From positions 16,554,001-16,618,000 of the forward strand of contig NC_090357.1 of NCBI RefSeq assembly GCF_035084215.1: 64,000 nt of DNA, in the 5' to 3' direction. This stretch comes from Heptranchias perlo (Eukaryota). Shown here one piece after another: positions 1 through 64,000 of the stretch. The notes under the pieces are model-generated. The model ran no database searches and had not been told where the DNA came from. It worked only from the letters and a program-made list of their open reading frames with translations. The position numbers and the translations under genes are program-made. Numbering within the stretch: position 1 is the stretch's first letter; each line of letters begins with the position of its first letter.

Positions 1-1189
1 TGTGGAGGAAAGACATTTTTTTTACTCCTGAACTTATCACTGTACTAATCCATGAGCCTGTTCCATATACCCTCAGCAACACTGAAGGTCTGTGGCCAGC
101 GTATCAGTCCTTCAGAAAATCATAACTACAGCAGTATCACAAGGATTGCTGGTAATTAAACCTGTGCGCCAGGAACACAACAGCTGCTGCGGGCTCACCT
201 CACCAATTGGCAACAATCTGAAAAAGGCAAAATTGAAGACTGGTGAAAAAGCTTCACACACTTTTCCTTTGCTTCTGGAACTCTCAGCCAGACAGTGGTG
301 TCACCTGAACCTTGTCATTGGAATGCAGATGTTCAAAGGCAAATCACTGATTGAACCGAGGTTGCCAGAGCACATGACAAGCCCAGAGCCCAGTACAATC
401 CCTCCAAGTGTACTACCAGGGACCTCCGTGTGAGACATCTATTCTCATACTACCACCTCCAGAGCAGTTTTTTTTATCCACAATATACTTAATATACAAA
501 AAAATAAAGTTACCATTCATGTGTTAAGTCCTTAAAACATAGCCTTACTGATTGTATTCTTTATGATACTTGGTGTGGAATTCATGGGGTGGGTTTATTT
601 CGATATAGTTGTGTGTTTTATTTTCTAACTAGCAGCAAGTGTCACGGTGGGCACCAATGAATAGTTGGCTCCCAAGCTTAGATCGCAATTTGAACTGCAG
701 TGATATCAGGTGTGTTATATTGTTCGTTACTGGTGGAGGAGCCATCTTTTCCTGAGTCCAAAGAGAATAAAGATGGGGCAGAGAACAGCATCGTGGATTG
801 AGTTCTGATGCTTTACTGCGATCAAAATTCATCTGAAACCTTACTAGCATCAATAAGTAAGGAATCATGTCACAAGACAGAGGCAAACTCAAAAAAATGG
901 ACTCCTCTTTTAAAAAACAGATTTTGGGTGTCTGACTTTCACCTTAGAATTTGCGAACAGTCCACTCAAAGCTGAACAGGTTCCAGTTCTAGTTATAGGG
1001 ATACTCTTTTCTATCTGGCAGTGTTATGTCAATTGCTGGCTTGTGTGGTAAAATTTCTATAGATATCACACTGGTGTTGGCATATTATGACTTTACTTCA
1101 AAAGTGTGAAAAACCCACATTTCTGCACAAGCAAATGGTCAGTGGTGCAATTATCTACGTTGATTGTCAGCTTGATTTTTGTTAGAATT

Positions 1190-2097
1190 ATTGTCCTGAA
1201 TTTCCTGGAGACTTGCGCCATTGTAATAGCCCTCCATGGCGTTGGATTCGTTTTGCAGCACAAACGTCCTAGGAAATTATGACGTAAGTGAGTTATGTCA
1301 TTATTCAGGCTGCGCCATAATTTCCTGGGGCTTTTGCATCGCTGCGCCGAAACCGTGAAAATTTGATTATCTTGGTTCTGCCGCCAGTCAAGTCAATGGC
1401 GGTCAGAAATTTCCTGGATTTAGACTAGTTTTCTCGCTGCAGCCAGTCATTGAAAAATAATGGCGCGGGTGAATGTATTTAAATTCATGAGCTCAAAATA
1501 ATTGATTAAAGTAAAATAAAATCTCTGCTCTTTCCTGATATATTTCATGCTTAACTAAAACCTATCAAGATGCTTCTTCTTCATCATTGTGTGTTAGTTT
1601 ATTGTATTTTGTGTGCACGGTGTAGAGGGCTGAAGTGCTGATGAAAGTGAGAGTCGAGGAGAAATTTGATTAGGTCTGAAATAGTCCAGCATGCTCCCGG
1701 TACGCGCCAGAAGGCAGAGGCCTAATGATCATCTGAAATTGGGCCATGGACCTCAACTGAATAATTCTGGCCAGCTGCCGGCACCCGTCCGGCCTCCTGG
1801 GGCAGCTCTCCGATTTCCTCTGGACCAATTTGGGCACAGAACCCAGCTGAGGGGAGGGGTAATTTAAATTCAGAACCTTAACTTTGTGAAGTGAAGGAGG
1901 AAAGTAAAGCATCAGTTCAAATTCACAAACCATTCTGGAGCTCACCTATACTGGTTGCAGTTTTTAAAATCTTCACTACATGAACTACATAAGGAGCAAT
2001 GAATGGTGCTTGTGACAGGAATTCTATCAAGGTAACAACTACAAAATATTCCTCATGCAAACTACCATGAAGTGAGTGACTGTTAAATTCTACCCCC
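1190..2097. mobile_element. Degenerate non-autonomous DNA element(s), Harbinger-MITE-like
   Basis: CpG-richer block with aaatttcctgg/gaatttcctgg motifs and an aaattctacccc end similar to other MITE termini in the window. Confidence 0.35.
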
Positions 2098-2604
2098 TTT
2101 TATGCCATATTTATCATTTTTAAAATGTTTTATTTTTCAATCTCTCCCTTCTCCACTAATCAAATTGAGTTACATTTCACAAGTTATCACCATACACTCT
2201 TATGGTTCCTGCCTTTGAAGTGTTATCTGAGAGTCTTTATACAGAAATACCGCAAAGAATAGTCTTTCTTGTTATCACCAATACACAATTACTTGCTCTT
2301 TTCAAACCAAAATTATACTTGGTGCAGTATTAGGGATTGAGATACAATTGGTCAACACCACCTCCTAGTGGTTGTTCCTACAAATGCATGCAAAGCTCAT
2401 TCTGCTGCTAGCACTATTCAGAAAATACCTTCCTATCACCTTTCGAGGTACACAACTTATTTCATACAACACCACAATTTTTTCTCTAAGTTTCTACATA
2501 AATGTTTCTATTTGATAACTCTGTAATCTGCTGCCAGAAAATGAAACAGACAACAGAGTATTATTGTTTGCCCTCAGCTGAGATTTCTCCAAGTGGTGGT
2601 CAAC

Positions 2605-2790
2605 AGAGCCCTTTCCTGTGCCTCACCCCGTCCTTCCTCTCACAATAAAGATAGGACCCGAGTTGCCCTCGCCTTCCACCTAATGAGCTTCTGCATTCAC
2701 CAAATCACCTTCAGCCATTTACGCCACCTATAATTGCAACATCAAGCACATCTTCCCCTCTCTGCTTTCTGGAAGGAATTTCGTTCATTT
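2605..2790 (+). mobile_element. Penelope-like element remnant
   Basis: Degenerate translation resembling DRxPLVLxFHP...ILRHFRHL...HIFPS, recalled from vertebrate Penelope-like elements. Confidence 0.45.
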
Positions 2791-2799
2791 TCATTATTT

Positions 2800-3200
2800 C
2801 ACCATCCTGACTGTAAAGGGTGCCAATGATATGCCCATACTGCACCCAGGCTGATGTTATGTAGACACCACCTCCACCAGCTGTGGCTGCCTAAAATGAT
2901 CCTGTGCCATAGAAGTTGAGCGCAGTGGTGAACTTCATTGCCACTAAGAGAGCAATGTGGGCAGATCAGTATGTGGCACGTCACAGAGATGCCCTATTGC
3001 CTCTTTGATGAAGCACACTCCTCTTGGACACAACTCCTCAGAAAGGTCCTCTTAAGATGTGTGCTGCCTGCATATTTGGGGGGAAGAAATATTAATTGGT
3101 GGACTGCATTCTCCTTAAATGGTGCCTGACTCTCCTTAGCTCCATCCTGTGCTGCTGCTACTCCTCCATGGCATACAATGGCCATAAGGAATGTTATGTC
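2800..3200 (-). mobile_element. Decayed PIF/Harbinger transposase, N-terminal region
   Basis: Frameshifted translation DLSEELCPRGVCFIKEAIGHLC.../ALLVAMKFTTALNFYGTGSF* resembles the Harbinger/HARBI1 ALxFxATGSFQ region. Confidence 0.65.
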
Positions 3201-3283
3201 TGCTCCTGAGAAGCCTTGACTGCACTTTGTCAAGGGGAGGGGCGGGGTGGTAAGGGGTCTGAAAATATGCCTGAAGCTGACAG

Positions 3284-3820
3284 AAGCATGTGCGGGTATT
3301 TGTACTCAGAAATAGACAGGTTAAGTGAGTGAGCAAGAAGGTGGCAGATGGAGTATAATGTGGGGAAATGTGAGGTAATTCACTTTGGAAGGAAGAATAG
3401 AAAAACAGAATATTTTTTTAAATGGTAAGAAGCTATTAAATGTTGGTGTTCAGAGAGATTTAGGTGTCCTTGTGCACGATGCACAGAAAGCACAGGCTGT
3501 TTCCCCAGGCTGGAGACTCTGGAACTAGGGGGGGGGGGGGGGGGGGGGGGCATTGTCTCAGGATGAGGAGTAAGCCATTTCTTCACTCAGAGGGTTGTGA
3601 ATCTTTGGAATTCTTTACCCCAGAAGGCTGTGGATGCTCAGTCGTTGAGTATACTCATGGCTGAGATCGATAGATTTTTGGATTCTAAGGGAATCAAGGG
3701 ATGTGGGAATCGTGCAGGAAGGTGGAGTTGAGGTCGAAGATCAGCCATGATCTTATTGAATGGCGGAGCAGGCTCGAGGGGCCATGTGGCCTACTCCTGC
3801 TCCTATTTCTTATGTTCTTA
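3284..3820 (+). mobile_element. CR1 LINE 3' fragment with internal deletion and poly-G
   Basis: WQMEYNVGKCEVIHFGRKN then jump to the RLFP...TRG region; CR1 tail ggctcgaggggcc...cctactcctgctcctatttcttatg. Confidence 0.85.
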
Positions 3821-4381
3821 AATCAAAAAAGGGACACCTTAAAAAGCATTCCCAATTCTCCAGACTCAAAAAAGCTCCTCCCTTCCGCTTTCATCAGCTG
3901 ATCATGGCTGCACCTCATATCCCAGTCTAACTTACCCAATGTATTATCAGTGCAAACCCAGGAAACTCACAGCTGCTGCGCCACTGACACGCACTCTGAC
4001 AATATACAAATTGAGTCAGTAGGGACTCAGCGAGCAGATAGGCTCAAAAAATTCAATGAACTCTGGGTAAGCATTATAATGGCAGAAATCAGGCAGAAAA
4101 ACTTCCATCCAATTTTTATGCCCAAAAAAATCTGTGCCGTTTATACATCACTATATCCCTGTAAACAGCAAGGTAATCCACCCCCCACTCCATAATTTTC
4201 ATAAATTTCTTCTGCACATCTTTTGCAATGCCGTCTGATTTTATATGTATAGTATATATGAAAGAGAATATTCACTGAATTTTCTTCATCCTTGGATTGC
4301 CTTAATAAGTTCAGTTAGTTCATCTGCTCTTTACAAAACCAAGCTGACTGCTCTCAATTATCCTATGCGTTCCACTAAATT

Positions 4382-5160
4382 ATAGGAACATAGGAATGGG
4401 AATAGGTCATTCAACCCCTCAAGCCGGTTCTGCCATTCAATGAGATCACGGCTGATCTGTATCCTAACTCCATCCCCTCCTGCCCTGGCGCCATATCCCT
4501 TAATAACCTTGGCTAGCAAAAATCTATCCATCTTCAGATTAAAATGATTAATTGAGCTAGCATCTACTGCTTTTTGTGGGAGAGTTCCACACTTCCACCA
4601 CCCTTTGCGTGAAGAAGTAATCCCTAACTTCTCTCCTAAATGGCCTGGCTCTGATTTTAAGGTTATGTCCCTTTGTCCCAGACTCCTCCACCAGCAGAAA
4701 AAGTTTCTATCTACCCTATCATTTCCTTTCAAAATCCTAAAAACCTCAAATCAAATCACCCCATAACCTTTGATATTCCTGGGAATATAAGACTAGTTTA
4801 TGTAATCTCTCCTCATAATCTAACCCTTGGAGCCTTGGTAACATTCTGGTGAATCTGCGCTGCACTCCTTCCAAGGCCAATATATCCTGTCTAAGGTGTG
4901 GTGCCCAGAACTGTACACAGTACTCTAGATGTGGTCTAACCAGGGTTTTGTATAGCTGTAGCAAAACTTCCCTTTCTATTCTAGCCCTCTAGCTATAAAG
5001 ACTAAAATTCTCTTATCCTTTTTGATTATTTTTTGTACCGGACTACTGCATTTTAGTGATCTGTGTACATGGACCCATAAATCTCTTTAGACCTCCATTG
5101 TTCCTAGCTTCTCACCATTTAAAAAATACTCAGATCTATCCTTTTTTGGTCCAAAATGGA
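4382..5160 (-). mobile_element. CR1 LINE 3' fragment
   Basis: LYKTLVRPHLEYCVQFWAPHL motif; CR1 tail with (taggaaca)n repeats. Confidence 0.9.
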
Positions 5161-6957
5161 AGACTGGTGTTATGGGTTCTAAAGGTTTACCCACAAGTGA
5201 AATAAACAAACTGGCATATTCCCTCTAAGAGGAATCACTGTCATCAATATCAAGATTTCACAATGTATAGATAAAATTTATTGTAAAAGAAATGTTCTAT
5301 ATTCTGATCTGTGACAAAGGATCACAATTGAAAGTATGAAATATATCAGTAAGATCCATACTTGCATATTAAATGTGCAGGACTAATTCTAATGGAATAG
5401 CCAGGCTGATTGATCACCTACCTAGTGAGACAGCTAGTTGTAAATTAGTAGCTAATTAAAACAGTAGGTTTTTTTTCCAGATGACATTTACAAATATTGT
5501 ATCCAAGTATGGTGAGCAGAGCCTTAGCGTTAAAAGTGCTGTTTCAATTAAAGTTGCACCACTGTGTCTTATTGTTTAAAGTGCAAGTGACCTCAGTACT
5601 TCTTGAGAAATAGATATTAACCAACTGGTGTTATTCAACACATGCTCAACTTACCAGCACATTAAACTGGGAGGTGCATTGTTGGAATTTCTAAAGGGAA
5701 AAACGTAACCATTAAGGCTATGTTCTTCATACCAGCATTACAATTTGTAAGCACCCACATTTTGAACATTTAAAACAAAGTTTCTGCAGTCACTTGCTTG
5801 AGCAGCAGAGATTAATTGGTTTATAGTTGAGTGGCCTGCCTAGTAGATAAAGTATGCAAGGTGCGGTATGTACAGGAGTAAGAGAATATAAATCAATGGG
5901 GATTTGAAAATTGGTGATAGATGACAGCATTTAGATTTGGAACACTGGCTCTTATAATGGGGAGAATCTGGGAGGAGAAAAATGGTTGTGAAGAAATTTT
6001 GCTCATGGAGAGTTCCTGATTATTCTTGGTATTCAGGCAATTATAGAGTGTATCAGGGATTGCTTCCAGCCTGCAATAATGAATTGTAATACACATACCT
6101 TTAACATTACCTAGGGATGGGGGGAAAACAGCACAGGAAGAATGTGTATTCCCATTACAGCTATCAACAAGGATACTAATTGTTAAAGAGTGCACCATAT
6201 CCTGAATAGGACAAAGGAATCTGTTAATTAACAGCAAGATTTAGATGTAATTTAGAATGTCCTTCCCCACATTCACAATAAATAACTGAAAAATCAGCTA
6301 GAGTAAAACGTGAACACAAACTAGATTAACAACAGACCAAAGTGAAGAATGTCAACTGCAGTGACTAGTAGTTAATTAAAATTAAAACATTGGGCATAAT
6401 TTATATTTAGGATTAGCTGTCAATCTATAAGAATAGCCTTGATACCCCAGCATCTTCAGCTCTAAGGCCATCAAATGTTAACTGCAGGTTCTCTGCTTTT
6501 GGTAAACCTGGAGTTACAGAATTAACCTTGTATGTACGATATTGTCTGTATTGCAATGTATATGGATAAGAGCAAAGTATTAGTCACGATCTGAAAATTG
6601 TTGAATAAGCAGCACGTATTTTAAGTAGAACTACACTGCATGGCTAGCCATAAGCTGCTCTTAGTAGTTCACGGGCATAAGACACATATCGTCATGATTT
6701 ATTCTTTAACCTTCGTACCTACAGCACTTGCCTCTTCCATGGACACTGCATAAATATATACATTTTTTAAAAATAGGAACACCTAGCTGAACAAGGCAGA
6801 ATCTTGGGATTCTACTGACATTCATAAAGGATTGTGCTGCATGTTGAATTATGGTGCTGTAGCTCATTGCTATGAAACTCTAAGCTGGAATTGTATTCAA
6901 TTCTCAGGAGAAACAACAGTATTCCAACTCACAGTGCCACTCAGGACCAATAGTGCT

Positions 6958-6963
6958 TTTATT
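6958..6963 (-). terminator. Candidate distal polyadenylation signal AATAAA (RBM7 long 3' UTR, inferred)
   Basis: tttatt on + at the end of a repeat-poor AU-rich block (6960-8150) that looks like a minus-strand 3' UTR. Confidence 0.4.
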
Positions 6964-9900
6964 TTGAGTTATATGAATTTTTACTGTTATATGTGGACAT
7001 GGTCATGAAAGTGTGTTCCACGGCTGCTGTGTAGACAAAGCCATGTAATGTATTTATATATAAAAAATACAAAAACAATGAAGGGGGGGAAAAAACTTTT
7101 ACTTCCAAAATGTTGCTGGTTGCACAGTCTGTTCACAACTGTACATGGGAGGAAAAAGTGACAAAACAGTTTGGGAATTTTTTCCCCCAGATACAAAAAA
7201 AAAAATCACAATATAACTTACAACTTGAAGGAGAAAATACATTTGAATTTCAACCTTTTCTGGCACATGAACAATGCCAATTGACATGACAGTACATTTC
7301 ACAAGCAAATTTCTTAATGACAGTATATGCCAAAGCTATTTTCAGGAACTAATAAAGTCAGACTGCACTGAACAGGTCTTCCTACAAAAGTGTTTTTTTT
7401 TATTTGAAATTTTAAAAATTCTGATATTGCAAATGTACAGAAAAATTACATGCTGTACAACAGCTAAATAGAATGCTATAAAAAAACCTGTGCTAAAATT
7501 TAGGACAGTGACAACAGTATTTTAAATTTTTCCTAGTACTTAAAATTCCACCACCTCTTCCTCATTATAGTTTACAATAGTTAACGTCCCCATTTTCACC
7601 CCTTTTTTTAAAAAACATGGGAACAAAGTTAGAGACCTCCCAAAAGGTAAAAATGAGATTAAGTAATTAAAGAAACTAAGTTACAAATAGACATTTTATA
7701 AAAGCAAAAACATCTAGTTAGGATACAAAAGTGTGAAGTAGCCACCATGTTCCTGGAAAAATTCCAGTCTTTTGTTCATGAATCCAGGTTTTTTTTTAAA
7801 AACTCAAAATTTTACTTTAAAAAATCTGCACAAAATTTGCCGTTTTAAAAAATTCTTGTCCGGTTCATTTAGGTTATAAAAATATTTTTTTTGCTGGTGT
7901 ACTGAAGACCAGAGAATACATTATTCTTCATGTGCAGCTGAAAAAGGTACACAGAACAAAATCACTATACTGCATAGGTTGGTGAGTCCATCAGTTTCAG
8001 GTGGGAAACAGTAAAATTTGACTAGACGTAATTTTAAAATCAAGAATGTGAAAATTTTTTAAGACAAAAATGAATAACCAGTGCAATACCCACCAACAGG
8101 AAATACTTGCACTCTACAATACAGTTATTGTAACTTGAATTTACCTGCACTAGTGAACTACTCCCAAAACAAACCATACTGCCAGTTTGAAGGCCCATAC
8201 TGCTTTAAGGCAGCAAAATTGTGATAAACAACTTATTTTCTGAGTATCAGTACAAAGTGGAAAACAAGTAAAACAGCAGGGACTTTTGCCGTATAGGCAC
8301 TCCACCACCCGAAGACTGTGCACCGTTCTTATGTGCTCATTTGTTTTGAAGTGCGGGAGACTGACACCACATAGTAGCTCCCTACACTTACACATACAAA
8401 ATGGCTCCTTTACCCGATAGCAGTATCGCAAACCCACTTTGTGGTCTATGATTCTGTCACCTGGATAAGAACTGGATTTAGCAGTGTTCAAACGGATGCT
8501 GGATTCCCACCTTCCAAACTGAACAAATGCCAATGCAAATGTGCCTTCTGAAGTCAGGGCTGGGTAACTGCACTCACCTTTACCAGGAGCATGCTACTTT
8601 CCAGCTGTGTGAAGCTAAGAAACCACACATATTACAAACATCAGCAGATGCAACATCAAATTTTTGTTGGTCATTCTTGCAATTCCTCACTGCATCTGAT
8701 CCTTTATACTTTACTGGAGCTCTTTTCACCCCAAACTTGCCCATCTATACCAAACCTAAAATTCCTTCCCATTTAGAATTTTTTTGAAATAGACAATTAT
8801 TCTTTTGTGACTGAAGATATCGCTAAGGGATATCCAACACAACTTCTATCTTTTAAGCAACATTTTTATAGCACTGGTCATGGTTCAGTGAGTAAATCGC
8901 TCATTTTAAAATCAGTTTACCAGATGTACCTGGAAATTATGAATAAAATATAGTGGTCAATATAGTAGAATTGAGTTATAGCAATTGATTTGGCCAGTAG
9001 CCCTAATGCTCACTATAGAGAACTGGCCAGCACAGGCAATCCCTCATATGCTGGTGAGCAGCATTCTGCTTAACAGTGCTGCTTGTGTGGACTTGCCAGA
9101 ATTAAACAGAAAAGCACCAATTGGAAGAATGCTGACATTCTGAGATACTGGTTGAGCACCTCATTAAGCCAGTTGTTTAATGTTCTGATGAATACTGAGC
9201 AGCAATGCTCATCCATTCAACAAGAATGGTCACTGCCTCTGGGAAGCATTAACAGAAGGTACAATGGGGTGGAAAATCTAGCACAAGACTGATCTGTATA
9301 ATTGATCTTAAAAAAAATCCAGAGCTCATACATGGGTGTTGGCACACTCAATTTGGCATCTGCCTGATCACTACAAGTAGATTCCATTCACATGCAATCT
9401 GAATGGGATATAAATCATTCATGTGATACACAATCAATCATTTGCTCTGCTTTTTCCCTAATACTTCTAAAAAGTAATCTTATTTCCATTTTACTGGCAC
9501 TGCAGAACTAGACGTATATGTTTGAATTTTGGTTCAAATTTACTCCCTATGTAGACCACATGGTAAAGGGTCACTGGGATGAGATTGGGGGGGGGGGGGG
9601 GGGGGGAGGGGAAGTTAGATAGATCCTTCTCCCCACCCCCAAAGAGGACAATTAGAACACAGAATGTTTTACTACAAGTAGCTGCAGAGGCAGAGACTAG
9701 TATCATTAAAAGGGAATTGGCTAGGTATATAAATGGGAAGGGAGAAAGGGAATGGGATTAGACAGCATCAGTTGAAGAGCTAGCACCGGCACATGGGCCA
9801 ACAGGCCTCCTTCTGTGTTGTAAATTCTATAAGCAGGGAACTTCTGTGCAGGCACTTTATAAAAAAAAATGCACAGTGAACTGGAGATGACAAAAAGTCC

Positions 9901-10056
9901 AGCACTAGCAGAGTAGAGAAAATTGCAATTATGCATATGAAGTTTTAACAGGTGGGGTTCCAGTTTAGTTCATTTTCATTGAATGTTTCTTCAAAAGGGA
10001 AAGAGGACTAACTCTACCACACCAATCAGACATCACCAATCCGACATTGTAATAGT

Positions 10057-10488
10057 TTATTGCCAATTTCCTCGTCGTCTCCCACCTCTAGAGTGCTCTC
10101 TCTTGTAATCATATTCCCAACTTCTGCTGTGATGTGAGGTGTGGTCATGTCGGAACTCAGTCTCACGGTTTCCCCTATAGTGCCGGTCTGAACTGGGATC
10201 CTGGAAACGAACATCTCGGGTAAAAAGGCTGTTATCCGACTGATAGGAAGAATGTGCCTGCTGCCTCTGGTTGCCCTGTGATGATTTTTCTGGATGCCTC
10301 ATCGTCTGTGGATTTGGACTGGATGACCGTGGCTGTACAGGGTTGCTATAACTCTGCGTTAGTGTTTGCTGGTTAGAAGGCATTCCGCGATTTGACTGCT
10401 GCAGTGTGGATCGATTGTTTGGCTGCTGCATTGAGGGAGTGTAATTCTGCTGCCCTCCCCTGGCCTGCTGCTGCCACATGTTGTTTAT
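10057..10488 (-). CDS. RBM7: RBM7 exon 5 (terminal, Q/S/R-rich tail)
   Basis: tttcag|INNMWQQQ...HSRSWEYDYKREHSRGGRRRGNWQ*; total CDS 882 nt = 293 aa. Confidence 0.88.
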   Translation of the reverse strand: MNNMWQQQARGGQQNYTPSMQQPNNRSTLQQSNRGMPSNQQTLTQSYSNPVQPRSSSPNPQTMRHPEKSSQGNQRQQAHSSYQSDNSLFTRDVRFQDPSSDRHYRGNRETEFRHDHTSHHSRSWEYDYKREHSRGGRRRGNWQ

Positions 10489-11179
10489 CTGAAAGTTAAA
10501 TCAAACAGTTTAAAAATCTGCAGAATAGAGTCAGAGCTAAACTGGAGATAGCAATGAGCTGATCAATGAAAAGTCAAAGCCAGGTACTCAACTTGCAAGG
10601 AAAACATAAATAAGGAGAAACTTTCCACTGGCAAGAGGGTCGGAAATCAGATTCTATGACTTTAAGTCAATGCAGGCAGAACAGAAAAAACTGTCCCTGT
10701 AGAAATTGGGACACATCCAGGAAACTGCTTCACTACCAAGAAACACTGCAAATGGCACAATTGGTCACAGCTTAACAATTCTGAATCAAAACCATGTTAC
10801 ACTTAAAATACTTAATTGTTATCTAGAAGGGAATACAAAATTTTAATCTCAGAGAAGCTCAATCAAAATAAATCAGCTCAACATTCATTTGAACTCTGTA
10901 AATTACTGCCCTATAATCTCAGACACAGAAGTGGGTGCTCCATGCAATTACTTCCACACTGGTGGATTAATGATAATCACTGCAAATTAAGTGATCATTT
11001 GGTTGATAACCAAGAAATAAATCTATCTATCGTGCAAAAGAGGCTCAAAACATTCATTATCACAAAAATTGGAAGCTAGCCTTTCTCCCCCTTAAAATTA
11101 TTTCAAATAGATAAATATAAAAGACGTATCATGGACTGTATATTCAATGGAAACAAACGGGAGGTATAAGGATGGGGAA

Positions 11180-11500
11180 GAGATCTTGTAATTTTGGTGG
11201 ACAGGTCAACATCAACCTAGTGCTTCCAGGTAAAGAAAACCAAGTTGGTATACACCAAATATAGTGGAACATATATTGCAAACAGGCAATTTGAAAATTG
11301 TACATAGCCTTGGTGAGACTACATCTAGATTTTCGTGCTTAGTTTTGGTTCGCCTACTTCAAGGGGCGATGTTAGAGAGGGTTCAACAGAACAACAAAAT
11401 TATTGCCAGAACATGGTAAATGACGAAGACCCTGGGACTTGTCTCATAGAACATAAGACTGGGGGTGACCTGATAGAAGGCATTATTATAATGGGATTAT
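11180..11500 (+). mobile_element. Old CR1 fragment
   Basis: Degenerate LYxALVRLHLDFxAxFWxPxxRGD and GDLIE motifs. Confidence 0.55.
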
Positions 11501-11940
11501 ATATGAAAAGGGTACGGTTTTCTGTCATGTACAGAATTTCAGAACAGTGGTATAGGAAAACTGCTAATGAACCAAGTTTTTTGTAAAAACTGGGCTACAA
11601 AAAAGAAAAAATTCTGGCATCTGCAAACATTCGTGGTATCTTACAAGAAAGGGTAAATTGATATATCCACTCAATATTTAATATTGTTTGCTTAAGAAAA
11701 GTTTAAAGAGTTAGGTCTCCATCATATTACTGCTCTTTAGTGCCTCAGCTCCACCCAATTTTGAACATTTGCGGTTTTAAAATCCAATATGGTCATAGCA
11801 CAGATAGATATAATGGTGTACACATGTACAATAATAGATTGCACCTTGAAATCTATATTTCATTTCTCACAGGTTCAGTTTTATTACAATAAACTTGGGA
11901 TGGAAATAGATCTTTCACAAAAGGAAATGATTTCACCTAC

Positions 11941-12043
11941 CATGACCTGCCTTTGAAGACTATCAGGTGAAGAAAATGACCTCTGTACCAACTGTGGAGT
12001 TGCAAACATGGGAAAGCCCGTATTATCCATTCCCCGATCAAAC
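11941..12043 (-). CDS. RBM7: RBM7 exon 4
   Basis: ttgacag acceptor; FDRGMDNTGFPMFATPQLVQRSFSSPDSLQRQVM contains the RBM7 QRSFSSP motif; gtaggt donor. Confidence 0.92.
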
Positions 12044-13074
12044 CTGTCAAGAGTGGGGGAGAAACTTTTCAACATGATCCAAGAAGCAATACAGACCTAA
12101 TACTTCTCAGAACTGCAAGAGTCTGTTCAATCCCAAGTAACTCAAATACTACTAACATGGGTGCAGTATACTGTTCAAATCAGGGCCCCTGGTGCTCCAT
12201 GATTCCACAACCACATTCATCACCATGAAGTTTCTCCCCTGCTATTTTGTCGTTTTCCTAAATTTTCCCCTACTGCAATTGCATTGGGACGACACCATTC
12301 TTCTAATCCCCATTTCTATTTTCCTAATCTCCTACAGATGAAATGTGCAAGGTAAAGAATGCGCAGGTCTTCCTAACATTGATCGCAACTGTTACACGCT
12401 CAGTCTAGTTTCACAAGTGTGGTTTACAAGGTGTGAAATGCTTAAAGTGTAATGAGCTGAAAATTAATGGGGACTAAGATTGAATTTCATCCGACATCAT
12501 TCAAATTCACTGAATGTTAAAACAGAATTACTGTCACAAAACATCTTTTGTGACAAACTTTACTGTCAAGTTTCCTGGCATCACTTCTTTATGCTGCACT
12601 TTTGTATTCGGTACAGTATGATACCCATTGTTATAAGACCACCTCCAAGCAGTGATTGTACACCAGCTTTGCTGCACAATAACTGCAGCCAGATGTTTGC
12701 TCCATAATACTGTACCAAACACACAACATCCAAAATTTCCCACATAATGAATGGTGCCAAGTCAGTAAAACATCCAGCTCTCTGCCCTAAAAACTAATAC
12801 CGTAACAGTACCAACAGCATAAAGCTGGCATTTAATAAGTAGCTGATTTTATAGTCTTGAACGGTTGGGTTTCTTCAAGACTTCATTACTTCAAGACAGC
12901 AAAGACTACCAATATTCAGAATCTAAATTCTGACAGAACAAGGCAACATTTAGGCTATTGCAAGTTCCACATTCCTTTTTTAAAGTCTGATATAGCAAAT
13001 AGATTACATCCCTAGCTAGCAACATGCAGAGCTGGAAAAAAAATTGCTGAACAATCACAAAAGGAAGTCTGTAC

Positions 13075-13165
13075 CGATTATTATTGAACTGGTTAGAATC
13101 GTGGCGACTGAGAGAAGCAGTTGAATTCTGAGACTGGTTTCCTTCCCGAGATTCGTGAACACTAC
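13075..13165 (-). CDS. RBM7: RBM7 exon 3
   Basis: cttcctag acceptor, (G)SVHESREGNQSQNSTASLSRHDSNQFNNN(R), gtacag donor; 91 nt keeps frame. Confidence 0.85.
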
Positions 13166-13983
13166 CTAGGAAGAGAACAGAGGAAATTACTTTTAATTTC
13201 AAATACAACAGTTCATTTTAAAGTTCCTGCATGGCAAAAGATATTTTAAATCTATGGTAGTTTTCTTCCCATTGAGATTCAATATCTACCTTTCTGTCCA
13301 GCTCTCCTTGTTTTTAATAATTCCTAATTGTCTCCTTGTCTCATATGCCTCTCTTCCCCTCTCCCTGCTCCTTCCCTCAACACATAGTTATCAACAGCAA
13401 CTCGTGTCTTAAACAAAAGGAGCATCTCCACTCCAGGTAAAACCATCTAACTTATTATCTCTTGCAGAGGCCTGTACCTCTGTGGTGACACTCCCAGTGA
13501 ATAGTCAAAAATAGTTCCACAAGCATACAAGCTAGTTCATCTTTAAGTGGGTCTATTGCAGAATTAGTGGCAGTAAAGAAGTGAAACCATAACGTGTGCA
13601 TGTTCAATTACAGGTGGTCTTTGTCCATGGTAAAAAGCAGTTTTAATTGACAAGAACATTTGGAGTTTAATCTTTGCATGAAGTGCTCCCCCCTCCCACC
13701 CAGCCCATCAGTTGCCACTAAAACAGAAGGAATTGGAATTCCTACAGTTCACACGCACCATTATTCCCTTCCTAACAACTAGTTCAAATGTTGGATACCT
13801 GTGAACAGTTTTGCACTCTCTGATCTGGAGAAATGTGCAGTTGTGGAGTAGAGAATTAAAAATGATGGCACGTGGAAATCGACAGACCATAGATCAAAAA
13901 CCATGCAAACATAATTTAAACAATCAACGGATAAGACAGGAAATACGTGGCCAAAAAAAGCCAGTGATTCAACCGATCCTGAC

Positions 13984-14146
13984 CTGATCTGAATTGGATC
14001 TTAATAGACCTGCCGTACAGTTGTATTCCATTCAACAAGTCCTTTCCATAATGGACCGACTCTTCGTGTTTAAAATTCACGAACGCGAACTGCTTGGATT
14101 TTCCATCCTTGTCCTTGGGGATTTTTACTGCGAGGAGAGGGCCAGC
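13984..14146 (-). CDS. RBM7: RBM7 exon 2 (RRM, RNP1)
   Basis: ccag|AGPLLAVKIPKDKDGKSKQFAFVNFKHEESVHYGKDLLNGIQLYGRSIKIQFRS G|gtcag; 163 nt, phase 0 to 1. Confidence 0.95.
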
Positions 14147-14639
14147 CTGGCAAACAGAAAATGAAAGAAAGAAAAAAAGAAAGAGTGATTGGTACATCTT
14201 CAATCCGGTCGAAAAGGGAACACAAAAAATAAATCCTCAACAACTTGAAAAAGAGGCATCTCGATTCAGTGAAGCAACCAGGTCAAAACTGCAGAGCGAA
14301 TTTGAAACAAACCTGGTTGCTAAAATCTGTGCAGCTAATTATCTTATTACATTGGCGTCTGTAAAATCTCTCCTAACCTTTCGAGTGCGACTACAACCAA
14401 AACCAGCCGCCATGGGAATCAATGTGTTGACCCCCGGGCCTGATTAGACGGAAAATTTATCACTGCTCGCAAGAGGACAAAACAAGTCATCGTTAAACCG
14501 GTTCAATAAACGGCGGGTATTTTAAACTGACGACAATAATCTAGTTAATACGGTTTTTTTTTAAAAAATCGGCTTCAAAATATAATTAAACAGCCCAGAG
14601 TTACAGGGCCCCCTGAACAATAACCGAGGCCACTGAGAC

Positions 14640-15065
14640 TAATTAAAGCCAGTCCCCCGTTACCGGGTAGGTGTCAGTAGGCCGCTAAACCCAGCGCGCC
14701 CTCTCCAGCCGCGGCCCAGGCTCACCTGTAGGAACAGTTCGAACAGCAGCTCCTCCGTTACTTTCATATCCAGGTTCCCGATAAACAGCGTCTTATCCGC
14801 ATCGTTTGATACCCCCATGGTGGTTGCAACTCGGGCTCTTCCCGCTACTCCGAAACGCCCCGACTGCTAGGCCAAACTCAGCTCCTTATTCCGATTGAAA
14901 GCGCCTTCTTGCCCCGCACGCCTCGTTCTTGGCGCCGCTTCCGCCCCGCCACCGTCCTCCAGGCGCCGCTTCCGCCCCCCTCCAGAGGCCCCGCCTCCGT
15001 CCCCAAGCGCCGCTTCCGCCCCTCCCAGGCCCCGCCTCCTCCCCCAGGCGCCAAAATTTGAACTA
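14640..15065. promoter_or_regulatory. RBM7 CpG-island promoter with 3x GCGCCGCTTCCGCCCC (ETS+GC box) repeats and an E2F/CDE-CHR element
   Basis: GC/CpG-rich block around exon 1; repeated CTTCCG and CCGCCC motifs 14931-15045; GGCGCC-AAAA-TTTGAA at 15047-15062. Confidence 0.75.
14726..14818 (-). CDS. RBM7: RNA-binding protein 7 (NEXT complex RRM subunit), coding exon 1
   Basis: ACCATGG start; MGVSNDADKTLFIGNLDMKVTEELLFELFLQ contains RNP2 (LFIGNL); ends CAG|gtgag donor; lies in a CpG island. Confidence 0.95.
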
Positions 15066-15749
15066 TCAGCCTTACTCTTTCAAGTTTCATGAAGTGGAGC
15101 TTCTTAGCCACCAATTTAATTTTGAAGGTACAATTTAAATTTAAATGCTCAGATTCAGCGCCTTATGGACATTGCACTAATGAACTTTATTTGATATAAA
15201 TCTGAGTCACGTAAATACCAACCTAGAAAACCAGCACAAGCTGACCAACAGCTTCAGAAAGCTGTCACAGCCCCACTCTCATCCCCATTCACAAAAGCTG
15301 ACAACTCAAGAACTGATTATAAGCCTATGACATGTAAAAACATAATTGCAAGGCAGTTGCAATTTGAATTGTAGGTATACCCATCATTCCTTCACTCCTA
15401 ATGCAGAAAAAAAACCTTAAATTCCTGTCCATGAAAACCTGAAGGGAAGATACAAACATTGAAGACAGAAAAGATATGTTCTGGGACCCACACCCCAGAA
15501 ATTTTTGATTTGTGACACTTTATTTGTTGCTTTTTCCACTATTTTGGAATCTACAGTGAACATGGGTATTGCATTTTTCTATCTAAAAAGGGACATTTGC
15601 TAAACTTTATTAAAAACTACTCTCTATTTGCCAATTGAATTATTTATCTTTATATTTTAAAAATTATTTCTCCAAGTAGTAGCAAGTAATCTATTACTGG
15701 GGGTGCGGAGGAGAGTCTTAATTATTTTCAAAAAGTAAATTACTTAAGT

Positions 15750-16285
15750 ATTGTGTCCAATTCTGGGCACCATACTTTAGGAAGGATGTCAAGGCCTTAG
15801 AGAGGGTGCAGACAAGATTTACTAGGAGTGATACCAAGGATGAAAGACTTTAGTTATGTGGGGAGAGTAGAGAAACTGGGGTTGTTCTCCTTAGAGCAGA
15901 GAAGGTTAAGGGGAGATTTGATACAGGCGTTCAAAATAATGAAGGATTTTGACAATTTCTCCTTATTTATTCTGTTTCCAGTGGCAGAAGGGTCAGTAAC
16001 CAGAGGACACATATTTACGGTAATTAGCAAAAGAACCAGAGGCAACATGAGTGAGAAAAATTTACGCAGCAAGTTGTTATGATCTGGAATGCACTGCCTG
16101 AAAGGGTGGTAGGAGCAGATTCAATAGTAACTTGCAAAAGGGAATTGGATAAATACTTGAAGTGGAAAAAATTGCAGGGATATAGGGAAGGAGCAGGGGA
16201 ACGGGACTAATTGGATAACTCTTTCAAAGAGCCAACACAGGCACGATGGGCCAAATGGCCCCCTTCTGTGCTGTATCATTCTATA
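15750..16285 (+). mobile_element. CR1 LINE 3' fragment
   Basis: YCVQFWAPYFRKD...LGLFSLEQRRLRGDLI; CR1 tail. Confidence 0.9.
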
Positions 16286-16705
16286 ATTCCCTAATTGCAG
16301 AGGGGTTTTGAATCCTGACATTCACCATGGGATCACTGTCATCCGGATTGTAGGCAGCAAATTCAGAATTGTACATTCTTTTCAAAATGTACAATTGCCA
16401 ACTTATGCTGCTAACCTAGTTCAGGCAGATGGTTTTCTTCCATCCCCAATTAAATTGGCACCCTATATATTCTCTATACTTCCTACCCCCTCCCCAATCA
16501 TCACTCCTGGCTTCTACCCTCTTCCATTTCCCTTTCACTTCCCCTCAACATTACTCCTACCCGAGTCCTTCTGCTTCTTAAAGTTACTCCAGCTGCTGTA
16601 TACTGCAGCCAGGAATTCCCATCTACATTGGGAAGCAGCTGTAATCACTTCAAATAACAGCAGAACATGGATAGGAGTGGAGTTCAAGGGAAGAGGTGAT
16701 GTTTA

Positions 16706-17717
16706 CATAGAAACATAGAAAATAGGATCAGGAGTAGACCATTCGGCCCTTCGAGCCTGCTCCGCCATTCAATATGATCATGGCTGATGCTATATCTCAA
16801 TACCATATTCCCGCTCTCTCCCCATACCCCTTGATGCCTTGTGTCTAGAAATCTATCTAGCTCCTTCTTAAATATATTCAGTGACTTGGCCTCCACAGCT
16901 TTCCGTGGTAGAGAATTCCACAGGTTCACCACCCTCTCAGTGAAGAAATTTCTCCTCATCTCAGTCTTAAATGTTCCACCCCATAATCTGAGACCGTGAC
17001 CCCTCGTTCTGGACCCCCCCCCCAGGCAGGGGAACCTTTGCTGCACTCCCTCTTTGGCAAGTATATCCTTTCTTAGGTAAGGAGACCAAAACTGCATACA
17101 ATACTCCAGGTGTGGTCTCACCATGGCCCTGTATAACTGCAGTAAGACATTCTTGCTCCTGTATTCAAATCCTCTGGCAATGAAGGCCAACATACCATTT
17201 GCCTTCCTAAGTGCTTGCTGCACCTGCATGTTTGCTTTCAGTGACTGGTGTACAAGGACACACAGGTCCCTTCGTACATCAACATTTCCCAATCTATCAC
17301 CATTTAAATAATGTTCTGCCTTTCTGTTTTTCCTTCCGAAGTGGATAACTTCACATTGATCCACATTATACTGCATCTACTATGTATTTACCCACTCACT
17401 CAACTTGTCGAAATCGCCTTGAAGCCTCTTTGCATCCTCCTCACAACTCACGATCCCACCTAGTTTTGTGTCGTCAGCAAACTTGGTCATTTGGTTCCCT
17501 CATCCAAATCATTGATATATATTGTGACTAGCTGGGGCCCAAGCACTGATCCATGTGGTACCCCACTAGTCACTGCCTGCCACCCTGAAAAAGACCCATT
17601 TATTCCTACTCTCTGTTTCCTGTCTGTTAACCAATTTTCAATCTATGCCAGTATATGACCACCAATCCCATGTGCTTTAATTTTGCACACTAACCTCTTA
17701 TGTGGGACTTTATCAAA
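16706..17717 (-). mobile_element. CR1 LINE RT/3' fragment with internal deletion
   Basis: FDKVPHKRL, PQGSVLGP, KFADDTKL, RPHLEYC; (catagaaa)n tail. Confidence 0.9.
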
Positions 17718-18224
17718 GTCTCCAAGCGCGGACTGGACCCGTAAAACGCAGACCCGTCCATGGCAAATGTGAATGGTTAGTATGTATGAAGCCAAAATAT
17801 TGAGTGGCACAGTACTTTTCCACCTGAATTCTAAGGGTTCCACCGCAAATGAGTTTGGACAGTCTCATCAAACGTGTACATAGAGGACCACAACACAAAC
17901 CTGTCCACAATTTGGCAAACTCTCTCAGTAAAGTCATAAAGCATAGGTAGTATGGGAAATGAGCAAATTTACACCATTGCAGTAGGTTGGAGTTCAAATG
18001 TAGTTGGACAAAAGGGGAGCATACTCTGCCTGTGACTGTTATGCTGACAGAGAAGTGTTTCAGGTTAATACTGAGCATCCACAATATTCTATTCCCCAGG
18101 ACTGACATCCCTCGTCTTCATGGGCAAACAAAAAACATATTAATAAATCTGAAATTAATAAGCTGCACTTTGAAAAGTATTTTTTTTGCCTTTGTTATGA
18201 GCAGAGCTAATCAATGATTAGTTA

Positions 18225-19710
18225 CAAACATGCACACCTGGAATCCATCTTCAGTCCCCTCCCATTAATCAGCTACATGCTACCCCTTGGCCACATATAC
18301 AGTCAATGTTCACATCTGTACTGATGACACCCAACTCTACCACAACTAACTTCAAAGCCGTACTAACCAACTGCCTATCTAACATCAAACCTTCATCTGA
18401 ACGCTGGCAAACTCTAAGGTACCTCCAACAATGTCAACCCCCCAACTGCTCACAATCCTTCTCAACCCGTAGCTGACTTTCTTGCCTCACATCAGATCAG
18501 TAGCCAAGGATACACTTTTCCACCTCTGACACACTGCCTGTCTGCGCTCCTTCTGCACTCTCCCACTTTCCATTGCCAAAACCCTAATTAACATCAACAC
18601 CTCTAGAATTGACTTCCATTTTACAAATTCCACTGCTCAAGTCCTCTCCCATGCAAATTCCTGCACTCCCACCAGCCTTCTGTTTGACAAGCTCCGCTGG
18701 CTTCTAGTTTACCCCCCTAGCCAATAGTGGGTCAAATTCAAAGTCCTCATCCATTCCCAAATTATCAAATGGCAGAGTAGGTTCAAGGGGCCGAATGGCC
18801 TATTCTTCTTAATTTGTATGTACGTATCTATGTTCCCCTATCTTAACTGAGTGAAATTCTCAAGTCATATGTCCTCATTCTGCTCCCTCCAGTCCACCAT
18901 CAGATACCATGGACATGATTTTAGCTCGGAGCTGGGAACCCAGCTCGTCTGCAGATAATCACATGGGGAACCTGGAAGCCAAATGAGTGCCCGCAATCTG
19001 CGATTGCAACTCAATTGAAGGTAAGTATTTGTGCTTCCGGGTTTCGCACGCGCAAGGCAACCAGATTGACAGGCGGGCTGCCTTTCAGAAGTGAAAGGAG
19101 CCGCGAATCGGAGTGGGGGGGGGGGGGAGGAAAGAGATCGTGGGCAGTGGAAGAAGTTAGAGGGGTGGGGGGGAACGTGGAGGACGTCGGGTGGGCCTTG
19201 GAGAAGATCGGGGGTGGCGGTGGCTGATCGCAAGAGTCCTGTGGGCCAGGTGAGCTTGTTGGGCCTGGATGAAACACTCCTGCTCCTCCGGGCCCAAAAG
19301 CAGTGCAATAAAGGCACTCACCTGTGTGAATCAGAAACTATGGGAGACCCGAACAGGCAAGGTAAAATTTGTTTGACATTTCTATTGCACAAAAAAATAT
19401 GCCTCAACTATTGCAATGAGGTACGTTACCCCTTTAAGTATAGGCCTACCAGCTTTAAGTGGGGACTTCCGGGTTTCTGTTACATCCAAACACACCTGGA
19501 TTAAACTCGGAAGTGGGCGCATTGGAGCCGGGATGCGATCCCGCTCTTAAAAAAATTCAACCATTTTTATCACCTACCCGCCCCCAATCCACCCATTCTC
19601 AGGGGGTTAAAATTACCCCCCATTTCTTTAGCTGCTCTTTGAACTCTCTCTCCCTAAATCATTCCACTTTGTTACCCCTCCCCCTTCCTTCAAAAGCCTA
19701 TCTCTGATTA
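18225..19710 (+). mobile_element. Degenerate L2 LINE 3' region interrupted by a MITE
   Basis: YTDDTQLY, SRIDF, LxWL motifs; C-rich L2 tail resumes after 19623. Confidence 0.6.
18911..19620. mobile_element. Harbinger-type MITE with CAT target-site duplication
   Basis: Ends ggacatgattttagc / gttaaaattaccccc flanked by cat...cat; internal motif cactcctgctcctccgggccc shared with the 62805-63397 element. Confidence 0.65.
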
Positions 19711-20174
19711 AAAAAACAAAATCCCCTCCTGCCTTTTTTCACACTTTTCTTCCAACCCTTGCTAAAATGCTTGTTTATCTTTCAGTTCTAATGAAGAGTG
19801 CACATCCAAACTATCATAACTTGTCTTTTCTCTTTATAGATGTTGACTGACCTGCTATGTAGATCCAGCATTTTCTGTTTTAGTTTGGTACAATTACTGG
19901 ACTGGGTTTTGGAATATTCACTGAATCACTCATTCACAATGTTTTCTAGTTATTCTCACCTTCTTTGCTCTTTTGTCTTTTAACAAAAAAGTTGCTTCTA
20001 CATAAATTGAACTGCAAGTTGTTCAGGTGTTGTGCATCAACTGTCAGACAGAAAAAAAATTTCAACTAGTTTGTCATGCAGGAATTTATTTCAGACAAAT
20101 AAAGTGGCAATCAGGGCCATTTTCTGCAAAATGCCAATCATTTGAAACAGATCAACATTTGAATGAAGTGTAAA

Positions 20175-20305
20175 TGTCATCTGAGGAAAAGTCATCGACC
20201 TGAAATGTCAACTCTGTTTTTCTCTCTCCACAGATGCTGCCTAACCTGCAGAGAGTTTCCAGCATTTTCTGTTTTTATTTCAGATTTACAGCATCTACAA
20301 TATTT
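20175..20305. repeat. Half of a palindromic interspersed repeat (cagatgctgcctgacctgctgag type); partial copies also near 19790-19885 and 50130-50260
   Basis: Same motif as the inverted arms at 62590-63470. Confidence 0.55.
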
Positions 20306-20959
20306 TTCATGTGTTTATATGAATGTGTTCATTTTGTTGTGAATAAAGCTGCCTTTTACATATGTTCAAGTTTTACCATGAGGATCAATGGATATCATTG
20401 AAATATGAAAATAATAAGTTTTAAAAATACTTTTAGAACATTTTAATGGCTTTCAGAAAAAAATACTGCAATGCTACCTTTCCCATGGTTAAACCATTCC
20501 TATTCCAAGAAGCATAATGCATCACAAACCCTTCCAACTCTGTGAATTAAGCACAATAAAGATGACTGAAAGTATCTAAAAAGTTGACACACTGAACATG
20601 CAGGACCTGTTAAATTTAACTTTACATTTACCTTTGGCAGCTCCCATGTCAATAACACAAGCCCCTCTGCAGGTGCTCGGTGGTTTTCTCTGCAGACAGC
20701 AATTGTCTATTCTGACCACAGGCAGCTGATGTGATTTTTCTCCTTGCTGGCCTGTACAGACACTCCCAAACTCTGCGGGAATTAAAGTCACCATTTGTGA
20801 CTTTGAGATGTTTCAATGTGAGGAGGTGCTATCTAAATGTTTTTAAAAAAAACTATTATAGTTCCACCTGCTCAGTGTTAATTCTCTCTCCATCTCCCAA
20901 GCTTAGTTGAATCGTACTCCAGACCAAGCCCATTATCTCTATCTCTATCTCCCCTTTTC

Positions 20960-23091
20960 TTTCTCTTCCCTTTACCCCTCTGGACTCTTCTCTCCTTTCT
21001 CCTCCCCTTTCTGCTACCCAGTCATATCTCCCCGCTCAAGTACTTTGACACACCCCAACCCCTTAACCCAACCCTTCTCTATTCTTCTACCTTCCTACTG
21101 TCCTGCCACCGTCCCAGGATTGATTCTCTCCTGGATAAGCCCACAGCTTCCCTCTGTGTCTCTCTCGGCATTCTCCAGAGGGCCCCCATCGAGGCACTGA
21201 TCGCTGCCTCCTTACGAGCAACAACTCTAACTGCCCAATCCTCCTCTTTCGCCAACTTTCCCACCTAGTGTGCCCACTGGGCCTAATCTTGCCAACCTTC
21301 CTGTGCCGCTCACCTGTCACAGTGCTAACCCTGTGGACTGTGCCACTGGATCAACAATCATCACCCCTCTCTGCATCTCCCTCCAAAATGTCCGTTCACT
21401 TGCAAATAAGGCCCTTGCCATCCATGACCTTATTGTGGATGATTGCATCAACATCATGGCCTTGACAGAAACTTGGCTCACAGGTGATGATATCTTCCCC
21501 TTTACTGAAGCCTCCCCACCTGGTTATACCTTCCACCACTTGTTCCACCCAAACCACCGGGGTGGCAATGTGGCCCTTATCACCAAATCTCACCTTGGTC
21601 TGTCACCCTAATCTTCTGGCACTTTCTCTTTCTTTGAGCACCTCATCGTGTTCCACCCCTCTCGCCTCTTCTTTAAAATCCTCGTTCTCCACTGCCCACC
21701 CAAGCCCCACCCCAAGTTTCTCACTGAGATATCCTCACTCCTTCCCTCCCTCAGCACCAAGCGACTTCTCATCCTCGGTGATTTCAAACCACCATCTCAA
21801 CTCACAACACTTGCTCCTCTGAGTTCGCTGCCTTTCTATTCTTCCTTAACCTCTCCCTCTATATAAACTATCCTACCCATATTCACGGCCACCCCATCGA
21901 CCTTGCCATCTCACGTGGCCTCTCTATTCCCATCCTCTCAATCACAGACAAGGCCATCACTGATCACTTTCTTGTATTCCTCACCACTCCCATCCCCGTT
22001 CCCCCTTCCAACCCCACTTTTGTCTGTGTCCACTCCTGGAAAAAACTCTCCCCCAAGTCACTAACAACGGCACTTTCAAACACCCAGCTATCTAGCCCTT
22101 GGCCCTCCATTTGCCTTGGTACTTCTGCAGCTATCGATCTGTCAATTACACCCTCACCTCCACCATTGATGCCGTTGTTCCCAGGAAGGCCCTTATTCTC
22201 TCTCACCCTGGTCATTCCCCCTGGTATGGCCCCCATCTTCGCTCCCTTAAGTCCAAGTGGCGTAGACTTAAACGTACCTGGAGCACAACTAGGTTAGAAA
22301 TTCATCACCAGATCTGGCTGGACCACATCAAGCACAATCGGGCCCTGCTCTCCGCTGCCAAACCTACTCACTACTCCAGGATCATCCCGGAGAGCAAAGA
22401 TAACCCCTGGCTTCTTTTCTCCACCACCAACCGTCTCCTTAAACTCCTCTCCCCTGCCCCTTCCACCCTCATCTTTAACAACAAGTGCAAGAAGCTCATG
22501 GACTTCTCTGTCACTAAGATTGAGACCATCCACTGAGCTGCCTCTGCCAGGTCTCTCCCTGCCCCTTGCCCACCAAACCATGTTGCCCCCATTGCTTCTG
22601 TGTTGTCAGACTGCTTGTCTGATATCCAGCCCTGGATGAGCCATAATTTTCTCCAATTAAACATTGGAAAAATCAAAGCTGCTGTCTTTGGCCCCCACCA
22701 CAAACTCTGTTCTCTCACCACCGGTTCCATCCCCCTCCCTGGCCACTGTCTCAGTCTGAACCAGACTGTTCTTAACCTCGGCATCCTATTTGACCCTGAG
22801 CTGCCTTCCAACCCCACATCCTCTTCATCACAAAGACTGCCTACTTCCACCTCCTTCGGCCATCTAGGCCCTAAGCTTTGGAATTCTCTCCCTAAACCTC
22901 TCTACCTCTCCATTGTGCTTTCCTCATTTAAGACCCTCCTTAAAACTTATCCCTTTCACCAAGCTTTTAGTCACCTGTCCTAATATCTCCTTATGTGGCT
23001 TGGTATCAATTTTTGTCTAATTACACTCCTGAGAAACACCTTGGGGCATTTTCCCAAGTTAAAGATGCTTATATAAATGCAAGTTGTTGTT
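20960..23091 (+). mobile_element. L2 LINE (APE domain present, RT largely deleted)
   Basis: LQNVRSLANK, ALTETWL, LILGDF, DCLSDIQPWMSHNFLQLNIGK; L2 tail atataaatgcaagttgttgttg. Confidence 0.85.
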
Positions 23092-23378
23092 GAATTGCTA
23101 GTTAGCCCTGTCACCTTTCTCACCCGATTGTAGCCACTCTGAGTAGCATCGACTGGTATATTTCTAGTCAAGAGTTCCTGAAACCATTATTGCCAGACAT
23201 GCAAGATACCTTCCTCCTCACATCCTTCTTTTCCATGCTTCTCTTTCACTGTTTCCTGTCAAATGATCTTTCCATCTGTCTCTCCACTGTGTTCTTTCAC
23301 AACGTTTCCTAGTATCAGCTCATCTATTCACTGCTTCCTCTTTTTTTTGCTTTTGTCAGCCAGAACTCCTTTAATACT

Positions 23379-24057
23379 GGGTAGAAATTACTCACCTGAC
23401 AACGGCGTTCCTCAATGGCGTTCTCTGTCTCTGACGGTGAATCGAAGGAGCAAGTTCACGCATTTGCACATGCGCACTAAAACCCGGAAATCGTGAACTT
23501 GGTCCTATTGGTTTGCCGACGATTTGACGCTGCGAATTAAAGGGGCATCGCATGCTACAATCATCGAAATCAATGAAAAATCACAAACTTGGCCATCTGT
23601 CCAGCTGGAACGTAACTACTTACGCCACCAAAAATTAAATTTTAAAAATGTGGAATGTCGTATTGCTCCTTATTGTTATATTTTTTGATCATTAAAAAAA
23701 GTTAAAATTAAAGTTATTTTTAAAAAAATTTCAATTCTGTCTCTTTAAATTAATTCAATTATTTGCTTGGCTTTTTATAAAAAAGAGTTAAATTTTTATT
23801 TACGATGACATACAGAATAGTAACTTTAAATGAATGAAGTCTGCTTGCCTGCTTGTGGGCGTAACTTCTCTTCCTGACAGATTCTGTGGGTGTGTCTCCT
23901 ATTCCTATTGTCCCATGCGAATCAGCTTACATTGAATTGACAGCGCACACCTTCACAAAACTTCAAAATCAAGCAAGTGGACATCGTGGAGCACGCAGCA
24001 ACTATATTCATTCTTTTTACTCGCAGGAGCCACCCGGCTCCGCGAGATTTCTGGTTC
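23379..24057. mobile_element. Non-autonomous DNA element, same family as the host element at 57214-59810
   Basis: Shares gctgcgaattaaaggg, aaaatcacaaacttg, aactttaaatgaatgaagtctgcttgcctgcttgtgggcgt with the 57214-59810 flanks. Confidence 0.75.
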
Positions 24058-24539
24058 ATTGACTTACTTATGAATTCTCACCTTATTACAACGAGCAATG
24101 GAATATCAGGGTGTGAGCCTCATAATGATTGTGAATCATTCATTTTTGTTTTAAAATTTAAAATAAAGACAAGGTCCATATATTTAAATGGGTCTGCAGT
24201 CTGTTTTACTCTTGCCAATGATCAGTTGCCCTCTTAATATTTCTCTAGGTTGACAGATCTGATGTCCAGCTGACTGTTTGTATCAGCTAGGTGTCTAGTA
24301 CAATATTGATTTGGAATGTCTGGTACATTCCAAATCAATATTGGCACGGTAGCTACCCTTTAAATGGGTCTTGCTGAGGAGAGGAATGATGCCACATCAG
24401 AACTAGCAGATTGATAGATTTATGGCTATTTGCATATGGCCCAATGCATATAGTGGGCCTCAGTAATCTCAATAAATGTGCATCGCCCCCTTTACACAAA
24501 GATTTCACCGTTTTCAGAAACATGTAAGAATTAATAATT

Positions 24540-24930
24540 TGGCTCCATGGATGACTCAACAAGTTAAACCGGTACGTGGCTGAACCACGCAAACGAGGAA
24601 GGTCCCAGGTTCAATCCACAGTCTCGGCTAATTTAGTTGATCTCTGCTAAAACAGGAACAGGATGCTACAATTGGCATCAGTGCCCCAAGTTAGTGAGAA
24701 AATCATCCCCAGCTCTTACTCCTGAGCTCCAATAACCTATGCTAGAAGTGTGCGTGGAGTGACGTTGCGCGGTACCCTCCTTCCCTGCGGCCAAGTAGCC
24801 TGCTGACAATCGCTGTCAAGGCTCACATGTTGGGTAAGGTATCAGAAGCCAACAGCACCTGTTTCAACCATAGCCCAGCAGACCCCAACATCTGCGGTTG
24901 ATGGGGGGGAAGAGAAAACTGACAGGGCAA
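24540..24930 (+). mobile_element. tRNA-derived SINE; related copies near 38410-38700 (+) and 48410-48730 (-)
   Basis: Box B GGTTCAATCC; body gctacaattggcatcagtgcccc recurs in the other copies. Confidence 0.55.
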
Positions 24931-25069
24931 GAAAACAGTGGTGACAGGCTAAATATAATTTATTGTGTCGATTAACATAAAACAGCATTTGTATGAATGT
25001 ATTTGACAAGTGACGCCAAACAATCCTTCATTTTGAACGTACACAATCGAAAATACTCTGCTGCGCCTC

Positions 25070-25720
25070 AACACCAACTGGCTTTCCGCGACCGGTGGGC
25101 ACCGCAGGGACTGGACTGAAATAATAACATTTAAATTTGACACTTGTTTTGTTTTTTTTGGTTTTTCTGCACATAAACACATCCTAAACCCCCACCACCC
25201 CACCTTTTTATAAAAGGGGGGCCTAAAACACACACACAAAAAAAAAACACCAACTGGAGAACTGTCAGGCCAGATGTTGTGCAGTGCCTTGTTTTACGAC
25301 GTGATGTGCGACAGTGCGTGCGTGCGTGCGTGTGTGTGTGGGCGGCGCCTGTTGCTAGGTGCCGCAGTGTGGATTGGCAGCGCCGGCCCGGGTGATGCTG
25401 CGCGTTCACAGCGCGGGACTTAAAGCTGTCGCCCGGCGCGCCGCGCCCCGTGCCTGGAAGCGCAGTCAGCCCGCCGGCCGCCAGCCTCCCGTCACCCCCT
25501 CACCTCGGAGCCTCGCCCTCTGTGCCGACCGTCCTCTCTGGGCATTCCCGGGGCTCGACGACGCTGACCAGCCGGTGTCGCGTTCCGGCCTCGCCGCCTT
25601 GCTCATGCCCCGGCGCCTCGCTACCATGGCAGCGCCGAGTATGGCCAAGAGGATGATCTGGGTGGATCTGGAGGTAACTTTTCTGGTGCGGCCCCTCCTC
25701 CTCCGTGCGGTGCGGTTAGA
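25070..25720. promoter_or_regulatory. REXO2 CpG-island promoter with (GTGC)n/(GT)n microsatellite
   Basis: High CpG density around exon 1; gtgcgtgcgtgcgtgcgtgtgtgtgtg at about 25314-25340. Confidence 0.7.
25395..25673 (+). CDS. REXO2: Oligoribonuclease REXO2 (mitochondrial/cytosolic, DEDDh) exon 1
   Basis: MLRVHSAGLKAVARR...MAAPSMAKRMIWVDLE|gtaact; ExoI motif WVDLE; second in-frame ATG with strong Kozak (ACCATGG) at 25626; the upstream start is inferred. Confidence 0.9.
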
Positions 25721-27526
25721 ACTTTTTAATGGTGAATTAATACATCTTCAGGGAGTGGGGGGGGGGACAGGAAACTTTTTTTTTTCCATATCGGGTTGAG
25801 GTATAGTTTTGAGGCAAAGTTTATTAGCGGCAACCGAGCAGGACGGTGCTGTAATTTTGCGGCTGTTTTATCGATGCAGCTGTTCATTTACGCATGAATC
25901 ATTTCTGGGGCTTAACGTCCAGCTCGCCCGCAGAGGCCGATTAACAGCAACCCTCGTGCTTTTCCTGTTAATCTTGTCACTTGCCTCTCTTTTTTTAAAA
26001 AAAAACATTTTCGTTAAAGTACGAAACTGCACTAACATGGCCCTAAATACAAGTCATCTTTTTTTTAGACGCAGGCGCTCTTGCAAGTGTTATCTTCGAT
26101 CTACCGCGTAAAAGAGGTTTATTTTTATCTAAAAATCGGAATGATTGAAAAATATGCGTAGTCCATAATTTCAGTTGAACCGCACTTAAAATTGGGAACG
26201 ATTTTATGCTTGGTGGTACTGTGTGTGTAAAGTGCCAAAGAGAGATGATGATGCAAGTTTTCCATGTGATTTTTTTTTCCCCTGTTTATGCCAGTTGACG
26301 AGGTGTTCAGTGGCGAATCGACTGTTTGGCAGAAGAATGGAGAAACTTGTGTGCAAATCTGTTCATTTCTTCTGGTTCAAGAATGATGTTGCTAAAGCTC
26401 TAGATACAAGTTGTTTGCCCTATGTGGGAAAGTGAGGGGTGGAAACAGCTGGGGAACTATAATTGATCAGATGGATTCGATTTATCTCAGTAGGGTAGCG
26501 ATAGATCCATTTATGTTATGCTGGGTATTCAATAGCTTGTTTCACTTTGTGGATTCCAAACCTATGTCCAAATGGCCCAGAATTTGCTGTAGCTGGTGCC
26601 CACCATTAGTTAGTCTCCCCCCCCCCCCCCCCCCCCTTGCCAGTTTAATTTCCATTATATTTTGCACTGTAAGTTGTTGGAAGTGGGAGAGGGAGATAGT
26701 GTGGTGCCCTCTACAGGACATCTTTGATCTGTGTGAACAGGGCAAGCAACTGTGTCTGAACAAGAAAGTAAGTTAGAATAGTGAAATCAATGTCAAATCA
26801 GGCACAGGAAGAGAAAGAGAGGGAAAGAAAGATTGGATTAAGAGAGAGGAAAAAAAGTGTTTTTTAAAAATTAATTACATTTTAAAAAAATGTTCAACAA
26901 CAAAACCTGCAGGAATGAGAATCCTCACTTGTAATAGTTCATTTTCAGTGCCAGAGAGGTTGTTTGGTAGTACTTAACACTTATCTCACTGTTTAAATAG
27001 GGTACTAAGGCTGAAATGGACAAGCCCTAACTTTCTGTGGTGAGTTTAGTTCATATCTCCTGTGCAAGTACAGGAACTTCATGCTGTTTAATGCATTTCA
27101 ATGGTGAGTCAGCCAGTGAGATGCCATTAGCCTCAGTTATTTTGACAGCAAATTCTGGGCCAGTGTGGATTTTTTCAGGTGTAGTCAACATTGCAGTCTT
27201 GTAATTGATTAACCATAATCCCAATGAATGATGTGAAGTAATAAGTAATTGAAGAATTTTATAATGCTGAATAAATCAAATCTATTGGTTCACTTAAGTT
27301 TTTGTAGATGGAGACAGCTTCAGATTCTGCACTGCTTTCAGTTCTGTGCAAACACTTAAAAATGTGTAGAATTGAGGAGATAGGAGCAGAGAATCAAAAT
27401 AATTCTTTGGCTCAATCATAAAATGGGGCTTTAGGTTTTGAGTGCCATTCACTGACAATGTATTGCAGTACTTGGCCTTTACTATTTTATGGAATTGCTA
27501 TTTAGATTGGAATTGATGGGAGGAAA

Positions 27527-28982
27527 TTTTTTTTTTATTCATTCATGGGATGTAGGGGTCGCTGGCAAGTCCAGCATTTATTGCCCAACCCTAGTTGCCC
27601 TCGAGAAGGTGGTGGTGAGCCGCCGCCTTGAACAGCTGCAGTCCGTGTGGTGAAGGTTCTCCCGCAGTGCTGTTAAGTAGGGAGTTCCAGGATTTTGACC
27701 CAGCAACGATGAAGGAACAGCGATATATTTCCAAGTCAGGATGGTGTGTGACTTGGAGGGGAATGTGCAGGTGTTGTTCCCATGTACCTACTGCCCTTGT
27801 CGTTCTAGGTGGTAGAGGGCATGGGTTTGGGAGGTGCTGTCGAAGAAGCCTTGGCGCGTTGCTGCAGTGCATCCTGTGGATGGTACACACTGCAGCCACT
27901 GTGTGCCGGTGGTGAAGGGAGTGAATGTTTAGGGTGGTGAATGGGGTGCCAATCAAGCGAACTGCTTTGTCCTGGATGGTGTCGAGCTTCGAGTGTTGTT
28001 GGAGCTGCACTCATCCAGGCAAGTGGACAGTATTCCATCACACCCCTGACTTGTGTCTTGTAGATGCTGGAAAGGCTTTGGGGAGTCAGGTGAGTCACTG
28101 GCTGCAGAATACCCAGCCTTTGACCTGCTCTTGTAGCCACAGTATTTATGTGGCTGGTCCAGTTAAGTTTCTGGTCAATGGTGACCCCCAGGATGTTGAT
28201 GGTGGGGGATTCGGCAATGGTAATGCCATTGAATGTCAAGGGGAGGTGATTAGACACTCTCTTGTTGGAGATGGTCATTGCCTGGCACTTGTCTGGCGTG
28301 AATGTTACTTGCCACTTATCAGCCCAAGCCTGGATGTTGTCCAGGTCTTGCTGCATGCGGGCTCGGACTGCTTCATTATCTGAGGGGTTGCGAATGGAAC
28401 TGAACACTGTGCAATCATCAGCGAACATCCCCATTTCTGACCTTATGATGGAGGGAAGGTCATTGATGAAGCAGCTGAAGATGGTTGGGCCTAGGACACT
28501 GCCCTGAGGAACTCCTGCAGCAATGTCCTGGGGCTGAGATGATTGGCCTCCAACAAACACTACCATCATGCTTTGTGCTAGGTATGACTCCAGCCACTGG
28601 AGAGTTTTCCCCCTGATTCCCATTGATTTCAGTTTTACTAGGGCTCCTTGGTTCCACACTCTGTCAAATGCTGCCTTGATGTCAAGGGCAGTCACTTTCA
28701 CCTCACCTCTGGAATTCAGCTCTTTTGTCCATGTTTGGACCAAGGCTGTAATGAGGTCTGGAGCAGAGTGGTCCTGGCGGAACCCAAACTGAGCATCGGT
28801 GAGCAGGTTATTGGTGAGTAAGTGCCGCTTGATAACACTGTGCTGATGATTAAGAGTAGACTGATGGGGTGATAATTAGCCGGATTGGATTTGGCTGCTT
28901 TTTGTGAACAGGACATACTTGGCCAATTTTCCACATTGTCGGGTAGATGCCAGTGTTGTAACTGTACTGGAACAGCTTGGCT
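27527..28982 (-). mobile_element. 5'-truncated CR1-group LINE (RT), same family as 40979-44244
   Basis: LDIKAAFDRVW, PQGSVLGP, MFADDCT; 3' tail gggcaataaatgctgg...catcccatgaatgaataaaaaa. Confidence 0.92.
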
Positions 28983-29026
28983 TCTTCTGTGTACATCTGA
29001 CATTTTCCTTTTTGTTTTCTAAATAG

Positions 29027-29110
29027 ATGACTGGGTTGGACATAGAAAAAGATAAAATCATAGAAATGGCTTGCATTATAACCGATTCGGATTTGAATAT
29101 TTTAGCTGAG
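29027..29110 (+). CDS. REXO2: REXO2 exon 2
   Basis: aaatag|[28 protein letters not shown]|gtaag; 84 nt. Confidence 0.97.
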
Positions 29111-29241
29111 GTAAGATGTCTTAAAATTTCCTTTAGGATGCACCCCTGGAAAAAAGAGGGGATTTAAAATGGTGTCTCTTCTAGATGTGTTTTATGTTCC
29201 AAAATAAAGTGACTGTCACTGGTGTTTCTTTTTGTTATCAG

Positions 29242-29319
29242 GGTCCACATTTGATTATTAACCAACCAAATGAGCTGCTGGATGGCATGTCAGACTGGTG
29301 TACGGAACATCATGGAAAT
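29242..29319 (+). CDS. REXO2: REXO2 exon 3
   Basis: tatcag|GPHLIINQPNELLDGMSDWCTEHHGN|gtaag; 78 nt. Confidence 0.97.
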
Positions 29320-30259
29320 GTAAGGTGCTGCCTAGTATTTTTCAGTTATACTGGCACCTCTGCACAGCTAATAATTCGCATGCATGCATCTGAATTGCTG
29401 ACCCTGCCTAATCTTTCTTTCTTTCTACCCACTCTCTTCAAAACAGCAATCAGTTAATATCAAACTTCCTTGTGACAGTCCATGTGATATGTCCTGTTCT
29501 GGTTCAGAACTTGGGTTGCCCATATATCAACAATAGTCACTGTACTTCAAAGATAATTCATTGTAAAATGCTTTTGAAATATTTCAATTTTGTTCCCTGT
29601 GCATTTTCCCTAGTTTAAATAGATTCTTTTTGAAGTCACCTTGGAGGACTATGTCATGTAATGTCCTCTGTTTTTCCACTTCCAATTCTATTGAAATCGC
29701 TATTGTAGATCTTACTTATCTAATGTTGTTCTTTGGCTCTGTGACTGCTTTGATTTCAGCTTTCTGTGATGTACCACGTCAAAGTTAATAGTTTTAATTT
29801 TCTGTCTTGTGTACCTAAATAGATGATGAACTTGATATAAACAGCATATTTTGTTTTATTGCATATATTGCTTGTGGGAGTCGATGGAAAAAGATATTAA
29901 TGTAATGGAATTTTTTGTCGATGGATCACTCTGTTTGCACTTCATGTCAACTTTCCCATTACAAATTCCTGTGTTCACGCGCACAATGGAAACTGCCTAT
30001 TTAAACTTGCCACATTGTAATTACACTCAACAATGGTGACACTACAGCACCACCACTGGTGGGAGAATGTAATTACAAGACCAGTTTAAATGTGTAGTTT
30101 CCATTATAAATGTGGGCATAAGAATTTATAATGAGAATATATAAAAATAAGGAAAGAATGCATGAATTTCAGATAGCTCAATGGTTCTAAATTAAATCTG
30201 CACACCCTGGTCCAGCATCACTTCACCTAAAAACTACACTTGCACTTCAGTCATGTATA

Positions 30260-30840
30260 ATAAGAACATAAGACATAAGAACATAAGAAATAGGAGCAGG
30301 AGTAGGCCAATCGGCCCCTCGAGCCAGCTCTGCCATTCAATAAGATCATGGCTGATCTGATCCTAACCTCAAATCTAAATTCATGTCCAATTTCCTGCCC
30401 GCTCCCCGTAACCCCTAATTCCCTTTACTTCTAGGAAACTGTCGATTTCTGTTTTAAATTTATTTAATGTAGCTTCCACAGCTTCCTGGGGCAGCAAATT
30501 CCACAGACCTACTACCCTCTGAGTGAAGAAGTTTCTCCTCATCTCAGTTTTGAAAGAGCAGCCCCTTATTCTAAGATTATGCCCCCTAGTTCTAGTTTCA
30601 CCCATCCTTGGGAACATCCTTACCGCATCCACCCGATCAGGCCCCTTCACAATCTTATATGTTTCAATAAGATCGCCTCTCATTCTTCTGAACTCCAATG
30701 AGTAGAGTCCCAATCTACTCAACCTCTCCTCATATGTCTGCCCCCTCATCCCCGGGATTAACCGGGTGAACCTTCTTTGTACTGCCTCGAGAGCAAGTAT
30801 GTCTTAAGTATGGACACCAAAACTGTATGCAGTATTCCAC
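30260..30840 (-). mobile_element. CR1 LINE 3' fragment
   Basis: YEERLSRLGLYSLEFRRMRGDLIETYK; (taagaaca)n tail. Confidence 0.9.
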
Positions 30841-31131
30841 AGGAAATTTGACTAGTGTCAATCATTTTATAAAGACATTGAGCGGGGGGAGTAAATATGA
30901 AGGAAATGTCAGTTGATGAATAAAGTGTTAATTCTGAAAACATAAACGCTACATAAGTTTTTTTGAGATTTCACTGTGATGAGGTGTTAATATAAATTGG
31001 TGCAATGGCAGGAGATTGCCACAGTTGTGGATTTTTTTGTAATGGTGTATATAAATGTTATCTCTGCAGCTAAGAACCTGTACACCTGGCTTCAAAACAG
31101 TGAATATACTTTTTTTGACCTTTCCTTGCAG

Positions 31132-31243
31132 TCAGGTCTCACACAGGCAGTGCGGAACAGCAAGATCAGCCTGCAGCAAGCAGAATATGAGTTTCTGTCT
31201 TTTGTACGCCAGCACACCCCACCAGGCCTTTGTCCTCTTGCAG
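31132..31243 (+). CDS. REXO2: REXO2 exon 4
   Basis: ttgcag|[38 protein letters not shown]|gtatg; 112 nt. Confidence 0.97.
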
Positions 31244-31748
31244 GTATGTCAGATTAACTCAGTGTAATATCTGGCTTGCATTGGGTTTTTTTCATTGATA
31301 CTGTTGGTGCCGAAGAAGCTTTATCCATTACGGTAATGTTGTGCTTCTTGATATCAACAAGTATGAACACTCTTGAATGTGTAGGGATCACTTATGAGTG
31401 GTCAAAGAAACAGAAGCCAAAAATATATTTCCAGAACAAGAAGGGTTAAAAGAATCAAATTGTATTGGGGGGAATAGCTTTTTCTAGCAAGGGATGAGCC
31501 TGCTCAAAGTACTTGGTCACTTAATTTGATTTATACAAGTAGACAGTCTTGTACTGTAACTCCTGATCATCCTTGCTCAGTTTGAGGATCTATTCATCAG
31601 TCAGGCTGCTTTTTAAAATGACAAACTCGAGGCTCCCAGATGAAGAATTACCAGTATGTGCAAACACCCATGGAGCATACGCTTGCATGAGTTAGCGTCC
31701 TTAAGGAGAGGAGAGCAGAAAATTAATGTTCTAAACATCTACTTCTAG

Positions 31749-31857
31749 GAAATTCAGTCCACGCTGATAAAAAGTTTCTGGATAAGTATATGCCACAGTT
31801 CATGAGGCACTTGCATTACAGAATAATTGATGTCAGCACCATCAAGGAATTATGCAG
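31749..31857 (+). CDS. REXO2: REXO2 exon 5
   Basis: ttctag|(G)[35 protein letters not shown](R)|gtaac; 109 nt. Confidence 0.97.
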
Positions 31858-32575
31858 GTAACAAGTTTACTGTTTTATTTAAAATTGATGGTTGTTACTG
31901 AGTTGGACTTCCAGCACAGGACTAAGCAGCTACAGTATTAAAATACAAAGTTAGTGTTTTTATGTTAATACTAGGGTACCTCTTTAGCAACTTGGGTAAA
32001 CCACACTTTTTTATTGCTCTGCTGTTGACTTTCATTGGAGCCCACTGCATCCAATGGGTGCCTACCATGGTAAGATTGTTGCTTGTATGCAGCACATAAT
32101 ATAAAGTCCATTTAGGTTAAATTGCAGTAGACAGACTGCAGCTGCCTGATTGACAGCTATTTTAATACAGGGCAATGCACTTTTTACTTTTCTGAATTGT
32201 TTCAAGATACAAGACTAATGTTCTAGGCTTACTTTTTGAAAGAGCTACTGGGGGGAAAAATCCTGTATTTCCATTGTTGTATTTTTTTTTGGTGGCATCA
32301 AAATTAACAAGCTTCAAAATGGAATTCAGCAAACACCAGATTGTTTAACAACTTTTGGAACTGATGAGACTAAAGTACTGATATGTCCTGCTCACAATAA
32401 TTCTGTGTTGTAATTAGATCTGTAGTTCTATTCAATAGTGATACAGTTTTTCCATACAAGTTGTACAACTTTTTTTGATTCATCAACTCTAAAAGTTTAT
32501 ACTGCTGACTATCCAACTCAAATCTCAATCTAGGTTTACAGAACAATGTTTATTATTTGCTTTTGATGCTTTCAG

Positions 32576-32629
32576 ACGCTGGTATCCAGATGAATATGAA
32601 GATGCGCCAAAGAAGAAAGCTTCACACAG
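32576..32629 (+). CDS. REXO2: REXO2 exon 6
   Basis: tttcag|RWYPDEYEDAPKKKASH(R)|gtaag; 54 nt; catalytic His. Confidence 0.95.
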
Positions 32630-33414
32630 GTAAGTAATGCCTATCATCACTAACTATTTGGAGGAATAATAGAAAAAGAGCAGACTTGTTTGTTAAAACC
32701 ATACATTTTCAGCCATGAAACTTAAGTTCAAATACAGCTCACAAAAAAAAGTGTGTAAAGTCCTCCTTGAAGGAGATCAGCTAGTGCACTGATAATACCA
32801 CTCTTTTTGCCTCTGCAAACTATGTATCCAGGCCAGAGAAGTTTTTTTTTAAAATCCCACTGTTCCTCTGATTCCTAATGGCTGAAAGTGTAATAAACCT
32901 TGGATAGTCTTGATCCATTTTTCTGTCTCTAGTGACATTCGACACAGTTGCTTCTATTTAGCTGTATTTTTGCAATCTTGTTCTAGAGGGCCATAAAGAT
33001 GACATAGATATGAAAATATCCTGATGGTATTATTACAAGTGTAAAATGCTGAGGCAAGGTTAATGTAGATGAAAGTAGGCTAACTTGGACTCTGCCGAAA
33101 TGGAGCACATGAGCACAAAATTAACAAGCTTCAAACAGATGAAGACAATATCAGACTTAGTTGTGAGGCTCTGGTTGAATAGCTTACACAGTGGTTGTTG
33201 ACAGGTTATAGTTGAACAGTAAATATCTTGTGTAAAGGTGCTGGTGTCTTTGGAATTGTGATACAACATAACCCTTTGCCTTCAGGAGAGGAGGAAGAAA
33301 GTTGGGAACACTAATGCATTATTTCAAGATTTAATAATGCATTATTTTGCAGAATTTTTAATAGTTTTACTGCAGAAACTAATTCTAGCTCTTAAATCAT
33401 ATCTTACTTTTCAG

Positions 33415-33550
33415 AGCATTAGATGACATCCAGGAGAGCATCAAAGAGCTCCAGTTTTACAGGATACATGTATTTAAAGAAACCAAAGCAGATGAGAAGA
33501 TGATAAAAACTCACTTAGAAAATGGTGACAACAGCAAGCGAGAGAGCTAG
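33415..33550 (+). CDS. REXO2: REXO2 exon 7 (terminal)
   Basis: tttcag|[44 protein letters not shown]; completes HRALDD (ExoIII). Confidence 0.95.
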
Positions 33551-34233
33551 AGCAAAGGGACTGACTGATGGTGCCCAGGAAGATCTCTCAACAAACTTGA
33601 AATGTCAGTTTGCACAGCTTTTGTGCTCAACCATGTTTGGGCACTTGAAAATTAGCTATTTGTGATGTGTAACAGTTAAAAGCAGAGTGTCTAAATTTTT
33701 TTCTGTAGTATTAATCTTTTTATTTGTTACAGCCTTTGCTGATTGAGCAATTGTAATGAAGCCATAGCTAACTGGCTCCTTTTTTGTTCTAATTGGAGCC
33801 TTTGGCCTACGAATCAGCACCACAGCATTAATTTAGTGCACAGCTGCTTTGAATTTTGTGATATTCTTGCATTTATATGTTGCATAATAAATCTGACAAC
33901 ACTTTTTTGCTTATACTTTTTTTTTAAAGTTTCATTCAGTATTCATTTCCATATCTTTCTGGGAGAGGGAGAGTAAAGCTCCAAATTGCAAGTAATGGTG
34001 TTTGTTACTGCCTGTGCATTGACTCTTTCTAGTTTATCTTTATGATCCCAAGCTGCTTTAAAAATCATCTTGCTAGAAACTGGGGTTTATTTTTTTATCA
34101 TGTGTTGAAATGTTTGGTATACATAAGACCATGGATAGGGATAAAGAAGGGTTCTGATTGACTGTCATTGGAAAAGCCCCCAGTAGACCTTTTCACTCAG
34201 CCTCAACTTTATTTGTTAGCACTTCTGCCATGT

Positions 34234-34278
34234 AATAAAAAATGAGCAGTTGAAAATGCACTTTTTATTCAAAATAAA
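34234..34278 (+). terminator. REXO2 candidate polyadenylation signals (AATAAA at 34234 and 34273)
   Basis: Two AATAAA about 0.7 kb after the stop, followed by a GT-rich tract (ttgtgtgtgtcttgg, ~34301-34315). Confidence 0.6.
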
Positions 34279-34504
34279 CCCTGCCTATAACAGCAAAAGG
34301 TTGTGTGTGTCTTGGTTTTACCATCACAAATGAGGCTGGGTAAAATAAATGCACACTTTACTCATTGCTGCCCAATAAGGCAAGTAATCTTTGATGTAGA
34401 CAAGAGCTTTGTCAAGTCTCATAAAATTGCTGAATCTTTTTTCAGATGGAACTTTGGACCAAGGTAATGTAGTGTAGTTTTTAAGGGTATAAAATGGTTC
34501 TTTC

Positions 34505-35000
34505 AACAACAACAACAACAACTTGCATTTCTAAAGTGCCTTTAACATAGTAAAATGTCCCATGGCACTTCATTGTCAAATGTTGTTTGATAATATGCCA
34601 TTGAGCCATATTAGGACAGGGGCCCAAAAGCTTGGTCAAAGTGGTAGGTTTTAAGGAGCGTCTTAAAGGAGGAGGGAGGCGGAGAGTTTTAGGGAAGGAA
34701 TTCCAAGTGTCTGTGGACTCAATATACTGAATGGGCGGGAGGTATTCAAAAGGCTGTTTAGTACAGCTGGTTTTCCACAGTGCTGGCTATTGCCTATTAG
34801 GTGCAAGTAATTGCATCAGCAATTCCCTTATGTTTTTGAAATGCCTTTGACAACCACCTGCATTCATATAGTGCCTTTAACTTGGGAAAATATCCCAAGG
34901 TGCTTCATAGAAGTGTAATCAAATACTAATTGACACTAAGCCAACAAAGATGATACGAGGTGGCGTGACTAAAGGATGAGCTGTTTGGAGAGGTCTTTTC
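34505..35000 (-). mobile_element. Two L2 3' tail fragments
   Basis: (caa)n cttgcattt..agtgcctttaac tails at about 34505 and 34855. Confidence 0.65.
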
Positions 35001-35379
35001 AGAGTTAAGCTTGGGGCCCCAGCTGCAACTGCACGTTCTGAGGTCACTTTCCCCACATGCATTTTGGTGAACTCCATCTTATTTTAGTTTCAGCCTCAGT
35101 TCTTGTATGTACTTCCTATTTATACCTTTATGCAGTTTAGTTAATTAAATTCCAAAATGAGAAGGTTTCCAAGGGTGAAAAAACTCAAAAGGAAGGAAGT
35201 GCAGCTAAATTTCCTGTAGATTTAGGGGTTGCTGTAGCTTTGAGTGACCGTAAACCCATTTATTTACTCTGATACAAAATATATATTAGGGGCTGGATGG
35301 ATGAACGAGTGAGATGTAAGCGTACACTGTAAGGCGGTTTGTTCTGAGGTGCGGGTGAGATGGAAGCTCTGTGGTTCCA

Positions 35380-35790
35380 TTTCATGAAAAACTCCTCGAT
35401 GCATCAATCTGCCGTTTCTATGACAACCGTGGGATGGTAGCTCGGGACAGGCGGTGACCCCGGGCCGGAAGCTTCACTCAGCGGCGCTCCTGAGGTGAGA
35501 GGGGCCGGGGAGAGATCTGAGGGTGGTGGGGTTTTTTTTTTGGGAGGCGCTGCTTGTGCACGCCAGGGATTTCTCGGCCGCCGACCTCAGCGCGTTACTC
35601 GAGAGCGCCCTGGGGCGGGCCTGCGGTTCGGGTTCGCCCCCAGGCTGGAGTTCACGGTGAAGGCCGCTGATCTGCTCCTGTCGTTTTGTGGCAGGAATCG
35701 TCTCTACAAGCTGTCAGTTTCCCGGAATCTCGCCATAGTTGGACTCAGAACCTCCCGTTTTTGTTAAATCAGCTGTTGCTAGGCAATTAG
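35380..35790 (+). promoter_or_regulatory. AAMDC CpG-island promoter and probable non-coding exon 1 (donor GAG|gtgaga after 35494)
   Basis: CpG-rich block with ETS site CCGGAAG (~35466) and X-box-like motifs; no other gene explains it; the next exon (acceptor 38878) carries the ATG. Confidence 0.65.
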
Positions 35791-36769
35791 TGTCAAAAAT
35801 TGAAATTAAATGTGAAATCGGGCATTGCTGTCACGAGTATTTCTGTGAGCAGAGATTTGTTGCCACGTCAGAGTGTTTCTGTCTGGATTTAGTTCCTGAA
35901 TAATCTGCAGTGTGTAAACTGGACCAGTTCTGGGAGTTTGCCAAATTTGATGTTGCAGAAGTTTCCATACTTGCAACAATGGGATTTCTTTTGTTCTAGT
36001 AATAGTGTGTGATGACAACTTGTTGTCCACTCTATAAACCTAGTATTTTATGCTGTTTTATTTAGGATCCATTATTACTGTGCTTAAAACGTTCATAGGG
36101 TTGTTACATGTATGGGTCCCAGACCTGCACCTCCTCTGTGGAGACAGTTCTCTTATCCTCTTACCCAGTGACAGTGGAGTTCTGCTCACTGGCTGCTACT
36201 TGCCAGTCATATTTTAACGTGTCTTTTGGAAATCCATATAGACAACATCCCTAGATACTCCCCTGTCCACTACTTTAATGACTGCCTCAAAAAATTCAAC
36301 TACTTCAGTCAGACATGACCTGGCCTTCACAAATCCATGCTAACTCTTTGATTAGCTCATGCTTGTTCAAGTATTCAATCAATCTTTCTCTGATGGCAGA
36401 TTTTTTAAAATGGTGTTCCGTTTCTATGGGTTGACAAAATATGAAGTAAACATAAAATGCTATATGCAAGTTCTCTGAATAACAATCTTGGCCTTATGTG
36501 CATTTCAATGAAAGAGACTTGCAGGTAATCAGATAAAAAGTTGATTGGAAAACTCAGTTTTTTTAAGTTAATTATTAATCAAAGATTCATCCCATTATGA
36601 ATCTTCTGAAACTACTGTAGGAAGAATGGAACATGAAAATTCATAAGACCATAAAAACATAGCATCACAAACGGTTCTATAAGTAAACTTAACAATTTCA
36701 GTATTGGGATGGAGGCACTAGACTGGCTTAAAGCATTCAAATAAAATAAACCCATTGTGATGGACAGTG

Positions 36770-38100
36770 CATACTTGAGGGTGGTAAGTGAGATTGGAGC
36801 CCAAATCAACAAAGTACTAACAGTTGTCATGAAGGAATCAATGAACATGCAAGAGATCCCACTACATTGGAAACCAGCTAATGTATCTATTTTCACAAAA
36901 AAGGCAACAATATTAATCTTAGTAACTACAGACCCATTAGTCATACATCAATAACTGGCAAAATAATAGAATTGATCGTTAAGAACAAACTAGAAGATTA
37001 GTTGTAAGAAAATAAGCTTACAAAAAAGTAGGAAAATCATGGCATTTTTGAGGAGGTCATGTCTCAAATTGATTGTGGGAAGCCCTGTAATGAAGTCTTC
37101 CAGAAACCCATTTAATGATGTTCGGCATTGTAGGCTACTATATTAGGAAGTGGTTATTCATGGTAAACCTGGATGTGGATCAGGATTTGGCTGAAAGAGG
37201 TGAAGCAGTGAGTATGAGGTGGGGGGTGATGAGTTGGGGAGATATACTGAGCAAAATGCTCCAGGGATCAGTGCTGGGTCACTACTGTTCTTAATCTATG
37301 TAAACAACTTGGATTCAGAAAGAAAATACCATTTAGTAAAATTCTCAGAAGATACTAATCTGGGGGAGGTGGTCAATTGAGTCTTACGAGGCAGCCAATG
37401 AACTATAGAAGGACCTAAATAAAATTTGCAAATGGGCAGAGCAATGGCAGATGAAATTCAGAAGGACAAGTAAGGGCTATTGGAAGGAAGAGTGGGAGAC
37501 GCACTTAATGAATAATAATGGACTCATAAGGGGAGAGCCTGAAAGAGATCTGTCGGTGATAGCAGGCTCAACAGTTAGTATGTACAGTTATTGCAGAGCA
37601 GCAGTCAATAAAAATAACAGGCTGCTAAGCAATATTGCCAAATCAGTAGGATTTAAGTAAGGAAAAAAGACATAATAGTTGCATCACGAAGATATGTACA
37701 GATGAGGGAGGACATCCATCCCATTTAATTTATCCTCCCATGACTGAATTATAAAAATAGATAAGCTGGAGAAACTTGGACTCAAATGCAAAGGGACCAT
37801 CTAAAAGCATATGATATGAGTGGAATAGAAAATATAAACCTGGAGCATCATTTTAAGTTAAACCGTCACTGCACAACAAACTAGGAAAAGGCAAGAACAA
37901 GACTTATATCATGAAGGACTTCATCACATAAAGAGTGATTGGCACTTGGAATGGAATTCAGGGTAGCAAGTGGAGACAAAAACTCCGGAATCATTGAAGA
38001 AACGGTAGGATGCTGTGATTTGGGGACTGTAGGTTTCCATGAAAGGATTGAGTTAGATGGGTCAAATGGCCTCCCTCTTCGGTACTTATTTTTGTAACGT
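36770..38100 (+). mobile_element. Old degenerate CR1 RT region
   Basis: IPLHWKPANVxIF, PQGSVLGxLLF, KFSEDT, WAEQWQMKF; many stops. Confidence 0.75.
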
Positions 38101-38885
38101 AACTTATCTTTATTTCCATGGCAATTTTTTCCCCTTTTGAAGGGTGGTGACTCGAACTGGAGTCTGGTTCCGTGGATGCCAGCAACCCTTCAGTACCTCA
38201 CCCAAGTGGCTATTGTTCATGTGTGAACTTAGTGCGTTGGCAAGCTAGTTGACCATCAGCCTGATCCTGTTCTTATCCAACGTCCAAATTTCTATCATTA
38301 AGAATCCAAATCTTTAGGCCTATTTACCATGTAATTGGTTTGTCATTGAAGTAATCTATTAATTATGGTAAAAAAACATATGATTGACTTCAAACGCCAA
38401 TGCCATCTGATGTACTGTACCAGAAAGCTCCTAGTCTGGTCTGTGCTGAGTTAGCTAATTTCAGAAGGGGCAGCAGTAGGGGTGCTATAATTGGCCACAT
38501 TACCCTAGGCTAGGAAAAGGAAAAGACAGTCAGGTTTCAACTGGTGTGCCCTTCACTCTTCCATAATCGAATGGCCGGCGAACACTCACTATCATGGCTT
38601 ACACCTGTAGAATGGTCTCTTGGGAGGTCTGCATGTGTGAATCCATACCTTGGCATGAGACAAAGCCTTTAGAGGTGAGAGAAAACCAATGGGAAAGGAA
38701 ATCAGATAAGTTGTATAATAAAAGATTCTTGTGTTGGAAATGCTTATGGTAATTAAAAGGCCTTAGCCACTTTAATGTTGTCCAGCTCCTTTAAATGCAC
38801 CAAATATAACCTGAATAGAATCCGATGGAGTACGTAGTTTGCTATGGAAGCTCAGTTTTTGTTTTCCTACCCCAACAGTGAGTGA

Positions 38886-39038
<153 letters not shown>

Positions 39039-39419
39039 TGAGATGCTGAAAATAATTGTAATCTAGCAAATTGCATAGTTTAAAACAGTATAATTTGTAT
39101 ATATTGTCTTCTGGCAGATAGCATAAAAGGGCTTTGTTGTCAACGCGGAAAGAGGTTTCAAGTAGAACAGAATGCTGTGAAAACTGATCCATAAAGGTGC
39201 TCTGCAGATTCCATGTCTAGATATTATGATTTTTGCAATGCAAACTTTTACTTTAAATTCAAGAAAATACTTTCAAGAAAATACATTCAGCAAAAAGAAT
39301 AGACACTTCTAGCAACAGTTTTCAACAGTGGAATCCAACAGCTAAAGGGGATCATCACAACAATATCTAAATGCAAGGCAGAAGTTAATATTGGTACATA
39401 TCAATAAATTCTTACCTGC

Positions 39420-39845
39420 TTAAAGCTCTGCACCTCCATTACTTTTGTCCTTGAAAGGTTACATCGCTTCCCATGCTATACATATCAATTTTAAGATCCT
39501 TATCCTCATCTTTAAATGCCTCTATGATCTCACTCAGCCTTTTGCACCTACTCTCATCTCTGCTATTCTTGCCCCCTACTCATCTCTCCCCTTTGCCAGC
39601 CATTCTTTTAGCCATCTTACCCTGGCCCTCTAGAACTCCTTCCCAAACCCCTTCGCCTTGCCTCCTTTCAGAATTGATTTCAGAAGTCTACTTATGACTT
39701 TTTTTAGTCAATTCCTTTTTCGACTCTGCCCCTTTACCCATTTTACCTATTCTTCCCTTTTGGTGTCCATTTTCACTTAACCGATCTCTGAAGCATTCTG
39801 GAATGTCTTTCCGACATAAAGAATGCTATATAAATGCAAGTTGTT
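39420..39845 (+). mobile_element. L2 3' fragment
   Basis: INFKILILIFK motif and tail gctatataaatgcaagttgttg. Confidence 0.7.
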
Positions 39846-40268
39846 GGTTGGGATACTTCTGTGTGTCCTCCGTGACAGTTCGTTTTCCTGATGTACTTTG
39901 TTTAAAAGACTTCTCCACAGAATCCAGAATACTTTCATTTCCTTTGTGAATCCAATTCCTTTAAAGGGTTATATAATGGTTTCAAACATAATAGGGAGCA
40001 TGTGGTCAGAACTGCTGCCATTTTGAGTTTCATTCAGTGGTTTTAGCATTTGCATATTGGGTCTGAGTTTGCAAATACTAAAATATTGGCTCTTTCAAGC
40101 TGAAATGAGGCTTGATTGCCAAGGATGTTTGAATTCTCACCACTCTTTCCAGCAGTTTATATATGCAACTAGTTAGTGGATGCCTCAGGTCAGGGAACAG
40201 AAATACTGCAGAATAGAATACATTAGAACAAGAATTGAAAGATTATACAAAATAAACAGGGACACTGA

Positions 40269-40433
<165 letters not shown>

Positions 40434-40978
40434 TAAACTTTGAACAAAATTAAATCGTCAAGCTTCACTTGCTTGTGGCTTTGATGAGCCCATTACTTTC
40501 TTTGAAATGGAACTTTTTCCACCACGATCCATTCAGTAAATAATTTTTCAGATTTGGTGGTAAAAGTGCTCCATTTACAATGGTGCTTATATTAAATACT
40601 GTGATTTAATTGTGCGTGTGTCTTAAGAGAGAAATTATGGGAGCATTTTATTTGTGAGTGTTATCAATATGTTGCCCTCATACTCTGGGCGTTTAAAAGG
40701 ATAACCAAATCAGTAGCAGGATATATTCTGATGCAACAGTGGGATTTGACAAGTTTGTGTGAGTTCTGCAGTCTCACCATGTACCGAAAAGAAGAGTTGT
40801 TTAGTGACTGTTTGTTTGGAGCACTGTGATTGGGTTGTGGCTATCATGTGATCACTAAATCTAAGCTCCAATTCATCACAGTACTCTCTTTGGATTGGCC
40901 CCTGCTAAGCAAGTTTTTAGCAGCAACCAATTAGATCTGAAATATAGTATTTTTTGACCACCATCTTGCCTTCAGTAT

Positions 40979-43900
40979 GGCAGTACGGTAGCATAGTAGT
41001 TATGTTACTGGACTTGTAGTCCAGAGGCCTGGACTAATAATCCGGAATCATGAGTTCAAGTCCCGCCATGGCAGCTGGGGAATTTAAATTCAATTAATTA
41101 AATAAAATCTGGAATGAAAAAACTATATCAGTATTGGTGGCCATGAAATTACCGGATTGTCCTAAAAACCCATCTGGTTCACTAATGTCCTTTAGGGAAG
41201 GAAACCTGCCGTCCTTACCCTGTCTGGCCTATATGTGACTCCAGACCCACAGCAATGTGGTTGATTCTTAATCGCCCTCTGAAATGGCCTAGCAAGCCAC
41301 TCAGTTGTACAATCTCGCTAAAAAAAGCCATAACAAGAATAAAACCGGATGGACCACCCGGCATCGGACCACTAGGCACCGGACACGACAAAGGCAAACC
41401 AAGCCCAGTCGACCCTGCAAAGTCCTCCTCACTACATCTGGGGACTTGTGCCAAAATTGGGAGAGCTGTCCCACAGACTAGTCAAGCAACAGCCTGACAT
41501 AGCCATACTCACAGAATCATACCTTTCAGCCAACGTCCCAGACCCCTCCATCACCATCCCTGGGTATGTCCTGTCCCACCGGCAGGACAGACCCACCAGA
41601 GGTGGCGGTACAGTGATATACAGTCAGGAGGGAGTGGCCCTGGGAGTCCTTAACATTGACTCTGGACCCCATGAAATCTCATGGCATCAGGTCAAACATG
41701 GGCGAGGAAACCTTCTGCTGATTACCACCTACCGCTCTCCATCAGCTGATGAATCAGTCCTCCTCCATGTTGAGCACCACTTGGAGGAAGCACTGAGGGT
41801 AGCAAGGGCACAGAATGTACTCTGGGTGGGGGACTTCCATGTCCATCACCAAGAGTGGCTCGGTAGCACCACTACTGACCGAGCTGGCCGAGCCCTGAAG
41901 GGCCTAGCTGCCAGACTGGTCCTGTGGCAGGTGGTGAACGAACCAACACAAGGGAAAAACCTACTTGACCTCGTCCTCACCAATCTACCTGTCGCAGATG
42001 CATCTGTCCATGACAGTATTGGTAGAAGTGACCACTGCACAGTCCTCGTAGAGACGAAGTCCCGTCTTCGCACTGAGGACATCATTCAACGTGTTGTGTG
42101 GCACTATCACCGTGCTAAATGGGATAGATTCAGGACAGATCTAGTAGCTCAAAACTGGGCATCCATGAGGCGCTGTGGGCCATCAGCAGCAGCAGATTTG
42201 TAATCCAGCATAATCTGTAACCTCATGGCCCGGCATACCACTCTACCATTACCAACAAGCCATGGGATCAACCCTGGTTCAATGAGGAGTGTAGAAGAGC
42301 ATGCCAGGAGCAGCATCAGGCATACCTAAAAATGAGGTGCCAACCTGGTGAAGCTACAACTCAGGACTATTTGCATGCTAAACAGCGGAAGCAACATGCT
42401 ATAGAGCTAAGCGATTCCACAACCAATGGATCAGATCAAAGCTCTGCAGTCCTGCCACATCCAGTCGTGAATGGTGGTGGACAATTAAACAACTAACGGG
42501 AGGACAACACTCTGTAAACATCCCCATCCTCAATGATGGCGGAGTCCAGCACGTGAGTGGAAAAGACTATGCTGAAGCGTTTGCAACCATCTTCAGCCAG
42601 AAGTGCCGAGTGGATGATCCATCTCGGCCTCCTCCCGATATCCCCACCATAACAGAAGCCAGTCTTCAGCCAATTCGATTCACTCCACGTGATATCAAGA
42701 AACGGCTGAGTGCACTGAATACAGCAAAGGCTATGGGCCCTGACAACATCCCGGCTGTAGTGCTGAAGACTTGTGCTCCAGAACTAGCCGCACCTCCAGC
42801 CAAACTGTTCCAATACAGCTACAACCCTGACATCTACCCGACAATGTGGAAAATTGCCCAGGTATGTCCTGTTCACAAAAAGCAGGACAAATCCAATCCG
42901 GCCAATTACCGCCCCATCAGTCTACTCTCAATCATCAGCAAAGTGATGAAGGTGTCATCGACAGTGCTATCTAAGTGGCACTTACCAATAACCTTCTTAC
43001 CGATGCTCAGTTTGGGTTCCGCCAGGACCACTCAGCTCCAGACCTCATTACAGCCTTGGTCCAAACATGAACAAAAGAGCTGAATTGCAGAGGTGAGGTG
43101 AGAGTGACTGCTCTTGGTAGCATTTGACCGAGTGTGGCACCAAGGAGCTCTAGTAAAATTGAAGTCAATGGGAATCAAGGGGAAAACTCTCCAGTGGCTG
43201 GAGTCATACCTAGCACAAAGGAAGATGGTAGTGGTTGTTGGAGCCCAATCATCTCAGCCCCAGGACATTGCTGCAGGTGTTCCTCAGGGCAGTGTCCTTG
43301 GCTCAACCACCTTCAGCTGCTTCATCAATGACCTTCCCTCCATCATACAGTCAGAAATGGGGATGTTCGCTGATGATTGTACAGTGTTCAGCTCCATTCG
43401 CAACCCCTCAGATAATGAAGCAGTCTGTGCCCGCATGCAGCAAGACCTGGACAACATCCAGGCTTGGGCTGATAAGTGACAAATAACATTTGTGCCAGAC
43501 AATGACCATCTCCAACAAGAGAGAGTCTAACCACCTCCCCTTGACATTCAACGGCATTGCCAAATCCCCCACCATCAACATCCTGGGGGTCACCATTGAC
43601 CAGAAACATAACTGGACCAGCCACATAAATACTGTGGCTACAAGAGCAGGTCAGAGGCTGGGTATTCTGCAGCGAGTGACTCACCTACTGACTCCCCAAA
43701 GCCTTTCCACCATCTACAAGGCACAAGTCAGGAGTGTGATGGAATACTTTCCACTTGCCTGGATGATGGCAGCTCCAACAACACTCAAGAAGCTCTGCAC
43801 CATCCAGGAAAAAGCAGCCCGCTTGATTGGCACCCCTTCCACCACCCTAAATATTCACTCCCTTCACCACCGGCGCACTGTGGCTGCAGTGTGCACCATC

Positions 43901-44244
43901 CACAGGATGCACTGCAGCAACTCGCCAAGGCTTTTTCGACAGCACCTCCCAAACCCGTGACCTCTACCACCTATAAGGACAAGGGCAGCAGGCACAAGGA
44001 GACAACATCACCTGCACATTCCCCTCTAAGTCACACACCATCCCGACTTGGAAATATATCGCCGTTCCTTCATCGTCACTGGGTCAAAATCCTGGAACTC
44101 CCCACCTAACAGCACTGTGGGAGAACCTTCAACACACGGACTGCAGCGGTTCAAGAAGGCGGCTCACCACCACCTTCTCAAGGGCAATTAGGGATGGGCA
44201 ACAAATGCTGGCCTTGCCAGCGACGCCCACATCCCATGAACAAT
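40979..44244 (+). mobile_element. Apparently full-length CR1-group LINE (APE+RT, no ORF1) with tRNA/SINE-like 5' head; frameshifted
   Basis: Box A-like 40989-41000, box B GAGTTCAAGTCC 41052-41063; APE motifs AILTES, WVGDF, LLDLVLTN, SDH; RT motifs NYRPISLL, AFDRVWH, PQGSVLG, FADD; 3' tail to catcccatgaac. Confidence 0.9.
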
Positions 44245-45231
44245 TTTTTTTTTTTAAAGTTTGCAATTAGCTCCCTCCCAGTCTGGCTTCATGTTTGATT
44301 GCTCACTTCTAGCAGTGATTCCAGGTTGCATACTCCCACTTGCTGCTGGGTCTCCACAAGTGCTTTATTCCTGAACCATGAGGGCTCTGCCAAGTGCTTC
44401 AGCTCTACTTCTGGCCTAGGTAGGCCTGGAACCCATTCCCCACCATTTTGTCTCTCCAGACTCTGCTCGCCACCATTTCATTGCTCCAGGTACCAAGTTA
44501 ACTTCTTATTAAACCACTTCCCTACCTCAGTCTGCCACGGTCTCCCTCCCTGGCTTCAAGTGGGAGAGAGAGGAAGACAACTTGTTAAACAGGAGGGGAG
44601 AGAAATATATGGAGAAAAGTGAGACCCTATTAAATGAGAGTAGGGTGAAAGAGAAAGGCCATATTGAGTGGTGAGAGAAACCCTGTTGATGATTGGGGGG
44701 AGGGGGGGAGATATGAAAAGAGACCCTGTTGTGATGCAGGGACCATGACAGAAATAGAGATTAATGCTTGGCATTGGAATGCAGGTGAAAATCCTATCAG
44801 TCCTCCCATTACAGTGTATTTTCTTACATATTCTACCAATTACAGCATTTTCAATTAAAACACCAAAGAGTGACTAGTTAGCCAGGATTTGGATTTTTTT
44901 AAATGAAAAGTAGCCTTAAAGAAATTTGTGACATGTGAGAGAATTTTGAATAAATTTTACTTTTATCAGACTAAATGGTACAATGATAACTTGTAAAGAT
45001 CTCTTCAGATGTTTTTGAATAGCAGCATTAGATATCATCTGCACTGTAATAAATTGAAGTTTGAAAGAAACATCACCAGATTAGTACTTCAGTTTTGTCA
45101 AATTCTACATTTGTGGCTTGATAATCCACACATTTGATCTGTATTCAGATTTGATCTAATCAGTAATGAGTGCAGACTCTGCCATTGAAGTAGCATCATC
45201 ATAGAAACCTAACTTGCAGTGTTGGTTTTAG

Positions 45232-45372
45232 GTGCCTGAAGAGACACTGGCTTTCATCAGAAGTCAGGGTGTTGATGCTGTGGTTCTACAAACAGAGAAG
45301 GCTGTGCAGCAGTATAACAAACTAGTGAAAGAGGGGGTTGCTGTTGGAGGAATCTTCCATTCGACCTGCTGA
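45232..45372 (+). CDS. AAMDC: AAMDC last coding exon
   Basis: ttttag|VPEETLAFIRSQGVDAVVLQTEKAVQQYNKLVKEGVAVGGIFHSTC*; total 122 aa with the family C-terminus GGxFHSTC. Confidence 0.95.
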   Translation: MPEETLAFIRSQGVDAVVLQTEKAVQQYNKLVKEGVAVGGIFHSTC

Positions 45373-45600
45373 AACCTGCTGTTCTAGCACTTAATGACCG
45401 AGCTGAGTCAACACCTTGTGTATCACAGGAGAACAGCTAGTTATGTTTGGATGCCAAGTTTTAGCATTCTATTATGATTTTTTAAAATATAAGCAAACTA
45501 ACTCATAAAAATTAAAGCTGTTCAGTAGCCCATAATTTCTAGTGAAAAAATTATTTGGACTGCAATGATGCAATGCTTGATATTTTCTGTCTGAGCGGTT

Positions 45601-45606
45601 AATAAA
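45601..45606 (+). terminator. AAMDC candidate polyadenylation signal
   Basis: AATAAA about 230 nt after the stop, with a GT-rich element downstream. Confidence 0.6.
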
Positions 45607-47127
45607 CATTCCTTGTTGCCTCCTACTAAAGTGTATGTTGAACTTTATTATATCACTTCTGATGGCTATTGCATACATTGGGTTATAATGAGTGCCATGA
45701 ACATGGGATATTTACCGTATACATATGTGGCCCAGAATAGCATGTAGTAGGTGCTTGTTATCTTCTTTACATTGGATCTGGAATTGACTCTGTAATTGAG
45801 GTAACATGATGACCTGAATTACTTTCCTGCAAGCCACTGGTAATTTGAAAGTCAATGAATCAACTACATGTTAACTGTCCCCATCTGCAGTAACCTCCAG
45901 CTGTAGCCATGGCAACTTCTTTGCCATAACTGCCCTTAACAATTCTGGAGCATCAAGAGCACAGAAAACCCCCACACAGTGACAATATGCAAATGATTCA
46001 TCAAAAACTTATATAACTGACAACAAACTTGTACGAAACATCACCTAAATAAAATGGAGTCAAATAAACTTCCATAAGAGCCCATACTGCATGACAACCA
46101 GATTTTTGACCAAACTGCAACTAATGACTTGCCAGACATCATAGTGATAACAGCTTAAAGGATTCTGAGGTACATACAACACCATACAAGGTGTGATGTC
46201 ACTGTGCTGCAACCCACATAAGTGTTTTTAATTTCTAACTGTAACCACACAATCTATATGCAAATGTTGTAGGAACAGAATATTTCATATGAACTGCTGG
46301 ATACTTTTTCTCTCTTCTAAACTCATTTAAATGAATTTTTCAAGTCCAAAAATGTTTACTTCAGCCAGAAAAACAGCTTTAATAAAAAATAAATACATTA
46401 ACTAAATAATGGGATAGACAAGAGCTGAAATAAACCCAAAAGGATCAATTGGAGCAGGAAAGAGGAAGAATTATAAAAACACTGAAGAACTAGAGTTTGG
46501 GGAGATTAGCATTTAAGGCATTTTCAAACTTCTTTGGTAAGAGAGTAGATTTCTGAGCCAAGGCAATTTTTTAAATGTCAGTAAATTGATGTCATACCCA
46601 GTAATCTAAACTAGGAGTATATTTTCCAGCTGGAAAATTATACTCAGCAACCAGCCAGGCTTGGTGAGCTAAATATCAAAGCAACTTGAAACTCAAACGA
46701 GTGAAGAGCCAGACTTTTGGGAAGTGGTCTGTGGCTTGTAGATGAGATGCTTTCTGGTGTGTCAACAATGGCTAGCCTGCCCTTAAACAAATTTTTTGTA
46801 CATTGTGAAACGCCAATGTAGGTGAAGGTGACCTCAGATTAGTAAATGTGAAGACTTTAATCGGTTCAACGAGCTAACCACACTATACTGCATCAGCATT
46901 GTCAGAAAGTAAAATACTCAACAAAATCTTGCATAGGGACTTCATTTTCTACCAAAGCTTGGGCAGGATTCTTTAATCTTAAGTGTACTGTCTTGTCCAG
47001 AAAGACTTGCTCGAAAAATAAATCACTGCACGTAGCAATATAATCCAGACAATCTGTGTTGACGAAGTTATCCCAACCACGAGTTAGTGTGGCCTGTTCT
47101 CCGCAAAATTAGATTTAAGTGACATCT

Positions 47128-47555
47128 TGGCCCGGGTGGTAGCACCCTTGCCTCTGAATCAGAAGGTTGTGGGTTTAAGTCCCACTATGGATTTGAACAC
47201 ATAATTAGGATGGCACCTCACCACAGTACTGAGGGAGTATTGTTGAAGATACTGTCTTTCCAATGAGATGTTAAACTAAGGGCCCATCTGTCTGCTCAGG
47301 TGAATGTAAAAGATCCCATTAGTAGAGATTTCTTTCTGTGACCTAACCAACATTCCTCCCTCAAGTAACAACGCTAAAAATACATTTCCTGGTCATTCAT
47401 TTGTTGCTATTTTTGGGTCCTTGCTGTGTGTAAATTGTCAGCCATGTTTACCCGCATAACAGTAATTCTATTTTAAAAGTAATTCTGGTTGTAAAGCGCT
47501 TTGGGATGCCTTTAGGATATGATAAGCTGCTATGTAAATGGAAGTTCGTTCTTTT
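47128..47555 (+). mobile_element. DeuSINE-type tRNA SINE (SacSINE1/AmnSINE-like)
   Basis: tRNA head (ggtggtagcac...gggtttaagtccc), Deu-like core aaactaagggcccatctg...tcaggtgaatgtaaaagatcccat, L2-type tail. Confidence 0.7.
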
Positions 47556-47849
47556 TAAGGCCAGGATGATCCATAACCCAAGCTATTTAGCAGAGACACA
47601 ACTGATCTCAAAAGCATAAGATATGTAAATCAAAATGGCAGACTCTGTTATCTCTTAGCCATATTCATTCATATGAATTTATACAGCTGTTTTGCCTATA
47701 CTTTGCAGTGCAGAGAAAGCATCTCACATTTGGACTCGAATTCTGTGAATCAAAGTACAATAGTGTGATTTCACTGTTGCTCAGGAGCATAGCTGTAAAT
47801 TGCCATTACAAAAAAAACACAAATAAATCAGAATTCTCATCACAAGATA

Positions 47850-48265
47850 CTTATGGATGAGGAAGGCCATTTGGGAACAACCCATCACTCCTCACTTTGC
47901 AGCATCTAATTGTTTCTTAAAGGATTCCAGGATTTTTGCCTTTAGCACCCTGCCTGGAAATTCATTCCAAGTGATCACTTTCTGCTTGAAGAAGAACTTC
48001 CTGGTATCTGTCCTAAAGATACCTTTTATTCATTTGAATCTGTGTTCTCTTGTCCTACTATTTATTTAAAAGTACTATAATGGATTAACCTTTTCCACAC
48101 CATTTACTATACTACATACCTCTATAAGATGACCTCTCAGACACCTCCTTTCCAAGCTGAAAAACCCGAGCCTCTCCAGTCTTTCCTCGTAATTCAAACG
48201 TCTGACACTAAAAATCTGTCATTTGGCTCGTCTCTGCATTGCCTCCCATGCTTGAATGTCTCCGT
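47850..48265 (-). mobile_element. Old CR1 3' fragment
   Basis: Reverse complement of ERLERLGFFSLERRCLRGHLIEV and KFFFKQKVITWNEFPG. Confidence 0.65.
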
Positions 48266-48884
48266 TATTTCAGCTCACCTGCCTACATAACATCTTGATA
48301 CATGCAGCAAGCTACCCTGCATGTTCAAAGCATCAAATGCAATCTCTACTCAAAAGGAAGGAGGTTTTTTTTTCCCTTCAAATGTTCTTCTCTTCCCCCC
48401 CCCCCCCCCCTTGAAGGCACTGACTCACGTTGAGGTACAGTTCCAGAGACACCAGCTGACCTCCTGTAGTTTAACCTAGGTGAGACTGTTCTTCGTGTAT
48501 GAGATTGGACAGTGAGTGTCACAATGGTATTCAACTATGGGGGGGCATTGTTGCAAAGCCCAATCTTCTTCTCACCCTACATCCACACACATACACTTTA
48601 CAGTTTGAATAACGGGAATGGGAACTTAGCTGATCTTTCTCCTCCCTTCCTGGGGTACTGAAGCCAGTTGCAGTGCCCCCACAGTCACTCAGCTGAGATC
48701 AGTATTCTCAACGCTGACCAGGGAATGAATAAACACAGCCACCCCCGGGGACCTCGAGAAAACTGTTCTTATTTATGTATGCCGCTTCCGAGCACTCTCA
48801 CTTCTTTATCTTTGCACGTTGATGATTGTTTTCTTCCACTGCTGATGACTTAGAAAAAAATAGAGAAGCACAAGATGAATTATG

Positions 48885-48890
48885 TTTATT
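48885..48890 (-). terminator. Candidate distal polyadenylation signal for CLMP (would give a ~6.7 kb 3' UTR)
   Basis: tttatt on + at the boundary of an AU-rich, 3'UTR-like block (48890-52000); inference only. Confidence 0.35.
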
Positions 48891-51800
48891 ATTTTACTAG
48901 AGAAAACTTACAACATTCAAACCAGAAAATGCTGTGGTAAATTACAAAAATATACATTTGCACTTGAAATGAGAAACTCTTTACATTAATTTGTGCTGCA
49001 CTATCCAGGATACAGTGCCATTTCTCTCATGTCATACCGTGTATTGAAATGTGAGCATGCATTGTGTATGACAGTTCAAAGATGATCCCTTGTAGGTTGA
49101 AGTGCTTTTAATCTTACTGACTAAGCATTTTGGAGCAGAAGGAAACTTCAAACATATAATTAAAAAGGGCAACATAATACCACAGAGTGCAATAATTACA
49201 GATTTTTTGCTATCCCTTTTAATGTTTAGCAGTGGATTTTATTTCAATCAGGCAATTAAAGCTCTTTTCATTCCTTTCTGCTATTTCCCTGTCCTTTCCC
49301 CATATGACTATTACTTAGGACTGAGTCACAGTTTTCTGCTGCAAGAAAGATTATGGTCATCTTATCAGTATTTTTTTGTACCGTAGGCAAATAAAATATT
49401 TACAGTACCTATTGAGTTAAATATAAAAGGTTTATCTGAACTGAAATATTTCCCACTGAAGTCAGATGTAAGTACTTAGTTACTATTACAGTGCTTCATT
49501 TAAATATGTAGTTTGAAATACTATTAAAAAGAATAGCAGATAAACAGAATCTCCTGAACAAAAGAATGCTGGCATTTCATTCACCAACAAGTGTCAGTCC
49601 AATATAATATATTCTTTTCATACAGTTTGCTTTTAACTACAACAGCTTGCATTTAATTGAACTAAGGTCCTCAGTGCCTTGAGGAAAGCTGGCTCCAGTT
49701 TCCCTAATATCTTTACCACAAAATTATGTCAGGATTTTATATAATCAGATTGATGACTCTCTAGGTTCCATAGTTACAAGCTTTGGACTAACAAGTTGGC
49801 TGCAGATTGCACAGGCATTTCATTACCTTCCCTCAGTATGTAAATTTGTCAATGTAAAGCTGTCGAGCACAGCTGGTGAAATGAGAGTTCTGAAACCTTG
49901 CAGTACAATATTTGTTATTAAAAAAAGTCAATAAGAACAAAACATAAAACACACATAATAAGCCTGCCCTGTATTTAAAAACTGGAATCATTTGCACCTA
50001 AAATGTTTTTCGACATAGTATAAACTGCAATCTTCAAGTGATTCAATGTACAAGCATGAAATAATAAACAAAAAATCTGTAAATACAGAGTAGGCCTATC
50101 AACAACTAAAGAGAAAAAAAAAGGTTCAAATTTTGAATGAAGACCCTTTGTCAAAATAGTTGTGACAATTAACCTCTGCCTGGATCTTCCCTTTTCAGAT
50201 ACTAATGGGTCTGCTGTACATTACAGTATGTTCCATTTTTATTTCAAATTTCAGCGTTCACAGTTTTTATTTTTATTTCCACTGCTCAGTATTTAACACT
50301 TCAGCAAAACTGTACTTTTGCCTGCTCCTCATGTACATTTTCATTTCAAACATAAACATGCTTCACACTAAATCTGCAGCAGCTGGTATACTTAAGATCG
50401 TTTAAAGTTAATATTATTTCTCGGCATACTGGTGCTCCAATATACTGTGCCGCATGGGTAGGATTTAAATCCACGTGTCCGCTATTGATTGTGTCATGTG
50501 GAGGGGGGAGGGAGGGAGGGAGGGATGGATGGAGAGAGAGTAGAGGGAGCACCAAATAAAAGCCAAGATCATCTTCACAGGGTGGAAGGGAAATAATCAT
50601 CCCAAGTTGCTCTCGTCCAACTACCAATTGGCTAATGAGCGATACTGGCTGAGGATTAGGAGGAGGCCACCTGCCCATCCTTACATCTGAGGAATGCTGT
50701 ATCGTGTGGTGTGCTTAATAGTGAGGAGAGAACTTTTTTTTTAATGGGAAATAAAGTTAATATTTTGTTTTACATACACCTGTGAAATTTTGTACTCCTG
50801 TTAGGCTGTTACAGTTCATTATAAAGCTTGTATTTATTGAAAGCATTTTAAAAGCTAAAATTAAATTTATAGAGCAAATGAAGAAAAGCTTCCTGCAAAG
50901 TACACAGTTAAGCAGTGTTACTGCACACACACTGCAAAACCAAATGAATGAACGTTACCCTGTAACAGCTCAACCCTGCAGCAAAGAAATCTCCAATAGG
51001 TTTTTTGGTTACAAATAATTTGATTGGTTATGTAAATATTGCCCCTCTAATGACCATACTTTCACAATGTTGCTTGGTTAAGTCATACTGGGCACAATAA
51101 AGTTTTGTAACTCCAAAAACTACTCTGTAGAAAATGCAAAGCTTGTATAAGGCAATGAGCCAATGGTTTCAATACAAATATCACCAAGTGCTGCATCCAG
51201 ACTTCTCTCATTAATAACAAAAATGATGGAATTTGGCAGGTTTTTAAGATCTTTAAGCAAATATTTACAGAATAACAAAAACAAAGTTTGCTAACTATTT
51301 AAATATATATAAAAATAAAAGTAAACAAAGTTTGAAAGTGTCTGCATAGAGCAGACATCTTAGTTAAGCTTTTGTGTCCCTTTTGAATGGAATGGTATAT
51401 GTCCAATGTGCTGCGACACTGGGTAATTTGTACAGATGCTTCTGCAGGCAAAAATGTTATCTGCCAATTTTTATTTTTCAAATGTGCCGTTATCAAATTA
51501 TCGGTTGTCTTTGATAAGATTTTTAAGACAAATAATGCAAAATTTTATCTTGTAAAGTTCCCTTCATTGTTAACTTATATTAAGGACATTGTAGGTACAT
51601 ACAGGATAAAAAAATGTCTGCACATTACAGCTTTCCTGGTTAAGTTACATGGTGAATCTCAGTAAGTGGAAAACATCTGCTTTGAAAGATGTTCTTACTG
51701 TGTGAATGACATGAGCACAGTGATTCTGAGCTATTTTTGGCTCATGTCCCTGAATTCCAATATACTGCACCACATCCCATATGTTAGATAAACATGAATT

Positions 51801-52125
51801 CCCTATCCCCTGCAGTTATGGACTCTGTGCTTCCCAGGTGTTTATACAGTGTTGTTAGTAACTATCATTAAGTATTGTTGTCATATGCCCCCACCCAATC
51901 ATTAGGGATCAGAAGTCTATGATTGCTTAAAAATGTGCACCATGGTTCATGCAGTTTTTTTTCTTTCAAAGTAATTCTTGGGCCATCTTTTCTACATTAA
52001 GCCAGCGTTAAAGAATAAAAGATGAAAAGTAATTGTCAATGATCAGGCATCTTGTGAAATTAATCAGCAGAAAACAGTTTTCTAAAATCCAGTAGACACA
52101 ACCCATTTGTTCTATTAGACACATT

Positions 52126-52370
52126 GGGGGTGATTTTAAACCCCAAGAACGGGTGGGTTGGGGGCGGGTGAGAGTTGAAAATAGTTGTTTTTTTTGGGTC
52201 GCAACCGCAAAATCTTTAGACTTTGCATTCGCAACGGGAAGCCTGTACTTTTACACGCCGACATTAAACCTGTAAATAAAGCTGGGGTTGCAGTCGTGAC
52301 CCAAAAAACAACTATTTTCAACTTCCACCCGTCCCCGACCCACCCGTTCTTGGGGTTTAAAATCACTCCT
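52126..52370. mobile_element. Foldback MITE, ~85-bp TIRs, ATT target-site duplication
   Basis: gggggtgattttaaaccccaagaacgggtggg... versus ...cccacccgttcttggggtttaaaatcactcct; att at 52123-52125 and 52371-52373. Confidence 0.85.
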
Positions 52371-52884
52371 ATTAACTCTACCAAAGCTAAGGCAACACAA
52401 GTTGAAATGCAGACCCTTTGATTTGGAAGGGGCTGTAATGTCTGTCAACTATAGAAATTTCTTTGGTCTGAAAGCAATATATAACATGTGTAGATGACAA
52501 CAAAGTGTGCCTTTGGAGCTTGAGGGCAAGAATTTGACGATTAGTGATTACTGAACACTAACAGAATGAATGAGGAACAGGTTTATGTTGATCACTGCCA
52601 TCAATCATTACCCAAGACCCATCAACAGTTTCTGGAGAAGATTTCCGTCTCGCATTCTCTCAACAAAACTTCATTCTCTTTCATTGGTGTTATTAAGGTA
52701 AATAGTATGTACTAGAGTTAGCAGATTAGACCTGCATGATTAGGATCAACAGATGTTTTATTTTCTTTAACAGTTCTGTTGAAAGATAAATTGTGAGCAT
52801 AATTGATGTTGCTTAACATAGGTGAAGGTGGAGTTTGTAACATAACTGCAATTGAACTGGTGTTATAGCAGTATTATACCACCT

Positions 52885-53410
52885 AATAGACGTCTTCAAA
52901 ATAATGGAGGGGTTTGATAGGGTAGACATAGAGAAAATGTTTCCACTTGTGGCGGAGTCCAAAACTAGGGGCTATAATTATAAGATAGCCACTCATAAAT
53001 CCAATAAAGAATTCAGGAGAAACTTCTTTACCTAGAGAGTGGTTAGACAGTGAAATTTGTTACCACATGGAGTAGTTGAGGCGAATAGTGTAGATGTCTT
53101 TAAGAGGAAGTTAGATAACTACATGAGGGAGAAAGGAATAGAAGGATAGATGAAGTAGGGAGGGAGGTGGCTCGTGTGGAGCATAAACACCGGCACAGAC
53201 AAGTTGGACTGAATGGCCTGTTTCTGTGTTTTAAATTCTATGTATGTAATTTTGTTTACTGTGGAGCCATCCATTTTGGGCATCACTCCGTAACCTACAG
53301 GGCTACGCACCAAGTGCTGGAAAGTGGGATTAAGCTGGATAGCTCTTTTTCAGCCAGCACGGAGATAATGGGCCACCTTCTGTGTTGTAACTTTCTATGA
53401 TTCTATGATT
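52885..53410 (+). mobile_element. CR1 3' fragments
   Basis: LIDVFKIMEGFDRVD..KMFP; tails ttctatg/(ttctatga)n. Confidence 0.8.
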
Positions 53411-54506
53411 TGTGCAGCCTTGAAACAATCAAGAAGAAAGTAACCAATTTTAACTCTGTGTAAGATCTCCAAGGAAAGCAGCTGTGTAAGTATGCATAGA
53501 AGACTCCACTTACTCTACACAGACCACCAGGAAAAGATTAATGAGGACCAGGGAGCGAAAGAATCTCGGATATGAGTTCACTAAAGCAAATCAATTATCT
53601 GTGAATGCAAGACTCATAAAGAAAGCAGCGGATTCCTTACTTTCTCAGATGTCTAATTAATTTTCTCAAAATACTTACTGAGATCTTTAAACTCACTCTA
53701 ACCAACTCACTCCCATGTTATTATTTTTATAAGCATAACATTTTCGGACCATTTTCCTGCCGGGTTTCTTGATTTCTAACTGGAAGTAAGAACTGTAATA
53801 ATTGTAATCCCCGCCCACAATTTCTAAATTATGACATCAACCCACCTGATGTGACACATTATTCAGAAAAATGGTCTATAAACTATTAAAACTAAGAGAA
53901 ATCTAGGTGGGATAAAGAGAGAGTGAAGAAAGTCACCATGATGTAGGGGATAGTGGACGAATATTATCATGGACCAGTTACAAAATTTATGGATCAGATC
54001 GAGATCAAGTCTTCTGAGGCAACATTATGGCCAGTTAATGTCCAAAGTGGCAGGTGGCAGCACATTATGTCAGGTACACAAGCTCAACAATAGAAAGAAT
54101 TATACTATTGACTCTTAGGTAAGGATATCAATGGATATGGATCAAAGGCGGGTAAATGGAGTTGCGCTACAGATCAGCCAAGAACTAATTGAATAGTGGA
54201 ACAAGCTGTAGGGGCTGAATGTTCCTATATGGTGATATCACTAGTCTTTTGTAGTGCATGGCAAGGTTATGTTACTGACGATTACTCACCAATGAATATC
54301 AAAGATATTCAAAGTTGATCATGAGACACTCACATCATGGGAATTACAGCACACAACTGTACAACATGGTGTGTCTGTGTTGTACTTATTGTTTTTTGAT
54401 TTTTAAAAAAATCACGATTATAAACTGTACAGTAGACAATCCTAGGTTTAAAAAAAAATCAGTGAAGGTATCTTACTGGCTTGTGCAGCATGCACTGGGC
54501 AGGTAA

Positions 54507-54564
54507 TGTGCACACTTAAACACCATGTACTGCTGTGCACACTTAAACACCATGTACTGCTGTG
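54507..54564. repeat. 27-bp tandem duplication
   Basis: tgtgcacacttaaacaccatgtactgc x2 plus tgtg. Confidence 0.9.
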
Positions 54565-55546
54565 GAGGAATATTATCATGGACCAGTTACAAAATTTATG
54601 GATCATAAATTTGTACAAAGAGACTTCATTTAAATATTTGTAATTTCCAGGATTTTTGCTGCCAGTAGCCCATATCCCCCAGTGTCACTGTTACTGAGCT
54701 GATATCAAGATATATCAGTACTGTGGTGCTTGTGTATAATTTTAACACTGATTTTGAAATAGATGACAATGTACTAAACTACTTATTACAAATGCTCACC
54801 TCAAAGGTTATTCTCCATTAACGTGCTATTTTGTGAATGCAAGTGCTGCATGTGTACAGCCTGCAATTACTGAGGAATCCTGTTACATGCAGTACGTTGG
54901 GATGGACAAGAATGTTGTTCAATATCAGGCTTGGATAATATGGGACTGACTGTGTAAGTGTAAGGAGCAAATTGGGATTTGGCTAACAACTGAACCTGTC
55001 AGGAATGTTCACACAGGATGAGTCCAGGGCATATTTTACAAAATCAAAATCAATTGCAGGTTACAAATCAGAGTACAACAGGTTATATAATGTTGAGTGC
55101 CTCCCTTTTTCTTTCAATAACTCTCTGGAACATGGCACCACTTACCCAGATCTGAACAATGTTGAAATATCCCTCATATCTGATTGTTCAACAGGTTCAG
55201 CAAATTCAGACAGAACTCAGTCAAAGATAAAATGAATCACTTTCTTGTGTGTGATTCATCATAAAAGGATCAGTGAAGCCTGGCTAAGAATTCTGATGTG
55301 CAAAATAGATTCATCTGTTTAATGCAAATCTATTTTACTGGAGTTTTTCTCTAACCCGGCCAATATATGAGACGATGTCTGCTTTAGGCAAATCCATTCT
55401 GTTTACTCAACATAATTTGCTCATGTCAGAATTAGGAAAGGGGGTGGGGATCAGACTTTCCAGCCTTAAATTTAATGTGTTTACTTAGTTGATGAAAATT
55501 CCTTAATTACCCAGTAAAACATCTCTCCTTCCGAATCAAGCCACAT

Positions 55547-55832
55547 TCACACAGTCTGAAAAGCCCTGGTTTGGGCCGGTATCATGACAGGGACTGCTCC
55601 CATTCTTTTCATATGTGCCTGGGTTGGTGCATTCCTATCAATCTTGGCTTCCTCTGCTGGTGTGTAAGTAATGGGTGTCTTGTCCTCCTCGGTTGATGGC
55701 GTCCGAGGCTGCTGGGAGTAAGGGGTGCCGTTTCTGATGGACTTGACTGAGCAGGATCCAGACTGAGTGCTTCCTGTCCCCACTGAGGATTGTGTGTTGA
55801 CAAGCTTTGCCTTTGGTGCCTCAGCATCTTCC
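55547..55832 (-). CDS. CLMP: CLMP terminal exon (cytoplasmic tail with PDZ-binding end)
   Basis: gaacag|EDAEAPKAKLV...VPVMIPAQTRAFQTV*; EDAEAPKA and RAFQTV* match CLMP. Confidence 0.93.
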
Positions 55833-57213
55833 CTGTTCAGTGCAATGAAAAAAAAAGCAAAGTATAGTCAAGCTTTGAAGTGAGACTGTAAAGAAACAAT
55901 AGATCCATTTTTATACAACACACATTTTGCATGAGACTTGATTAAGCAGCTCACTGGAGCTGGTTTCCACCTACAATTTCTCATGTTGAGATTCCTGAGT
56001 TCAGCCATGCCATTGTGAAGGTGGCAAGTGGACAGCAGTCCTTCTCCACAGAGAGGGGGGGTGAGACGAATGGGGAGTTTCAGTTACATTTCTAATAATA
56101 AGAAAGTCTATATATTTTAATATTGTTGAATAGGAATATGACCGCCACTTTAAATGCTAGCTGCTTTGAGAGTACACATTATGGTGTGATATGCAAAAGC
56201 TTACTTCAAAGAAGCATTTCCTGACGCCTATTTGCTTAGGTATTGTTCTATTTAATTTGACGCTTCAGTCTGATAAAGACATTCAGGTTGAGCGATGTCT
56301 TTGAACCCCACTGTAAATGACAGGTGTACTTGTGAGGGCAAACATTATTTTGATGCCCTTTGTTGTAGGAATGAAGGGAAAATTTAGTTCAGGCTGTGAG
56401 AGGGGCAGGGCCATGATTCTTTGTAGTCTATCTGGTGAACAGTTCTGTAGCTGGGAGATATCATGGGTTTATAATTGGCGGCCTTCACCCAGTTGACCAG
56501 TCATTCAGAATCTCTGCTAGCTGAGGTTCCATGGGTTGGTCAGCAGTGAACCACCACATGGCTTTAGTCCAGGAACATGCTTCCAGTCCAGATTACAGCA
56601 CAGGAGAAGCACCCTTGTTGTTTTCAATATTGCAAAGAGAATAGCAACACCTGTAATTACAGTAAATCTACAGTTTGTGTTTAATATTGTTCAATAAATC
56701 AACTAATAGTTTCTAAGCTAAGCCATGGTCAGCTAAACTGCTTATTTTCTGCCTTCCAAAGTTGAGGAAACTGGATGGCTACTGACGTAAACATTATACT
56801 GCAGCCACAGTGGTTAATGGAATGACTGAGCAGAGTGCATGAGTCATGTGATAGGCATTATACTCTCTGCTTTGAGAACCGGATTCAAAATCATCTTGGG
56901 TAGAAGTGATGAAGATCTCTATGGGCTGGTGGCAAGATAAAAACCGTAAATGAAAAGCGTTTGGCACTGGATTCTAGTGGATCCTCTAATTCAGCATTGA
57001 CTGCCTCCAGTTTGGAAATCGCACACATGCAGTTGTTATGCTGCACTTATTGAAGCAATACCATCAGCATTTAAGCAGTAATGTGACTGGGGAGCGTGGT
57101 TGATAGACTGCCTGTTCCCACCACTATTAATTTGGAGGCGGTCATGAGCTCCATACATATGTGCTCAAAGCTCAAGAATGGCGTTGTACCTAACAACTCC
57201 TGTACAATCCCTA

Positions 57214-59810
57214 GGGGGAAGAACTTGCTCCCGAAATAACGGAGGAGCTCAACGGCGCTCTCCGTTTTTAATGGCGAATCGTGAACTTTCTCCTTTTGGC
57301 TCACCGGCGATTTGACAGCTGCGAATTAAAGGGCCATTGCACGTTACAATCAATCACTGAAAAATCACAAACTTGCTCATCCGCCCAGCTGGAAAGTAAC
57401 TACTTACGCCTCCAAAAGGTACGCTTAAAAATACCAGGTCTAAACTAAGTTTTAAAAGCACACTTAGTTTTAATGACTGCCAAACAACTAAAAATTAAAT
57501 TTTAAAAATGTGGAGTCTCATATTACTCCTTATTTTAATAGTTTATGGTCAGGAGGGCAAAAGGGGGACATGAGATTGCTTTGGCAGATAAAGCAAGGGA
57601 GAATCCAAAGAGCTTCTACAAATACATAAAGGGCAAAAGAGTAACTAGGGAGAGAGTAGGGCCTCTTAAGGATCAACAAGGTCATCTATGTGCGGAACCA
57701 CAAGAGATGGGTGAGATCCTGAATGAATATTTCACATCGGTATTTACGGTTGAGAAAGGCATGGATGTTAGGGAACTTGGGGAAATAAATAGTGATGTCT
57801 TGAGGAGTGTACATATTAGAGAGAGGGAGGTGCTGGAAGTCTTAACGCGCATCAAGGTAGATAAATCTCCGGGACCTGATGAAATGTATCCCAGGACGTT
57901 ATGGGAGGTTAGGGAGGAAATTGCGGGTCCCCTAGCAGAGATATTTGAATCATCCACCGCTACAGGTGAGGTGCCTGAAGATTGGAGGGTAGCAAATGTT
58001 GTGCCTTTGTTTAAGAAGGGCGGCAGGGAAAAGCCTGGGAACTACAGATCGGTGAGCCTGACATCTGTAGTGGGTAAGTTGTTAGAGGGTATTCTGAGGG
58101 ACAGGATCTACAGGCATTTGGAGAGGCAGGGACTGATTAGGAACAGTCAGCATGGTTTTGTGAGAGGAAAATCATGTCTCACGAATTTGATTGAATTTTT
58201 TGAAGGGGTAACCAAGAAGATAGATGAGGGCTGTGCAGTAGACGTGGTCTACATGGACTTCAGCAAAGCCTTTGACAAGGTACCGCATGGTAGGTTGTTA
58301 CATAAGGTTAAATCTCACGGGATCCAAGGTGAGGTAGCCAATTGGATACAAAATTGGCTTGACGACAGAAGACAGAGGGTGGTTGTAGAGAGTTGTTTTT
58401 CAAACTGGAGGCCTGTGTCCAGCGGTGTGCCTCAGGGATCGATGCTGGGTCCGCTGTTATTTGTTATTTATATTAATGATTTGGATGAGAATTTAGGAGG
58501 CATGGTTAGTAAGTTTGCAGATGACACCAAGATTGGTGGCATTGTGGACAGTGAAGAAGGTTATCTAGGATTGCAACGGGATCTTGATAAATTGGGCCAG
58601 TGGGCCGATGAATGGCAGATGGAGTTTAATTTAGATAAATGTGAGCATTTTGGTCGATCGAATCGGGCCAGGACCTACTCCGTTAATGGTAGGGCGTTGG
58701 GGAGAGTTATAGAACAAAGAGATCTAGGAGTACAGGTTCATAGCTCCTTGAAAGTGGAGTCACAGGTGGATAGGGTGGTGAAGAAGGCATTCGGCATGCT
58801 TGGTTTCATTGGTCAGAACATTGAATACAGGAGTTGGGATGTCTTGTTGAAGTTGTACAAGACATTAGTAAGGCCACACTTGGAATACTGTGTACAGTTC
58901 TGGTCACCCTACTATAGAAAGGATATTATTAAACTAGAAAGAGTGCAGAAAAGATTTACTAGGATGCTACCGGGACTTGATGGTTTGACTTATAGGGAGA
59001 GGTTAGATAGACTGGGACTTTTTTCCCTAGAGAGTGATCTTATAGAAGTCTATAAAATAATGAGGGGCATAGATAAGGTAGATAGTCAAAATCTTTTCCC
59101 AAAGGTAGGGGAGTCTATAACGAGGGGACATAGATTTAAGGTGAGAGGGGAGAGATACAAAAGGGTCCAGAGGGGCAATTTTTTCACTCAAAGGGTGGTG
59201 AGTGTCTGGAACGAGCTGCCAGAGGCAGTAGTAGAGGCGGGTACAATTTTGTCTTTTAAAAAGCATTTGGACAGTTACATGGGTAAGATGGGTATAGAGG
59301 GATATGGGCCAAGTGCAGGCAATTGGGACTAGCTTAGTGGTATAAACTGGGCGACATGGACATGTTGGGCCGAAGGGCCTGTTTCCATGTTGTAACTTCT
59401 ATGATTCTATGATTAAAACATTTTAAAAATTAAATTAATTTTTAAAATACTTTTCTGTCTCTGTAATTTAATTCAATTATTTCTTTGGCTTTTCATTGTA
59501 AATTAAAAAAAATAATTTTTTTAATGACTTCCAGAATACTAACTTTAAATGAATGAAGTCTGCTTGCCTGCTTGTGGGCGTGACTTCTCTTCCTGACAGA
59601 TTTTGTGGGCATGTCTTCTATTTTCACAGACTGACTGTTCCGTGTGCATCAACTTATGCTGCTCGGAGGCTGAGTTGATTGCGCACAATTTTTTAAAGGT
59701 TCAAAATCAACCAAGTCGATGCCACAGAGCCCGCAATAAAAACGTTTGTTAATTTAATTCGCAGGAGCTGCAGCGATCGTTGCCACATTGCTCTGCACAA
59801 GTTCTAGCCC
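57214..59810. mobile_element. Non-autonomous DNA element split by a CR1 insertion
   Basis: Ends gggggaagaacttgct / gcacaagttctagccc; halves 57214-57550 and 59414-59810 are collinear with the uninterrupted copy at 23379-24057. Confidence 0.75.
57545..59332 (+). CDS. CR1 reverse transcriptase ORF (595 aa, endonuclease absent); the element extends to ~59413
   Basis: NYRSVSLTS, QHGF, DFSKAFDKVPH, PQGSMLGP, KFADDTK, RPHLEYCVQFW; (ttctatga)n tail; antisense in the last CLMP intron. Confidence 0.9.
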   Translation: MVRRAKGGHEIALADKARENPKSFYKYIKGKRVTRERVGPLKDQQGHLCAEPQEMGEILNEYFTSVFTVEKGMDVRELGEINSDVLRSVHIREREVLEVLTRIKVDKSPGPDEMYPRTLWEVREEIAGPLAEIFESSTATGEVPEDWRVANVVPLFKKGGREKPGNYRSVSLTSVVGKLLEGILRDRIYRHLERQGLIRNSQHGFVRGKSCLTNLIEFFEGVTKKIDEGCAVDVVYMDFSKAFDKVPHGRLLHKVKSHGIQGEVANWIQNWLDDRRQRVVVESCFSNWRPVSSGVPQGSMLGPLLFVIYINDLDENLGGMVSKFADDTKIGGIVDSEEGYLGLQRDLDKLGQWADEWQMEFNLDKCEHFGRSNRARTYSVNGRALGRVIEQRDLGVQVHSSLKVESQVDRVVKKAFGMLGFIGQNIEYRSWDVLLKLYKTLVRPHLEYCVQFWSPYYRKDIIKLERVQKRFTRMLPGLDGLTYRERLDRLGLFSLESDLIEVYKIMRGIDKVDSQNLFPKVGESITRGHRFKVRGERYKRVQRGNFFTQRVVSVWNELPEAVVEAGTILSFKKHLDSYMGKMGIEGYGPSAGNWD

Positions 59811-60401
59811 AGTATGTTTTCAGCCTTGTTAAAAAGGGATGGGCAATAAATGCTGGCCATGCCAGCGACACCCACATCCCATGAACAAATAACAAAAAGG
59901 GATGACAGGACAGTCTGACGGGGCAGTGAGCTCTTTTCAATAAGTGGAACGGCTGTCAAGGAGCCACCTAAGTTGAAGTTTTAAAAAAAAAAGCAAAAAT
60001 AAGATGGGCTCAGTTGTTCTGCAGCTGGTGTGAAGCAAGAACATTGCAAGACCATTAGGAAGCAGCCTCTCCTACGCTGGCACCAGCAGCGTCAGATTGC
60101 TGTTAGGCACCATGATGGAAATATTCTTGTGGGCCCAATGGCAGAATCAGAATCCACAAGAATAAACAGTATCTGAAACGTAAATCTCACACTGGTGCAG
60201 AAGCTACTGCTTTTCCGGGGTTAGAATTAAGTCGCAGTGATGGGGCAATGCACATTTACACAGACACAGATCTCTGTCATACCTCACCAGTGATTAGTGA
60301 CAAGGTCAGCTTGTTAATATTCCAAATCTAAGGGATAACAGGCCCGTAACCCATGTAAACTACCATGATTGTGCATCTTAGGCCGTTGATTGCAACTCTA
60401 C

Positions 60402-60543
60402 CTGATCTCATTTGGTATCTCTTCTTCCTCATATTTATGCTTTCCTTTCCTGTACAGTGTGAACCAGACAATAAGGAAGATTAACAGTAGCCCAACTATA
60501 ACTCCAATAACAGCACCAGCAATGATCCTAGGATCTTTTGCGT
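60402..60543 (-). CDS. CLMP: CLMP transmembrane exon
   Basis: ttccag|(Y)AKDPRIIAGAVIGVIVGLLLIFLIVWFTLYRKGKHKYEEEEIPNEI(R)|gtagag; 142 nt. Confidence 0.92.
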
Positions 60544-60844
60544 CTGGAAATAAAAGAAAGTAAGCAAATTAATATTGACATCCCTCTCCAATTAAAGTAA
60601 TTCAATTGAAAGTATTCATGTGCTTATTTTCAGTGGCACTGTTCCTGTAAAAAAAAACACTTTTGACGACATATATTTTCTACTAGCTTCTTGCATTCCT
60701 TAGAGTAAACTTATTTCTGTTCTGTGCCCATTACTGATGAACATAATTGTTACTTCAGAATTTCCATTTTGGCCACTCTGTCACACTTGACCTTTGGCCT
60801 TCATAATTAAGCAGGCCACACGCAGATGAAATGTAAATAACAAG

Positions 60845-61235
60845 CAGATTTTGGGCAGGCGGGAGACCAGGAGACGTCCAACTCCACCCCCCAACAATGT
60901 CATCAACTTGAGGCCTAGGCTATGTTAACACCTGGGCCTCATTTACATCCCGCCGGCCAGCTGCCCACCTGAAACGGGCATAAAGAAGCAGTTGGCTAGT
61001 GGCCAGCTGGCGAAGGTTGGGCAGCCTCCGAGCCGGTTCTCGGGTAAATTGTGAGGGGGAGTTTCGGCAGGGTCTTGCAAGCGGTTTGGTGCGGCACAGG
61101 TGCAGACTTTCCTTGTGGGATCCGGAGAGGCACTCCTGCTTCTCCTAGCCCCACAAAGGTAACTTTAAAACTTACCTTTTAAGGCCTGCGCTACTTCCCC
61201 GTCAGGCTTTACTGAGCGGGGCAGCCACGGCAGGT
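60845..61235. mobile_element. Degenerate Harbinger-type MITE
   Basis: Contains gcactcctgcttctcctagccccacaaag...aacttacc, shared with the 18911 and 62805 elements. Confidence 0.5.
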
Positions 61236-61568
61236 ACTTCACTAGGAGGAGGGTAGAGAAAGAGACACTGGATCATTGCCACGGACCTCCTTGTGGTCAG
61301 TTACTGAGCAATGTCAGCAGATAAACAGGTCAACTGCCACAGTCTTGGCCAAGGTATAGTTCTTGGCACACAGCGATGTAAAAATGGGAAGAGGAACAAG
61401 CTGGATTTAAAAATAGATCACATGACACAAATGTCTTCATTCGCCCCATAAAACATTGTAAATGATTCTTCGCCAATATAAACCTGATTTTAGCTGTATT
61501 GCTGGCTGCACGCTGTTGAGTGCAATTCCCAAATTCTTTGATATTATTTATTCAGGTAGATAACTCAC

Positions 61569-61691
61569 ACAAAATTGTGACATCAACGAAGCAGCTTTCT
61601 TGCCCTGCCTCATTGATGGCACTGCACTGGTATAGTCCAGCGTTTTCATGGCTCAAGTTCCTCAGCAACAGCATTTCTGGAGTTTTTGAAT
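61569..61691 (-). CDS. CLMP: CLMP exon, second half of Ig-C2 domain
   Basis: ttgcag|(D)SKTPEMLLLRNLSHENAGLYQCSAINEAGQESCFVDVTIL T|gtgagt; Ig GxYxC motif; 123 nt. Confidence 0.92.
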
Positions 61692-62589
61692 CTGCAAAAG
61701 AAAGTACAGTTTAGTTATATGGTGAATTCTGCATGGGGCATTTGACAAGCCAACAATTCAAAGATTATCTCAAAGAGTAAGTTGCTGTACATGAAACCTT
61801 TATGATGTTTGCAACTTCTGAAAATTTCTATCACATTTTTGCTGAATGAATTCTGGAGTATTTTCTCATGTTATCAGCTATTTTCACTGAACCATGTTCC
61901 CCTCCAGAACTCTCTCTTTGTGAGTTTTTTTTCTTTTACGTACGTGACATTTTCTGACCAAGAAGGCAAACAGATGACCTCCTCCCAGGTCTAGGTCTAA
62001 GTCTAGGCCGTTTGGTGACTGGACACTAGGAAGTGCTTGAATGTATCCCGAGGTAAGATTCCTTCTGAGTTTCCATCTCTCCCTGTTGGAAAGCACTCAG
62101 CCTTCACTCTGTGCTTCCCTTGATGGCATAGCTGAGATCAGGAACTCCCCATAAGGGCAATTGTGACTATGTCCCCCCCCCCCCAATGTTGTATCCTGTA
62201 CTGTGCAGTCTTTAGCTGTCTGCTGGTATTGAATGTTGCCTTTGTGTATGGAGTGGTCCAAGGAGGGAGAAAACATATGATTGGCTCTGAACCATATTGT
62301 TTGTGCTGCTCCCAGGTGTAAGTAATATTTGTGCTAAGGTGCCAAATATAACAACTCAATTATAACAATAGATAAACCATGTCTCTATTTTCAGTACATT
62401 GAAAAATCGCAGAGAATTCTAATCTTAATATTTTAAAATCATCCTCAACAAGGTAACATTTAAGAATAGTGAAATTATGAAGAATTAAGGGAACGTGACA
62501 CCAGAGGGAGAGCACTCTCACCCGCAGTGCTGTAACATATCTGGTTATTTCAGCTACTGTACTGTTGCTCACGTACAATTTTTTCTAAA

Positions 62590-63470
62590 CAAGAAGCAAA
62601 AAATTGCAGATGTTGGAAATCTGAAACAAAAAAAAGAAAGTGCTGAAAACACTCAGCAGGTCAGTCAGCATCTGTGGAGGGAACAGATGAGTTAACGTTT
62701 CAGCTGCGGATTCTTCATGAGAACTGGGAGATACCATGGGCTTTTCTTTTTACTTCACTTGTAATATCTTCGAGTTCTGACGAACGGTCCACACCTGAAA
62801 CATTGGGGGTAATATTAACCCCCACCCCCCCGGAGGGGAGGGACAATATCGGTGGGGGGGGGGGGTTAAATTGTTAAAAATGGAAAACACGATCCCAACG
62901 TACCTACTTCCAGTTCAACGGGGGCAGGATGGGAATCGGCCGAGTAACCTGCTTTCGAGAGGCGGGTCAGTAATTGTAATATGTTAATGAGGTTACGTGC
63001 CTCAGATTGTGTCAGCCATTTGGAATTAATGCCTCCAGCACTGGTTTCCCGGGGCTCAGGAAACCCGGCAGCTTAAAGAGAGGCGAGAGCTGCCAGATCC
63101 AACAGGTAATTGCTTTTACAGCACTGCTTGTGGGCCAGGGGGAGCAGGAGTGCTTTCCACCTGGGCCCCCCTCCACCCGGGCGATCTCATCCCTCCCTCC
63201 CCTCCAGTCTCTGGCTGCTGCCTTCTACCGCTGGCTTTCTCATCTGGCAGCGGCCGGCCTCACAATCTGGCTAGTTGCTGGGTGTGAAACGGAGTAAAAA
63301 CATTCTAATGAGGACCTTCCGTTAAATTCAGCAGGACCTCCGCCTTCCCGGTATTTCTGGGCCACTCCCTCCCCGCCCCCCCATAAATATCGGGGCCATT
63401 AACTCATCTGTCCTCATGACAGATGCACGCTGACCTGTTGAATGTTTCAAGTATTTTCTATTTTTGGTGC
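62590..63470. mobile_element. Palindromic interspersed repeat with a nested MITE
   Basis: Arms cactcagcaggtcagtcagcatctgtggagggaacagatgagttaacgtttcag versus ctgaaacatt|aactcatctgtcctcatgacagatgcacgctgacctgttga. Confidence 0.7.
62805..63397. mobile_element. Harbinger-type MITE with ATT target-site duplication
   Basis: att|gggggtaatattaacccc ... taaatatcggggcc|att; interrupts the host arm exactly at catt/aactc. Confidence 0.75.
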
Positions 63471-63628
63471 AATTTTCTTTAGCCTTGCAAATCTGATTTG
63501 AAATCCCTTGTCCTATCCAGAAATGAGTATAAGCATAGCATCCTGTGAGTTAGCCTTTCATTTGGAAAGCAAATCCTACATGGGTATGGAACACAATCCA
63601 TGTTAACTGCAAAAGTTAATTCACCAAC

Positions 63629-63796
63629 CTATGCGTGATCTGGGATGAAATTTGGCCTGGTGTCCTTCTGTATCCAAAAGATGATCCCATCTATACAGGA
63701 TGGGGTTGGTGCCTTTCTCTGATTTACACTGAAGTTTGATATCATTTCCTTGTAGTAACTGCCCTTTGATCCAGCACTTGGGCTTAGAAGGTCTGA
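63629..63796 (-). CDS. CLMP: CXADR-like membrane protein, exon encoding first half of Ig-C2 domain
   Basis: cttcag|(V)RPSKPKCWIKGQLLQGNDIKLQCKSEKGTNPILYRWDHLLDTEGHQAKFHPRSRI G|gttggt; 168 nt, phase 1-1; different frame from the ORF track. Confidence 0.9.
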   Translation of the reverse strand, partial: SDLLSPSAGSKGSYYKEMISNFSVNQRKAPTPSCIDGIIFWIQKDTRPNFIPDHA

Positions 63797-64000
63797 CTGA
63801 AGTGGAAGAGAGGTATTTTGATTGAGGTCATACGTTTTAATCGGTATAATGCATTTTATAACTGGCATCATTAATTCCCTCCATTACAGCTAGTTACAAT
63901 GCATATTAGGTAAAGGATGGGAATTCAGAATATATTAGTACTGTAGAGGCATGTCTGTGCACTGCCTGGTTCGTGCAACAGTCAATAAATTCCTATTTGA

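Follow-up and report, generated by a model that had tools for sequence, protein, structure and literature searches.

The window, by which is meant the whole 64-kb stretch of the Heptranchias perlo genome that was analysed, carries on its + strand a LINE of approximately 3.3 kb (Table 1), a dead member of the Zenon family of elasmobranchs, which falls in the CR1 group. The window copy shares 95% identity with the family majority, and its reading frame is disrupted by stops and frameshifts, as the first-pass annotation of this DNA had recognized; the start of the element, placed at 40979 in that annotation, has been corrected to approximately 40981. The name was assigned by an eye comparison of the first 400 nt with the supplementary consensuses of Stuart et al. 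2026 (PMC13343379), namely SquAca_Zenon-1/2/3, CarCar, RhiTyp, ScyCan and HypSab_Zenon-1, with which the element forms one family over that length. The Zenon family and its absence of ORF1 are known already from that source, where it is described as poly-A-tailed and 3.2-3.3 kb in length. The element is represented in each of its 30 bins by contigs from four other organisms, and target-site duplications of at least 7 nt accompany only 2 of 34 Zenon copies. The second copy in the window lies in an intron of what we take, from peptide motifs, to be an oligoribonuclease-like host gene. A first metagenome scan for relatives gave no match, and neither did a protein search of an APE fragment against longer proteins. 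A MetaSINE or UCON3 body was considered and rejected, in that no Meta or UCON3 central domain was visible by eye against bivalve Meta sequences and two UCON3 supplement rows.

Table 1. Features of the Zenon element and of the second copy in the window
Feature	Position	Strand	Remark or basis
Second Zenon copy, 5'-truncated, A-tailed	27540..28982	-	sequence read
tRNA-derived head	40981..41075	+	family 5' end about 8 nt upstream of box A
Box A, TAGCATAGTGG in family majority, one change in window copy	40989..40999	+	sequence
Box B, GAGTTCAAATCC in majority; canonical GGTTCGAATCC in three other sharks (published consensuses, first 400 nt)	41052..41063	+	sequence
Structured, highly conserved 5' UTR core, candidate ribosome-binding RNA	41164..41309	+	common to older bipartite SINE
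Hairpin with 7-nt anticodon-type loop CTAGCAA (41289-41295; central AGC 41291-41293)	41279..41304	+	predicted
Single APE-RT frame, broken in window copy	41311..44191	+	972 codons stop-to-stop in family; Arg-rich N-terminal extension
In-frame GCT complementary to loop AGC, predicted frame-setting pseudoknot	41317..41319	+	inferred
RT motif FADD	43366-43377	+	within APE-RT frame
T5, copy-specific	43932..43936	+	family majority without T4
3' UTR, common to bipartite SINE and to a fragment at 59835-59888	44192..44243	+	sequence
T12 replacing family AATAAA/poly-A tail, copy-specific	44244..44255	+	3'-end comparison

The coding capacity of the family was established from 39 long stretches, 16 of which (with deletions, inversions or truncation) were left out of the full-length alignment, the remaining 23 colinear copies and the window copy giving 24 aligned sequences. 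Their majority is 3.3 kb in length and contains one 972-codon APE-RT frame with no room for an ORF1, the longest other frame in its 5' region being an off-frame stretch of 98 codons; the first-pass annotation had said as much in describing APE and RT coding sequence and no ORF1. Pfam matches confirmed pieces of the endonuclease (PF14529, PF03372) and of the reverse transcriptase (PF00078) in two of the four window-copy fragments scanned. Frames of 971-973 open codons were found in 4 of 20 further stretches that had been chosen for long frames, and comparison of the old and young subfamilies (15 versus 18 copies) revealed 20 synonymous and 10 non-synonymous codon differences, a pN/pS of 0.16, because of which the frame must have been translated in active lineages. 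These intact frames and this ratio bear out the earlier proposal that the family is autonomous, and the element is no SINE, being neither short nor non-coding: it is 3.3 kb long, and its 972-codon frame is under purifying selection. At the opposite end of the element, the T12 that had been reported as its terminus is indeed present in the window copy, the only one with a T run at that site; as the end of the family it does not stand, for 39 of 40 distinct 3' ends display an A tail, and a built-in terminator at that position is ruled out for the same reason.

The element opens with a tRNA-derived head, in which a box A-like motif (40989-41000) and a box B had been annotated and were recovered at the positions given. 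The consensus of box A is TRGCNNARYNNG, and the box A and B consensus of type 2 Pol III units is a matter of general knowledge; the Zenon head conforms to such a unit in having internal boxes A and B, a tRNA-like spacing between them, and a 5' end just upstream of box A. Its resemblance to a complete tRNA is limited: the Rfam tRNA model scored E 0.32 on the window copy and 0.029 on copy L080, in both cases under the gathering score, with a match spanning model positions 8-63 only and a poor acceptor stem, while ARAGORN identified a tRNA-Thr in one (L080) of the seven family copies given and called no tRNA in the 64-kb window. Linkage of the head to the coding body was assessed with two genome queries. 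The first, composed of head and endonuclease, produced 5744 first-look candidates, and both parts were covered in 40 of the 40 that were scored, although such a query itself selects for linkage. The second, containing the head alone, gave 40 matches, 30 of which were read, one being the window copy; all 29 other loci start at majority position 1-4 with unrelated flanks, 25 of them continue into the ORF, another reaches it beyond an insertion, and the remaining three are head-plus-tail deletions whose breakpoints differ. The head is thus found beside the LINE at far more than a single locus, with 26 of 29 head-only loci reaching the ORF, and this genome-wide linkage, together with the fixed 5' end, rules out that a LINE simply happened to insert behind a SINE.

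The same linkage extends to five other elasmobranchs. In the first 400 nt of the published consensuses (PMC13343379), inspected by eye, the head is present in all five elasmobranch species, box A is intact in 5 of 5, and box B is canonical in three sharks, identical to that of the window family in a fourth, and shorter by one base in the ray; the stretch separating the two boxes varies in both length and sequence among these consensuses while the boxes themselves are kept. Over their first 400 nt the hagfish and coelacanth Zenon consensuses lack such a head, and the canonical box B pattern of the other sharks has 0 matches in the window's own genome.

A second property of the family concerns runs of T on the coding strand. 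The first-pass annotation had counted a single sense run of four or more T in the window copy, which it took for a copy-specific mutation, had seen none in the second copy, and had noted several in the ordinary CR1 at 57545-59413; all three observations were reproduced, the majority lacking T4 at the site of the window copy's T5, a sequence check of the second copy finding none, and the CR1 containing 9 runs of T4 or longer. No T4 run occurs in the overall, old or young family majorities, and the family majority, 3.3 kb long with a T content of 20%, contains seven T3; 20 of the 24 aligned copies are free of T4, which has been gained in the other 4. By itself this absence is poor evidence, its probability ranging from 0.009 to 0.14 depending on the null: 1.9 runs are expected under the strictest, a synonymous shuffle (P 0.11), 2.0 under a first-order Markov model (P 0.14), and 4.2-4.3 under a base shuffle or third-position model (P about 0.01, lowest 0.009). 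Runs of T3 or longer in the ORF are depleted more clearly, with 5 observed versus 12.2 expected (ratio 0.41, P 0.001-0.002 in synonymous shuffles), and those of A3, C3 and G3 are at the expected level. None of the 29 codons that precede a codon starting with TT ends in T, and the phenylalanine codons TTT and TTC are used in a ratio of 3:16.

Comparison with other elements further established the singularity of this pattern. Among 80 related metagenome loci, 61 have frames of at least 400 codons, and the T3+ ratio in these 61 ORFs is 0.74-1.23, versus 0.41 for the Zenon family; T4 is absent from 1 of the 61. These control LINEs are mostly richer in T, the four with a T fraction of at most 0.25 having ratios of 0.86-1.18. 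The best-scoring metagenome relative displays an ordinary AUG, 20 T4 runs and no head, and CR1 of the same host (the four longest frames of 29 loci, at a T fraction of 0.24) has a ratio of approximately 1.0 and 10-12 T4 runs. The depletion of T runs is thus solidly T-specific, sense-strand-specific and family-specific. For the earlier suggestion that the family has been selected against terminators, the absence of T4 alone is weak evidence and the depletion of T3 the stronger one. None of the sequence patterns that the first-pass annotation had named as refuting its reading was found, neither a head confined to this locus, nor an upstream ORF1, nor T runs at their expected number. TTT is not known to act as a terminator in vertebrates, so that its depletion requires an indirect cause. 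A search for an older coding family, in which a copy of 84% identity served as the query, returned the young family only. From the boxes, the position of the 5' end and the scarcity of T runs on the coding strand, it is probable that Pol III transcribes Zenon from its internal boxes.

The APE-RT frame itself begins in an unusual manner, in that no AUG precedes the endonuclease; the first in-frame methionine is found at codon 247-249 of intact copies, well past the first strand of that domain, and the in-frame AUG of one copy (L132) was discounted as the product of a private 1-nt insertion. Upstream, the frame is closed by a TAG in the loop of a hairpin and, in the young subfamily, also by a TAA three codons before a GCT. 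Near-cognate codons are available in part of the family, with an open TTG in some older copies and an ACG directly after the GCT in the young subfamily, and neither is open in several copies of the older subfamily; no near-cognate start common to all lineages was found among the subfamilies and the first 400 nt of the published consensuses. Three AATAAA or ATTAAA hexamers are located within the first 360 nt of the element.

The region ahead of the frame is structured and conserved. The 5' 462 nt of copy L080 fold better than 100 of 100 shuffles (z = -4.0), the core of the 5' UTR is near-identical to the majority of a partner SINE whereas the head diverges, and one compensatory pair, UA to AU, is present in an upstream helix of that core. 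The hairpin at the end of the core is predicted in every fold that covers the region, and its 7-nt loop, CUAGCAA, has the form of a tRNA anticodon loop. In the SINE its stem gains a G-C pair, and in the contigs of four other organisms it displays a single variant above 20%, in which the loop C is changed and which makes up 24% of depth in one of them. A GCT, complementary to the central AGC of the loop, follows the stem by 12 nt in 63 of 79 copies; among the 60 copies in which both anchors were found, 54 have it in the APE frame. The sequence GCTA is kept after a variable linker in the contigs of the four other organisms and in the first 400 nt of five published consensuses, where, by eye, the GCT is in the APE frame in 4 of 5 species and one base off in the Squalus consensus; in one of the in-frame species the linker is one base shorter and the extension 3 nt shorter. 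The match of AGC to GCT was recognized post hoc, a chance triplet match at approximately three positions being estimated by us at a few percent, and no compensatory change in this 3-4 bp pairing was seen among the family copies or the contigs of the four other organisms. The upstream domain of the 5' UTR has competing helices, in which the PKII, PKIII and L1.1 motifs were not placed, and the Rfam IRES models gave no match to the 5' region at E values up to 10. Two further leads were rejected: a 15-nt hairpin pattern had 48 matches in viral contigs, none extending past 22 nt of the UTR, and these were taken as chance; and a hypervariable T in the loop, considered as the signature of a modified base, reflects a general CTA mutation hotspot instead.

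On balance we favour the reading that Zenon is an autonomous LINE transcribed by Pol III, and that its uncapped RNA is translated through the structured 5' UTR without an AUG. In the scheme proposed here, TFIIIC would bind boxes A and B and Pol III would initiate at the first G of the element, transcribe the entire 3.3 kb for want of any terminator, and halt where the flank first offers a T run. For the question raised in the first-pass annotation, how an uncapped RNA is translated, the missing AUG and the predicted loop-GCT pairing provide a concrete candidate: the CU-AGC-AA loop would pair with the in-frame GCU, much as pseudoknot I does in the intergenic IRESs of dicistroviruses, and elongation would start at the codon after GCU without an initiator tRNA. 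Finally, the APE-RT protein would bind the 3' tail and copy the RNA by target-primed reverse transcription, which is established for the CR1 group. Within this scheme, initiation by a factorless, anticodon-mimicking IRES is a tentative element, possible but doubtful on the strength of the predicted fold; and the scheme in its entirety, in which a coding retrotransposon would operate outside the capped-mRNA pathway by combining a 3.3-kb Pol III RNA with a dicistrovirus-like factorless IRES and no initiator tRNA, is on the sequence features unlikely.

A Pol III transcript might instead be translated by ordinary cap-independent scanning, or by a frameshift from an upstream AUG frame, with the match between hairpin and GCT arising by chance, and to this we assign a modest chance of being correct. 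A 75-codon AUG frame does overlap the start of the APE-RT frame in another frame, and the AGC-GCT pairing is short and shows no covariation; but in the published consensuses (first 400 nt) that frame is not open in the ray and lies one base out of register in the whale shark, with GCT in the APE frame in four of five species by eye, and synonymous changes at the first position of arginine codons mark, by eye, the APE frame as the conserved one. A rather unlikely alternative is that the captured SINE head now serves as a Pol II promoter or is carried along by one, that the RNA is capped and begins at a near-cognate codon by leaky scanning or reinitiation, and that T runs were lost through avoidance of splice sites or U-rich elements or by drift in an element poor in T. 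In its favour, LINEs are regarded as Pol II units (in the available passages of PMC5786205), the absence of T4 alone is marginal, and eight AUGs, including AUG-GCC-UAG just ahead, lie upstream of a frame for which some lineages do offer ACG or TTG. This account is opposed by the undepleted Pol II CR1 of the same genome, by the retention of both boxes across the published shark and ray consensuses, by a 5' end at the position of a tRNA gene start, and by those older copies in which neither TTG nor ACG is open. It is improbable that the tRNA-like fold is a processing signal, with an RNase P-like release at tRNA +1 from host Pol II transcripts and an IRES still needed: this would account for the precision of the 5' end and for a frame without AUG, would resemble the cleavage by R2 of its own 5' end from a co-transcript (as described in the passages available), and would suit the intronic second copy, but it leaves the avoidance of T runs unexplained, and the acceptor stem is poor where the promoter boxes are the conserved part.

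The partner SINE bears on the origin of this arrangement. The genome contains 850 exact matches to a 27-nt variant motif, compared with 0 for a control, and of 30 motif loci read, 17 have a recognizable box B, 24 a Zenon tail within 260 nt and 15 both, with one locus running into an old piece of the ORF. The majority of this SINE, approximately 430 nt, is composed of head, almost unchanged Zenon core and tail, and it breaks from the LINE at the end of the core, with an identical joint in contigs of three other organisms. Either the LINE took the front of this SINE or the SINE arose from the LINE by deletion; that the deletion route from LINE to SINE operates is demonstrated by the young head-plus-tail deletions. 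In this SINE, a T run at one internal site ranges from T3 to T7 among copies, which speaks against the Pol III reading.

The accepted division assigns coding LINE RNA to Pol II and non-coding SINE RNA to Pol III, and a coding element that has stayed compatible with Pol III across sharks and rays would break that division. If the preferred reading, that of Pol III transcription and AUG-less translation, is true, then a long uncapped RNA would be translated well enough to account for thousands of insertions, SINEs could be born by direct deletion, and a type 6-like IRES would exist in a cellular genome. The predicted tRNA mimic bears on how AUG-less LINE frames start and on whether type 6 IRESs occur outside viruses, and a compact cassette of Pol III promoter and IRES would be useful as an expression tool.

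The elasmobranch Zenon paper (PMC13343379) makes, in its main text, no mention of tRNA, promoter, polymerase or start codon, and discusses there neither the head, the avoidance of T runs nor the absent AUG. As described in the available passages of PMC6740152, lepidopteran Zenon is, like that of sharks, a single-ORF member of the CR1 group with a poly-A tail and bipartite derivatives composed of its 5' and 3' ends; its deletion derivative Persaeus carries the Zenon 5' end, yet has no tRNA homology or Pol III promoter. The tRNA-derived SINE2 elements and bipartite LINE-derived SINEs described in the passages of PMC5786205 have a head with boxes A and B, a conserved body and a LINE tail, which is the layout of the 430-nt partner SINE, whereas Zenon bears a tRNA-type head on a coding element. 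The type 6 intergenic IRESs of dicistroviruses, which according to the passages of PMC12221177, PMC10275262 and bioRxiv 2024.04.17.590008 are known from RNA viruses only, resemble Zenon in placing a structure of 120-190 nt before an AUG-less frame, in a mimicry of anticodon and codon after a variable linker that for Zenon is a prediction, and in first codons of the GCU/ACA type; in Zenon the PKI-like part alone is predicted, and there is no sequence similarity. Intergenic IRESs in non-LTR elements have been raised as speculation (in a passage of PMC3894237). In the open-access literature, no description was found of an autonomous LINE driven by Pol III, nor of a LINE bearing a type 6-like IRES. 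R2 RNA is uncapped and is translated without an AUG; unlike Zenon, R2 has a restriction-like endonuclease, a self-cleaving 5' end, site-specific insertion and no promoter. In the passages available on it, R2 is, like Zenon, a single-ORF LINE, with an RNA that is not a Pol II product and is instead co-transcribed with the rRNA genes.

Three young derivatives of Zenon (L078, L089 and L093), in which the head of the element is joined directly to its tail, were each found to carry a different breakpoint, and represent SINE-like units in the course of arising through internal deletion. An older and abundant SINE of 430 nt was also observed (loci L338-L367), in which the tRNA head and the conserved UTR core of Zenon are followed by the 3' tail of that element. 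Its motif has at least 850 exact matches in the Heptranchias perlo genome, and it was further found in contigs of other organisms, with joints at L140:601 -> 3499 (numbered on locus L140).

Across the 5' 1500 nt of Zenon copies, the T within CTA was mutated at a rate of 9% and the T in remaining TA contexts at 4.7%, relative to a background of 2% and a CpG rate of 10%, with the changes at TA sites going to all three alternative bases; TpA is a mutation hotspot in this genome. Junctions between T runs and A runs were separately observed to arise often from A runs, in many tails and SINE copies of the same genome, the most extreme example being the Zenon tail at 44244-44255.

The second Zenon copy lies antisense within the first intron of an oligoribonuclease-like gene, which we take from its motifs to be REXO2-like.

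Host exons and LINE-related features in the window
Feature	Position	Strand	Remark
Oligoribonuclease exons	about 25659, 29027, 29242, 31132, 31814 (region 25659-31850)	+	
Arg-rich N-terminal extension	41320-41420		ahead of endonuclease
Lone Zenon 3' end	59835-59888		54 nt, A-rich tail
Degenerate RT fragment	17086-17756	-	separate LINE family; best piece ~42% identical to Zenon protein

The Arg-rich extension of the Zenon frame is possibly a nuclear-import or RNA-binding peptide acting in place of ORF1, and resembles in character the extensions found in the relatives P0011 and P0025.
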